A DNA stretch of 64,000 nt, from contig NC_043001.1 of the NCBI RefSeq assembly GCF_006345805.1, forward strand, positions 35,340,001 to 35,404,000. Direction: 5' to 3'. Position numbers and translations under genes: made by a program. Shown here one piece after another: positions 1 to 64,000 of this stretch (its first letter is position 1; each line of letters opens with the position of its first letter). Origin of the DNA: Octopus sinensis. Taxonomy: Eukaryota. The notes beneath the pieces are model-generated. The model searched no databases and had not been told where the DNA came from. It saw nothing but the letters and a program-made list of their open reading frames with translations.

Positions 1-445
1 ATGCAGCCAAAAAATAGTACATTGCCGTCGAATATTTTAGAAGTAGCAGCTCACTGCTGAACCAAACCTTACTATTCCATGAGAAAGACGAAGGACACTT
101 TGGAACAATGAAGTAAGGAGATATACTTGCTATACGTGAAAAAATACAACGGCCGGACTAGAAAGTTTTTAATCATACGTCTTCTCGGCCAAGGGGTAAA
201 CGACGAGAATACTCATCATGAATCTTACTGTTTGTACATCCTAACATTAACACACACATACACATAGATATATACACACATAATATATATCTAATGTTTT
301 GCCAGTTCGTGGACAGGCTGCTATTTATAAGCGTAAGAGAACATATTCTCGTCGATACGCCTGGTTTTAAAATACCTGAAATTCATAGACAAATGAGATA
401 ACTCACGTCAGGTCAGGTCCCGTTACAGGAGCGGTAGGCATTAAT

Positions 446-532
<87 letters not shown>

Positions 533-1038
533 CTGTGTTTGTGTGGACGTGTGTGTATGCATGTACTTTTAACAATCAAAATCTAGAAATGAAACACCAA
601 CTGAGGCAACCATATTTTTTCACGCAATTAAGTCATATAGAATAACCTCTTTCTTTAGGTCTTTAGTCTTTCAGAGTTTTATTTGCCGAAATAATTAGGT
701 AATTAAATGCTTTCGTGCATTTGGTGAAACTGAAAGGGGAATAGATCAGTTACCTGTTCTAGTGTGCTATCGTTTGTTTTCAAATAGCATTATCGTCGTC
801 TGAAGAAGAATAATGATAGGAAAGGAGGAAAATTGAGAGAAAATCGGGGGGGGAAGAAATTTAGGGATGAAAGACGAATCAGCTGAGACGGAAGGGTGGC
901 AAATAGAAAGAGTGGACGCTAAAGAATTTTGATAAAAGAAAATTAGTTATCTTAAGGTAACAAGGTAGAATATAATACATAATATTATAGAATATAATAG
1001 AATATAATACATAATATAATACATAATATTACAAAATA

Positions 1039-1237
1039 GGCGGCGAGCTGGCAGAAACGTTAGCGCGCCGGGCGAAATGCTTAGCTGTATTTCGTCTGTC
1101 GTTACGTTCTGAGTTCAAATTCCGCCGGGGTCGACTTTGCCTTTCATCCTCTCGGGGTCGATATAATCGACTTAATCCATTTGTCTGTCCTTGTTTGTCC
1201 CCTCTATGTTTAGCCCCTTGTGGGCAATAAAGAAATA
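1039..1237 (+). mobile_element. SINE-A, tail 1, internally deleted
   Basis: A-box-like GGCGAGCTGGCAGAA, B-box GAGTTCAAATTCC, core GCCTTTCATCC..GGGGTCGAT, tail GTTTAGCCCCTTGTGGGCAATAAAGAAATA. Confidence 0.9.
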
Positions 1238-1299
1238 TATAATACATAATGTTAGAGCAAATCAGTTCAGGTAATGTAGGCCTTTTATGTATGTATATA

Positions 1300-2175
1300 T
1301 GTGGTCTGATCAATTATTATTCGGACTGTTACCAGAGTAACGAAGCTAAGGCACGCAGAGTGAAGACCCTTGGCACAGATTGATCTTGAACTCTGCTGTG
1401 TATGCGCACTAAGTTTTAACGTTCTAGTTCACGTCTTTTGTTTATAGCAGTGCTTGGGAGGAAGATGTGTAGCATGTGATCGTTGCATTGATAATGACAG
1501 AGAAAGTTGAGCAGAGAATCTCCACCGAATGTTGATAAAAGCTTGGCAATACCTGCTCAGAGACCTACGCAAAGTTTTCAAAACATTTTCAGCATTCTCG
1601 GCACATTTAAGGAGGTCTTGTGCCACTGAAACAGCTCAAAGCAGTTTTGGTACAAACTTGGCAGACACAAGTGTCATACCCAAGTCTTTAGTGGTAATGG
1701 ACTGAACTGAACCGTAACTAATTTGCACATCCTCTAATAACACACAGGTAGGGATTCGATGATTTTTTCTCGAAGCTGCACGCACATTTGCGATGTTTTT
1801 CTCATCTTTGCTGGTTGCCGGTCTCACAGAACGTTCATCAATATCAATATCTTTTCGGCCATTTTTGAAACGTCTGAAACACTTATACACTTGTGTTAGC
1901 TCATAAACTCCTCTCCATACACTTTCTGCAACATTGTATAAGCCTCTAAGCAGGCAGCACCGTAACAACTTTCTCTGTCATGGTCAACGTGACGATCACA
2001 CTCTACACACCTTCCTACTAAGCATTGCTGTAAATGGCGAAAGTAAACTAGAACGCTAAAACATTGGGCGCATGCACAACAGATTTCAAAGTCAAATTTT
2101 GTCAAGCGGCTTCGCTCTGCGTGATTTAGCTAAGCTACTATGGTAACAGTCCGAATACTTATTGATCAGACTTCG
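1300..2175. mobile_element. Mariner-derived element made of two inverted 5' ends
   Basis: Terminal repeats TGTGGTCTGATCAATTATTATTCGGACTG (1300) and CAGTCCGAATACTTATTGATCAGACTTCG (2147-2175); arms 1300-1509 and 1966-2175 align in inverted orientation; TA lies to the left. Confidence 0.8.
1575..1960 (-). pseudogene. Mariner transposase N-terminal (HTH) fragment, frameshifted
   Basis: AYTMLQKVYGEE / TQVYKCFRRFKNGRKDIDIDERSVRPATSKDEKNI..ISYGSVQSITTKDLGMTLVSAKFVPKLL / AQDLLKCAENAENVLKT match the mariner N-terminal pattern. Confidence 0.85.
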
Positions 2176-2177
2176 AA

Positions 2178-2183
2178 TGTATG

Positions 2184-2228
<45 letters not shown>

Positions 2229-2253
2229 AGATATATATATATATATTATATAC

Positions 2254-2333
<80 letters not shown>

Positions 2334-2347
2334 AATATATATATATA

Positions 2348-2392
<45 letters not shown>
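2178..2392. repeat. (TA)n microsatellite; one of many, others at e.g. 447-512, 4790-4885, 19980-20128, 31845-31990, 49025-49150, 63860-64000
   Basis: Visible directly. Confidence 0.98.
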
Positions 2393-2395
<3 letters not shown>

Positions 2396-2807
2396 TAAGA
2401 TGACGATGATCATGGTCTAACAGTAGTTAAAAGTAACAGCATCGAATATAATACAAATATTAATGAAATTTTCGCTGATTGATCTCATAAATATTACTTT
2501 TTCATTGTCAGGACTAAAGCCTGTTATTTATTGCTGTCAAACGTATTTAACAGTTAGTTTATTGTTTTCTATCTTGTTTTGGTTGTGTGTTTGTTTGTTT
2601 GTTCAAAATCAAAAAACTTGTTATATCAAGTATATTTAAACTGCTTGTATTAGTTTTTTACTTTTCAAGGATTTTCAAAAATTATGGACTGAAAAGACTC
2701 AAAATATAGAACAAAACAAGAATGAGTACTGTTGATATTGTAAAATTAAATTTCACGTAGTTAATACAATTAATTCTTCCTACTAATCCTTGTCAGCTTC
2801 TTTGATT

Positions 2808-2919
2808 TCATCATCATCATCATCATAATCATCATCATCGTCGTCGTCGTCGTCGTCGTCGACAACATTATCATCATCGTCATCATCATCACCATCAAAA
2901 TCATCATCAGCATCATTAC

Positions 2920-2992
<73 letters not shown>
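2808..2992. repeat. Compound (CAT)n/(CGT)n/(CAG)n trinucleotide microsatellite
   Basis: Visible directly; it produces the poly-M/poly-L ORF 2770..3018. Confidence 0.95.
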
Positions 2993-2996
<4 letters not shown>

Positions 2997-4811
2997 GCAG
3001 GATTAGCATCGGTTTCACTAGTTGCTAATGTAGTCTATCTGTCGATTCGATGAAAACCCATGAGAGAAATGTCAGAATTTTTTCGGTGACAGGAGCAGTC
3101 CCACAATGGACTAGTTTGACTCTCTAAAAATTATGTCAATCTATCGCCGTGGAGTTGTTATCATTTTATCGAATCCACACAAATGTAATACAAACTAGAA
3201 CTCCAACAAATATGAAATCACAATGTAGAGAATCGCACCAAACATTCTAACGACGCCACTAATTCATAAACTTCATGTATACATGCTTAATAGGGTTTTC
3301 TGATTTTGGACAACTACAGCAATTTCGAAGGAGGAGAATAGTGGATTAAAGCTACCCCAATGTTTAATTGATATTGATGAAATGTGACGATGAACCTATA
3401 TGTGTGGAAACTGAGTGCAGAACATTCTGAAAATTATAACCACATATACATGAAAACAAACCCTACTAGCTTCAGAGAGAGAATGTTACACCGAGAATGG
3501 ATTCATACAAAGAATTTTGCCTGTATAATAACACGAAGTGAGTGAGGGGATAGTTTTCCTTATAGGCCTGTCCAATCTCAAGATTGACATGCGATTAAAC
3601 AACGACAAAATACAATTCTACATTGTAAACAAGGCGTATTTTTCGTTGAAGTCATTTTATTACATACTAAAACAAAAGTTTACTGAAATCCAGCACACTC
3701 ACACATACGTATAAAATAAACACTGATACACAATGCAGACATCTACAACATATGTGGGAAATTCTGTCTGTGAGTGTGTTTGTGGAGTTGTTAGCATACA
3801 TCGTTATATTGAATTTTATGAAACTTGACACGTGAGTAGAACTCATATTTAGAAATCTCATAGCATACTCCGGTTGTTGAAAAATCGATAATAGGTCCCC
3901 AGGAAGGTATCTTTATATATGACTAATATATTTTCTTTTAACGGCCAAGTGAAATAACCTGTTAGCCCATGGAAAGGATCCGTATATATAACCAGGGGAA
4001 ATAACCCATTCATTTTCCTAAATTATTTGGTAATTGAGTAAGTTTATTTCTTAGCATTTGAACTGTTAGAGTTATTTTCGCATTTTATCCAGTATAACCC
4101 TTAAACAAGTAAATAGTTTTTTCCTAAACAATAGATCCACGTATTCCGGTTAGTGACTTATTCATGAATATACCAACTCTAGCGCCACTGAAGGTAATAT
4201 TCTTTGGGAACGCACAAAATCCCTTTTCAGAGTTATTTACTTTGAATTGTTATTATCTCATATATGATTAGCCTGTTATTACGTAACATGCTTTACGATT
4301 TTTGTATACATATCTTATCAGTATTTCCTCCTAAGTTCTATATACTCTGGGAATGCATTAAAGCCCTTTTCGGGGTTGCTTTATTTGAATTCTTACAATC
4401 GTGTAACAAATTTCATGCTTTTACAGAACTGTCTTCATTAATTTGGGTATTCATAACTTATTGGAAATTCATGAAAACAAGATTCTGTGTAAGACAGTTC
4501 GGTATTCTCTGTAAACGCACAAGAGCTCTTTTAAGGGCTACATATTTGATATTGTTGTTATTGGATTCGCGAAACAATTATGAGAAGGGAACCAAGGGAG
4601 ATAAGCGCCGCTTTTCCGGGAATTACCGGGTACGTCAGCCAGTACACACATGTGGCCCATGTAAGTACTTGTATGTGTGTGCTTCAGTGCATGCATGTGC
4701 ATATGAAATATCTAAACGTGTGTGCATATACATGCATATATATGAATACGTATACATACATACACACACAGGTATATATGTATGTGTGAATATATATGTA
4801 TATATAGTATA

Positions 4812-4864
<53 letters not shown>

Positions 4865-4905
4865 ATATATATATATATATATATAAATACACACACACAC
4901 ATATT

Positions 4906-5060
4906 GAGATCAGTGGTTAGAGCGTCGAGCTTACGATCGTGAGGTGTGAGTTCGAATCCCGGACCGGGGTGTGTGTTGTGTTCTTGAGCAAGGCACACGT
5001 TGCTCCAGTTCACACAGCTTTAGAAATGAGTTATGACGTCACAAGTGCCAAGGGGGTCTC
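4906..5060 (+). mobile_element. SINE-D (tRNA-Arg-like head), internally deleted
   Basis: CAGTGGTTAGAGCG..CTTACGATCG (ACG anticodon-like)..GAGTTCGAATCCC; TTGAGCAAGGCAC..GTTGCTCCAGTTCAC; ends GGGGGTCTC like the copy ending at 41105. Confidence 0.8.
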
Positions 5061-5481
5061 TCTTTCTCTCTCTCGCTCTCATATGTATACTGTATATATA
5101 CACACATATATATATACAGTATCATTTATCTTGAAGGGTCTAACATGAATATACAAGAGAGGAAATCCATCGCTGTGTAGTGCATGTACATATCATTGAT
5201 ATCAGCCTAAGCTCGAACTAAAACAATAAATCAAAGCTTATGCGTGCTCATGTTAATAAGCACCCACAGTGTAACTAGTGTACCGTTGCAATAAACTCAT
5301 TCAAACGTTGTAAGATCATAAAAAAGTAAGTAGAGTAAATTCATGATTGGAATCTTATATTTCATATAAAATGGAGACAGACACACTCACACACAGACTC
5401 ACCTACAGAAAAACAACAAAAGCATTAACTAATTTGTAAATATGGAAATATATAATGCGAATTAGTAATTCATAGCACTGC

Positions 5482-5941
<460 letters not shown>

Positions 5942-5943
5942 CT

Positions 5944-6105
5944 GGTGTGTTTACGTCCCCATAACTTAGTGGTTCGGCAAAAGATACCGATAGAATAAGT
6001 ACTAGGCTTAAAAAGAATAAGTCCTGCGGTCGATTTCCTCGACTAAAGGCAGTGCTCCAGTATGGCCACAGTCAAATCACTGAAACAAGTAAAAGTGTAA
6101 ATGAG
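5944..6105 (+). mobile_element. SINE-B 3' half
   Basis: GGTGTGTTTACGTCCCC..GGTTCGGCAAAAG..GTCAAATCACTGAAACAAGTAAAAG; the 5' half is absent. Confidence 0.85.
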
Positions 6106-6490
6106 TAAAGCAAAAATTCTCCTTTTTTAAAATGCTCGGTTTCATTTTGAATAAACTTTAAAGAAACTAAAAGGTGCAATCACGAAATAATTCAATGGGG
6201 CCAGTATCACGAATTTGGTAGCAAGGTCCACGGAGTCCGTATATTTAAAAAGAATAGTCTTTCCCGTTTTTTGTTTGTGAGTGTGAATAAAAAAGCGAGC
6301 AAACATATTTCAAGTCATTAAGAAATCTTCTCCAAAATTTAACATCCTCAAAGAAAATGACAATCTCGTTTCAAAAGCGTAACACAATAATGGACACGTG
6401 TTTCTATATCAAAAGTGTAATGCTATGTTAGTGACGCTTATTTAGTCAGAAACTACAGTTACGGTTGCCCCTTCTTTCTTTATACAACAC

Positions 6491-6544
<54 letters not shown>

Positions 6545-6729
6545 AGGAAAAACTTTACTGCAGAGGAATTAATTAGCGCTCTATGGCAGCAAATCTATCT
6601 TCCTCGTTGATTTGTAATATTGGAATGCTTGACACCTAAATGTTCTGATGAGTGTGCATCTATGTATTTCGTAGAAGAATTTTGATACAGGAATTTGACC
6701 TATGAAAGTTTGTCCTCCACTTTCCTTAT

Positions 6730-6810
6730 GTTATATATATATGTATAAATATACAACGGGCGTCTTTCTGTTTCCGTCTACAAAATTTATTCACAAAGCT
6801 TTGGTCGGCT
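6730..6810 (-). mobile_element. SINE-B central fragment
   Basis: ACAACGGGCGTCTTTCTGTTTTCCGTCTACAAAAT..ACAAAGCTTTGGTCGGC matches the minus-strand SINE-B copies. Confidence 0.7.
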
Positions 6811-8784
6811 ATGTTGGTGACGCTTATTTAGTCAGAAACAGTAACAATAGTTACGTATGCCCCTTCTTTTCCTCATACGCTTTTGGGATACTGTCATTCA
6901 TACTTAGGTGTATGACTTTTATAAAAATTGTCTATACTATGGATAATGAAGCATTCAACTTTTCCTGCATGCTTAATTCCGGTAAGAGAAAAAGCAGTGT
7001 TTTTATTGGAATGTATAAAATGCCGTTAAAACGAAGTGTCAACACTCTGGCTTGTATTCGTATCAGTATAGATCAGTGTGTGTGTGAGTGTGTGTGTGTG
7101 TGAGTGTGTGTGTGTTTGTATACATAAAATAGGTGTGTATGTGTGTATGTATGCGTGTTGTAAAGAGACTACTCGCATGAATCTGCATAGAATGTAAGAA
7201 AAGAAAGACAAAGCCAGACACCGAAACGGGAAAAATACAGGGTGGTGGAACAAATTGCTGATAAGTAACGCAAAGAGAGGGAGGAATCGAGAGAAAGAAT
7301 CCCTTAATTAACAGATATAATTCCGAATTGTAATAAGGAGAGAGGTCAAGTGTCACTTGATAAACAGATATAGGACTCTCAACTGGTGGGGTTGCCAAAT
7401 CTAATTGGTAACGGTCCTGAAAGGGAAAGGTTGATAAGAACACACATTAAAGGCAACCACAGCTGTTTCGTCCTGGAGCTAGTCATTTTGAACGAACTGT
7501 TGTAGCTATTAACAAACTAAATACCAACCAACCTGCCACTTAAATATTACAAGGAAAGACATGAAACTTAGAAAAGAGTTTTTGCTTATTTCCTTAGTTT
7601 TAACCTTTAGAATACGATAGAAGCCAGTATTAGTATTTAGTGAGGGAAAAGATTAAATTCTGTTAGATTTGTTTAGTAGGAAAATGTTAGTCTTTAGATA
7701 GCATGTGTGTTTATATAATCCGTCTTCTTAGTAGTAAATACTAGCGGGTTACCGAGATCTATATCACAGGATTCTTTGTTTGTGTTAAATGCTTAGCAGT
7801 AGTATCGGTTAGTTAATTTCTTACCGTTATATTTATAGTTAATAGCTGTTCATTTAGGTCATTTCAATTTTTTTTTTTTACAGAACCAGACGTCAGTTAA
7901 CAAGCGTTTTAGTTGTTATGTTAAGAGTTTAATTAACGAGATATAAGCTGAAATACAATGAATCATGCGAGAACTTAGAAACTATCGCGGGAAATTTTAC
8001 ATGGATACTGGGAAAATGTTTCTTTCAATCATACGCTACAGTATAAAAAAGAATATACTTGATGGTGTTGTTCTAGATACATGTAGAGTAAAATCGAATG
8101 TTCTTGGCAAGAATTCTTTAGAAAATATGTCGCCTCGACAAAGGCTCACTTATGGCTAATCATCATCAACTGTCAGATGTACTAAAGAACGCATTTCGTT
8201 TTCGTATTTTCTTTCCTTTTATATAAAGGCGCGATATAATAGATATCTGCAAAATTTCTTTGAGACCAAAGTAAAAATATCCCCGATGGAAACTTTATAT
8301 TTCTCCGGAATTAATTGTATCCAATATATACAATATTTCCCAAACAAATTTATTATGAGTTTAAGGTAAATTACTTAATCACCAGTGATTTTTTTTTATC
8401 AAAGAAAGCTTCTATAAATTACTAATATTTATCTTCTAATCTTTTTGGTTTTTTTCGTTTTTAAATGTTTCATACATTTATCTATGGCCATGCTGTGTCA
8501 CGCCATGAAAGGTTTGGTCGAACAAATCAACCGCAGTACGTATTTTAAAATATTTTATCGAAAAGTAAAATAGGACGCGAACAACCTGACACCAATTAAC
8601 AAGCAATGAAGGGCGACAAACAAAAATAAAAACACACACAGATACAATCACAAACACATACTCAGACACGCACAAACCTACATAGATCCACACAAATACA
8701 CACGCAAACACAAACACACACGCACATATATATATACAAATATGTATGTGTATGTATATATGGGTGTGGTATCTTGTATATAGA

Positions 8785-8820
<36 letters not shown>

Positions 8821-8824
<4 letters not shown>

Positions 8825-9001
8825 ATCTCCCTTTATCGTCAAGCTCATAAAATGCGGGTGCAGTCGTGCATATATTTAAGTTATGTGTGCCTGTGTATTT
8901 GTGTGCGTGCACATATGCATACTCACAGACACACATATATGCATGCATATATATGTTCATATAAATATATAGAATTTATATTTACCTATACACACACACA
9001 T

Positions 9002-9065
<64 letters not shown>

Positions 9066-9242
9066 TATATGATATCTCCTTTATCGTCAAGCTCATAAAA
9101 TGCGGGTGCAGTCGTGCATATATTTAAGTTATGTGTGCCTGTGTATTTGTGTGCGTGCACATATGCATACTCACAGACACACATATATGCATGCATATAT
9201 ATGTTCATATAAATATATAGAATTTATATTTACCTATACACA

Positions 9243-9305
<63 letters not shown>
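8821..9305. repeat. Near-identical tandem duplication of a ~245-bp unit (starts 8821 and 9070)
   Basis: TGATATCTCC(C)TTTATCGTCAAGCTCATAAAATGCGGG..TTTACCTATACACAC occurs twice, each copy ending in (CA)n(TA)n. Confidence 0.95.
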
Positions 9306-9306
<1 letters not shown>

Positions 9307-10085
9307 ATATATATATATATATTATATATATACATATATGTATGTATATATATATGCATGTTTACAAATACATATAGTTTCACATATATGTTTGCATTTG
9401 TGTACACATATAAACACACACAAACACACACACAGACACACAGACCCACGCACATACACATACCGAGACACACATACACACACTTATATATACATATACG
9501 TACACACGCATATACACACACATACAAAGGCATAGATGCAAAATCAAAATGGACACTTCGTTGGCCGCATTTCTATATGAATTACATATACATATGTGAT
9601 GTTCTTTGATAATGTATGTGTTTGTCCGTTTGTTGGTGTGCCTAAATGCGTCCGTATGTGTCTGTCTGTCTGCCTATCTCTGTGTTATTATGCTGCGCAT
9701 CTGCTGATTTACAACATACAATTTCATACATTGACGTAGTGATGATATATCTACATATCCATAAATAACATCCACATTTCATTACAATGATCTTCGTGGC
9801 AGCGTTCAAACTGTTATAGAAGGAAATTCAGGAAGCCCCAACATGTGACTTCTCTCTGACAAGATTCTATGATTTACTCAAAATTTAAGAGAGAATTTTA
9901 GATAAAACAGAGTTGCATTAAATCGAAAGATAAAATTCATAAATATTTAGGAGTACAAATTCGCACACATAGTAATTTAACCGTAAGCTCACACACTTAG
10001 ATGAACAAATACACCTTCACACACACACACATATGTATCATATATACATATATATATGTATACATACATACATACATATATATAC

Positions 10086-10156
<71 letters not shown>

Positions 10157-10162
10157 ATACAT

Positions 10163-10214
<52 letters not shown>

Positions 10215-10261
10215 TATATATATTATATATAATATATTATATATATATATTATATATATAT

Positions 10262-10298
<37 letters not shown>

Positions 10299-11148
10299 CA
10301 TGCACACACTACACATATACACACATAGATGTACGCACACGCACACACAGACACAGACACACACGTATATATAAATTTCCATTTATCAACGAAACAAGGA
10401 CTCAAATCTTAGCTATCTTCGTAATTCGGAGACAGGAAATTCGTTCACAAAACTTGTAGTTTTAAACCAATGTAAGTATATTCCAAACTTCAGCATTAGA
10501 GAAAATTTTAAAGCACGAACTAGTAGATACTGTCTGATACCAAAAACCCCCACCTTCAAAATCTCCAGCAAAATCACCGTATGGGACCAGTCTGATGTTT
10601 AGGCGTATTCAAATTGTCACAACGTACTTGAAGGATTCGGAAATACAAAATAAACCTGTACTGAAACATTAAAAAGGACAAACTATAAAATCCTAATGAC
10701 GATTGCGGCCCAGCAAACACTGCAAGGGTACACACCGACTATAAAGCAACAGCGAAATGGATAGAAAATAAATTAAGTCGGGACTCCAGCATAGCCAAGG
10801 ATAAAATGAACTATACAGATGAGCTGAAATAATTGGGTATTTGATTAAAGGTTTCCTAAACTTTCTCTTCGTTCTTTTTTTACCGGTGACAGTGGGAGGG
10901 TTTTGTACTCAGAAGACATTCAGCTGTGAAAGCTTCTACATATTTTTAACACAAAAATATTTTACCAGTTCACAACACTGGCCATATGGTTCTTTTATAA
11001 GCCTCACAAAGTTGAAAGGCGTATTTCATCTAGGTGTGGCTTTAAAATCATTAACAAGAGACCCAGACCCAACGTAAAGGTTGGATAAAAATTTTAACAT
11101 TAGCACACACACCCCCATCCACCCACACATATATATCTTGCGGGGATT

Positions 11149-11312
11149 GGGATATTGTTTGTGGATGTTCCCAAGAATTGCTTATCTATGAGAATTATCT
11201 ATAAGTAGCGTTCGGCCAAATTTTTTATCGAACCTTTTGTTTGGTCGAGCGCTGTCTATAGATAACACTAATGGGTAAGCAATTCTTGGGGCATATCTAC
11301 AAAAAATACCCC
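11149..11312. mobile_element. Degenerate hairpin/MITE-like element, ~72-bp inverted arms
   Basis: CCCAAGAATTGCTTA..TTATCTATA..GCGTTCGGCCAAA versus TTTGGTCGAGCGC..TATAGATAA..TAAGCAATTCTTGGG. Confidence 0.7.
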
Positions 11313-12627
11313 TGTCATATATGAAAGTATGTATCTATGTATTTATGTTTGCATATTCTAGCGTACAGCTGACTTAGTCAATCGAGGCATACATTCTATC
11401 TACGCAGCTACTCGAATTGTTATAAATAGCAGCTAATTGTTTCCACAGATCAAGATTGTAATGGTAGGTAAATCTTTATTCAAAGTGATAGCCTAGTGGT
11501 AAAAAGAAGTGGCAACATATATTAGTTCTTTTCTTTCTTTTGCTTTCCTTCCTTTGCCTTTGTGTCAAAGACAGAGAAGCTAAAGAATAAAGGAGGAAAT
11601 AGGATATAAGTGACATGTATGAGTTTCTTTAAACCATATCATGATACGAGGTTGGTGGTAACCGTCACGTCTCTCACTCCTGATGAAAGATTTTGCAACC
11701 GCGGCCATTTCATCTTTGAAGAGGTGTCTTTTAATACATGGTGTAATTTCTCTTCCCCTATTCTAAACCTGTGGAATGTGATTTAAAAGATATTTAACTG
11801 GTGTCTCTAGCAGATAGATTACCGGATGTTAGCTGTGAAATCCTATATTATTTCCGTGAGACGACAAATTTGCATAACTGGAATCAAATGGCTTAATCGA
11901 CAGACACCAGTTACCTATCTACCAGGTGCTTATGTTATCAAGAGACATTTGTAAGTCAAATTTTGACCTGAGATTTGAACTGGAACACTGACACACGTGA
12001 TTTCAATATTCTACAGCAACTTAGTGTTGGAATCTATCGACCTTCCATTGCAATTATTATAATAAACACTTTCCATATGTGCATCAGATTACTTTGATGA
12101 TCACGTACTTTCTGATCACATAAAGGAAAGGAACGATTTCTAACAATAGAATAAACAACATTAACATCACTATATTCTTTTATTCTTTTTATTCTATTAT
12201 ATGTATCAGCCTTAAGGTTGTGGCCATGCTGGAACACCGCCAGTGTAATCACGTTTTCAATGATCAATCGTATGTGATTGGCTTTTGGCGAAAGAGAGTG
12301 AAAGAGAGAGTTCAACACGTTTTCTCCCTTTTGCGTTTCCCACCTTGATGTGAGACATTGAACCTATTGATCTGAAGAAGAACACATCAGAAAAGCATAA
12401 AAGAGGTACAGACATATTTCAGCAGCGTACATTCAGGAGGAAAAGTTTTTAGTGCATTTAAGCTTGTGGGAAGGGTAACTTCGCATATAAGACCCGGAGT
12501 GATTAAATTTCTTTTTTTTTTTTTTTTTTTGAAGTGAGTGCGTCTTAAATGCCACAAAATCTGTTAATGACTAGTAATTAACATTATGGTGAGCGGAATT
12601 AAGATATAATAGTGTTCGCATCATGGA

Positions 12628-13255
12628 TTTCAAAATTTGCCCCAAAGCTAGCAGTTTTGGAGAAGAGGTTTTGTCGATTACATCGACCCTAGTGCTGAGT
12701 TCTTACTTATTCTATTGACTCCCAAAGAATGAAAGTCGAAGCGGTCTCCGGCAACATTTGAACTTAGTGCGTAGAGTCTGATGAAATGCCGCTACGCATT
12801 TTTCCGGTGCGTGATTCTGTCACCTCACCACCTTAATATTATTCGAAATCAATATACCTACCAAATTTTGGAACAAAGCCATAAATTTAGGGACAGGGGC
12901 TAAGTCGATTTCATCGACCTCAGTGCTCAACTCGTACTTATTTTTCCGACCGCGAAAGGATGAAAAGTATAGTGGACCCCAGAGAAATTTGAACTCAGAA
13001 CGTAAGGACGGACGAAATGCCGCTAAGTTTTTTAACCAGTGTGCTAACAATTTTGCCATCTCGCCACCTTGTTCGAAGCCAATAAGAACCGATTAAAGCG
13101 GTGAGCAGGCAGAATTATTAGAACGCCGGGCAGCTTATTTAGCGGCATTTCGTCTAGTGCTTTTTTATATTCTGAGTTCAAATTGCGCTGAGGTCGACTT
13201 TGCCGTTCATTCTTTCGTAGTCGATAAAATAAGTACCAATTTGAGCATTGGAATA
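12628..13255. mobile_element. Three old SINE-A copies: 12628-12834 (-), 12861-13070 (-), 13095-13255 (+)
   Basis: Degenerate GTCGATT(T/A)CATCGACC, ATTTGAACT and GAGTTCAAATT motifs. Confidence 0.8.
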
Positions 13256-13291
13256 GATGAAATAGGCCTGTTTGGAGGCCTAACCTTGCGA

Positions 13292-13410
13292 ATTCTTTTA
13301 CAGGGCTTAGAAAAACTGAAGGAATGATGCAATAAATGTGTGAATAAAATCATAATTGACTGACCCTCCGGTATTAATTTTTACTCAAAGCCAGCAACTT
13401 TTCGCCACCT
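13292..13410 (+). mobile_element. Mariner 3' end relic
   Basis: GGCTTAGAAAAACTG..TGCAATAAATGTGTGAATAAAATCATAA..AACTTTTCGCCACC aligns with the relic at 28140-28499. Confidence 0.6.
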
Positions 13411-13559
13411 TATTGTATGTAACAATTAAATTTAATCAAATCACATAACTCTACCGTCGTGAAAACTTTGAAGATTAAAGACCTCGATAAAATGAGGGCT
13501 TCTCTTAAGTTGATCTCTTCAGTCATGCTAACTTGGGCTAAACAAGATCAATAATGTTT

Positions 13560-13762
13560 TCAGATTTTGGCATAAGGACAGTAATTTCTTAGGAGGGGGA
13601 TATCGATTACATCGACCCCGGTAATCAACAGGTTCTTATTTTATCGACCTCGAAAGAAAGAAATACATAGTTTACCGCAGCGGGATCTGAACTCAGAGCA
13701 TAAAGACAGGCGAAACACCGCTGAGCATTTTGCGCGGCGTGATAACAATCCTGCCACCTCGC
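13560..13762 (-). mobile_element. SINE-A, old copy
   Basis: GATTACATCGACCCC..TTATTTTATCGACC..GAACTCAGA..GGCGAAACACCGCTGAGCATTT. Confidence 0.8.
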
Positions 13763-14290
13763 ATCCATAACAAGATCAATAATATCACTTTTAACAACAA
13801 GAGTACTAATTCGATTCTGAATACACAGGAGCTTCCATGTAGTTAGGCAATAAATTTTGGAAATACATAGCTCGCATTCGATCTTAGTGTACAGTATCAT
13901 AAACTAGCGTCTATATATAAATTATTTATTTATTTATTTATTACGTACATCCGTCCATCCCAACTCTTGAATGAAACTGTGTGAAAGGAAAATGCATGCG
14001 GTAAGCTAGATGGGTAGATTGTATCTGTAGTTGGATGATGCAATTAATCCGCCGAACGATATAAAAATCCAATCAAGGTCTTCGAGCATACTGTTTCGTT
14101 AATATTGGGGCAAATGTTTTGTTTTAATGTAGTCTTCACGAACGGCAAATGAGTCAGGTTTGCACTCGTTTCTGTCTACTTCTGTTTTACTGTCTACCTA
14201 TCCCTGTTTCTCTGTCTGTCTGTCTGTCTATGTATCTATTTGTGTTTAGGCTTATAACCCGAGTGAAACCGGGTCTATCTGCTTCTTTTC

Positions 14291-14352
<62 letters not shown>

Positions 14353-14373
14353 AATATAATAATAATAATAATA

Positions 14374-14426
<53 letters not shown>

Positions 14427-14427
<1 letters not shown>

Positions 14428-14603
14428 TCAATTTTCGGCCACAAGGGCAGCTTGGGGGTGGTCGAGGTTGAGTCGATTAAATCGACCGCAGTGTTCAACT
14501 AGTACTTATTTTATCGACGCCGAATGGATGAAAGGCAAAGTCGACCTCGGCGGAATTTGAACTCAGAACGTAATGATGGGCTAATGCTGCCGCCTCACCG
14601 CTT
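14427..14603 (-). mobile_element. SINE-A copy between (TAT)n and (AAC)n(AAT)n tracts
   Basis: GGATGAAAGGCAAAGTCGACCTCGGCGGAATTTGAACTCAGAACG. Confidence 0.85.
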
Positions 14604-14646
14604 TAATAACAACAACAACAACAATAATAATAATAATAATAATAAT

Positions 14647-15208
14647 GCCCTGATTCAGTACCAGGCAGTGGCTCTCGTGGCTTCTGATCTTAACTGACTG
14701 GAAGTGTTATCATGTAGATTGTTTTGTCTCGGTATAAAAGATGGGCTACAGCAAATATTCTGCTCAATACCTCAGATTTGCTTGTCAGTTGTTTGACCAT
14801 AACCAGTTGAGCATGTCCCTTAGTGGCTGACGATATGTGCATCTCGGACCACGAGCAGAATTAGTGGGGGAGCATCATAGCCATGTGCTGAGAGGGATTC
14901 GTTGGGGTTTGAATAATTCACCTCTTGAAACATTGGTGTTTCGCTCAACATCCTTAAACAACCCTCATTCAGGGACCTTTAGAGCAGGATGGTTTACTCA
15001 ACCAGAGGAAAATACTAACTGGGCCCCACCTGTAAGGTCATGTGCTGTTGATCATGATATGAGATCACCATCTCGCGCACATATGGTTGTGATGCATGTG
15101 CCTAGTGTACCCTTATCAGACGGGTAGTCATGATGGCTATACTGGGCTTCGTACCCCAGTGTCATTTACCCCAGTGTCATTTTGATGGCATGCACTGCTC
15201 TCTCACTC
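14647..15208 (+). mobile_element. ORF-less ~560-bp element embedded in (TAA)n; possible non-autonomous R4/Dong-related element
   Basis: Sharp boundaries with (AAT)n on both sides (..AATAAT|GCCCTG..CTCTCACTC|AATAAT..); 15-nt tandem ACCCCAGTGTCATTT near the right end. Orientation inferred by analogy with the adjacent LINE. Confidence 0.55.
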
Positions 15209-15286
<78 letters not shown>

Positions 15287-15298
15287 AATATAATAATA

Positions 15299-15372
<74 letters not shown>

Positions 15373-15377
15373 TAATA

Positions 15378-16243
15378 ATGGCAAGAATAAATGGCAAGAA
15401 ATGCCCCTTCATGGTAAATACTGCACTAAACTAAACGCAAAAGAAATAGACAAAGAAAAATCCCAGCAATGGTTGAGAAGCTCAGGACTCAAAGCAGAAA
15501 CAGAGGGATTTTTAATTGCAGCACAAGACCAAAGCCTCCCCACCAGAAATTACCAAAAACATGTAATGAAAAGAAATATTACAAGTAACTGCAGAATATG
15601 TGGAGATGGACAAGAAACAATAAATCATATTATCTCTAGCTGCCCAGTCCTGGCTAAGAAGGAATATATTCACAGACATGACAGAGTTGGAACCTACATA
15701 CATTGGAAGCTATGCCAACATTATGGAATAACAACAGAAAAAAGATGGTATAGGCACACACCAGAAAAGGTCACAGAAAACGAGAAAACAACCATACTCT
15801 GGGATATGCCGATACACACAGATAGAGAAATTAAGGCCAACAGACCAGATATAGTTGTCAGAGATCATGAAGAAAAAAAATGCTTTCTAATTGATGTATC
15901 AATACCGGCAGATGACAACGTGTCTCCAAAAGAAATGGAGAAACTCTCAAAATACAAAGACCTGGAAATAGAGGTAACTAGAATGTGGAATCTGAAAACA
16001 GAAACAATTCCTATCATAGTAGGTGCATTAGGCATGATAAAAAAATATTCAGACAAATACATAACAAAAACACCAGGACTTACAAACACATATAAATTGC
16101 ACTACTAGGCACTGCACACATCCTACGCAGAACACTTTCCATACAATAACCATCAGAGCATCACAACAAATCACAGCACATACCCAAGGCACACAGAGCT
16201 GCGCTCGGTAGTGAAGTGAAAGCACGCTATAAAAATAAAACTA

Positions 16244-16246
<3 letters not shown>
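15378..16246 (+). mobile_element. 5'-truncated R4/Dong-clade non-LTR retrotransposon
   Basis: Encodes the LINE C-terminus (next feature), then a ~100-nt 3' UTR running into (AAT)n; (AAT)n also lies upstream. Confidence 0.9.
15401..16149 (+). pseudogene. C-terminal zinc knuckle and restriction-like (PD-D/ExK) endonuclease of an R4/Dong ORF
   Basis: LHGKY, CRICGDGQETINHIISSC (CCHC), RHD, RPDIVV..LIDVSIP, KYKDL, IIVGALG. A small deletion near 16093 shifts the frame; the expected end IALLGTAHILRRTLSIQ* continues to TAA at 16149. Confidence 0.9.
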
Positions 16247-16284
<38 letters not shown>

Positions 16285-16299
16285 TAATAATAATAATAA

Positions 16300-16389
<90 letters not shown>

Positions 16390-16412
16390 AAGAAGAAGAA
16401 GAAGAAGAAGAA
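16247..16412. repeat. (AAT)n(GAA)n compound microsatellite; related (TAA)n/(CAA)n tracts at 14337-14426, 14606-14646, 15209-15377
   Basis: Visible directly. Confidence 0.97.
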
Positions 16413-16776
16413 TAGTAACAGTAATAAACCAGATAATATAGATCTTTATACAAGTAATAAAGTAGAATGTGAAGAGTTACAACGCCTTTGATCATAGGTT
16501 TGCGAGATACAGCTGCCCTATATCTAAACATTATCCACAGCAGGAGCAACTACAGCAACAACCAAAACAAGAACATGCTGACGTTGGGACAGTAAGATGT
16601 ATTCAGGGTAAATGATCAGTTTCATGATTATATATTTCTGAGTAAATAAACAGCAGTTAATTTCCTTGCAGAACTTGGATTTATACTATGATAAAAGGGG
16701 CTCAAATTGTGGTCGAGGTTCATTCACAGCTTGGTTATCTGAAACGGCGCTTCATAAATATGTGTATTTATACTAT

Positions 16777-17190
16777 TTTACTCTTTTACTCTTTTACTTG
16801 TTTCAGTCATTTGACTGCGGCCATGCTTGAGCACCGCCATTAGTCGAGCTAATCGACCCCGGGACTTATTCTTTGTAAGCCCAGTACTTATTCTATCGGT
16901 CTCTTTTGCCGAACCGCTAAGTGACGGGGACGTAAACACACCAGCATCGGTTGTCAAGCAATGCTAGGGGGACAAACACAGACACACAAACATACACACA
17001 CACATATATATATATATACATATATACGACAGGCTTCTTTCAGTTTCCGTCTACCAAATCCACTCACAAGGCATTGGTCGGCCCGGGGCTATAGCAGAAG
17101 ACACTTGCCCAAGATGCCACGCAGTGGGACTGAACCCGGAACCATGTGGTTGGTTAGCAAGCTACTTACCACACAGCCACTCCTGCGCCT
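16777..17190 (-). mobile_element. SINE-B, full length
   Basis: On the minus strand: head AGGCGCAGGAGTGGCTGTGTGGTAAG..CCGGGTTCAGTCCCAC, TTGGGCAAG motif, internal (TA)n(TG)n, tail (GTAAAAGA)n. Confidence 0.95.
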
Positions 17191-17360
17191 AATAATATAT
17201 ATATATATATATTGTTAGTGGATGTACAATAAATTATATGACGGTCATACATATCAACAGAACTACTAATAACAACAGCAACACCACTTTATTACTATAC
17301 TACCATCGTCTGCATCAACAACAACACAAAGCATATTTTTACCAAACGACTACTACATAT

Positions 17361-17764
17361 AGGCACAGGAGTGGCTGTGTGGTAAATAGCTTGCTTACCA
17401 ACCGCATGGTTCCGGGTTCAGTCCCACTGCGTATCACCTTGGGCAAGTGTCTTCTACTATAGCCTCGGGCTGACCAAAGCCTTGTGAGTAGATATGCTAG
17501 ACGGAAACTGAAAGAAGCCCGTCGTATATATGTATATGTATATATATGTGTGTTTGCGTATCTGTGTTTGTCCCCCCAACATTGCTTGACAACAAATGGT
17601 GGCGTGTTTACGTCCTCGTAACATAGCGGTTCGGCAAAGAGGCCTATAGAATAAGTACTAGGCTTACAAATAATAAGTCCTGAGGTCGATTTGCTCGAGT
17701 AAAGGAGGTGCTCCAGCATGGCCGCATTCAAATGATTGTAACAAGTAAAAGAGTAAAAAGAGTA
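17361..17764 (+). mobile_element. SINE-B, full length
   Basis: Same layout on the plus strand, head-to-head with the previous copy. Confidence 0.95.
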
Positions 17765-20043
17765 TATCGCCACAAATATCATTATCTTAAACACCATTAG
17801 AACCACAATCTCCTCCCTCCAACATCATCACCAACATCACTTGTACTCTCGCTATGAAGAATATTAACATCATAAACACTATTATCACAACAGTTACCGC
17901 CAGCATGTATCAACACTATAAGTGCCATCGTCACCAACGTTACCACCATCATTACTCCATCTCCATCGCTAGCATTTCTTACTATTTCTGTTATTATGGT
18001 TGTCTACATCATTGGTATTGTTCCATCTTTTTTCCACCCATCTATCTCCCTCTTTACCCTCTTCCCCTTCTTCGTTGCTTTCTGATATAAATGAAATGAC
18101 TGCAACAAACTGGGAACCACAACAGAACTTTTATAACAGTCCAGTATGGTGTTAATTAATGATAGAAAAAAAATTACTGCATCATCAATAACAAAACAAA
18201 ATCTTATTAACAGCCGCATCATTCAAGAAATAAATTGAACATTTAGCACCATAACTAACTACCACCATGAGGGAAAAACAACGAAGACAATAGCAACAAC
18301 AACAATGCAAAATAAGACATTATGATTAAGCGCAACAGCCACAATAAAAATCAACTAACGTAAGAAATAATATCAATAACAATAGATAGAAGAGAAACAA
18401 GAACAACTGAAGAATAAATGTAGAAATGCAAGAAATAACTTAATGGTTCGTAAATCAATTATTCTTCATTTCTTGGCAAAATCTAACGAAGGCTTTTTAT
18501 GAAAATTTCTTAAAATACACTCGAGACATTAAAATACGGTGAGATAACACAAGACAGACAATAGGTTATTCATCTGATCAGAACTTTACCTAACCACCTC
18601 CGGCAAAATATACAAAATTATCTCAGTCAATTGTTATAGAAAAACCTATGTAATTACAATTATAACTGGGTTTTTGTGTTTGTGTTCTCTTTAAAAGTAA
18701 GTTCTACTCAGTAGCCTTGTATTTAATGGCGAATAAAACATTCTGGTTAAATCGTGCTAAAATACTCTAACCTATATAGCGTGGTATATCAGTTGTGTAC
18801 AAAGTACAAAATGTTAAGTATTGTACGTGGTACATTTAAAGGGGAATAAAGGGGATTAAATGTATGGAAAGTGTTGAAGTTTCAGTTAATATTATTTATG
18901 TAGTAAGCATGTCATTCATGAAATAATATAGTTTTTGTAACTCCTTCGTCTAAGTTCCCCTTTTGTCTCCTTCTTCGGCTCCACCAGAACCTACAGATAT
19001 ATGCAATCGACCAATGAGAAATCATATATATTGTGGATCGATCTGATTAAAGTAACAATCAAATTTCTTTAAAACTACACCCTATCATCTACAAAAAAGA
19101 ACGAAGTATTTGATAATGTAGTCCTAGATATGAAAAAAAGAGAACATAGTAATGCATGAAACGTTTATCTTGTGTCTTCCTGGTCAGGGTCGAGTTAAGA
19201 CTAAAGAAAAACACTTTCGGTTTACACAATAATTATATCAAAAGCGACAACACAGTAGAGAAATGTAATAACACTTACCATGGAATTCTGCATGTAGGAG
19301 TGAACAGTCCATCATCAAATAAACGGAAACCCATTCTGTCTGTGTACCAGGTTTGCTTGCTTTGTTTGATTCTTCGATGACATTCCAACGCGCACGCCCT
19401 AAACAGACTAAGTGACTGGTGCTAGATAACAAGGACAATGCAACAACTTTGAGACTATAATGGATAATTTCGATGTCCTTTTGATTTTGATTTAGGAGGT
19501 TGATAGAAGGGCGATTATGTCCATTCCAAGATGTTACATATTCCTTACAATCATATTAACTGAATTCTAGCGTCTGAAATAGCTTCAGTGCATGCATATA
19601 AGTTTGAGTGTTCATCACTTTCTTTTGGTAAACGGCCAAATACACTACACTGCATCTGTCTTCGAAACATATTTGATTTTTCTTTCTCGTACACATTAGA
19701 GCAATTGCTCTGCTATCATTTCGTCATGTGACATGTGGTACCTCGTGCACCTGTACAAGTAATGTCGATTTTGAGTGGGAATCAGTTTAAGTGAGCACAA
19801 ACGTTTCATCACAATCAACAAAACATCGCTGTACGGTAACAAAAGAAGTTGCAGAACCCTTATGCGTCGTCTAACGACAGGAGACTCCACAATATGTATG
19901 TGTGTATGTATGTATGTATGTATGTATGTATGTATGTATGTATGTATGTATGTATGTATGTATGCATGTATGTATGCATGTATGTATATATATATGTATA
20001 TATATATGTATATATATATATATGTATATATATATATGTATAT

Positions 20044-20075
<32 letters not shown>

Positions 20076-20200
20076 GATATATATATATATATATATATAT
20101 ATAGATATATATATAATATATATATATAACGCTTTATGGACATAAAACGCAGGGTGATTCCATAATCCGTTCATATCTGCTATAATATATGTGTATATAT

Positions 20201-20417
20201 AAGGCGGCGAGCTGGCAGAAACGTTAACACGTCGGGCGAAATGCTTAACTGTACTTCGTCAGTCTTTATGTTCTGAGTTCAAATTCCGCCAAGTCCGACT
20301 TTACCTTTCATCCTTTCGGGTTCGATAAATTAAGTATCAGTTGCGTACTTGGGTGTATCTAATCGAGTGGGCCCCTTCCCCCAAAATTTCGGGCCTTGTG
20401 CCTCGAGTAGAAAAGAT
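20201..20417 (+). mobile_element. SINE-A, tail 2
   Basis: AAGGCGGCGAGCTGGCAGAA..GAGTTCAAATTCC..CCCCAAAATTTCGGGCCTTGTGCCTCGAGTAGAAAAG. Confidence 0.9.
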
Positions 20418-20485
20418 TATATATGTATATACATACATACATATATGTATATATATATGCCCGTATATATATATTTATGTATGCA

Positions 20486-20871
20486 CTAGCAGTATCGCCC
20501 GGCGTTGCTCAGGTTTGTAAGGGAAATAACTATAAAGCATTTTTAGAGAGTTATAGCAAAAAATAGAAAAAAAATGGAAAAAAAAATGATGGTAAATTTT
20601 TTTTTGAGAGTAAAAAAAGGTTGAGTTGCGTCCCCTAGACAGTCTGTGGTTTGTTTTTTTTTTTCTCGACCCCATGTCGAATTTATCGATTTTTTTCAGA
20701 ACTGGGGGAACTTTTCAAAATTTTCGCTGCGTTAGTTTTGAATTATGACATTGGGCTATGTGTGTGTCAAGTTTCATCAGAATCGGTTGAAAGCCGTGGT
20801 CAGGGTGAGGGTACGAGAAAACAGACACACAGAAACACGCACAGACAAACTGCCGTTTATATAGAGAGAGA
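20486..20871 (-). mobile_element. Non-autonomous Helitron-like element
   Basis: On the minus strand: 5' A|TC end, 3' CTAG|T end with a GC-rich hairpin remnant (plus strand CCCGGCGTTGCTCAGG) about 8 nt inside; internal (ACAG/ACAC) repeat. Confidence 0.75.
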
Positions 20872-21629
20872 TATATATATATGTATGTGTGTGTGTGTGT
20901 GTTGCGTGCATGCGCGCTTGCGTGAGTGCTAAGAAAGATGTACAATTTGCATTTTTAGGAACTATTTGGCACTGCCTTATCCTGATACGAAATGACATAT
21001 ATAAAGCAGCACTATCATGCTGTACTCAACATATTCTATTTCGCAATTGCAATTTTGTGTTCTTCAAGATAAGATTAAGAAACAGATTAAGAAACAGATT
21101 AATCTTGTGTAGAACACAATCATAGATGCACAGTAAGAAGTCTGGAATGACGTTTCATATATTGTTATTAAACTATATTATATTTTACCGATAAATTACG
21201 ATGTATGAGATGTTTCTTTTACTTTTATACTTTGATATTAGCTATGCCTAGATTCATTGTAGATGTCACGCTACTACAAAGGTCTTAAAGAAAATTGTAA
21301 TTAAATATATATTTCCATTTCATTTCACACTGAGATCTGTTTTTCACTTGCTGAAAAAGTGTAGCAGTTCGAATGAATTTAAAGAGAAGTGGAATATTTT
21401 GTTTATTTGTTGAAACCGAACGCAGCTTTGTTTGTATCTATGTATATATATGTGCATCCGTAGGTTTATGTCTGTTTTTGTTGCTATGTATATATGAGTG
21501 TAAATGTACGTAAACTAGTTGCACTTATGCGTTTGTATACATATTTAGATAAGTACTAAGTAATATGCATCTCTTTTCTCTCTCTTTCTCTCTCTCTCAC
21601 TTTCCTCACCACATATACATACATACATA

Positions 21630-21630
21630 C

Positions 21631-21709
<79 letters not shown>

Positions 21710-21774
21710 CAGACAGATAGACAGATAAACAGAGAGATAGATAGATTCATTGATAGATAGATAGATAGATAGAC

Positions 21775-21846
<72 letters not shown>

Positions 21847-21918
21847 TTGATAGATAGACAGATAGACAGATAAACAGATAGATAGATTGATTGATAGATA
21901 GATAGCTAGAAGGATAGT

Positions 21919-21990
<72 letters not shown>

Positions 21991-22007
21991 TAGACAGACA
22001 GACAGAC

Positions 22008-22072
<65 letters not shown>
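21630..22072. repeat. (GATA)n/(GACA)n microsatellite; (TACA)n(GATA)n also at 26355-26640
   Basis: Visible directly. Confidence 0.98.
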
Positions 22073-22073
<1 letters not shown>

Positions 22074-23593
22074 TAATGGCCGACTCTCCACGTGATATTG
22101 CAATTACTACTTAGAACTACAGCTATAATTATCATTGTAAGCCTTTTCCCCACAATATGCCAGTAGAAATTAATTTAATCCGTACTAAATTAATGACAAA
22201 TTTAAATTGGCTTTCATCGTGGTTTATTACATTTCAAAATTGCTGTTGACTGCATGAAACATGAACTACGACTCAGAAAGTCGATTTCGTTCTGACGCAC
22301 CCTATATTATCGGCTGCTTAGCTTTGGGGAATAAAAGCCACATACAACGCAACCAGTGATTACGTTTCACCAGAAAGTTTTGAATTTTTTTTCTAGCTGT
22401 ACTACTTAAGATGATGTTTTAAGATGTTTAAATAAACCGTGCAATGAAAGCGTAACACGCCACAACCGCACAAGCAAACATTTAACCACCACGGAATTCT
22501 GAAAGTCAGTGACGAATATTTTCGTGAGTATTTATATACCGAAACAGTATGAGAATTAGAAAACAAAAACAAAATTCTGGTTTTGACTTTTGCTGAAAAA
22601 ATTTGTTGATCAATACAGCTTCTTTTAGTGTGACTGCACCTTCTCATATTCAAAGATATTATTGATATATTCTGTAAATAACGAACCAAGACTATTGATA
22701 CTCAAATTCTAATACAATATACTTGAATAATTAATTGACTTTATTCACAATCCTAAATATAAAACCTCTGGTATTACTTTGTCAAAATCTGCAAATACTT
22801 GAAAAGGATAGCGGAGTGAATAGAGTTTTACAAACCCACACTAATCTAATAAAAACAAGAAATATCGCGACGGAGAATGTTAATAAATCTCAAATTATAT
22901 TCAACGTAAGAGAACCAGTATTTGAAAAGTGAGAGATTCTACTTTGAAATATGTATCAACCTGTCCGATGTAATGAAATTGTATAGTAAGCCAAAAGAAT
23001 AACACATAACAATGAATTATTTTAGTTGTATAAGTAATGAACTGTATTGTATAAAATGCTCAACATGTGATGAAAATTATATTGGACAAACTGGAATAAG
23101 TTGCAAGTGATGCAGCATTGACCAGAGAGTAAATCTCCAGGCTATATATTGTGAGTATATCATTATATAATCTGATAAATATCAGTTAAATTTTAAAAGT
23201 TTTCATTTATGCCTATGTGCAGAGAGACCTATAACAGCACCAAATCAATAAAGTGCATTCACTGGAAGTTATAATTAATGAATTACTTCATATTTGATTT
23301 ATAATTATAACGTAAAATATTTAATTGAAGAACGCTATTACAACAGTTAAAAGGTTCTAAGTTGCAGAAGTATGATTTTCTCGTTCAATTAATTGAAACC
23401 GGTGGGGAAAACAAATATTCTTTTAAAATAACTATATTAAGAATCGATTGATATATAAAAGATACAGAAATGAAGTTCGTCGACTGGAGTTCCTTGAATT
23501 TGCATTTCACACACATGCACACATACACTCACATTAATATATATAATATATATATTATATATATTAATACACACATACACTCACATTAATATA

Positions 23594-23769
23594 TAATACG
23601 GGTAACGGATACCGATAGTATATACAGATATTTTATTCTTTGGTCGGTTTTATAACCGCTAACTCTGTTTACACGATATATAATATCGTGTAAGCAGAGT
23701 TAACGGTTATAATATCCGACTAAGGAATAAAATATCTGTATATACTATCGGTATCCGTTACCAGTATTA
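23594..23769. other. Near-perfect 176-bp palindrome (foldback)
   Basis: Arms 23594-23679 and 23683-23769 with a 3-nt loop (ATA); about 7 differences by hand alignment. Confidence 0.95.
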
Positions 23770-24300
23770 TCCCCGGGAATTGGTGTGCAGGCACACCGTA
23801 CACGTACAGTGCAGGTAACAACAGAATAAACAAGAGTTTATCAGGGACCAATGCAGATAATTGGAAAATGGAGAAAACCTCAGAGTAACAAACACATCGA
23901 TTGGACCACATTTGTCGCATATATTATAATACAACGCATAACATATTGCATTAAGAAAAAAAGCTATAAATATGGTCTAGTCGATGTGTTTGCTAAACTG
24001 AGGTTTTCTCCACTTTCTAATTATTTGTATTATATATGTACAACAAGAAATAATATTTGTCTCTTCTAATTGAAACAAATGGCTTTATAGGACAGCAAAA
24101 GAAGTGCTCAAATATAAGTGAGACGAAGATAAAGGAGCATATGATTAAATGTTTGAGGGATGGTGTTGTATGTAAAGTCGTTGGCCCAAATTTAATGTTT
24201 AAACTGTTTTCCACCTGCCTTCGTCTTTTGTTTATTTTCATAAAGCTTCCCGTTATATATATATATATATCAAGAAGTTTTCAAAAAAAAAAAAAGCAAA

Positions 24301-24472
24301 GGGCGCAGCAGTGGTTGTGTGGTAAGTAGCTTGCTTACCAACGAAATGTCTCCGGGTTCATTCCCAGCACGTGGAACTTTGGGAAAGTATTCTCTACTGT
24401 AGCCTCGGCTCGACCAAAGCTTTGTGAGTGGATTTGGTAGACGCAAACTGAAAGAAGCCCGTCGTATATATG

Positions 24473-24539
<67 letters not shown>

Positions 24540-24752
24540 TTGTGTGTCTCTGTTTGTCCCCCAACATCGCTTGACAACCGATGCTGGTGTGTTTACGTCT
24601 CCGTAATTTAGCGGTTCGGCAAGAGAGACCGATAGAAAAAGTACTAGGCTTACAAAGAATAAGTCCTGCGGTCGATTTGGTCGACTAACTAAAGGCGGTG
24701 CTCCAGCATGGACGCAGTGAAATGACTGAAACAAGTAAAAGAGAAAAAGAGT
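24301..24752 (+). mobile_element. SINE-B, full length
   Basis: Head, TTGGGAAAG variant, internal (TA)n(TG)n, GTAAAAGAG tail. Confidence 0.93.
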
Positions 24753-26450
24753 ATATTACCATTGAATTCCGAAATGATGTTGTAGAGTTTCACAAGCGTA
24801 GATGATGGGACATATGTGCCACTTTCATGGGTTCTGCTTCTGGCATTCAACAATTTCGGTAAAATATAAAATTTGCTCTAATTTGTATGTGAGTCATTAT
24901 ACTATAAAAATGCGCACATACGTTGATATATCGGTATATATATTTATATATAAAACACACACACATACATATATATGCATATATACGTATATATATATAT
25001 ATAATACATGTGTGTGTATGTATGTATGCATGTATGTACACACATACACTCAATACACGCTCACATATATTTACACGCATATATATATATATATATATTA
25101 TTATATATATATATGCATATATATGTAGACATATATGCATATATTTATATATATGTACAGGTTTGGGAATGTTTGTATATGTATATATGTTCACACTTAT
25201 ATATGTGAACATGTGTATCATAGATATGTTTTTGGGGTAGCTCTGAATTCGAGGTAAGGCAATAGAAACACTAAATAGGTCAAAAGCTTCGTTTAGTGCT
25301 TTTATGGTTCCTATTAAACTAATATAAATATTTTTGCACACACATATACTCACATATATACTCGTCAGTATATGCGTGTTCACATGGGTAGATGTATACA
25401 AGCATTAATACGGGCGCTTCACACACATATATAACATACGTATATATGTGATGAAAGAGAGCTAGAGAGAGAAAATAGAGGGAGAGAGATTCCCAGAATT
25501 AATACATATCTATATATTAAAATATTCTATCTATTTCTTTATCAATATACTTGCCTCTCTAAATGAGATAATATGGGTGCATATATCTCGTATATGTGTT
25601 TATGTGTTTGTCCGTGTGTGAGGTTGTGTGTGTGTGTGAGCGTTGATTTTTTTTTTATGTTGTAACTGCGATAGAAATAGGCCGTGTGTGTGTTACTGCG
25701 TGTTTCTAAACATTCATAATTAAGCATTACGCTCATACACAGGATTGGGTACGTATTTGTGGTGTGTAGTATTCTGTGTTGGCATCAGTGTGTGTGTTGC
25801 CTACTCGTGTCTCAGTATACGTATGTATTTCCTACTGTATATATATATATGTGAATGTTTGGTATGAACGTACATATTCTGACTATAAAGAAACATTCCC
25901 ATACTAAGAACGTTTAGACCTGCAATAAAACGTCTTGTGTTTCTTTCTTCCGGACGCTCTATCTTTTATAGCTTATTTTCATTGGCACTCTCTGTGACAC
26001 AAAGATCTTATCATCTTGCCCATAATTTCAGTGCAGCTGCCCACAAAGACCCAGTTTTTTCGACTGGGAACCACTACAAATTTCGCTAACGCACAGGAAA
26101 CATTCACGCTCGATAAGCATGCAGAATATTGTACTAAAAGATTCGCTTCGTAGAGATGTGGAGAACCGATTTTTTTTCGTGGGGCGGGCGGTAGGTGATG
26201 ATATTGTAGTGGTTATGGTAGCAGTGGTGATGGGTGGTGATGCTGTTAGAGTGATAGTGATATAATGCGATTATGAATTTCTTATCGTACCACATAGCAA
26301 GATAGTCATATATTCATCTGTATATTTCATGACATGTACACAAAATTAGGAATGCATACATACATACATACATACATACATACATACATACATACATACA
26401 TACATACATACATAATACATACATACACATATACATACATATGTAGATAT

Positions 26451-26493
<43 letters not shown>

Positions 26494-26494
26494 T

Positions 26495-26547
<53 letters not shown>

Positions 26548-27186
26548 TACATAGATAGATAGATAAATACATACATACATACATACATACATACATACAT
26601 ACATACATACATACATACATACATACATACATTCATACATACTTCTGTACTTTTCATTATAATTGTATAATATTCTATTATAAATTTTTATTTATGAATT
26701 CACCTTAATAGGTATATTTCATATGCTGGCCACTGATGCAAATGTTTAACGATTTTATCCTTTATTATTATATTTGAATATTTTTCCATTCACTTTTGGA
26801 TAGTTTAGTCACTTCCGTACTACACTGAGCAAATACAAACTTGTTAAGGTAAACTACGAAATTCGATGCGGATATATCTGTGGTATTTGTATGTAACTGC
26901 GGCTTTGCGTTTGCTTTTCTGTGACTGTGTATAAATGCCTCATTTATTTCCCTCAGTATGCTTTGCTGACGAAGGAAGAAGCATGAGACTAATCCAAAAA
27001 TTGTTCAATCCAAGGCTATCTGAATTATTTTGTGTATTTCTGTCTGCCTACTCCCTCGCTTACAACATGTGCGTATTATAAAAGTGATGATTAAGAGGGC
27101 TTCGACGATTTAGCGTTTATTTTCAGCATATAGGCACGGTACACTCTGTGCCCTTAAATTATAATTGTATTTTATACTATTATAAA

Positions 27187-27236
<50 letters not shown>

Positions 27237-27300
27237 CATACATACTTACATACACAAACACACACACACAAACAAACACACACACACAAACACACACACA

Positions 27301-27342
<42 letters not shown>

Positions 27343-27428
27343 ACATATATATATATATATATTATATATATATATATATATATGAAACACATGCTACTTA
27401 ATTTTATTAAACAATGTAAGTATTACAT

Positions 27429-27838
27429 CAGGAGTGGCTGTGTGGTAAGTAGCTTGTTTACCAGCCACATGGTTCCGGGTTCAGTCCCACTGCGTGGCAC
27501 CTTGGGCAAGTGTCTTCTACTATAGCCTCGGGCCGACAAAAGCCTTGTGAGTGGATTTGGTAGACGGAAACTGAAAGAAGCCTGTCGTATATATGTATAT
27601 ATATATGCGTGTGTGTGTTTGTGTGTCTGTGTTTGTCATCCTAGCATTGCTTGACAACCGATGCTGGTGTGTTTATGTCCCCGTAACTTAGCGGTTCGGT
27701 AAAAGAGACCGATAGAATAAGTATTGGGCTTACAAAAGAATAAGTCCCGGGGTCGAGTTGCTCGATTTAAGGCGGTGCTCCAGCATGGCCGCAGTCAAAT
27801 GACTGAAACATGTAAAAGAGTAAAGAGTAAAAGAGAGT
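27429..27838 (+). mobile_element. SINE-B, full length
   Basis: CAGGAGTGGCTGTGTGG..TTGGGCAAG..GTAAAAGAGTAAAGAGTAAAAGAG. Confidence 0.95.
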
Positions 27839-28139
27839 TTTAAAATGTAGAGCAATCTTCAGCCACATATAGAATTTTCCAATTAAATAGACAATGTACA
27901 TTTTTATACTTATTCCATTTGCCAACATTACAAAGAGGGTAGATATATAGACAGAGAGGTTGATTTCTCTGCCAATAGGGCAGGTCCTTATACTTTTTCG
28001 AAGATTTAACATAATGTCTGTTCTGTATATTATTGGGATTAAAGCAAAATATATGAATATGTATGAGTGTGGGTGGTGCTGCAATTTTCATGGCTTTAAA
28101 GGTTTCGAGAAAGGCTTGATTTGAGCCACAACATTCCGA

Positions 28140-28499
28140 GTTCTTTTATAGGACTTAGAAAAAGGCGGCGAGCTGGCAGAAACTTTAGCACGCTGGGTGA
28201 AATGCGTAGCCGTATTTCGTCTGCCGTTACGTTCTGAGTTCAAATTCCGCCGAGGTCGACTTTGCCTTTCATCCTTTCGGGGTCGATATAATCGACTTAA
28301 TCCCTTTGTCTGTCCTTGCTTGTCCCCTCTGCGTTTAGCCCCTTGTGGGTAGTAAAGAAATATATAGGACTTAGAAAAGCTGATGGTCCGCTGCAATAAG
28401 TATGTGTGAATCAGAAAGGGGAGTATGTTGAATAAAATCATAACTGCTCCTCCTGTATTTTCTTTTAGCCAAACCGAGGAGCTTTTCAGCACACCCTCG
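28140..28499 (+). mobile_element. Mariner 3' end relic interrupted by a SINE-A
   Basis: With the SINE removed it reads DLEKLMVRCNKYV / NQKGEYVE* (mariner C-terminus pattern), then CTTTTCAGCACACCCTCG. Confidence 0.7.
28163..28362 (+). mobile_element. SINE-A, tail 1, with 16-bp TSD
   Basis: TATAGGACTTAGAAAA at 28147-28162 and 28363-28378. Confidence 0.95.
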
Positions 28500-28544
28500 C
28501 ATATGTATTATTCAATGAGTACTGAGAAGTTATATCTTTTGTGT

Positions 28545-28922
28545 GGAGGCGCAATGGCCCAGTGGTTAGGGCAGAGGACTCGCGGTCATAGGATCACGGT
28601 TTCGATTCCCAGACCGGGCGTTGTGAGTGTTTATTGAGCGAAAACACCTAAGCTCCACGAGGCTCCGGCAGGGGATGGTGGTGATCCCTGCTGTACTCTT
28701 TCACCACAACTTTCTCTCACTCTTACTTCCTGTTTCTGTTGTACCTGTATTTCAAAGGGCCGGCCTTGTCACTCTCTGTGTCACGCTGAATATCCCCGAG
28801 AACTACGTTAAGGGTACACGTGTATGTGGAGTGCTCAGCCACTTACACGTTAATTTCACGAGCAGGCTGTTCCGTTGATTCGGATCAACCGGAACCCTCG
28901 TTGTCGTAACCGACGAAGTCTT
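28545..28922 (+). mobile_element. SINE-C (tRNA-Arg-like head)
   Basis: GGAGGCGCAATGGCCCAGTGGTTAGGG..GGTTTCGATTCCC; tail GAACCCTCGTTGTCGTAACCGACG; 11-bp direct repeat ATATCTTTTGT at 28532 and 28928. Confidence 0.85.
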
Positions 28923-29497
28923 CCTTAATATCTTTTGTACTCCGTAGTATGTCACCGTGTTATCTAACCCTGTGCAGTGTCAATAAGAACACAACTCCTC
29001 TTCACAGCCAATGATAAAAGTAATCTGTAATTACAACACATATTGAAAATAAATTATATTCAGGTAGTGCTTACGTTATTCTCATTAAAATTAAACAAGA
29101 CGAAAGTCCTGAAAATAGATTAAACGTAGGATTATATTTCCATAAATCATTTTGTCTTAAAATTTCCAGCCCCAGCCTCAGAAGTGAGTGCAACCAAACT
29201 AAGAAAATTAAAAAATAATTATGATTCTATGAAAAAAAAATTTCAAGAGACTTTAATTTCGAGAGGGAGCCATTAATCGAAAACGCTCTATTAATTTTTG
29301 ATTTGAAGTATAACCATAATTTCCAAATTCTTCAAAAATATATGTCTGAATTGTGTAGTCATAGTGCTATACATACGCAACACAGTAAATTCCAATATTG
29401 TGCGAATGCGTAACAACGCCGTAACAACTTTTCTCTTTCGTGATTCAGATATCGTATGTGAGTGCTCAAGTACATGGAGACATACATACTTACACAC

Positions 29498-29580
<83 letters not shown>

Positions 29581-30141
29581 ATATATATAATTGAGAATGT
29601 ACTTATATATATAATATATGGTTGTGTATCGAGACCGGTGGATTAAAAAATATTAGTGAAACTCAAAAATTAAAACAACCAGCAAGTTAAAAGAAAACAG
29701 ACTGGTTATTGTTGTGTGGGACCAAAAAACAAACATTTGCTCTATTGTGAAAATCAGTTATCTTCTGAATATCAATAAGGTCACAAAAATACAGGATTAG
29801 AAGACATCTGAGGCCTATTGGTATAAAGTTTGCAAAATCAGTTTCCAACTTATACTTGCAGTTATATCCCTATTATTATTGGAAGAACAGGATGCACGCC
29901 CATCCTCTTGGAGCAAAGTGTGGCAGACCTTGGGTCTTTTGGGAGAGAAAGAAAGTCTAATTCATAAGCTACTAATGTTCATGACATCTAAGACAATAAA
30001 AGTCTGCTAACCTTCTTAAGATTTAGAAGTATTATGAACTAAATAAAATACTTTCCTGCTCAACCCGGCAACCCAGCAGATGACCAATGAAAATGAACTA
30101 TAAAATGACAAGGAAAAGGAAAACATGCATACATACATACA

Positions 30142-30172
<31 letters not shown>

Positions 30173-30204
30173 GTACGTACGTTGTTAGTTCTTAACTCTA
30201 AGAC

Positions 30205-30742
30205 CATCCAATGCTGTCAGTTCAACAGCCAACGTACTTACTCCAAACATTCTGATGGCTCGCTTTCTTCTTAGCTTCATTCGAGCCGAATCCCATGTCT
30301 ACAATATCGTTCCAGAAAGTGCTGCAACACGTCTTCTGTGGTCTTCCACCAATCCATTTTCCTTCACGAGGCGTTCACTCTATGACAATGGTAGCATTTC
30401 ACTATTGTGGTAATCGAAGTATATAACCAGTTAGCTGTATTCGCCACTTAGTTACCACGATCAGCAAGCTTCCTAGTCAGTTCTTCTCTTCACCACTTTG
30501 TTTCTCTCTTTGTGTCTGTAAGAGATGCACAGCTTCCGTGCAACACGTCCAGTGACTGAGAGGACTTTACTGTATTCTTTAAGGTTTCACAGACGTAGAT
30601 GACTGTTGGTATAACATGAATATAGCTACGGTTTAGCCGTTTTACTGTTGGACTTCGATTTCCATATGGGATGAATTCCTTGAAATACTGGCGTTGCATT
30701 AGCTATCCTGGTCTTGACTTCAACATTTGCACCAACCTCGTA
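30205..30742 (-). pseudogene. RTE-clade LINE 3' fragment (post-RT region)
   Basis: EVKTRIANATPVFQGIHPIWKSK, VIPTVIYVCETL..LDVLH, RRPQKT..DIVDMG..EAKKKA..W; several stops and frameshifts. Confidence 0.75.
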
Positions 30743-30953
30743 CATACATACATATATATACATCCATACATATATACATACATAAATACATACATTCTTA
30801 CATACATACATACGTACATACATTCTTACATACATGCATACACACATACATACATAAATACATACATTCTTACATACATACATACATACATACATACATT
30901 CTTACATACATGCATACACACATACATACATACAGACATAGATACATACATTC

Positions 30954-30984
<31 letters not shown>

Positions 30985-31002
30985 CATACATACATACATA
31001 CA

Positions 31003-31031
<29 letters not shown>
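30743..31031. repeat. (TACA)n tract with a higher-order unit containing TTCTTA
   Basis: ATACATTCTTACATAC recurs five times; the longer block CATGCATACACACATACATACATA recurs twice. Confidence 0.9.
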
Positions 31032-31034
<3 letters not shown>

Positions 31035-31506
31035 GGCATATATATATTTGTGTATGTTTGAAAATGGTCTGATGGTGAGATAAGTTCGATTTTCATTAAC
31101 ATTTTTCAGTTCCGGTTCAAGATATTGCTTTCTCATGTGAAAGATTGCCATTGAAATTTTGTAGCTCCACTACTTACATTTCTGCCCGAGAAATTTCTCT
31201 TCTCTACAAACATAATACATGAAATTTAAATAAATCCTGTCATGTGAAATGACACAGATGCTTTACCCTGTAGTTCTGTCACATATTCGCTTTGATCTCG
31301 GCAAGAATTGCTATAAAACTTTTATTTAAACACATTTCGATAATATATTTATTTAAAAGGTTGTTTTTTTGTCGTTGGTTTGCAAAATTTTAAATATATT
31401 TTTTTTACATTAATTTATTGATATATTGTATTTATCTTCCGTTTTTTGCTTTTCCCATATAACGCTTCCTTTCCACCATTTTATTATTGGTTTCATTTGA
31501 CATGTT

Positions 31507-31546
<40 letters not shown>

Positions 31547-31838
31547 GCACATACACACATTCACACTCTAACAAACATGCATATACATGCATATATTTAT
31601 GCATGCATGAATGTATGTAGATATTTATATAAACATGCATGTAAGTGTGTTTTCTAATCTGATTGTGTCGATTAAATTCTCTGAGCGTGCATGTGTTCGT
31701 CTGTATGCTTGCTCAAGAATACACCTGCTTGTTTTTAAATATTCCTAAATGCAACAGTATATTCATAAAATCACATATACATACCAATACATGTATATGT
31801 GTGTATGTACCTAATACATACATACATACATAAATACA

Positions 31839-31893
<55 letters not shown>

Positions 31894-31915
31894 TATATAT
31901 ATATATAATATATAT

Positions 31916-31972
<57 letters not shown>

Positions 31973-31990
31973 TATATATATACATATATA

Positions 31991-32150
31991 GTGAGAATTT
32001 ACGAAAGACAAAGACGGGTGTGTAAACAACAAATAGATGTATTAGTTTAACGCTCGGGAAGTGAGAAAGTATTTTACGTTTCGAGCCTACGCTCTTCGAC
32101 AGAAAGGAATACAGAAATAAACAGGGAGAGAAAACAGAATGTATATGTAT
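31991..32150 (-). mobile_element. Penelope-like terminal repeat with a degenerate hammerhead
   Basis: Minus strand CTGTCGAAGAGCGTAGGCTCGAAACGTAAAATACTTTCTCACTTCCCGAGCG; homologous to 40260-40430. Confidence 0.65.
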
Positions 32151-33438
32151 ATATATATATATGCCTGCATGTGTGTGTACAGGTCTTCACATACAAGTTA
32201 CGCAAATGATTGCGATGTACTTCACACATGGATATGTGTTAAATCTGTGTGTAGTCATAAAAGGAAGTATCATCAACGAATTCCATGTGAATGGAAATTG
32301 TGTAACATGTATTGAGTTCTTTTGGGATTCTTTTTGTTTTTGTTAATTCACATACAAACAAATAAACGATGCGTGACATATATGAATAGACAGTGACAAA
32401 GGGTTTATACGATGCTTTTTCTAATTCTATTTAGTTTTAAAGGTGTTCATGCGTTGTGCGTTTATTTGACTTAATACGCCTGTATGCGTTAATATGTCTT
32501 TAACAGTATTTCTGTTGATAATCTTCTTCTCTTGAGCTTCTTCGACCATGCTTTATGCAGTCCTAGACTAGTCACAGACTGCCAAACGCACACTGGCTCT
32601 ATCATCGGAACCTTGATAGTATCCTTCAGTTGCTAATTGCCAATTTTCTCTGTTTCAGCAGCATGAATTCACAAGCTCTGTTCATATCAAGAAAATAACA
32701 TCGCACTACATCCCTTACTCAGGAGCAACTAGAACCCTCAAAATCACTCTCTGTCACCGATGAGCTATTCTCGAGAAAGAACATGTTTAACGTAGCTAGG
32801 ATCACATCCCAAAGAATAACGTCGCTCTTCAGAGTTACAAATCTCTGATGAAATGCACAATGAAATGTTACTCTCAGATTTGAAATACGGCTGCTGCTGC
32901 TCATAGCTACATCATAGGTTGCATCCAGAGAAGGGATCCGTTGGCTGATAGGCGTTAAGTCTTTCACAGACATGTTTTCTGCCTCGACTCATAAGTGTAT
33001 TGTCTCATCTCCTAATTTTCTACTACTACCCTAATGGCCATTGCTCCTCGGATCTAGCTGGGATCGTGTCAAATCCATTCCTGCATTCCTATCCCATTCT
33101 TTCTTCCACCTCCAATCATTGTCGTTATGTCCAACTCTCCAGCCTCTAATCGCATACACTCAGTTCTTGTTTCCCAGCAATTCGGGTTTCTGTAGTTCAC
33201 TCACTCCTCATAACTTTCTCGTAGTTGTGTATCTTCGAATATTCAGGAGGAATAATAACAGCGTCAGTCTCACCGGTTTTAGAAGGCTTGCACAGGTCAT
33301 GAGAACTGCCTCTTCCTATAGACTCAGAAAGTTAAAAATATGCTTACATATTAATATCGTCATGTATATTTGATATAAAGGAAAATTAGCTTCAGTTTGA
33401 ACTCTGTGTAAGCGTGCACTTGTGCTAATGTTGAAAAG

Positions 33439-33488
<50 letters not shown>

Positions 33489-33824
33489 TACACACACACA
33501 CATACACAACACACACACACATTTGCTTGCATGTCTGTTTGTGTACCTGCATATTTATGCGAATATAAGTATTCCTATAAATACACACATACAAATTTTA
33601 TACTTGTATATATAAATATACACCGTTTAAGAGAATGGACACTCTTCCTATTTTGTTTTAATCCCTGAAGATTAGCCATTTTGGCAAAACAACACATGAT
33701 AAAATATATATTTTTCAATATTGAGAAAGAAACAAAAAGTAACAGAAAATATGCAGATTTGATTCTTACTTCTACGTGAATAAACGAAACAGAAAATATT
33801 ATCTTAAAATATATTTCGTCAAAC

Positions 33825-34257
33825 AAGGCAGCGAGCTGGCAGAAACGTTAGGATGCCGGACGAAATGCTTAGCGGTAATTCGTCTGTCATTATGTTCTAA
33901 GTTCAAATTTTGCCGAAGTCGACTTTACCTTTCATCCTTCCGGGTCGATTAAATAAGTAGCAGTTACTCACTGGTGTCGATATAATCGATTTAATCCGTT
34001 TATCTGTCCTCGTTTGTCCTCTGTGTGTGTAGCTACTTGTGTGAAGTAAAGAAATAAGAAACGTTAGGGCGCCGGGTGAAATGCTTAGCAGTATTTCTTC
34101 TGTCTTTGTGCTCTGAGTTCAAATTCCGCCGAGATCGACTTTGCATTTCATCCTTTCGGGGTTGATAAATTAAGTACTAGTTGCGTTTTGGGGTCGATCT
34201 AATCGACTGGTTTTCTCCTCAAACATTTCGGACCTTGTGCTTAGATTAGAAAAGAAT
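33825..34257 (+). mobile_element. SINE-A dimer: tail-1 copy 33825-34056 fused to a 5'-truncated tail-2 copy
   Basis: Junction AAAGAAATA|AGAAACGTTAG; degenerate 17-bp flanking repeat (33808-33824 versus 34255-34271, 14/17). Confidence 0.9.
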
Positions 34258-35000
34258 ATAGTTTATCAAACGTTGCAGAAAAATGACTCGATTCTTCAAT
34301 AGGAGCAAGGGTTTTGTTTTAAAGGCATATCAAATCTGATCTACAAGAGCTGTTCCCAATAGCATCCCAATCCTGATCATTGCCTATTTACCATTGTGGT
34401 GTCCACCAAACTACACTAGCCAAAATTTTCCTTCCTTTCGCTGTGGAGAATTTATATACCATGGTTATAACAAAGGTGATGTGTGTTTGATTCTTTCTAT
34501 GAGCTTTCTCACCGATCTCTTTCATTAGCGTAATAGATTTCATATTTATGTCACATCGAATAGATTTCATATTTATGTCATGACGAGAAAGGGAAATGAT
34601 AATTCAACAATTATATAGCAACCGTTTAATTGTTTTACATTGTAAATCGAGGGTGATAATCCATTTCCATACCACAAGTACGACCGCATCCGTGACGTTT
34701 TTACATAGATTTGATTACCTCATTTTGAAGACGATACCTCGCGTTTTCAGTGGTTAACGTATATTTTGTTCATTTTTTAATAAAATGCAAACGATTAAAA
34801 TATTTCAGCATTTTACCTAATATCCGCGTGTTATTCTTGTAGTTGATGCGCTTTAACAATACGCAAAATACTAATCAAATCCATGTATATACAATACTAT
34901 TCCAGCCAGAATATTTTGTGTCTCCTTTCAGCAGGCTACGTCTTCAGCGAACTACTTTTTATCATTTATTCATGTTGGAAAGAATAGGATGAAATATATG

Positions 35001-35332
35001 TGCGCAACTGGTACTTATTTCATTGACTCCGAAAAGATGAAAGCCAAATTCGAACCTCGGTTGAATTTGAAAACAGAACGTAAATATATACTAAATGCCT
35101 ATTTCTTTACTACCCACAAGGGGCTAAACACAGAGGGGACAAACAAGGACAGATAGACGGTTTAAGTCGATTACAAAGACCCCAGTGCGTAACTGGTACT
35201 TAGTTTATCGACTCCGAAAGGATGAAAGGCAAAGTCGACCTCGGTGGAATTTGAACTCAGAACGTAACGGCAGACTAAATACGGCTACGCATTTCGCCCG
35301 GCGTGCTAACGTTTCTGCCAGCTCGCCGCCTT
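35001..35332 (-). mobile_element. Young SINE-A (35100-35332) abutting the body of an older SINE-A (35001-35099)
   Basis: Minus-strand junction AAAGAAATA|GGCATTT..TACGTTCTG. Confidence 0.88.
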
Positions 35333-35356
35333 TCAATAATAATAATAGGAATAAAA

Positions 35357-35729
35357 ACAAGAGCACTCAGAGAGCGCAAACCTCTGCCAAGGCAACACCA
35401 ACGTTCTCTCAAGGATTAGCCAGAGATGATTTTTACAATGAGAATATCTGAAATAAACTCGACTGCTCTCACAAACGGGAATACAAAAAATGAACCCCAC
35501 CACTCTCAAAAATTAAGTAAAAAAAAAAACGGAAAAATAATCCAGGATCCTTGTCCGGTACTGGATCGATCCCAAAATCTAATCAGTTCATGCCAGTCAC
35601 GAGACCAAACACCCCTGAATGTTTCACCCGAATCCATCCGGTGGTTCTTGAGATATCTTGCCCACGGACAAACAAACAAACAAACAAGACTGAAAAACAA
35701 TAATTCCTCCTTCACTAAGGCGGAGGTAA
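35357..35729 (+). mobile_element. HINE/DINE-1-like non-autonomous Helentron-type element
   Basis: Subterminal inverted repeats CCTCTGCC (35381) and GGCGGAGG (35719), 3' hairpin CCTCC..GGAGG, internal (ACAA)n, A-rich flanks. Confidence 0.7.
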
Positions 35730-36176
35730 AAATAATATTTTGCATGTCAAGGCACGAAGGCCCAAGTTAATTCTTTCCTGTAGTATTGCGTATTCACACT
35801 TGGTAGACAAGTTGTGTGACAGAGATATAATTAGAGCACACATTTTATATAAGTTGACTGAATCGTATAGCTTCTTGATTACAACAGCTTCGTCAATGTA
35901 GATGCAAATTCAATTCAAACTTACTGGTAAAATATTCGGAGACATTTCAATTTCATTTTCCACCCACGGAATACCAAATCATCTGAATTCATGAACAATA
36001 TTTTCGTGCATTTTTATATGGGTTCATGATCTATATAGAGATTCGAGATTCATGTCGATATAAAAGCATATATACACGCCTAGAATTATGTATACGTAAA
36101 TATAAATATATATGTAACAAGAGACGGCCTATTTCCAATGTTACTGAATATGCTCTTCACTGATTTCAGGACTGCT

Positions 36177-36208
<32 letters not shown>

Positions 36209-36211
36209 GTG

Positions 36212-36242
<31 letters not shown>

Positions 36243-36347
36243 TGTGTGTGTGTGTGTGTGTGAGTGTGTGTGTGCGTGTGTGTGTGTATATATATATATA
36301 TCTATGTATATTAGATATATATACATACCTAAATATTTGATGCACAC

Positions 36348-36425
<78 letters not shown>

Positions 36426-36496
36426 TACATTCATACATATATAGATATTTACGTATATATATAAAAGTGTTATGTATCTCTCTCTCTCTCTGTACA

Positions 36497-36546
<50 letters not shown>

Positions 36547-36815
36547 TACGTGTATGTATGAATGTATGTGCGTATGCACGTATGTATGTGTGTGTGTACG
36601 TATGTATTTATGTATGTATATATGGATGTATGGATGTATGTATGCACGCGTATGTATTCACATACATTCTTTAAGAGTATTAATTTCGTTCCAGTAAAAG
36701 CCACTTTTCTAAGTAGGGGATTAAAGTATTGATTCTAACAGCACTCTATTGGTTTTAGGTAGCAACGAGAAACAGTTGTGCGTCCAGATGTCATAGTCCC
36801 AATGTGCATATATAT

Positions 36816-36851
<36 letters not shown>

Positions 36852-37277
36852 CACGTATGCCTGTATCTAAGTATGTTTGTTTATGCGTGTGTAGGTTTGT
36901 GTATGAAGATGCACTTAAGTTCCATCAAATATATCTCAATCTTAATGTCTTAGTACCGGAATTGAAACCAAAATTATTGTAAGGAGTCAGCATACACTCG
37001 TCCTTAGAGAATTAAGCAGTGCAACGTCTCTACTTTATGTGTTTGTGTGTGTGTGTCTCGGGGGAGGGGGCGCTCTGAATCTGTTGGTGTAACTATGTAT
37101 CTAGTTATGTATTAATCTAGTTCTCTCATTATATCAGTCGCTTCATGTGTCTGCGCAGTCCCTCGATCTCTTTCATTGTGTATATGTATACATGTATATA
37201 TAAATATAAATAAAATCATACGTACATGTCTATATATTTACACACAGACACACACTCGCACACACATATATATATGT

Positions 37278-37335
<58 letters not shown>

Positions 37336-37358
37336 GTATACATATGCATGTATATATA

Positions 37359-37389
<31 letters not shown>

Positions 37390-37397
37390 ATATATAT

Positions 37398-37555
37398 GAG
37401 TGGCTGTGTGGTAAGTAGCTTGCTTACGAACCACATGGTCCCGGGTTCAGTCCCACTGCGTGGCACCTTGGGCAAGTGTCTTCTACTATAGCCTTGGGCC
37501 GACCAAAGCCCTGTGAGTGGATTTGGTAGACGGAAACTGAAAGACGCCCGTCGTA

Positions 37556-37616
<61 letters not shown>

Positions 37617-37975
37617 TTGTGTATCTGTGTTTGTCCCCCCCAACACCGCTTGACAACCGGTGCTGGTGTGTTTGCGTCTCCGTAACTTAGCGGTTCGGCA
37701 AAAGAGACCGATAGAATTAGTACTAGGCTTACAAAGAATAAGTCCTGGGGTCGATTTGCTCGACTAAAAAAGAAGCAGTGCTCCAGAATGGCCACAGTCA
37801 AATGACTGAAACAAGTAAGAGAGTAAAAGAGTACATACATATACGACGTTTCTTTTGATTTCCATCTACCAAATCCTTACAAGGTGCTTTGGGCGGCCCG
37901 AGGCCATTGTAGAACACTATTGATCAAGGTGCCTCGTAGTGGGACTGAACCTGAAATCATGTGGTTTGGAAGCAG
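37398..37975. mobile_element. SINE-B full length (+, 37398-37832), tail-to-tail with a degenerate SINE-B 5' half (-, 37840-37975)
   Basis: Standard SINE-B motifs. Confidence 0.88.
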
Positions 37976-38202
37976 CCTAATGTTTTCGAGACACCCATGC
38001 CTTCATATATAATGTAGTGCTGATTGTGCTGAATTCCTGCTTGTTAGAGTTTAACTGAAAAATCTAAACCGGTCTTTGTTTAAGAAACCAAGGTCCCGAT
38101 GTAAGTTATTCCACATAAGCACGTGATCACAAACCTGTAAGTGGGCTGTCCCGAAACACACCCACACATTAAATACTAAAAGCAGTAAATCTTCTTGACG
38201 AG

Positions 38203-38432
38203 TCACATAGGCTCATAGAGCCGGTTTCCAGGTTTCCACGCCGTATTTATTGCCTACATGGACGGGACGCCGGTCCGTTGCGGGATTACTCATTTTTAGC
38301 CTATGGATAGACTGGAATAACGTGGAATGAAGTGTTTTGCTCAAGAACACAACACATCACCCGGTCGAGGAAACAAAACCACAATCTTGCGATCATGAGT
38401 CCAATACCTTAACCTTTAAGCCACGTGCCTCC
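38203..38432 (-). mobile_element. SINE-D with alternative tail
   Basis: GAAGTGTTTTGCTCAAGAACACAAC..ACAATCTTGCGATCATGAGTCC..TAAGCCACGTGCCTCC; its tail is shared with 44676-44856. Confidence 0.75.
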
Positions 38433-39885
38433 ACTGTACATTAAATAGTCTCACGCAATTAGAGAAAATGAAAATAATGAGTGTTACGGGGTCTTTGCTG
38501 ATGACATCCAGTTATGGTCAATACAGATTTTGCTGGTATGAAGATTCCACAATCTAAGTCTTATCCTAATGCTCTGGCCAAATCAGAGTAACCTTGGGTA
38601 ACACGGTTTCCCCTCTCCATAGCAGGTACAGTACACCCAAAAAGCTTCCATGAAAATACTGTTTGGACATCTTCGCTCATTTGGTTGATGTCATTTTGGT
38701 GGGTGGACGCCCCTAGATGATGAAGTAGGCTAGCCCAATACGTAGATATAGAGGGAGAAGTCTTGACGTCGGTAGAAAGTGGAGCTGAGTAGAGCTCATC
38801 CGAACATGCGACATAACACATTTAGAATGTATTGCAAATTATATCGAAGAGGCCACGCATTGGTATCGAACCAAGAATCACATGACTGCAGAGTAAACTT
38901 CGTAACCATAAGACCAAACCTAGCGGAAACTCGGCAAAATGAATTGCTATTAATTGGATTATTCTTGATTCCAGTTGTGCAAGTTTCTTCGCTAGTAATA
39001 TTGGTGATGCATATTAGTCTATTACTAATTTTAAGTGTAGTTGTAACTGTTTTACTTGTATCACTGAGACAATAGTGTTATGTCACCATTCTTCCTTACT
39101 ATTGTTTGTAGTATTGATAATCTTGTGGATAATATTATTGTTCCAAAGTTGGTTAGCTGCTAGTTATCAGAATTACTGGCGCGCTAGTCATAATATTGTT
39201 GAGAAAATCGAAATATGCGTATTTACTGAATTCCCTTTCGGCTTTTTCCTCTGGTTACACACTGATGACTATATTCAACGTCAATACGATCATTCTGTTT
39301 GTTTTAAAAATCAATGATGATGATATTTCAGCTTTTGTCTTCACGGTATGCTTGTAGTGTGTGTGTATGGCCACACATGCGCATGAGGATGTATATGTAA
39401 GCTCCTTAATGAATACGATAGAATTTTGCCAGAATCCAAATAATGAAAACGAAATCAACACGGAACAAGGCTTCCGATATATAACGTACAGGAAATGTTA
39501 CTGCGTCACGTCCAGAGCCCCCTGAAATATATTGGTTGTGTTAGAAAGAGAAAGAGAGGAAACGGTTACAGCAGTTACAACATTATGCCTATCTATGTAG
39601 AGTTTTCAATGTTTGCTCGAGCGGGTATCCGTTTTCCTAGTTACTTTTCAAAGATACTTTACTACAGGTCTCTAAAAAATATCTCAAAATATCTAGAAGT
39701 GACGGAATGCCTTTCCTAAAACAACAACAACAACAACAACAACAATAATCATTTCTGTTATAGGCACAGGTCTGAAATTTTTTATTTGGTGGTGGTGGTG
39801 GGGGTATATTTAAGTCGATTACAGCTCCCTTCGTGAGTAACTGGTACTCTGCTTTGACTTTCAAATCTCTGCTTTGATATTCACT

Positions 39886-40083
39886 GATGTTATCCAAAGG
39901 AAATGCAAAGGCCGATACAGCTTGGCAACAGTGATGTCGCAACTCATTTCTACAGCCGAGTTAACTAGAGCAACGTGAAATGAAGTGTCTTGCTCAAGAA
40001 CACAACACGCAGCCCAGTCCGGGTATCGAACTCACAATCTCACGATCGTAAGCTCTACGCTCTAACCACTGAGCCATGCGCCT
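39886..40083 (-). mobile_element. SINE-D
   Basis: Reverse complement of AGGCGCATGGCTCAGTGGTTAGAGCG..CTTACGATCG..GAGTTCGATACC..TTGAGCAAGACAC. Confidence 0.85.
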
Positions 40084-40224
40084 TCACTCAAAATATGATC
40101 ATCCCCAAGTATAATGATACTTGTTCAGCGACGTTCCAGCCACAACCCTCCCATCTTATTTTTATGCATCATGTTGCTTAGACAACATTATCTTACGCAT
40201 CCTTCATTCTTTCAAGTTCTTATA

Positions 40225-40430
40225 TAAGGTGATTGTATGTGTATGTCTTCCTTTTCTTTTGGACTTTCCTGTCTCCTGTTTCTGAAGAAGAGCTCTGCTC
40301 GAAACGTAAAACACCCTTTCATTCTTCCCTGAGCGTCTTATTAATACTTTGCATGTATCACGTCCTCACGTTGCTGTTTTTCTCTTGTTGTCCTCTTTTT
40401 CTCCGTTATTTATTAATTATGTATATATAC
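40225..40430 (+). mobile_element. Penelope-like terminal repeat (pseudo-LTR-like)
   Basis: Contains CTGAAGAAGAGC..GCTCGAAACG; homologous in opposite orientation to 31991-32150. Confidence 0.65.
40277..40313 (+). ncRNA. Minimal type I hammerhead ribozyme motif
   Basis: TGTTT-CTGAAGA-A-GAGC-TCT-GCTC-GAAA-CGTA-AAACA: 5-bp stem I, CUGANGA core, 4-bp stem II, GAAA, palindromic ACGT stem III, GUA cleavage triplet. Confidence 0.7.
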
Positions 40431-40452
40431 ATATGTGTGTGTGTGTGTGTGT

Positions 40453-41105
40453 AGGCGCATGGCTCAGTGGCTAGAGCGTCAAGCTTACGATCGTGAGGTT
40501 GTGAAAAAACTACAGAAGGCTTGTTGTATAAGTTTAAAGAATATATTTAAATCGTTATGCTAGAAGAATGTTATAAAATTTTTCATACAGTAACATAGTT
40601 TTTGAAGAAATTACCGGTTTCGTGTTAACTTTTCATTCTTCTAACATAACGACTTAAATATATTCTTTAACCTTATAAAACAAGCCTCTGTAGTTTTTCA
40701 TTTTTTTATTTTATATATATATATTATATATATTATATATATATATATATAGATATATATAATATATATATAGATAATATATAATATATATATATATAAT
40801 ATACATACATTATATATACATGCATAATAACATATGTAAATAATATACAATACAAAACCCGGGCGCGTGGTGTGTTCTTGAGCAGACACTTTATTTCAAG
40901 TTGCTCCAGTTCACTCAGCTGTAGAAATGAGTTGCGACATCACAGGTGCAAGCTGTATCACCTGTGCCTTTCCCTTGGATAACACTGGTGGCGTGGAGAG
41001 GGAGGCGGTATGTATGGCCGACTGCTGGCCTTCCATAAACAACCTTGCCCGGATAACATTCTAGGTGCAATGCCAAGGTCAGTCATGACCGAAGGAGGGG
41101 GTCTC
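40453..41105 (+). mobile_element. SINE-D split at its B-box by a MITE and an AT tract (pieces 40453-40503 and 40857-41105)
   Basis: Head AGGCGCATGGCTCAGTGG..GAGGTTGTGA; the body resumes at CCCGGGCGCGTGGTGTGTTCTTGAGCAGAC and ends GGGGGTCTC. Confidence 0.8.
40502..40700. mobile_element. MITE-like element, ~68-bp terminal inverted repeats
   Basis: TGAAAAAACTACAGAAGGCTTG..TAGAAGAATG versus CATTCTTCTA..CAAGCCTCTGTAGTTTTTCA. Confidence 0.85.
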
Positions 41106-41127
41106 AATATATATATGTATATATAAT

Positions 41128-41171
<44 letters not shown>

Positions 41172-41987
41172 AAGCGAGAGAGAGAGGGAGATACATACAC
41201 ACATACATACACACATACACACGGCCTATATCAATACATTAACGTAGACGTGATCCATAATTTTTAGCAAATAATATATTGTAAACTCAACACTGCATTT
41301 CCTTGTCTTACCTAAATATTATTAACTCTGGATGCTGAAACAAAAATTAGGCGTTTTGATAATGGGTTGAAAGTATCCTTTAATCAGCAGACAATACGTA
41401 GCATTTATATAGGAAAAGAAAAGAGCGAAACATTTTAGTTGCCTTGTGTATTTACTAAACGAATTTCGAATTCTCAAACTTTAAACATCATGTTTACAAA
41501 ATATGATTTAACCGCTGTAAGAAAACGGAGCAAAATACTAAGTGACAACACGTGTTTCTTTGTTATAGGTTTGCTTATGTCAGCGACTAGTTGTCTTACA
41601 GTATATGCGCTTCTGTGCCTTATATGTGTACGAGCGTGTGGGTATATAGTTTAAGCCTATGTCCTGATGGGTGTGTATGGTTAATCGGAGTGTCTGCAAT
41701 ATCATTTATAACATTTATTTTTAAGGAAAAGCATTCTTTCACTATAGTTCGAGTCATTTTAAGGAATTCCTTAGACAATTGTAGTAAAATATCTTTGAAG
41801 AGTAATTGGCAAAATGGGTACCCACCCGCGCAAACATAGAAAAGTATACATTCAGAGTGAAGATTATACAATTATACACGTATGTTAGAAAGCGTATAAG
41901 TGTGTAGACACACACACATACACACACACACACACACATGTATATATTTATATACACACACACACATGCATATACAAACTCAACTCT

Positions 41988-42022
<35 letters not shown>

Positions 42023-44115
42023 GTTCATATACACACTCACAAGGGCATTCTCTGTATGAGTAATGTACGATTGTGTATTTATTTAATCATAGTTTATGCA
42101 TGTACAAAATCCCAAGATACATGCACATACACACACATACATGCATTCATAGACACGTAAAATAATTGCATGTGTGTGTATATGGCTATATACATATGTG
42201 TGTGTGTATATATATTATATTATATATATATATAATATATATAATATATATATACATACACACAAATATATATATGTTTTAAGAAAATCTATTCACCATA
42301 TACAAAACAATACACTGAAGACTTTTATACAACACGCACACACACATATATACATATATACATACATACATACGTATACATGTATTTCTACACGTATATA
42401 CATATAACTCTGTGCCTGTGCTTCTGCGTGTTTGTGTGTGTGTGTGTGTGTGTGTTTACAAACACTTGTACATGTACTTCCTTTATACTGTTTTTCAAAG
42501 ATGACGCCATTTTCTTTCTTAACACAAAGTTATTGCAAACAAGTGCCTAGTTCCATAAAATCCAATGCTTTTCTTAAAGACGATAGCAGCATTAACAATG
42601 TAACTTAATAGATTTACATTTGTCTGGATTTAGATAGAATAACAATGAACAATAGAATATGTTTAACAATGATGTTGAAACTAGGAATTAATATTTGCTA
42701 ACGTCAATGTTTTGGCTGCTGAGATGATTTAAACATGTTCGAAAAATGGTACATTCATAGGAAATAGGGTAATGTCTTTGGCCTCTTGCAGGGCCTGTGG
42801 GAGCATTAGGGAAGAAAGAGAAGCAGGAAGCACGGCTCACTTGTTCTGGCATAGAAATCACCACATGAATTTCAGAAGATATTCTCAAAACGGAGAACTT
42901 GTTAGGAATGCTTTCAAAAACTGCATCTCGCAAAACGCAGACAAGAGCCTGCAGAGATATTAAGTAGGGATACAGATCAGATCTACTAGCCGAAAAGTGG
43001 TACTGTTTTACAGACTTCTACAAATTCTCTGTCTACCAAATTTCACCCAGAAAATGCAGGAATCATTCTGAAGATTTTATAGAACGCATTTACCAATATT
43101 ATCGAGCAGTTTGTTCGAAACTACAACCACGTGGTTGTGAGCGAATTTTTATATTTCTGTATATTCCATATAAAACCGCATCATATTGTGTTTGTTATAA
43201 AGCCCTTCGTATAGATTGTAATTGTCATTGACCTTCAGACTTGATTAGAGATCGGATATAAATAATGGATATTTATGATGTAAAACAACATCGATTAGAA
43301 AGTAACGGAAAAGTGTCTACTTTCAATGTCTAATGGCAAAAACCAAATGTTGTTTGATGTTTAATTATCTCTCTCTGTATTAGGTTTGTAACTCGATGAC
43401 AATTTCTTTGAACTAAGGACACACCGGAAATATATTGGCTGGTGTGATTGATGTTACAGTTAAAATATTATGATCCAGTATCAAAAGAGAAGGAATCAAA
43501 TCATACGAAATTAATAAAGGCAGTTAAATAGATAGATACATTGACAGAGATATAAAAATTACATACATATCTATTTATCAATCTATCCATAAATATATAC
43601 ACATATATATGTGTGTATCTATGTATGTATACATGCATGTATGCATATATGTATTAGAGTTAAGTCAATTAACTAACCTTTAGACCTAAGTTCCTGGCCT
43701 TTTTTGAAGTGCCAAAGTCGTTATTGCTTCAGTAGAATGATTGTCGCCTTTGTTGCGGTTTATATTCCTGGTCTTGATGATATCATTTTGAATCTTGGGG
43801 GATATCATCTCTGCTTTTAACACTTCTGGTTTTGATAGCACGTCGTACCAGTCATGTGATAGAGATGATGGCATTGACTTAGAAACTCCTCTAAATGTAA
43901 GGCCGTGTCCTCCGGGTAGAAACTTACTATCGTTACTCATTGCTTTTTTTGTTCTGGTTTTTATGGCTGCGTTAAAATCCCACCAGTTTTAACTTTGTAT
44001 TTTATCCCTCAACAGTAAATAGAATCAAATACCGCTAAGGTACTGACACTACAAATGCCAGGTCTCAGGCGTTGTTTAGAAACAATCATGTGCTTGTGTG
44101 TTAGCGTACATATGA

Positions 44116-44165
<50 letters not shown>

Positions 44166-44172
44166 ATGTGTG

Positions 44173-44212
<40 letters not shown>

Positions 44213-44322
44213 GTATGTGCGTGTGCATGTGTGTCCATATTGAGATACATATTATCTCTGAAAAGGATATTCGTGAGAAAGAAAAGGATCGTTAATTGGA
44301 GGTGTTTAATTCTGCTCATACC

Positions 44323-44856
44323 GGTACTCCGTCGGTTCCGACGACGACTGTTCTAGTTGATCCAATCGACGGAACAGCCAGCTTCCGAAATTAACATGCA
44401 AGAAGATGAGCACTCCACAGATACGTACCCATAACGTAATTCTCAGGGTGATTCAGCGTGACACAGATTGTGACAAGGCTAGCCATTTGACTGGTATAAA
44501 CTCTTCTCTGCCAGCCGAGGGAACCGGGACAACGTGAAATGACGAGTCTTGCACAAAAGCACAAAGCATCACACGGTCTAGGAATCGAAACCACAATCTT
44601 ACGGTCATGAGCGCAACACGCTAACCACCAAACAACGCGCCTCCAAATATTCTTCTCATGAGTTATGTTGATTTATAAGGACCGGTTTCCCAGTTTCTAT
44701 GGCGCATATATTCTCCTTTTTGTCAGCTGAGTAAAGTGGAGCAACGTGAAATGAAGTGTTTTACACTAGAACACAACGCATCGCCTGGTCCAGGAGCCGA
44801 AACCACAATCTTACGATCATGAGTCCAACACCCTAACCACTAAGCCACGCGTCTCC
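44323..44856 (-). mobile_element. Two tRNA-Arg-like SINEs: 44323-44644 (D-like head with SINE-C tail) and 44676-44856 (SINE-D)
   Basis: 44323-44490 is the reverse complement of the 28740-28920 tail; both heads show CGAAACCACAATCTTACG.TCATGAG. Confidence 0.75.
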
Positions 44857-45614
44857 GCGAGGTAACCTATTGATGAACCACCAAGCGGCAACACTACTGA
44901 TCATATACCAATAATAAATTTTACTCCCCTTTGTACTGAGCTTTCTCTTCTTTTATTCATTTAAATTGGCCATAAAGGCCTTACAAAGAAAGGAATCTGC
45001 TGGCTGGACACAGACATAATGAGATGAAATGATAGACGATATGATAATAATGAGGGCAACAGCAACGCCAGCCGATTGCTGTTTACCCGAGCACATTGTT
45101 CTTTATAAGTACCATATTTGAGGCAACAAACCTCTTACATAACAAAACATCAAGGAGGCAAAAAAAAACCTTAAATTTTTACAACACAAAAAGCCATTGT
45201 GAGGCAATAAACCTCTTACGCAAGTCAATCATAAATCAATGAAACAATACAATTGAGGCACCAAGCCTCTTACTTTAATTAATTACAAATCTTTCTACCC
45301 GACCAGATTTCTCGCCTCAGTTAAACATCTGGATGGCGCCAAGTCGGGCCACTTTAGCATAAATCTGAAGGTATCCTTGAGGAAGGAGTTCATTATCCTG
45401 AACAGGTCGTTCTCCCCCATGACCTTCTCAGCCACCTGCGAAGGCCAGTCGGGTCCTCCGTGCAGGACAGAATCCCTTCCCTTCGGCCCTTCGTTTTAAG
45501 CTTCATAACAAGCTTTCTATTCTTGCTTATTCTAATTTAAAATACGTGATATTTTAACAAGCAAATAGATCGAACAGCTGAGCAACAGCAGGGGTAATAA
45601 GCTCAGTAAATACA

Positions 45615-45890
45615 AGGCGACGAGCTGGCAGAATCGTTAGCACGCCGGGCGAAATGCTTACCAGTATTTCTCTGCTGCTACGTTCTGAGTTCAAATTCCG
45701 CCGAGGTCGACTTTGCTTTTCATCCTTTCGGAGTCGATTAAATAAGTACCAGTTACGCACTGGAGTCGATATAATCGACTTAATCCGTTTGTCTGTCCTT
45801 GTCTGTTACGCACTGGGCTCGATATAATCGACGTTTGTCTGCCCTTGTTTGTCCTCTCTGTGTGTAGCCCCTTGTGGGTAGTAAAGAAAT
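45615..45890 (+). mobile_element. SINE-A, tail 1, with 20-bp TSD and an internal ~50-bp duplication
   Basis: TAATAAGCTCAGTAAATACA at 45595-45614 and 45890-45909; TTACGCACTGG..TCGATATAATCGAC occurs twice. Confidence 0.95.
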
Positions 45891-46409
45891 AATAAGCTCA
45901 GTAAATACATCAGATACCACAAGAAATATTCCAATATGAAAATACCATAAAGAATTGAGATTGTATGAAACAAAGGCATACAAACAACTGAATAACTAAA
46001 TACGTAAACAAAGACATCTTTAAATAATACAAAAGGGATTGTTTTAAACGATATATTAACACTAATAGTGTATAATTTTAAAACCCCACTAAAACTGAAA
46101 TTGTTTTCCTTAACAGCAAACAATACGTGTGTAATTACCATTGTGATTTATAAATTCGATTACAAGCGGCAAGTTGTAAACTTGATAACTCTAACAGTTA
46201 TATTAGTAAATGAAGTATACCGTTTTGTAAATGTAGTGCACTTCACTAAACAATACAAAATAAATGCAGATAGGAAAGCAGCAGTGAACAATATAACTAC
46301 AGACTATAGAATTCCTCACAAAAATAGACGACTAATGATGCCACGATTACGCGGGATAATGCACAATATGGTAATAATAAACCCAATGAATATGCGTAAA
46401 AAAATTATA

Positions 46410-46740
46410 TGATGGACAGAATGCTTAGCGGCAATTCGTCCGTCTTAACGTTCCGAGTTCAAATTCCACCGAGCTCGATTTTTTTTTCATTATTTCGGGA
46501 TCGATAAAACAAGTAGCAGTTGATGACTAGGGTCGATATAATAGACTTATCACTTCCTCATCAACTTTGTTGATCTAATGCCAAAATTTGAAACAAATAT
46601 TATTTAATCATTTAAGGCGGTGAGCTGGCAGATTCGTTCGCGCATCGGGCAAAACCATTAGCGGTATTTCGTCTGTCTTTACCTTCTGAGTTCAAATTCT
46701 GCCGAGATCGATTTTGCTTTTCATCTATTCGTGCTCGATG
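46410..46740 (+). mobile_element. Two degenerate SINE-A copies (46410-46590, 46614-46740)
   Basis: GAGTTCAAATT motif in both; second head AAGGCGGTGAGCTGGCAG. Confidence 0.75.
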
Positions 46741-46963
46741 TATCAAATATGTATGTAAGTATGCATGCTTGCATATACGTATGTTTCAATAAGGCATTGC
46801 AATACTAATAACCTTGTACAAAACGCAATATGGTTAGGCTTCAAAACGAGTACAGAGCGGTAATAACAAAAGGATATAAAAGAATAAACGATTATCACAT
46901 GAATATGCATATTCATATCCACATACATACACAAACAGACATATATATATATATATATATATA

Positions 46964-47224
46964 TCATATGGGTGTCTTATAGAACTATTCCGCACATACA
47001 ATAATAACAGCTATACCAGCAATCCAATACCTCCATCATATATATATATATATATATAATATATATATATTATTGTAGTGCTGTTGACACCTCCGGATTG
47101 AAAGATACTGCCCATGTGTCGAAACCATAGTGATATCCGTCGGACAGCTGATGATGGAGGTATGTTGGATTGCTGTATAGCTGTTATTATTGTATGTGCG
47201 GAATAGTTCTATAAGACACCCATA

Positions 47225-47228
<4 letters not shown>
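46964..47228. mobile_element. MITE-like element with ~76-bp inverted repeats inside a (TA)n tract
   Basis: TCATATGGGTGTCTTATAGAAC..CCTCCATCAT versus ATGATGGAGG..GACACCCATATGA; only two small indels between the arms. Confidence 0.9.
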
Positions 47229-47285
<57 letters not shown>

Positions 47286-47910
47286 GTGTGTGTGTGTGTG
47301 TGGTGTGGACCCGAATTTGACTGCAAATCCCAGTTCATTATGTGCACAGACAGGGGTGGGATTCTGGGAAGAAATAGCAGTGATATGGCAGTGACAGCCA
47401 TAACACCGGCATACATTATATATGGATCAAGATTTTGTGTAGGTGTATGCATACCAGATATCATATATATGGCCAGTACTAACTCCAGGTCACGACAGAC
47501 AGAGAAGATACTCTTTGCAGCTGAAAATCTGAACTTACGAAGACAATATTTACATATCGCCAGAGGAAATACAACTAGATCTCATAAAGCAAGAAAACGG
47601 TTACATAATCAAGTACCTGTACACCTGTCGAACTACGTTTCGTAGAAACAACTAAAGTGATTGAAAATAAATGCTCAACTGTACTCCTTCTTGTTGAGTC
47701 CAATTTATTTTCAATTATCTATTCACACACGACAGAAGCCCAAACGCAAACCTGGAAGTACTATCATATTAATACTGGAAAGCACAGGGTGAAATCAGGA
47801 GGTGGACAAGCATTTTACTGTACTAGGTTCTTAGCAGAATATACCATCACTATATACATATACATATACATACACATACATACATACATACATACATACA
47901 TACATACACA

Positions 47911-47942
<32 letters not shown>

Positions 47943-47952
47943 TGTATATGTG

Positions 47953-48325
47953 CAGGCGTGGCTATGTTTTAAGAAAGTTTACTTCCCATCTACATGGTTC
48001 CGGGTTCAGTCCCATGCATAGCAGCATGGTCAAGTATGGTTTCTGTTCTGACTAAAGTCGATTTGTTAGGCGGAAACTCAAGGAAGCCCATCGTATAAAT
48101 ATGTCTAGATGTGTCTTTTTGTCAATGTCTGTCTCCCTCACCACAGCTTGACAACGGGAGCCGCTGTGTTTACGTTTTCGTAACTTAGCTTTTCAGCAAT
48201 ACAGAACGATAGAATAAGTACCAGCCTTTAAAAAATAAGTATTAGGATCGACCCGTTTAACTATCATTTCTTCAAGGCAGTGCCCCAGCATGGCCGCAGT
48301 CTAATGACTGAAACAAACAAAAGGT
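47953..48325 (+). mobile_element. SINE-B, old diverged copy
   Basis: CCGGGTTCAGTCCCA..ATAGAATAAGTAC..CCAGCATGGCCGCAGTCTAATGACTGAAAC. Confidence 0.75.
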
Positions 48326-48701
48326 AAAATATAAAATATGTATGTATGTTTGTAATTAATAATATCAGGGTAATAAAAATTTTAGAAATTTTTACTACCA
48401 TTGGCCTAACATATAAAAATATTAGTCAATACAGTATATATTATTCATAAAAAATACATTAAGAGGTTTCCATCATAGGAATCCTTTACGCTAGAAAGAA
48501 CAGCTAAAGTCCAAACCGCCAATTAGGGATAAATTCTCGAAGGGAATGAAAAATAAACGGAAAGAGATGGTAAATGTTTTTATTTTTCGTTCCCTTTGAG
48601 AATTTATCCCTAATTAATGATTTGGACTTTCGCTGTTCTTTCTAGCGTACAGGTTTCCTATGACGGAAACCTCTTAATGTGTTTAAATGTACACTGTATT
48701 T

Positions 48702-48733
<32 letters not shown>

Positions 48734-49042
48734 TGTATGTATGTATGTATGTATGTATGGATGGATGGATGGCTGAATGGATGGAAACGTGTATCATCTA
48801 GTTAGATAAGTTTCCTTTCATGAGCAAAATAATATATGTGAGATAACGTGTTGAAGAAATGAATGAGAAAAGAATATGCCTAAATGTCTTCATCGTTTGT
48901 AGATAACTAAGATTTAAAAGTATAACCTGATACATGCGAGCCAATTGTGTTGCTGTGTTAGAAAATGGGAAGGAAAAAGAGGAACTATTTCTTTATTCCA
49001 TCCAAAATAGTGTGCGTTATTCGGATTTTTTCTAGCAATATC

Positions 49043-49076
<34 letters not shown>

Positions 49077-49082
49077 ATATAT

Positions 49083-49141
<59 letters not shown>

Positions 49142-50244
49142 ATATATATATATTTATAATCTGTCCTCAGTATTGTACGGGCACACACGCACATTCCTAT
49201 AGTTATACAGAGAGACACACGCACACAAACACAATCCGCCACATACACACACTCACATATACTCACACATCTATCTACATGTATACACAAGCTCTGTCTC
49301 TGTCTACACACACATACATACACGCGAGCTCGCACACACATAGATATATACATAATCTTGATATGATTTGATTGTAGCAATATATTTTGGATTTAATATG
49401 ATATTTTAGAATATGTAATAAAATTCCTTGGAACATTTTGATTGATATAATCTGTTTTGAATACATGATATTATATTTTGGAATGATTGGATTGTATTAA
49501 TGTACTTTAGGAATGTATTAGCTGTAATATTCTTCATTTTATTCTCATCTTATGCATACACACACCTTACACACATACACACACACGACGCTCATATATT
49601 CTCATATATATATACACATCATTATGAGTAATCATATAAATATATATATATACATCTACATATGTATATATTTATATATATGTAAATACACATATATATG
49701 AATGTATATGTTATATGTATGGATGAATGTATATATATATATATATATATATACATAATTTATAATATAAGGGCAAAAGAAAAATTTTAATGCCAAATAT
49801 GCCGAAAAAAAGATAATAGTTGTCAATAAACCATTATGATTTATGCGTCTCGAAACAAACCGATAGAAATCTCTAAAAAATTCGTTATTACCATATTGGT
49901 CCAATTTCGGGGTTAATTCGTTCTGGGGTACTCAGTTCTGCTCGGGACTTAGTGCTTGCTTTTTCCGTGGGTATGAGTAAGTATTTCACTTATATCTCGC
50001 GTATTTGCCGCTGGAGAGGGGAAAATTATTTATAAATTTAACCTTTAAAGGTATTTTTTGATATCCAGGCCATTGATAAAATTATTTTCCCGAAAAAAAT
50101 TTTATACTACATTAGTTATATATATATATATGTATATATGTATGCATGTATGTATGTATGGGTGTGGTTGTTTATATATATATATATGTATGGATGGATG
50201 GATGGATGGATGGATGGATGGATGGATGGATGGATGGATGTGCT

Positions 50245-50287
<43 letters not shown>

Positions 50288-50570
50288 TATGCAGTGGTTT
50301 AGCATTATATTACCCCACAAAATATATAATTGTCTTTGAGTATGGTTGAGGGTGTTGCAACACATAGAATGCTAGAAATAAATAAGAGCTAAAGCGTTCT
50401 GTTGCTGCGGTCAAAGTACATAATTCTATGCATGCATACTGACAGGGACCGTAAACGGCCGAAAGCGGTAGTCGATATCTCTATGCTGTTGCACATTTTC
50501 CTCTTTAACTCCGGATCCTCTGCTATAAGCACACGAGATATATGTGTGTATATAAATACATATTCTATAT

Positions 50571-50645
<75 letters not shown>

Positions 50646-50796
50646 AACATATATATATATATAATACAATGAGGAAAAGAGAAGTGGATACAATAATAAT
50701 TGATGGACTTTGTAGTTCACAGCGGTTATCTATTTTGGCCATCTCTGTAACTATAGAGAGCTCAAGAAAGTATTCACTTATATACTTCTATATACT

Positions 50797-50840
<44 letters not shown>

Positions 50841-50928
50841 TGGCGACTCCGACTTGGCTCGAGTATAAATTTGATGAAGTGAACGTGCATTTGCAAGCTG
50901 ATTTAATTTCTACCAACACTGACTTCAA

Positions 50929-51209
50929 GTGTACAGTGCTCAGGTGCACCACAACTTGTCAAAAGTGCGCATAAAGCATATGCGGTAATGTACAAATGTC
51001 TGGAAAGTTAACAGTGTATGAGTCAGATACATGCTTGCGGGTGTATGGAGGGTAGAAAATCAGGTGTAGTGTTGGCGAATCTCAGGAAGCATGGAAGTTT
51101 TGAAGGATGCAGTGCTCCGACAACTAACAACTGATGCCGGCAGTTTGTTCCGTACTTCAGCATCTCTGAGCGTGACAAAATGCTTCCGAAAGTCATGGGA
51201 GCTGCGCTG
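50929..51209 (-). pseudogene. CR1-clade LINE 3' end
   Basis: Minus strand reads SHDFRKHFVTLRDAEVRNKLPASVVSCRSTASFKTSMLPEIRQHYT*, matching the CR1 C-terminal pattern RxxFF..WNxLP..VV...S...FK, followed by a short 3' UTR. Confidence 0.75.
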
Positions 51210-51210
51210 T

Positions 51211-51383
51211 TATCATCATCATCATCATCATCATCGATATTATCATTGTGGTTGTCGTCCTCATTAATATCATCGTCGTCGTCGTCATGGGCATTACCAT
51301 CATCGCTGTGATCGTCGTCAGCGTCATCAGTGCCGCCGCATGACAGTTGTTTTTGTTGCTGGTGGTCATCATCATCATCATCA

Positions 51384-51432
<49 letters not shown>
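51211..51432. repeat. Degenerate (CAT/CGT)n followed by (ATT)n
   Basis: Visible directly. Confidence 0.9.
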
Positions 51433-52244
51433 GCTTTACCAGTTTTCAGTGATCTTTACTTCAAAGTCTTTATCTGTGTCGGTTATCTCAGTTCATATAG
51501 TCCATGCTATTTATTTATCAAATGTGGAACGGCTGTACTTCACCCGTAAACTTTCCAACTGGGATTTTTATAACAACTTTGCCTATTAATCCATCTCCAA
51601 CGCAGTCGTTCTGAACCCTACTTTATCCTAATACCCAAAGGCGTGGTTTCAGTTAAAAAATGTTATCCACAGGCAGACGAAAACAACACCAAAATAATAA
51701 CAACAACAAGAATGATAACCTCATTTATTTGCCACCAGAGTCCATTCATACGTACAATAAATGGGTTACAGAGATTATGAGAAAAACGGGTGGGTATAAC
51801 GAAAAAAATTATGTAAAAAATAAAAGAAGGAAAGAAAACATTTATAACATTGTATTAGAACATACTAATTTTTGAAAAAAATTTATAACCAATAATTACA
51901 CTAAATAATTAAATACATATGCAAAACAAAATTATTGTTATATTTCGGGTCATTTGTTTTTATCGTTTCTTTTTGCCAAATAAACATTTTCAGTTTTATT
52001 ATTGTTATGTCAGTGTCCTTTGTCTGAGATGTTCCATCGCACGTCCTGTGACCTCTTCAGCGGCTCTCCATCCCACGTATCACCTCCTGTTCTGTTTGGT
52101 CCATTCTGCTTGGACTAGTCCCGAAATATAACAAAATCTATTTCAACACCGATTGCTGTCGTTAAAGTACATAATTCTATGCATACATACTAACAGGGAC
52201 CGTAAACGGCTTTAACTCCGGATCCTTTGTTATAAGGACACGAG

Positions 52245-52275
<31 letters not shown>

Positions 52276-52342
52276 TGTATGTATGTATGTAGTATGTATG
52301 TATGTATGTATGTATGTATGTATCTATGTATATGCATATATA

Positions 52343-52386
<44 letters not shown>

Positions 52387-54654
52387 ATATGTATATATAT
52401 GAATATATATCTATAATACAATGAGGAAAAGAGAATAGGAATACAATAGTAAGTGGTAGACTTGATAGTTCACAACGGTTATCTATTTTGGAAAGCTCTG
52501 TAACCATAGAGTGCTCAAGAAAGTATTCACCCGTAATTTCCTATCATTATTCACATATACATTTCTATATACGTGTATATATAAAATTTGGTAATGAGGG
52601 TAGAAATTGATATTAATCAATTAAAAACAATGGGTTGGCATAGTTAAAAAATCCGAAGATTAAAAGTTATATCACATACAAAATTAAGGGGAATGACCAA
52701 CAAAGTAGACTCCTAATGTGCTAGATATAGACGTATGGACTTTTATCATAAGCAATCTCGGAAAACAACTACAGAAACGTACGAAGGCAAAAATGCAATT
52801 TTAAAAAGGTTGTAATCTAAAGAATACTTAGTCAACTCACCTTTACACGATGAGAAACTTTTAGCAGTGTCAGATGACGTCTTCCAAAATATAGTTCATC
52901 TTTCCTTGCCCTTTATTTTTCGGATTTTTAAATCCACGTAATAGAAATTTTTTACATGCTTGTTACAAATGAATTAACCAAATTTTTACAAATGTCCTTG
53001 TAAAGAAGTTGCTATCAATTTGTTCTCATTTCCTGATTTTTCTCCATTTATGATGAGAGCTGAGGTATAGTGAACTGATAAAATTAAGGAAAATGTTAAG
53101 AGAACGTAATATAGAATTGTTAGTTTCAGCTTTTGTATCTATTATGTGCTTAAAATCTTGTCAGCAAATTTTTCTTAGGATCATATCTAAGCTGCTTCAG
53201 TCAAAAAAACCCGGTCATTCCAGCTGTTAATGGATACGATATTTAATAAGTTTGAGAGAATCATACCGGCGCAATGCAACGAGAAGGTTTGTGAAGTTCA
53301 TTAACCAGCAGGATATAACAGAAAATATGTTCTCTGTTATATTGCCCTATTCAGGAAGGACACAATAGGCAGGTTTGTTTCTGATATAACTGGTGGCTAT
53401 ACCAAATGACGGGATGAAAGTTTTCTATTTTAAAATATCTCGAGCAGAACTGACTTAGGGTTAAACAACAACAACATCAACAACAATAACAACAACTAGC
53501 AAGATGACAATCAACGCGATATTATCAATACTGAATACAAAATATGTCCATCATTGTGGAAGTTTGAATTGAGGGGGCGGGATAGATGTGTCAGCACTAT
53601 GACATGAATTTACAGTATATAAATGAAATCTTCCGGTAACACAAGTCACCTTTAGCACATATTTGTATACATACAAACATATTCAGTGTAGATCAACTCA
53701 CAGTCGCGGCAAAGTGAAGCAAAACTAAAAAGAAGGTCCCGAAGTTGGACTGATGGTTTTATAAAGACGGCGATTAAGGGGCGGAATGAATTTTCCAAGT
53801 GATTAAATAGATATGTTTGTGAATATATCGGACTGCGAATGAGTAAATATATATATACTAATATACACATGCGAGCTTGAAAAGATGAATACATGAGGCC
53901 TAAATCGTACTGATACATACATACATACATACATACATACATACATACATACATACATACATACATAAATACATACATACATACATTCATACACACATAC
54001 ATACATACATACATACATACATTCATACACACATACATTCATACATACATATATACATACATACATACATACAAGCGTACATACATACATGATCACACTT
54101 ACATAGCAACATATACACAAAGGTGTACGCGCTTGCGTGCCCCCCCCCACACACACGCACACACAAAATTAACGAGGCTTCATTTAGTTTCCTTTTGTGC
54201 AACTAATAAACGTGTAATATTTACAAATCATTTCACAAATATTTATGAAAACGACTCAAAACGAAATATAAATTTCTGAGATTTAAAAGGGTGGAAAATA
54301 TATATAGACAAGTGATATAATCTCATTAATTAATTCTATAATTATTTACTCGCTTCCTTAACTCAAGAACTATGAGTACTAATATAGGGGCAATGTCGCA
54401 AATTTTGTGGGAGGGCTCAGCCTATTAAAAAGACATTAGTACATGATTGACAAACGCATACATTCGTTACACCATTTATGCACTCACCTGGAAAATACAT
54501 TCTACCTAAATTTTTTTCTATCTTCTCTCACGTATCATTAACTCATGTTGTAACGTTAATACCTCTTAGAATCTATGGGCTTATGTTTGCTTGTGTGTAT
54601 GTACATAGATATGTATATATGTGTTTATGAATATAAATGTATGTGTGTGTATAC

Positions 54655-54705
<51 letters not shown>

Positions 54706-54746
54706 TATATATAATCTGAGTCCATGTATATCACTCAACCAATACC

Positions 54747-54975
54747 TATTTCTTTATTACTCACAAGGACTAAACACAGAGGGGACAAACAAGGACAGAC
54801 ATAGGTATTAAGTCGATTACATCGACCCCAGTGCGTAACTGGTACTTAATTTATCGACCCCGAAAGGATGAAAGGCAAAGTCGACCTCGGCGGAATTTGA
54901 ACTCACAACGTAACGCAGACGAAATACCGCTAAGCATTTCGCCCGGTATGCTAACGTTTCTGCCAGCTCGCCGCC
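54747..54975 (-). mobile_element. SINE-A, tail 1, full length
   Basis: Complete head, core and tail; the 3' end abuts GGTATT on the minus strand. Confidence 0.95.
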
Positions 54976-55325
54976 ATTTACGTTAATATTCCATTATAAT
55001 TCATTTCTAGTTTAATGGTTTACTGAGAATTTAGGATGTTTACATATTCTTGGTGTCTTCTTTTCGTCTCGGTTCCACTCTTCCTTTCTCTCTTTTAATT
55101 TCTATTATTAATAATCAAAAATATAATGATGTCCTCGCACATAGGTGCGTGAAGACCATCTTTGATTAACTGATTGCCTATCACCTCTACTTCGCCCTTC
55201 AAGGAGATTATACAGGTCCCGTGAACTTTCACATAGGTGTCCCACCTCTACTTTAAATTTAACTATCATAACTGTCGTCACGTCAAACTCCTATGGACCT
55301 TTATGATAGGCCTTTATGATATTTC

Positions 55326-55462
55326 AAGGTGCGAGCTAGCAGAGACGTCAGCACGCCGGGCGAAATGTTTAGCGGTATTTCGTCTGTCGTTACGTTCTGA
55401 GTTCAAATTCCGCCGAGGTCGACTTTGCTTTTCATCCTTTCGAGGTCGATAAATTAGTACCA
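55326..55462 (+). mobile_element. SINE-A, 3'-truncated, AAGGTGCGAG head variant
   Basis: Head and core present up to AGTACC. Confidence 0.9.
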
Positions 55463-55521
55463 TTTGCAAACAAGGATACGATAACAACGCAACAACACTG
55501 CAAAAATTACTAATATGATAA

Positions 55522-55959
55522 TACTTTCAAACAAGGCCTGAAATTTGGGGAAAGCGGTTAATCGAATACAACTGGTACTTATTTCCTCAATCACGAAAGA
55601 AATGGAAGGCAATGTTGACTTCAGCAGAATTTCAAATCGGAACGTTTAGGCGAAATACCTATTTCTTTATTACCCACAAGGGGCTAAACACAGAGGGGAC
55701 AAACAAGGACAGACATAGGTATTAAGTCGATTACATCGACCCCAGTGCGTAACTGGTACTTTAATTTATCGACCCGGAAAGGATGAAAGGCAAAGTCGAC
55801 CTCGGCGGAATTTGAACTCAGAACGTAACGGCAGACGCAATACCGCAAAGCATTTCGCCCGGCGTGCTAACGTTTCTGCCAGCTCGCCGCCTTTATTTAG
55901 GCGAAATACCACAACGCATTTTCTCCGGCGTGCCAACGAGTCTGTCAGTTCACCGCCTT
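55522..55959 (-). mobile_element. Nested SINE-A: young tail-1 copy (55660-55895) inside an older copy
   Basis: 15-bp TSD TTTAGGCGAAATACC at 55645-55659 and 55896-55910; the older head lies at 55911-55959 and the older body and tail at 55522-55644. Confidence 0.92.
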
Positions 55960-55977
55960 GATTGCTAATACAATAGT

Positions 55978-56235
55978 TCTTTCTACTATAGGGACAAAGC
56001 ATGAAATTTCGGAGGTGGGGAGTAGTCGGTTACATCGATCCCCAGTGTTTCACTGGTACTTCATTTATCGACCCCGAAAGGATGAACTCAGAACGTAGAA
56101 ACGGACGTAGAAACGTAAGCAAATCGACTCCAGTATCCTATCGGTTTCTTTTGCCGAACTGCTAAGTTACGGGGACGTAAACACACCACTATCGGTTGTC
56201 AAGCGATGATGGGGGGGACAAACACAGACACACAA

Positions 56236-56288
<53 letters not shown>

Positions 56289-56450
56289 CGACGGGCTTCT
56301 TTCAGTTTCCGTCTACCAAATCTACTCACAAGGCTTTGGTCGGCCTGAGGTTATAGTAGAAGACACTTGCCCAAGGTGCCACGCAGTGGGGCAATGGGAC
56401 TGAACCCGGAAGCATGTGGTTGGTAAGCAAGCTACTTACCACACAGCCAC
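55978..56450 (-). mobile_element. Deleted SINE-A tail-2 copy (55978-56108) followed by a SINE-B lacking its 3' end (56135-56450)
   Basis: Standard motifs of each family. Confidence 0.82.
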
Positions 56451-56618
56451 CCCTCGTTCATAAAAAATAATTTCATTCTTTTATCACCAACTGTTTGAGA
56501 AGACACACATACACACACAAACACAAAGACGAACATACATGCACAGGATAACTACTATTATAATAATACCATCGACTCTCACTTTCCGTCATTTTCAATA
56601 GCGCTTATTTGATTTTGA

Positions 56619-57180
56619 AAGACGGCGAGCTGGCGTTCAGAGTTCAAATTCCGCCGAGGTTGACTTTACTTTTCATCCTTTCGAGGTCGATAAATTTAGT
56701 ACCAGTTGCGTACTGGGGTCGATCTAATCGACTGGCCCCCTCCCACCCAAATTTCGGGCATTGTGCTTAGAGTAGAAAAGAATATTTCAAGGTGCGAGAT
56801 AGCAGAAACGTTAGCACGCCGGGCGAAATGCTTAGCGGTATTTCGTCTGCCGGTACGTTCTGAGTTCAAATTCCGCCGAGGTCGACTTTGCCTTTCATCC
56901 TTTCGGGGTCGAAAAAATAAGTACCAGTTACGCACTGGAGTCGATATATTCGAATTAATCCGTTTGTCTGTCCTTGTTTGACCTCTCTGTTTAGCTCCTT
57001 GTGAGTAGTAAAGAAATAGAAATAGGTATTTCGTCTGTCTTTACTTTCTGAGTTCAATTTCCGCCGAGGTCGACTTTGCCTTTCGGGTTCGATAAATTTA
57101 GTACTAGGTGCATTGTAAGTTCATCTGATCGACTAATCCACTCCCCTAAAATTTTGGGCCTTGTGCTTAGAGTAGAAAAG
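56619..57180 (+). mobile_element. SINE-A head-to-tail run: tail 2 (56619-56783), tail 1 (56789-57024), truncated tail 2 (57025-57180)
   Basis: Junction AAAGAAATAGAAATA|GGTATTTCGTCTG. Confidence 0.92.
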
Positions 57181-57306
57181 TTTATTTGCTTTTTTACTTT
57201 CTTTTATTTATTTCTATCTTTCGGTTTAAGTTATTCGCTTACAATTTGTTTTAGCGTTCGTTCATTGTTTTGTTCAGTTAGCAATACCAAGTTCGACTAG
57301 GTTTAC

Positions 57307-57883
57307 GAGCTGGCAGAAACGTTAGCACGCTGGGCGAAATGCGTGGCCGTATTTCGTCTGCCGTTACGTTCTGAGTTCAAATTCCGCAGAGTTCGACTTT
57401 GCCTTTCATCCTTTCGAGGTCAATTAAGTAAGTACCAGTTACGCACTAGGGTCGATATAATCGACTTAATCCGTTTGTCTGTCCTTGTTTGTTCCCTCTG
57501 TGTTTAGCCCCTTGTGGGCAGTAAAGAAATAGGTATATCGTCTGCCGCTACGTTATGAGTTCAAATTCCGCCGAGGTCGACTTTGCCTTTTATCCTTTCG
57601 GGGTCGATTAAATAAGTATCAGTTACTCACTGGAGTTGATATAATCGACTTATCCGTTTGTCTGTCCTTGTTTGTCCTCTCTGTGTTCAGCCCCTTGTGG
57701 GTAGTACAGAAATAGGTATTGCGTCTGCCGTTACGTTCTTGGTTGAAATTTCGCCGAGGTCAACTTTGCCTTTCACCCTCGTGGGGTCGATTACGCACTG
57801 GGGTCCATGTAATGAACTTAATCCGTTTGTCTGTCCTTGATTGTCCCCTTTAAGCTTAGCCCCCTGTGGGCAATAAAGAAATA
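57307..57883 (+). mobile_element. SINE-A trimer, all tail 1 (monomers start 57307, 57532, 57715)
   Basis: Internal junctions GAAATA|GGTAT; 14-bp direct repeat TACCAAGTTCGACT at 57285-57298 and 57886-57899. Confidence 0.93.
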
Positions 57884-58162
57884 ACTACCAAGTTCGACTC
57901 ATTGCCAGCTCTGAAGACATTATGCATAGCGGTGTCATTTGAGCATGATTTCCGAATATAATCCTGTCAGCTGAACTTCATGCTATCGACATTCAGGCAG
58001 AGATACTAAGATCTCATTAATTAAACAGAACTGACACATGAAGTCGAAATGATATTTTTTCTTTATCTCTTTTCATCTTCAGTAAATAGCTAATCGCTCT
58101 ATTAAACGTAGTTTACTCTTATAGAAATTGTATCGTGTGGTACATATTGTTTTAAGTAAAAA

Positions 58163-60263
58163 ATATTGGTTTCAAGTTTTGGCACAAGGCCAGCAAGTTT
58201 GAAGAAGGGTTTAAGTCTATTTCTTCATCCCCAGTGTTCAACTGGCACTTATTTTATCGGTCCTGAAAGGTTGAAAAGCAAAGTCGGCCTCGGCGGAATT
58301 TGAACTTAAAATGTAAAGAGGGACGAAATACTGCTAAGCATTTCGCTCAGCATGGTAAAGATTCTGCCAGCTCACTGCCCGGTTTTAAGTATATTAACAA
58401 CTAAGACAACAGTACACTATAAATGTTTACCATACTTGATGGAAAAGTTTATATTTAACCAGCCAATATCAGAATTATTGAAAAATCGGAATAAGGATGT
58501 CAAAACTTTAGGTTTCTTTTCTCTATGGAAAGACGTATGTAGGAATAGAAAGTTTAAATTCACTTAAATTGAATCAATATTCATGATTAATGATTTTTAA
58601 ATCTTTAAGTTTATCACGGGTGAAAATGTGACTCTGACCTTTGCCGGCTTCCTTGTTTACTGCAATTGATGCTGTCAGTGGCTTCAGTAACCAGCCTGAA
58701 CATCTTCCGATCAATATAAGAAGGAAAAAAGAGATTTGAGCGTGGGAGGGTGTTCGAATTTTTGCCACAGAGTAAATACTGGTAACAGTAGGCAAGAAAC
58801 AAATGTTGATATAATAAAACTGGAGGTGAGCTACATTTGACTCAACTAGATACAATGAGTTCAAGTTAACCTGATCAGTCAAAAAGCTTAAGTGGAATTT
58901 TCCAGTCTTTCGTCTGCTACACATTGGCGCCATTCACTACAGTTACGATAACATTAACTACTTGTAAAGTGCTACGTTCTGAGTTCAAATTCCGCCGAGG
59001 TCGACTTTGCATTTCATCCTTTCGGGGTCGATTAAATAAGTATGAGTTACGCACTGGGGTCGATGTAATCGACTTAGTCCCTTTGTCTGTCATTGTTTGT
59101 CCCCTCTATGTTTAGCATCTTGTGGGCTATAAAGAATTAAATTAACTATATGTAAAATCATGGAGATATTTTTATACTTAGAATTTAAAATACGATGCGT
59201 AGTTACAAAGAGCTGCAGAATTGGGTTCAAATTGTATAAGACTCAAAGACTCAGTCTTCATTTAGCTCAGCTTGACGAAATAAATTCCAGTAATATATTG
59301 GGGGATATTCAGACGACCGATTTCTCCTCTAATAAATACCATTGATACTAAACAAAATACATCAAGATTATAAACGTCTTAAAAGAGTATTTAGTCCCAA
59401 CCGTCTCCAAAGCCGGTGATTATATTATAATCCCCGGTATTTTGTACGAGATAAATATAATCCCTTATAATGTGTCAGTTTATCGTAACATTATATCTTA
59501 GATGTGCGGTTGCTAGGTACATAGATTGTAGTTTTCGGTATAAATATACAATGACCATCATGCCTGCCGACTTCAACTATTTACCTTTAAAATACAGTTT
59601 CAAATTCTGTATCTGTAAAACGTTACATTGTATGCATACATTATAATATATGTCTATGTCAAGGCGGCGATCTGGCAGAAACGTTAGCGCGCCGGGTGGA
59701 ATGCTTAGCAGTGTTTCCTCTGTCGTTACGTTCTGAGTTCAAATTCCGTTGAGGTCGACTTTGCCTTTCATCCTTTCAGTGGTCGATAAATAAAGTACCA
59801 GTTTCGCACTGGGATCGATGTAATTGACTTAATCCCTTTATCTGTCCTTGTTTGTCCCCTCTATGTTGAGCCCCTTGTGGGCAATAAAGAAATATATAAA
59901 AATGGCTATGTATATTGTTTTAGGGAAGAAGCTTGTACTGGATAATACGATTGTGCATAGTTGTACCTTGTAAAATGATGAAATGATCGCAGATTGAAAG
60001 CTTTTAATTATAACATTAGACAGACCGAGTGAGCTGATTTCGATCCAAGCAACAACAGCAACACATGTATGAGTAATATTGTTTTCAAATTTTGGTACGA
60101 GGTCAGTAATTTCGGGGGAGGAGGCAAGTAGATTACATCAACCCTACTATTTAACTGGTACTTATTAAATCCTCGGCGGAATTTGTACTCAAGACATAAG
60201 GACGGACGAAATGCCGCTAAGCATTTTGCCCGGCATGCGAACGGTCTGCCAGCTCATCGCCTT
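58163..60263. mobile_element. Four further SINE-A copies: 58163-58380 (-), 58970-59137 (+), 59661-59893 (+), 60077-60263 (-)
   Basis: Standard head and core motifs; the minus copies carry a CAAATTTTGG(C/T)AC-type tail. Confidence 0.88.
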
Positions 60264-62440
60264 ATATATATATATGAATAATATCTTGAAATGATTATAC
60301 GAAGACCAGCTGGATACCAAGGACCCCGAAAATAAAAAGAGTTAAATTAAAACAATAAGACAGCTGGAATGCGTTTGACTATAGATGTGACCTGTCAGTG
60401 TTTATTGAACTTAAACTACAAAAATACCATAACCTGTGCTAAGAGAATGTATCAGTTTACTAGAACTTACTAAGAATAGATATGACTTAAGATAATACTT
60501 ATGACCATGCTTCATTATATTAGATTATAATGCTGAACTAAGTCACACACAAATCATCACTTGTGCTAAGTCAATCCATCAGTATTACGAATAAACATAA
60601 GTTCTTATTGTTCTTATGATCATGTCTCATCTCAGTAACATTCAAATCAAGATAGGCTCCTATTTGCTGACTTGCCCCCCCCCCCAAATACTAAGTTACA
60701 TAGAAGCATTTTATTTTTAGAGTAAATTTAACAAAATATTTTATGAAGCACGTAACAAATGAGAATAAACAGAGATATAACCACTTAAGTAAGTATGTGA
60801 CTTAAATTCACTTTAGATATTGATATTAAACTGCTTAAGCAGACTGTAGGTGGTGGATATATTTTTACACACATTCATCTGTCGTCCATTTACAGGCTTT
60901 AAAGGTGAACTTCAACCATATCGGTATAAGTTGTTTGAACATGCGCATTAATCCGCCTCCTGCCTCACACCTATAAAGATTATAAATACATACATGCACT
61001 CCTATTTTCTCTTTCTCTCTATTTACCCCACCCCCCTCTCTCAACTCTCCCTTTCTCTCCCCCTCTCTCTCACGCACAAACATATACACATGTGTGCGTT
61101 GGGAGAGAGACGTAGAAAAGAGAGAGAGAGATCGAACAAAAGATGTGATATCTAGCGTTATGAATATCAATTTCAGAATATCAAACTGAAACGTATATCC
61201 ATATATGTGTAAATAATCATAATTTTAATATTATCTACATATGAATATCAGTATATCAGTATATCAGTGTATATGAGTGTCTGTGTGAGCGCATATGTTT
61301 GTTGCGCACCCGCGCATGTTGATACGAGATTGCTGCAGTTAATGATATTAATAGATATCTTACAGCTATTCGGTGGAGAGCAGGTGTTCTGTTATTAAAG
61401 TAGAGACGATTAATGCGAACGTCTTTTTGAATAAATAAACGACAGTTTATTTCCAGCTATTGTTTCCTACGGTTTTATTTGTTTGTGTGTTTGCAATACT
61501 GTTTCACCAACCACCACTTCATCCACCACTTCCGATGTTTTCCTCATTTCTGTTTATTGTTACATTCAATAAAAAGATCATTGATTGTAATTTGAGAAAC
61601 CGAATATAAAAACGAGCGAGATCCTTATTAGGAATTCACATTGTTAGTTATCTATGTTTGTTAGCTGCTCAGGTGTGTCACGGAAAGGTTATTAAGATAC
61701 AGATTAAACGAAGAAATTACAAGGAAATGTTATAGCATAGGGAGAATTAAATATCAATGATTATTGTTGCTAATATGGCGGTGAAAACGGCGCAAGTTAT
61801 AGAGTGTGTGGTTAGATGCTTTACGACAGCTAATTAAATGGATATCTGTTGAACAGCGAGATCGATGCAACTAACTACAGCCACATGATTTACAAGAATT
61901 GGCTAACTAGTGAGAAAAGAGCTATTTAAGGCGGAAACAATACACTGTCAGACGAAGGGTTTCTGTTTTTTCGTTCGCATTTAGCTTTACTACACATTTT
62001 TTCTTTGTTCTGATAACACCAGAAACGACTGCCTTTTCTTTTTTTACTACAGTAGAGATGAATAATACACAAGACATGAACTTGTATTGTTTTAGTTGTT
62101 TCGCTGGATTAGCAACATTTTTGAGATACCGGATAAAATGCTTTGAGACATTTGCTTTCGGCCTTTTAGGTTCTGAAATTTACTCTGCTTTTCATTTAAA
62201 TAAGGTCAATCGGTTGAGTACAGAAGTAGATATATATTCCTATAATTCGGTGCAATACCGTGCCCTGAAAGATGGGAGAAAAGTTTATCTGGCTACTATG
62301 GACAACGGGGTGGTATAGAGTGATAACTGCATCTCTACAAATTTTTATTTGACTTCTATTTGAAAATTTATTGAAACGTTTCAGAAACAGTTATTGTGAT
62401 ATGGTACATATAAGCCACAATCACAACACCAACAGTGATA

Positions 62441-62619
62441 TTCGTTTCTACTCTAGGCACAAAGCCCAAAATTTTTGGGGAAGGGGCCAGTCGATTAGAT
62501 CGACCCCAGTACGCAACTGGTACTTAATTTATCGACCCCGAAAGGATGAAAGGCAAAGTCGACCTCGGCGGAATTTGAACTCACGACGTAACGGCAGACG
62601 AAATACCACTAAGCATTTT
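62441..62619 (-). mobile_element. SINE-A, tail 2, head truncated
   Basis: TTTCTACTCTAGGCACAAAGCCC..GGATGAAAGGCAAAGTCGACCTCGGCGGAATTTGAAC. Confidence 0.9.
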
Positions 62620-62799
62620 ACTACGCAGCTTGGTTAGGGATAGAACTCTAAGAGCTGAAACAAACTCCATTCTATTTTCTTGTGGTGGTAGCTATTGTTG
62701 AATTTATTAGTTGTTATTGTTGTTACCGCTGTGCTCCTACTATAACGATTAATCTCAAATCCTAGTTCAGCTCTGGTTTTATAGTCTTTTTCTCTTATA

Positions 62800-63195
62800 T
62801 TTGTTTCAGATATTTGACTACAGCCATGCTGGAGCACCGCTTTTAGTCAACTAAATCGTCACCAGGACATATTCTTTGTAAACCTAGTACTTATTCTATC
62901 GGTCTTTTTGCAAACCGCACGTAAACACACCAACATCGGTTGTCAAGCGATGGTGGGTGGTGGGGGACAAACACAGACACACAAACACACACGCACATGC
63001 ATGCACGCACACACACACAGACACACACACACACAAACATATATACGATGGGCTTCTTTCAGTTTCCGTCTACCAAATCCACTCACAAGGCTTTGGTCGG
63101 CACGAGGCTATAGTAGAAGGCACTTGCAGTGAGACTGAACCCGGAATCATGTGGTTGGTAAGCAAGCTACTTACCACGTAGCCACTCCTGCGCCT
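62800..63195 (-). mobile_element. SINE-B, near full length
   Basis: GCCATGCTGGAGCACCGC..CTTCTTTCAGTTTCCGTCTACC..GCCACTCCTGCGCCT. Confidence 0.92.
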
Positions 63196-63863
63196 ATGAT
63201 CAATTTCTATCCTAATCTAAGTCATATCAATACCTACTCTTTTTTCAACCACTTGATAGGTTATAAGTGCGTGATTTAAAAGAATTTGGCTGCTGTTTCT
63301 TGCAAAAGAAGAGATCGCTTAGAGGCTCTGCCCTTCTCTATTTTTTCTTTCTCTTTCTCTCTCTGTCTCTCTCCTTCTCTATCTGTCTCTGTATCTCTGT
63401 CATTGTCTCTCTTTAACTCTCTCGTTAGACTGCAGAGCTGAGATCAGTTACATGCGTGAGAAGAAGAAAAAGCAGAAAGGGTTTTTGTCTGAAACTGTGA
63501 TTCACATAATGAAATCAGAAAGAGGCTTCAGTGTAGCGTGAAATAGCAATGATGTTTGCATAATGGAAACAATATTAAACAAGAAAATAAGAAAGACATT
63601 CCTTTCAGAAATGTTCTGTTAGTGTTGTTATAAGGGTTCTTTAAAACGTTGCTTAATTGTAAAGATTTCAAAAGAAGGTGGTGTCTTTTAATAAGCAATA
63701 ATCCTTGAACCGTTTTGATCTTGAAGACTTCTTTTTTTCTTCTTGTTCTCTCATTCAAATTTTATTTATTTCGTTTGTCTTTTGATGTATGGGGAGCTCT
63801 GAATGAATGCAAGCAGGTATGGCTAAAGATATATAGGAAAACATATATGTGAGTGTAAGCATG

Positions 63864-63929
<66 letters not shown>

Positions 63930-63931
63930 AT

Positions 63932-63970
<39 letters not shown>

Positions 63971-64000
63971 GTATATATATGTATATATATATATATATAT

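What the first reader, a model, noticed from the sequence alone, without database searches (positions are those of the whole stretch)
55522..55959. Self-targeting SINE: insertions recur at GGTATTTCG in the SINE's own tRNA-like head
On the minus strand an old head (..GCGTTGT-GGTATTTCGCCTAAA) is followed by a complete young tail-1 copy, then GGTATTTCGCCTAAA again and the rest of the old element. This is a nested insertion with a 15-bp TSD starting at GGTATT. The same 3' junction, GAAATA|GGYAT, appears at 35099/35100, 57024/57025, 57531/57532 and 57714/57715, and at 54746/54747 where the flank is non-SINE DNA that also begins GGTATT. That is 6 of the 13 tail-1 ends I counted. Possible mechanisms (inference): a partner LINE endonuclease prefers this motif, or the nicked strand (..GAAATACC-3') anneals to GGUAUUUC in the SINE RNA or its read-through and primes there. 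Either would let the SINE use its own family as a safe landing pad and build arrays. I do not know whether this has been described for this family.
Basis: partly seen in the sequence, partly recalled or inferred. Interest (0 to 1): 0.75.

Follow-up and report, generated by a model that had tools for sequence, protein, structure and literature searches.

The report
Octopus SINE inserts into its own head
A short mobile element of an octopus genome repeatedly ends exactly at position 52 of older copies of its own family; this builds head-less tandem arrays, a non-poly(A) counterpart of the known Alu-into-Alu insertion hot spot, and not a new kind of system.

Summary
All six GAAATA|GGYAT junctions exist (6 found, 0.07 expected by chance). 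They are 6 of the 13 tail-1 ends in the window. The copy at 55660-55895(-) is a true nested insertion with an exact 15-bp target-site duplication (TSD).

I added 40 kb of Octopus vulgaris DNA. Across all 104 kb, 7 of 20 tail-1 ends abut SINE position 52, all in sense orientation.

- Only 1 of the 7 junctions has the nested-plus-TSD signature.
- The others are arrays of a full copy followed by units covering 52-235, with no old head upstream.
- Two arrays (the trimer at 57299-57883 and a dimer in L003) are each flanked as a whole by a single TSD pair.
- The downstream unit is always the more diverged (6 of 6 comparisons; 4.5% against 13.6%). This rules out tandem duplication, one dimeric master and simultaneous template jumping. 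It fits younger copies entering older residents at C51|G52.
- That site is the boundary between loop and stem of a conserved 13-bp hairpin.

Two questions stay open: how the resident head is lost (in-register homologous joining or read-through retrotransposition), and why this site is chosen (nick motif AGC|RGTAT or pairing of a read-through trailer). The partner LINE was not found. A second recurrent junction lies at position 19.

The parts
55896..55962 (-). Head (positions 1-66) of an old resident SINE of tail-2 type. Its last 15 nt (55896-55910) are the upstream TSD copy GGTATTTCGCCTAAA.
55660..55895 (-). Young, complete tail-1 SINE (236 nt) nested in the old copy. Body divergence is 2%, against 25% for the host.
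55515..55659 (-). Rest of the old resident SINE, from position 52 to its tail-2 end. The first 15 nt (55645-55659) are the downstream TSD copy.
54747..54980 (-). Tail-1 SINE, the closest relative of the copy at 55660-55895 (they share ATACCTATG). It is followed by GGTATTG (54740-54746) and then non-SINE DNA. No TSD was found.
35100..35335 (-). Complete tail-1 SINE (body divergence 4%), the upstream unit of a position-52 junction. No old head lies upstream.
35000..35099 (-). Older SINE fragment covering positions 52 to about 150 (divergence 15%), directly after the tail at 35100.
56618..56786 (+). Copy A: a tail-2a SINE with an internal deletion of positions 19-71. Its tail abuts the head of copy B.
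56787..57024 (+). Copy B: a tail-1 SINE whose tail ends GAAATAGAAATA. Seven of its first 17 alignment columns (about the first 18 nt) differ from the consensus and the next 50 nt show no differences, which may mark a hybrid head.
57025..57187 (+). Copy C: an older tail-2a SINE running from position 52 to its end (divergence 14%), directly after B's tail.
57285..57298 (+). Upstream copy of the 14-bp TSD TACCAAGTTCGACT that encloses the whole trimer.
57299..57531 (+). Unit X of the trimer: a near full-length tail-1 SINE (non-CpG divergence 2.7%). It has C at position 52.
57532..57714 (+). Unit Y of the trimer, covering positions 52-235 (non-CpG divergence 6.1%).
57715..57883 (+). Unit Z of the trimer, covering positions 52-235 with a 16-nt deletion (non-CpG divergence 9.6%).
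57886..57899 (+). Downstream copy of the TSD TACCAAGTTCGACT, after a 2-nt filler (AC).
33823..34259 (+). Dimer with the second recurrent junction: a tail-1 copy (33823-34056) followed directly by a tail-2a copy that starts at position 19 (34057-34259). The two units are equally diverged. A probable TSD of about 14 bp encloses both.

Best explanation
**What it is.** The window is octopus DNA (Octopus vulgaris or a close relative) full of a tRNA-type SINE of about 235 nt. Copies that carry the 3' end '...CCCCTTGTGGGTAGTAAAGAAATA' (tail-1) have a sense-orientation insertion hot spot inside older copies of the same SINE. The hot spot lies between C51 and G52. That is the 3' edge of the UAGC loop of a conserved 13-bp hairpin (35-47 paired with 52-64).

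**Steps shown.**
- Target-primed reverse transcription (TPRT) from a nick at 51|52 gives 'new tail | GGTATTTCG...old'.
- In one case the old head and a 15-bp TSD are kept.
- The downstream unit is always the older one.

**Steps inferred.**
- When the resident copy is still similar to the incoming copy, the 5' end of the new cDNA is joined in register to the resident's homologous head. Only positions 52-235 are then duplicated. The original TSD pair ends up enclosing a head-less tandem array: full copy, 52-235, 52-235.
- When the resident is badly decayed, joining is non-homologous and the classical nested structure results.
- The site is chosen because it is the SINE's best match to a loose nick or primer preference, about AGC|RGTAT, and G52 is needed.
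For: **Position and excess.**
- 6 junctions in the window against 0.07 expected.
- 7 of 20 tail-1 ends in 104 kb, from two unlinked loci, all in sense orientation.
- About 35 such sites in 104 kb would give roughly 0.003 hits under random integration.

**Independent insertion.** An exact 15-bp TSD carries the host's private variants.

**Age polarity.**
- Upstream units show 30/672 differences, downstream units 83/611 (Fisher p = 1e-8). The polarity holds in 6 of 6 pairs.
- It also holds at non-CpG sites: X 2.7%, Y 6.1%, Z 9.6%; B 4.8% against C 15.5%.
- Downstream units belong to different subfamilies or tail types and share no private changes.

**Other support.**
- No solitary copy starts at position 52, whereas truncated copies start at about 37, 40, 44 and 69.
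- No tail-2 end abuts position 52 (0 of about 14).
- Arrays are enclosed by one TSD pair: TACCAAGTTCGACT, and AGATAAT[G/A]ACAGTAATCAA.
- Mismatches cluster at the 5' end of the heads of B and X, which fits hybrid heads (14/98 against 13/335, p = 6e-4).
- A 5'-truncated copy is joined through GTAG microhomology (L003 6422).
- The hairpin is supported by U.G / G-C / U-A covariation at pair 47-52.
- All 7 junctions have G52, against 61% G in uninterrupted heads.
- A solitary copy has a TSD starting CAGCC|AGTATAT.
Against: - Only 1 of 7 junctions has the nested-plus-TSD signature.
- Copy 35100-35335 and unit X carry C at position 52 and otherwise young heads, so their heads are not simply the resident's head. 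Heteroduplex segregation would have to be invoked.
- The trimer's TSD is perfect (14/14). That is more likely if the array went in as a unit at the age of X (P about 0.47) than if the TSD is as old as Z (P about 0.07).
- SINE heads are about 2.2 times more diverged than bodies in solitary copies too, which weakens the hybrid-head signal.
- The nick motif rests on about 10 sites and was noticed after the fact. Other AT-rich sites in the SINE body are never used.
- A second hot spot (position 19) has an unrelated sequence.
- The sample is 104 kb. Five junctions lie in one 3.2-kb nest, and locus L003 was reached through an ORF inside a SINE.
- The partner LINE was not found.
Confidence: 0.45

Rival explanations
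1. **Read-through (trailer) model.** The SINE has no Pol III terminator, so a copy nested at position 52 is transcribed into the host's 52-to-end part. This has two consequences. (a) Reverse transcription can start at the host's own tail, which retrotransposes [new copy][52-235] as one unit with one TSD pair. (b) The trailer GGUAUUUCG... can pair with the nicked strand of any genomic SINE head and set the start of reverse transcription at the tail/trailer boundary. Target-specific LINEs of the R1Bm type (and, from my own knowledge, R2) do something similar with read-through target sequence. The junction would then propagate itself, and only a few founder events would need to hit 51|52.
For: - The consensus has no TTTT. 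The first T4 after tail-1 ends lies 16-341 nt downstream.
- Arrays are enclosed by single, well-kept TSDs. The likelihood ratio is about 9 for TSDs being as young as the newest unit.
- Downstream units are older, as expected if they came from the master's flank.
- G52 is invariant (7 of 7), as expected if the primer's 3' end must pair with the trailer.
- Copy 54747-54980 carries GGTATTG and then non-SINE DNA with no TSD, like a 7-nt 3' transduction. Its closest relative is the nested copy 700 bp away.
- Two more junction classes involve the same family on both sides: position 19 in this SINE, and an internal site of a CORE-like SINE.
- Precedent: R1Bm needs downstream target sequence in its RNA for accurate initiation, and SART1 can prime from short target-like stretches (PMC7265360).
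Against: - In the one testable nested case the TSD is 12-15 bp and starts at position 52, so the nick was within about 3 nt of 51|52. A guide-only model allows any nick under the trailer.
- Upstream units at position-52 junctions belong to several subfamilies (GCTTAGCGG and GCGTAGCCG types, and different tails), so there is no single heritable lineage.
- Every array in the sample has a different pair of units, so many separate masters would be needed.
- The old-looking first 10-18 nt of B and X are left unexplained.
Confidence: 0.3
2. **Template switching in a single event.** Reverse transcription starts on one SINE RNA, stops at position 52 (the hairpin, or a cleaved or modified tRNA-like RNA), and jumps to the 3' end of another tail-1 RNA. 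One integration then yields an array with one TSD pair, as with U6/L1 chimeras and the end-to-end jumping of the R2 reverse transcriptase.
For: - Single TSD pairs enclose arrays whose units come from different subfamilies.
- The junction lies at a loop/stem boundary of a conserved RNA hairpin.
- The position-19 dimers have equally diverged units (10% and 11%; 7% and 5%), so this model may well apply to them.
- Tail-to-head adjacency of tail-2 copies suggests end-to-end jumps.
Against: - The model cannot produce the nested case with the host head and a 15-bp TSD.
- It predicts units of equal age, but downstream units are older in 6 of 6 pairs (p = 1e-8).
- It predicts solitary copies truncated at position 52, and none is seen.
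- The cDNA end (..ACC-3') has no microhomology with the acceptor end (..AUA-3').
Confidence: 0.1
3. **DNA-level origin.** The junction is part of one longer or dimeric consensus, or the arrays arose by local tandem duplication or unequal crossing-over, with no repeated insertion.
For: - Tandem Repeats Finder reports a 183-bp period array at 57349-57793.
- Five of the six window junctions lie within 3.2 kb.
Against: - Units within an array differ by subfamily markers and share no private mutations.
- Downstream units include tail-2a and three tail-1 subfamilies.
- There is a clear age gradient.
- One junction has its own TSD.
- The same junction occurs at an unlinked locus.
Confidence: 0.04

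Closest known systems
[quoted passage not shown] 2010, PMC2836564)
   Same: A SINE inserts into older copies of its own family at essentially one nucleotide position. Insertion is mostly in sense orientation, at a site that is not the canonical endonuclease motif. The flank downstream of the insert continues the target's consensus.
   Different: The Alu hot spot is explained by the poly(A) tail pairing with the linker's poly(T), which uses up the TSD. Here the tail is not poly(A), and no tail-like stretch lies on the primer strand next to the site. The one clean event has a full 15-bp TSD. Most events leave head-less partial-unit arrays, which the sections of the Alu paper I read do not describe.
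Read-through target sequence guiding initiation in target-specific LINEs (R1Bm: Anzai et al. 2005, cited in PMC7265360, which also covers SART1Bm; R2: from my own knowledge)
   Same: RNA downstream of the element's 3' end, or short target-like stretches in the RNA, pair with the nicked target and fix where reverse transcription starts. The trailer model here needs the same thing.
   Different: Those are autonomous LINEs with sequence-specific endonucleases aimed at rDNA or telomeres. Here the element is a Pol III SINE, the 'target' is its own family, and only about a third of insertions go there. Pairing was not shown here.
SINE-derived satellites of squamate reptiles (Vassetzky et al. 2023, PMC10702118)
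   Same: Tandem arrays whose unit is a fixed part of a SINE occur at many loci.
   Different: Those arrays have four or more rather homogeneous monomers, and the authors suggest unequal homologous recombination for the initial duplication. Here arrays hold 2-3 units that include the SINE's 3' end, come from different subfamilies, and are older towards the 3' side.
[quoted passage not shown]
   Same: A full-length RNA copy is fused upstream of a 5'-truncated one, and one TSD pair encloses both.
   Different: Such chimeras have variable breakpoints and parts of equal age. Here the breakpoint is fixed and the parts differ in age. The position-19 dimers may be of this kind.

Membership tests
tRNA-type SINE mobilised by a LINE through a shared 3' tail | Short, non-coding, many dispersed copies with variable TSDs | tested here: met
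   35 hits in 64 kb. TSDs of 13-21 bp with different sequences flank 8 insertions. All six frames of the consensus contain stop codons.
tRNA-type SINE mobilised by a LINE through a shared 3' tail | tRNA-derived head with internal Pol III A and B boxes | tested here: inconclusive
   Box-like strings are present: TGGCAGAAACG (15-25) and GAGTTCAAATTCC (77-89), read directly from the sequence. ARAGORN finds no tRNA and Rfam finds nothing.
tRNA-type SINE mobilised by a LINE through a shared 3' tail | 3' tail shared with a partner LINE | not testable with these tools
   No LINE in the 104 kb held ends in tail-1. The LINE fragments present end in (AAT)n, (ATT)n or (ATG)n. No further same-species DNA could be fetched.
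Self-insertion hot spot of the Alu type | Insertions of a family into itself concentrate at one position, in sense orientation | tested here: met
   7 of 20 tail-1 ends are followed by position 52, all in sense orientation. None lies at any other body position except 2 at position 19.
Self-insertion hot spot of the Alu type | Each event is an independent nested insertion, with the host continuing on both sides | tested here: inconclusive
   This holds for 1 of 7 junctions (55660-55895). The other 6 lack the host's head.
Self-insertion hot spot of the Alu type | The hot spot is explained by a tail-complementary stretch on the primer strand next to an endonuclease site | tested here: not met
   The primer strand ends ..CGAAATACC-3', which cannot pair with ..AAAGAAAUA-3'. 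The only complementarity (GAAAUA with TATTTC at 54-59) is to the other strand. This is read directly from the sequence.
Dimeric or composite SINE family (one master dimer) | The same pair of units recurs at different loci and the units are of equal age | tested here: not met
   Every array has a different pair of units. Downstream units are older in 6 of 6 pairs.
SINE-derived satellite or local tandem duplication | Neighbouring units are each other's closest relatives and share private changes | tested here: not met
   Units X, Y, Z and the two L003 units differ at subfamily markers and share no private substitutions.
Template-switch chimera formed in one integration event | One TSD pair around the whole chimera | tested here: met
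   Seen for the trimer and the L003 dimer, and probably for the dimer at 33823-34259.
Template-switch chimera formed in one integration event | Parts are of the same age | tested here: not met
   Not met for position-52 arrays. Met for the two position-19 dimers.
Strictly site-specific non-LTR element (R1, R2 or Tx1 type) | Nearly all insertions lie at one target sequence | tested here: not met
   10 of 20 tail-1 ends lie in unrelated, mostly AT-rich DNA, with TSDs starting TATA, ATAA, GATA or AGTA.

The most novel reading that the evidence does not exclude
The junction propagates itself by RNA guidance. A tail-1 copy that sits at position 52 of another SINE is transcribed with a trailer that matches about a million genomic SINE heads. 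The trailer pairs with the nicked strand and sets both the target and the exact start of reverse transcription. Each daughter then lands in the same configuration and becomes a new trailer-bearing source. In this way a non-autonomous Pol III element would gain single-nucleotide target specificity for its own family without any sequence-specific endonuclease, and would build arrays as a by-product.
Probability: 0.25. Interest if true: 0.7.

Novelty: new variant of a known kind. Interest (0 to 1): 0.45.

Why it matters
SINEs make up about 11.6% of the Octopus vulgaris genome, and a recent annotation lists some 900 mostly unclassified SINE 'families' (PMC13282606).

**Consequences if the rate holds genome-wide.** If about a third of the copies of one active subfamily end at a fixed position inside older copies, then:
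- many of those 'families' may be composites of this kind;
- counts, ages and family definitions of SINEs would be distorted;
- the same process would be a direct source of short tandem arrays built from a mobile element.

**Mechanistic interest.** This would be a non-poly(A) counterpart of the Alu self-insertion hot spot. It offers a test of how 3' read-through sequence and homology between insert and target shape both ends of a target-primed insertion. Three closely related octopus genomes are available to catch events in progress.

The 'safe landing pad' idea (insertions into junk copies cost the host less) is plausible but was not tested here.

Tried and rejected
**More same-species DNA.**
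- Exact-pattern scans with the tail and with the most conserved core 20-mer found nothing in metagenome, viral and prokaryote-genome collections.
- A search with the LINE ORF at 15401-16108 returned relatives from many phyla, but only contigs of about 1 kb for the close ones.
- A search with the SINE's open sense frame found just two O. vulgaris 'hypothetical proteins'. These gave loci L002 and L003, 20 kb each.
- A search with the ORF of the other abundant repeat gave one Argonauta protein. Its locus lacks this SINE.

**Other dead ends.**
- ARAGORN and Rfam do not recognise the head.
- No paper in the library holds the SINE's sequence strings, and the octopus repeat paper does not mention nesting or arrays of SINEs.
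- TSD searches failed for 54747-54980, for 35000-35335 and for the L003 position-19 dimer.

**Ideas rejected.**
- Pairing of the tail with the primer strand at position 52: there is no complementarity.
- Priming inside GGGUAG of the tail: this would delete the tail end, and that is not seen.
- A DNA cruciform at the hairpin: 4 of the 13 pairs are G.U, which become mismatches in DNA.
- A younger truncated copy added after the tail of an older full copy: the age polarity is the reverse.
- The loose endonuclease preference for TA-rich starts as the only cause: the SINE's more AT-rich sites are never hit.

Full report
**Material.** The window is AT-rich (31-44% GC) and eukaryotic. It has microsatellites and no tRNA genes. 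A BLAST search with the young copy found 35 SINE hits. The SINE's open sense frame matches only two 'hypothetical predicted proteins' of Octopus vulgaris among 5.8 billion proteins. So the source is O. vulgaris or a close relative. Those two proteins gave 2 x 20 kb of O. vulgaris chromosome sequence (L002 and L003). The analysis therefore rests on 104 kb. No other route to same-species DNA worked.

**The element.** Thirteen copies give a 235-nt consensus. It consists of a head, AAAAGGCGGCGAGCTGGCAGAAACGTTAGCACGCCGGGCGAAATGCTTAGC|GGTATTTCG..., then a core, then tail-1...CCCCTTGTGGGTAGTAAAGAAATA. Older copies share the head and core but end in two other related tails (tail-2a and tail-2b). The consensus has no run of four T. 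By the established rule for Pol III termination, transcripts must therefore run into the 3' flank. Positions 35-47 pair with 52-64 around a UAGC loop. Pair 47-52 covaries among subfamilies (U.G 9, G-C 3, U-A 3). The junction site C51|G52 is the 3' edge of that loop.

**Checking the observation.**
- The 15-mer GGTATTTCGCCTAAA is present only at 55896-55910 and 55645-55659.
- The host is heavily decayed (25% body divergence, many CpG transitions) and the insert is young (2%).
- AGAAATAGGYAT occurs six times against 0.07 expected.
- I find 13 tail-1 ends, 6 of them followed by GGYAT.
- With L002 and L003 the count is 7 of 20. The window alone holds about 14 copies of the position-52 motif in SINE context, and I count about 35 such sites in the 104 kb. 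Random integration would hit them about 0.003 times.

**What the other junctions look like.**
- None of the remaining six has the host's head upstream.
- The run 57299-57883 reads [about 3-235][52-235][52-235] (period 183). It is enclosed as a whole by TACCAAGTTCGACT at 57285-57298 and 57886-57899.
- The L003 dimer 10230-10646 is enclosed by AGATAAT[G/A]ACAGTAATCAA.
- Copy B (56787-57024) is followed by a tail-2a copy from position 52.
- Copy 35100-35335 is followed by an old fragment covering 52 to about 150.
- Copy 54747-54980 is followed by GGTATTG and then unrelated DNA, and no TSD can be found. This last case cannot be counted as an independent non-SINE target. The copy is the closest relative of the nested copy 700 bp away. 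The 7 nt may therefore be carried-over 3' flank.

**Order of events.**
- At alignment columns where at least 70% of copies agree, the upstream unit is less diverged than the downstream unit in all six adjacent pairs. The pairs are X-Y, Y-Z, B-C, L003 u1-u2, 35333-35099, and the nested pair.
- Summed, this is 30/672 against 83/611 differences (Fisher p = 1e-8).
- The gradient holds at non-CpG sites (X 2.7%, Y 6.1%, Z 9.6%).
- Downstream units come from three tail-1 subfamilies and from tail-2a, and they share no private changes.
- No solitary copy begins at position 52, although truncated copies begin at about 37, 40, 44 and 69.
- No tail-2 end abuts position 52.

Together these results reject local duplication, a single dimeric master, and a one-step template jump between RNAs of the same age. 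They point to younger tail-1 copies entering older resident copies at C51|G52.

**How the resident's head is lost.** Two routes fit the data, and I could not separate them.

- *In-register joining.* The new cDNA ends in sequence homologous to the resident's head. The 5' junction can therefore form by homology and not by the usual microhomology. A GTAG microhomology junction is seen in L003 6422. The result is one head, a duplicated 52-235 segment, and the resident's own TSD around everything.
  - For: 7 of the first 17 alignment columns of B, and the first 10 nt of X, are strongly diverged while the rest of each head is clean.
  - Against: X and the copy at 35100-35335 carry C at position 52, and the trimer's TSD is perfect.
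- *Read-through.* A nested copy is transcribed into the host's 52-to-end part and reverse-transcribed from the host's tail.
  - For: the TSDs are well kept (likelihood ratio about 9).
  - Against: every array would need its own master, and the odd 5' ends remain unexplained.

**Why this site.**
- The TSDs of ten insertions start TATA, ATAA, GATA, TACC, AGTA or GGTA. This is a loose TA-rich preference. It cannot explain why more AT-rich parts of the SINE are never hit.
- One solitary copy has CAGCC|AGTATATTTTC, close to TTAGC|GGTATTTCG. Three of eight non-SINE sites have AGC within 2 nt upstream of the nick. This is a weak lead, noticed after the fact, towards a motif of about AGC|RGTAT.
- All seven junctions have G at position 52, although only about 61% of uninterrupted heads do (p about 0.03). 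Both a nick motif and a trailer that must pair with the primer's last base would predict this.
- The trailer idea has a precedent. PMC7265360, citing Anzai et al. [quoted passage not shown]
- In the one clean case the TSD has normal length and starts at position 52. The nick itself was therefore within about 3 nt of the site.

[quoted passage not shown] The octopus case shares the self-targeting, the single position and the orientation. It differs in three ways: the tail is not poly(A), no tail-complementary stretch lies beside the site, and most events produce head-less arrays. Squamate SINE-derived satellites (PMC10702118) are longer and homogeneous, and their initial duplication is put down to unequal recombination. 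I therefore file this as a new variant of a known kind.

**Limits.** The sample is small and clustered, and one extra locus was reached through a SINE-derived ORF. The partner LINE is unknown. The family name is not established. Ohshima and Okada (1994) described three octopus SINEs, of which OR1 and OR2 are cited as CORE-SINEs in PMC4824008 and PMC4758252. That this element is the third (OK, a name I recall and did not verify) is only a guess. Every mechanistic step beyond 'younger copy enters older copy at 51|52' is inference.

Noticed in passing
window 34056/34057; L003 5888/5887: A second recurrent junction: the tail-1 end is followed directly by AGAAACGTTAG, which is SINE position 19. Here the two units are equally diverged (10% and 11%; 7% and 5%). 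These dimers may be single-event template jumps, unlike the position-52 arrays.
   Followed up: partly
window 56618-56786 and 56787-57024: Position 18|19 is also the 5' breakpoint of copy A's internal deletion (19-71). It is also the boundary between the old-looking and young-looking parts of copy B's head. A 12-bp T-rich match (TTATTTG[A/C]TTTT, at 56605-56616 and 57182-57193) may enclose A+B+C as one unit.
   Followed up: partly
window 13070->12801, 46420->46614, 56786->56787, 55963->55962: Tail-2 SINE copies often end 0-25 nt before the first base of another full-length SINE. This tail-to-head adjacency could reflect end-to-end template jumping or insertion into AT-rich tails.
   Followed up: no
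SINE positions 35-64, e.g. window 55832-55861(-): A conserved 13-bp hairpin with a UAGC tetraloop lies in the head. The closing pair 47-52 covaries between subfamilies (U.G, G-C, U-A).
   Followed up: yes
window 15401-16400(+): A 235-aa ORF with a zinc knuckle (Pfam zf-RVT). By eye it also has a restriction-like endonuclease motif (RPDIVV...IDVSIP). It is the C-terminus of an R2/R4/Dong-type LINE and is followed by an (AAT)n/(AAG)n 3' end. It is not the partner of tail-1. Relatives occur across echinoderms, corals and crustaceans.
   Followed up: partly
L003 2273-2440(-): A CORE-like SINE body (GGGTTCAGTCCCAC...GAGCAAGTGTCTTTTACTATAGCC) is fused to the last 37 nt of tail-1. An internal part of the same CORE-like family follows directly. 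This is a third junction with the same family on both sides, or a template-switch chimera.
   Followed up: partly
window 1035-1237 and 28159-28362; 45612-45891: Two tail-1 copies share the same 34-nt internal deletion between GGGGTCGAT direct repeats, which suggests a subfamily or a recurrent slip. Another copy has a 46-nt internal duplication.
   Followed up: no
window 17075-17476, 24270-24734, 37230-37840; L003 1822-2184: A very abundant second repeat family, linked to (AC)n/(AT)n microsatellites, keeps open frames of 130-155 aa. It appears inside an annotated O. vulgaris 'hypothetical protein' (P0122), so some annotated octopus proteins derive from repeats.
   Followed up: partly
window 1636-1968(-): The ORF looks like the N-terminal part of a mariner-type transposase, but it had no Pfam hit at E <= 0.01.
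   Followed up: no
L003 3562-4170(-), 17273-18754(+), 18831-19677: RTE-type LINE copies. The first (3562-4170) has a 3' UTR of tandem repeats ending in (ATG)n; a tandem-repeat block follows the second at 18831-19677. A CR1-like fragment (16110-16868) ends in (ATT)n. None carries tail-1.
   Followed up: partly
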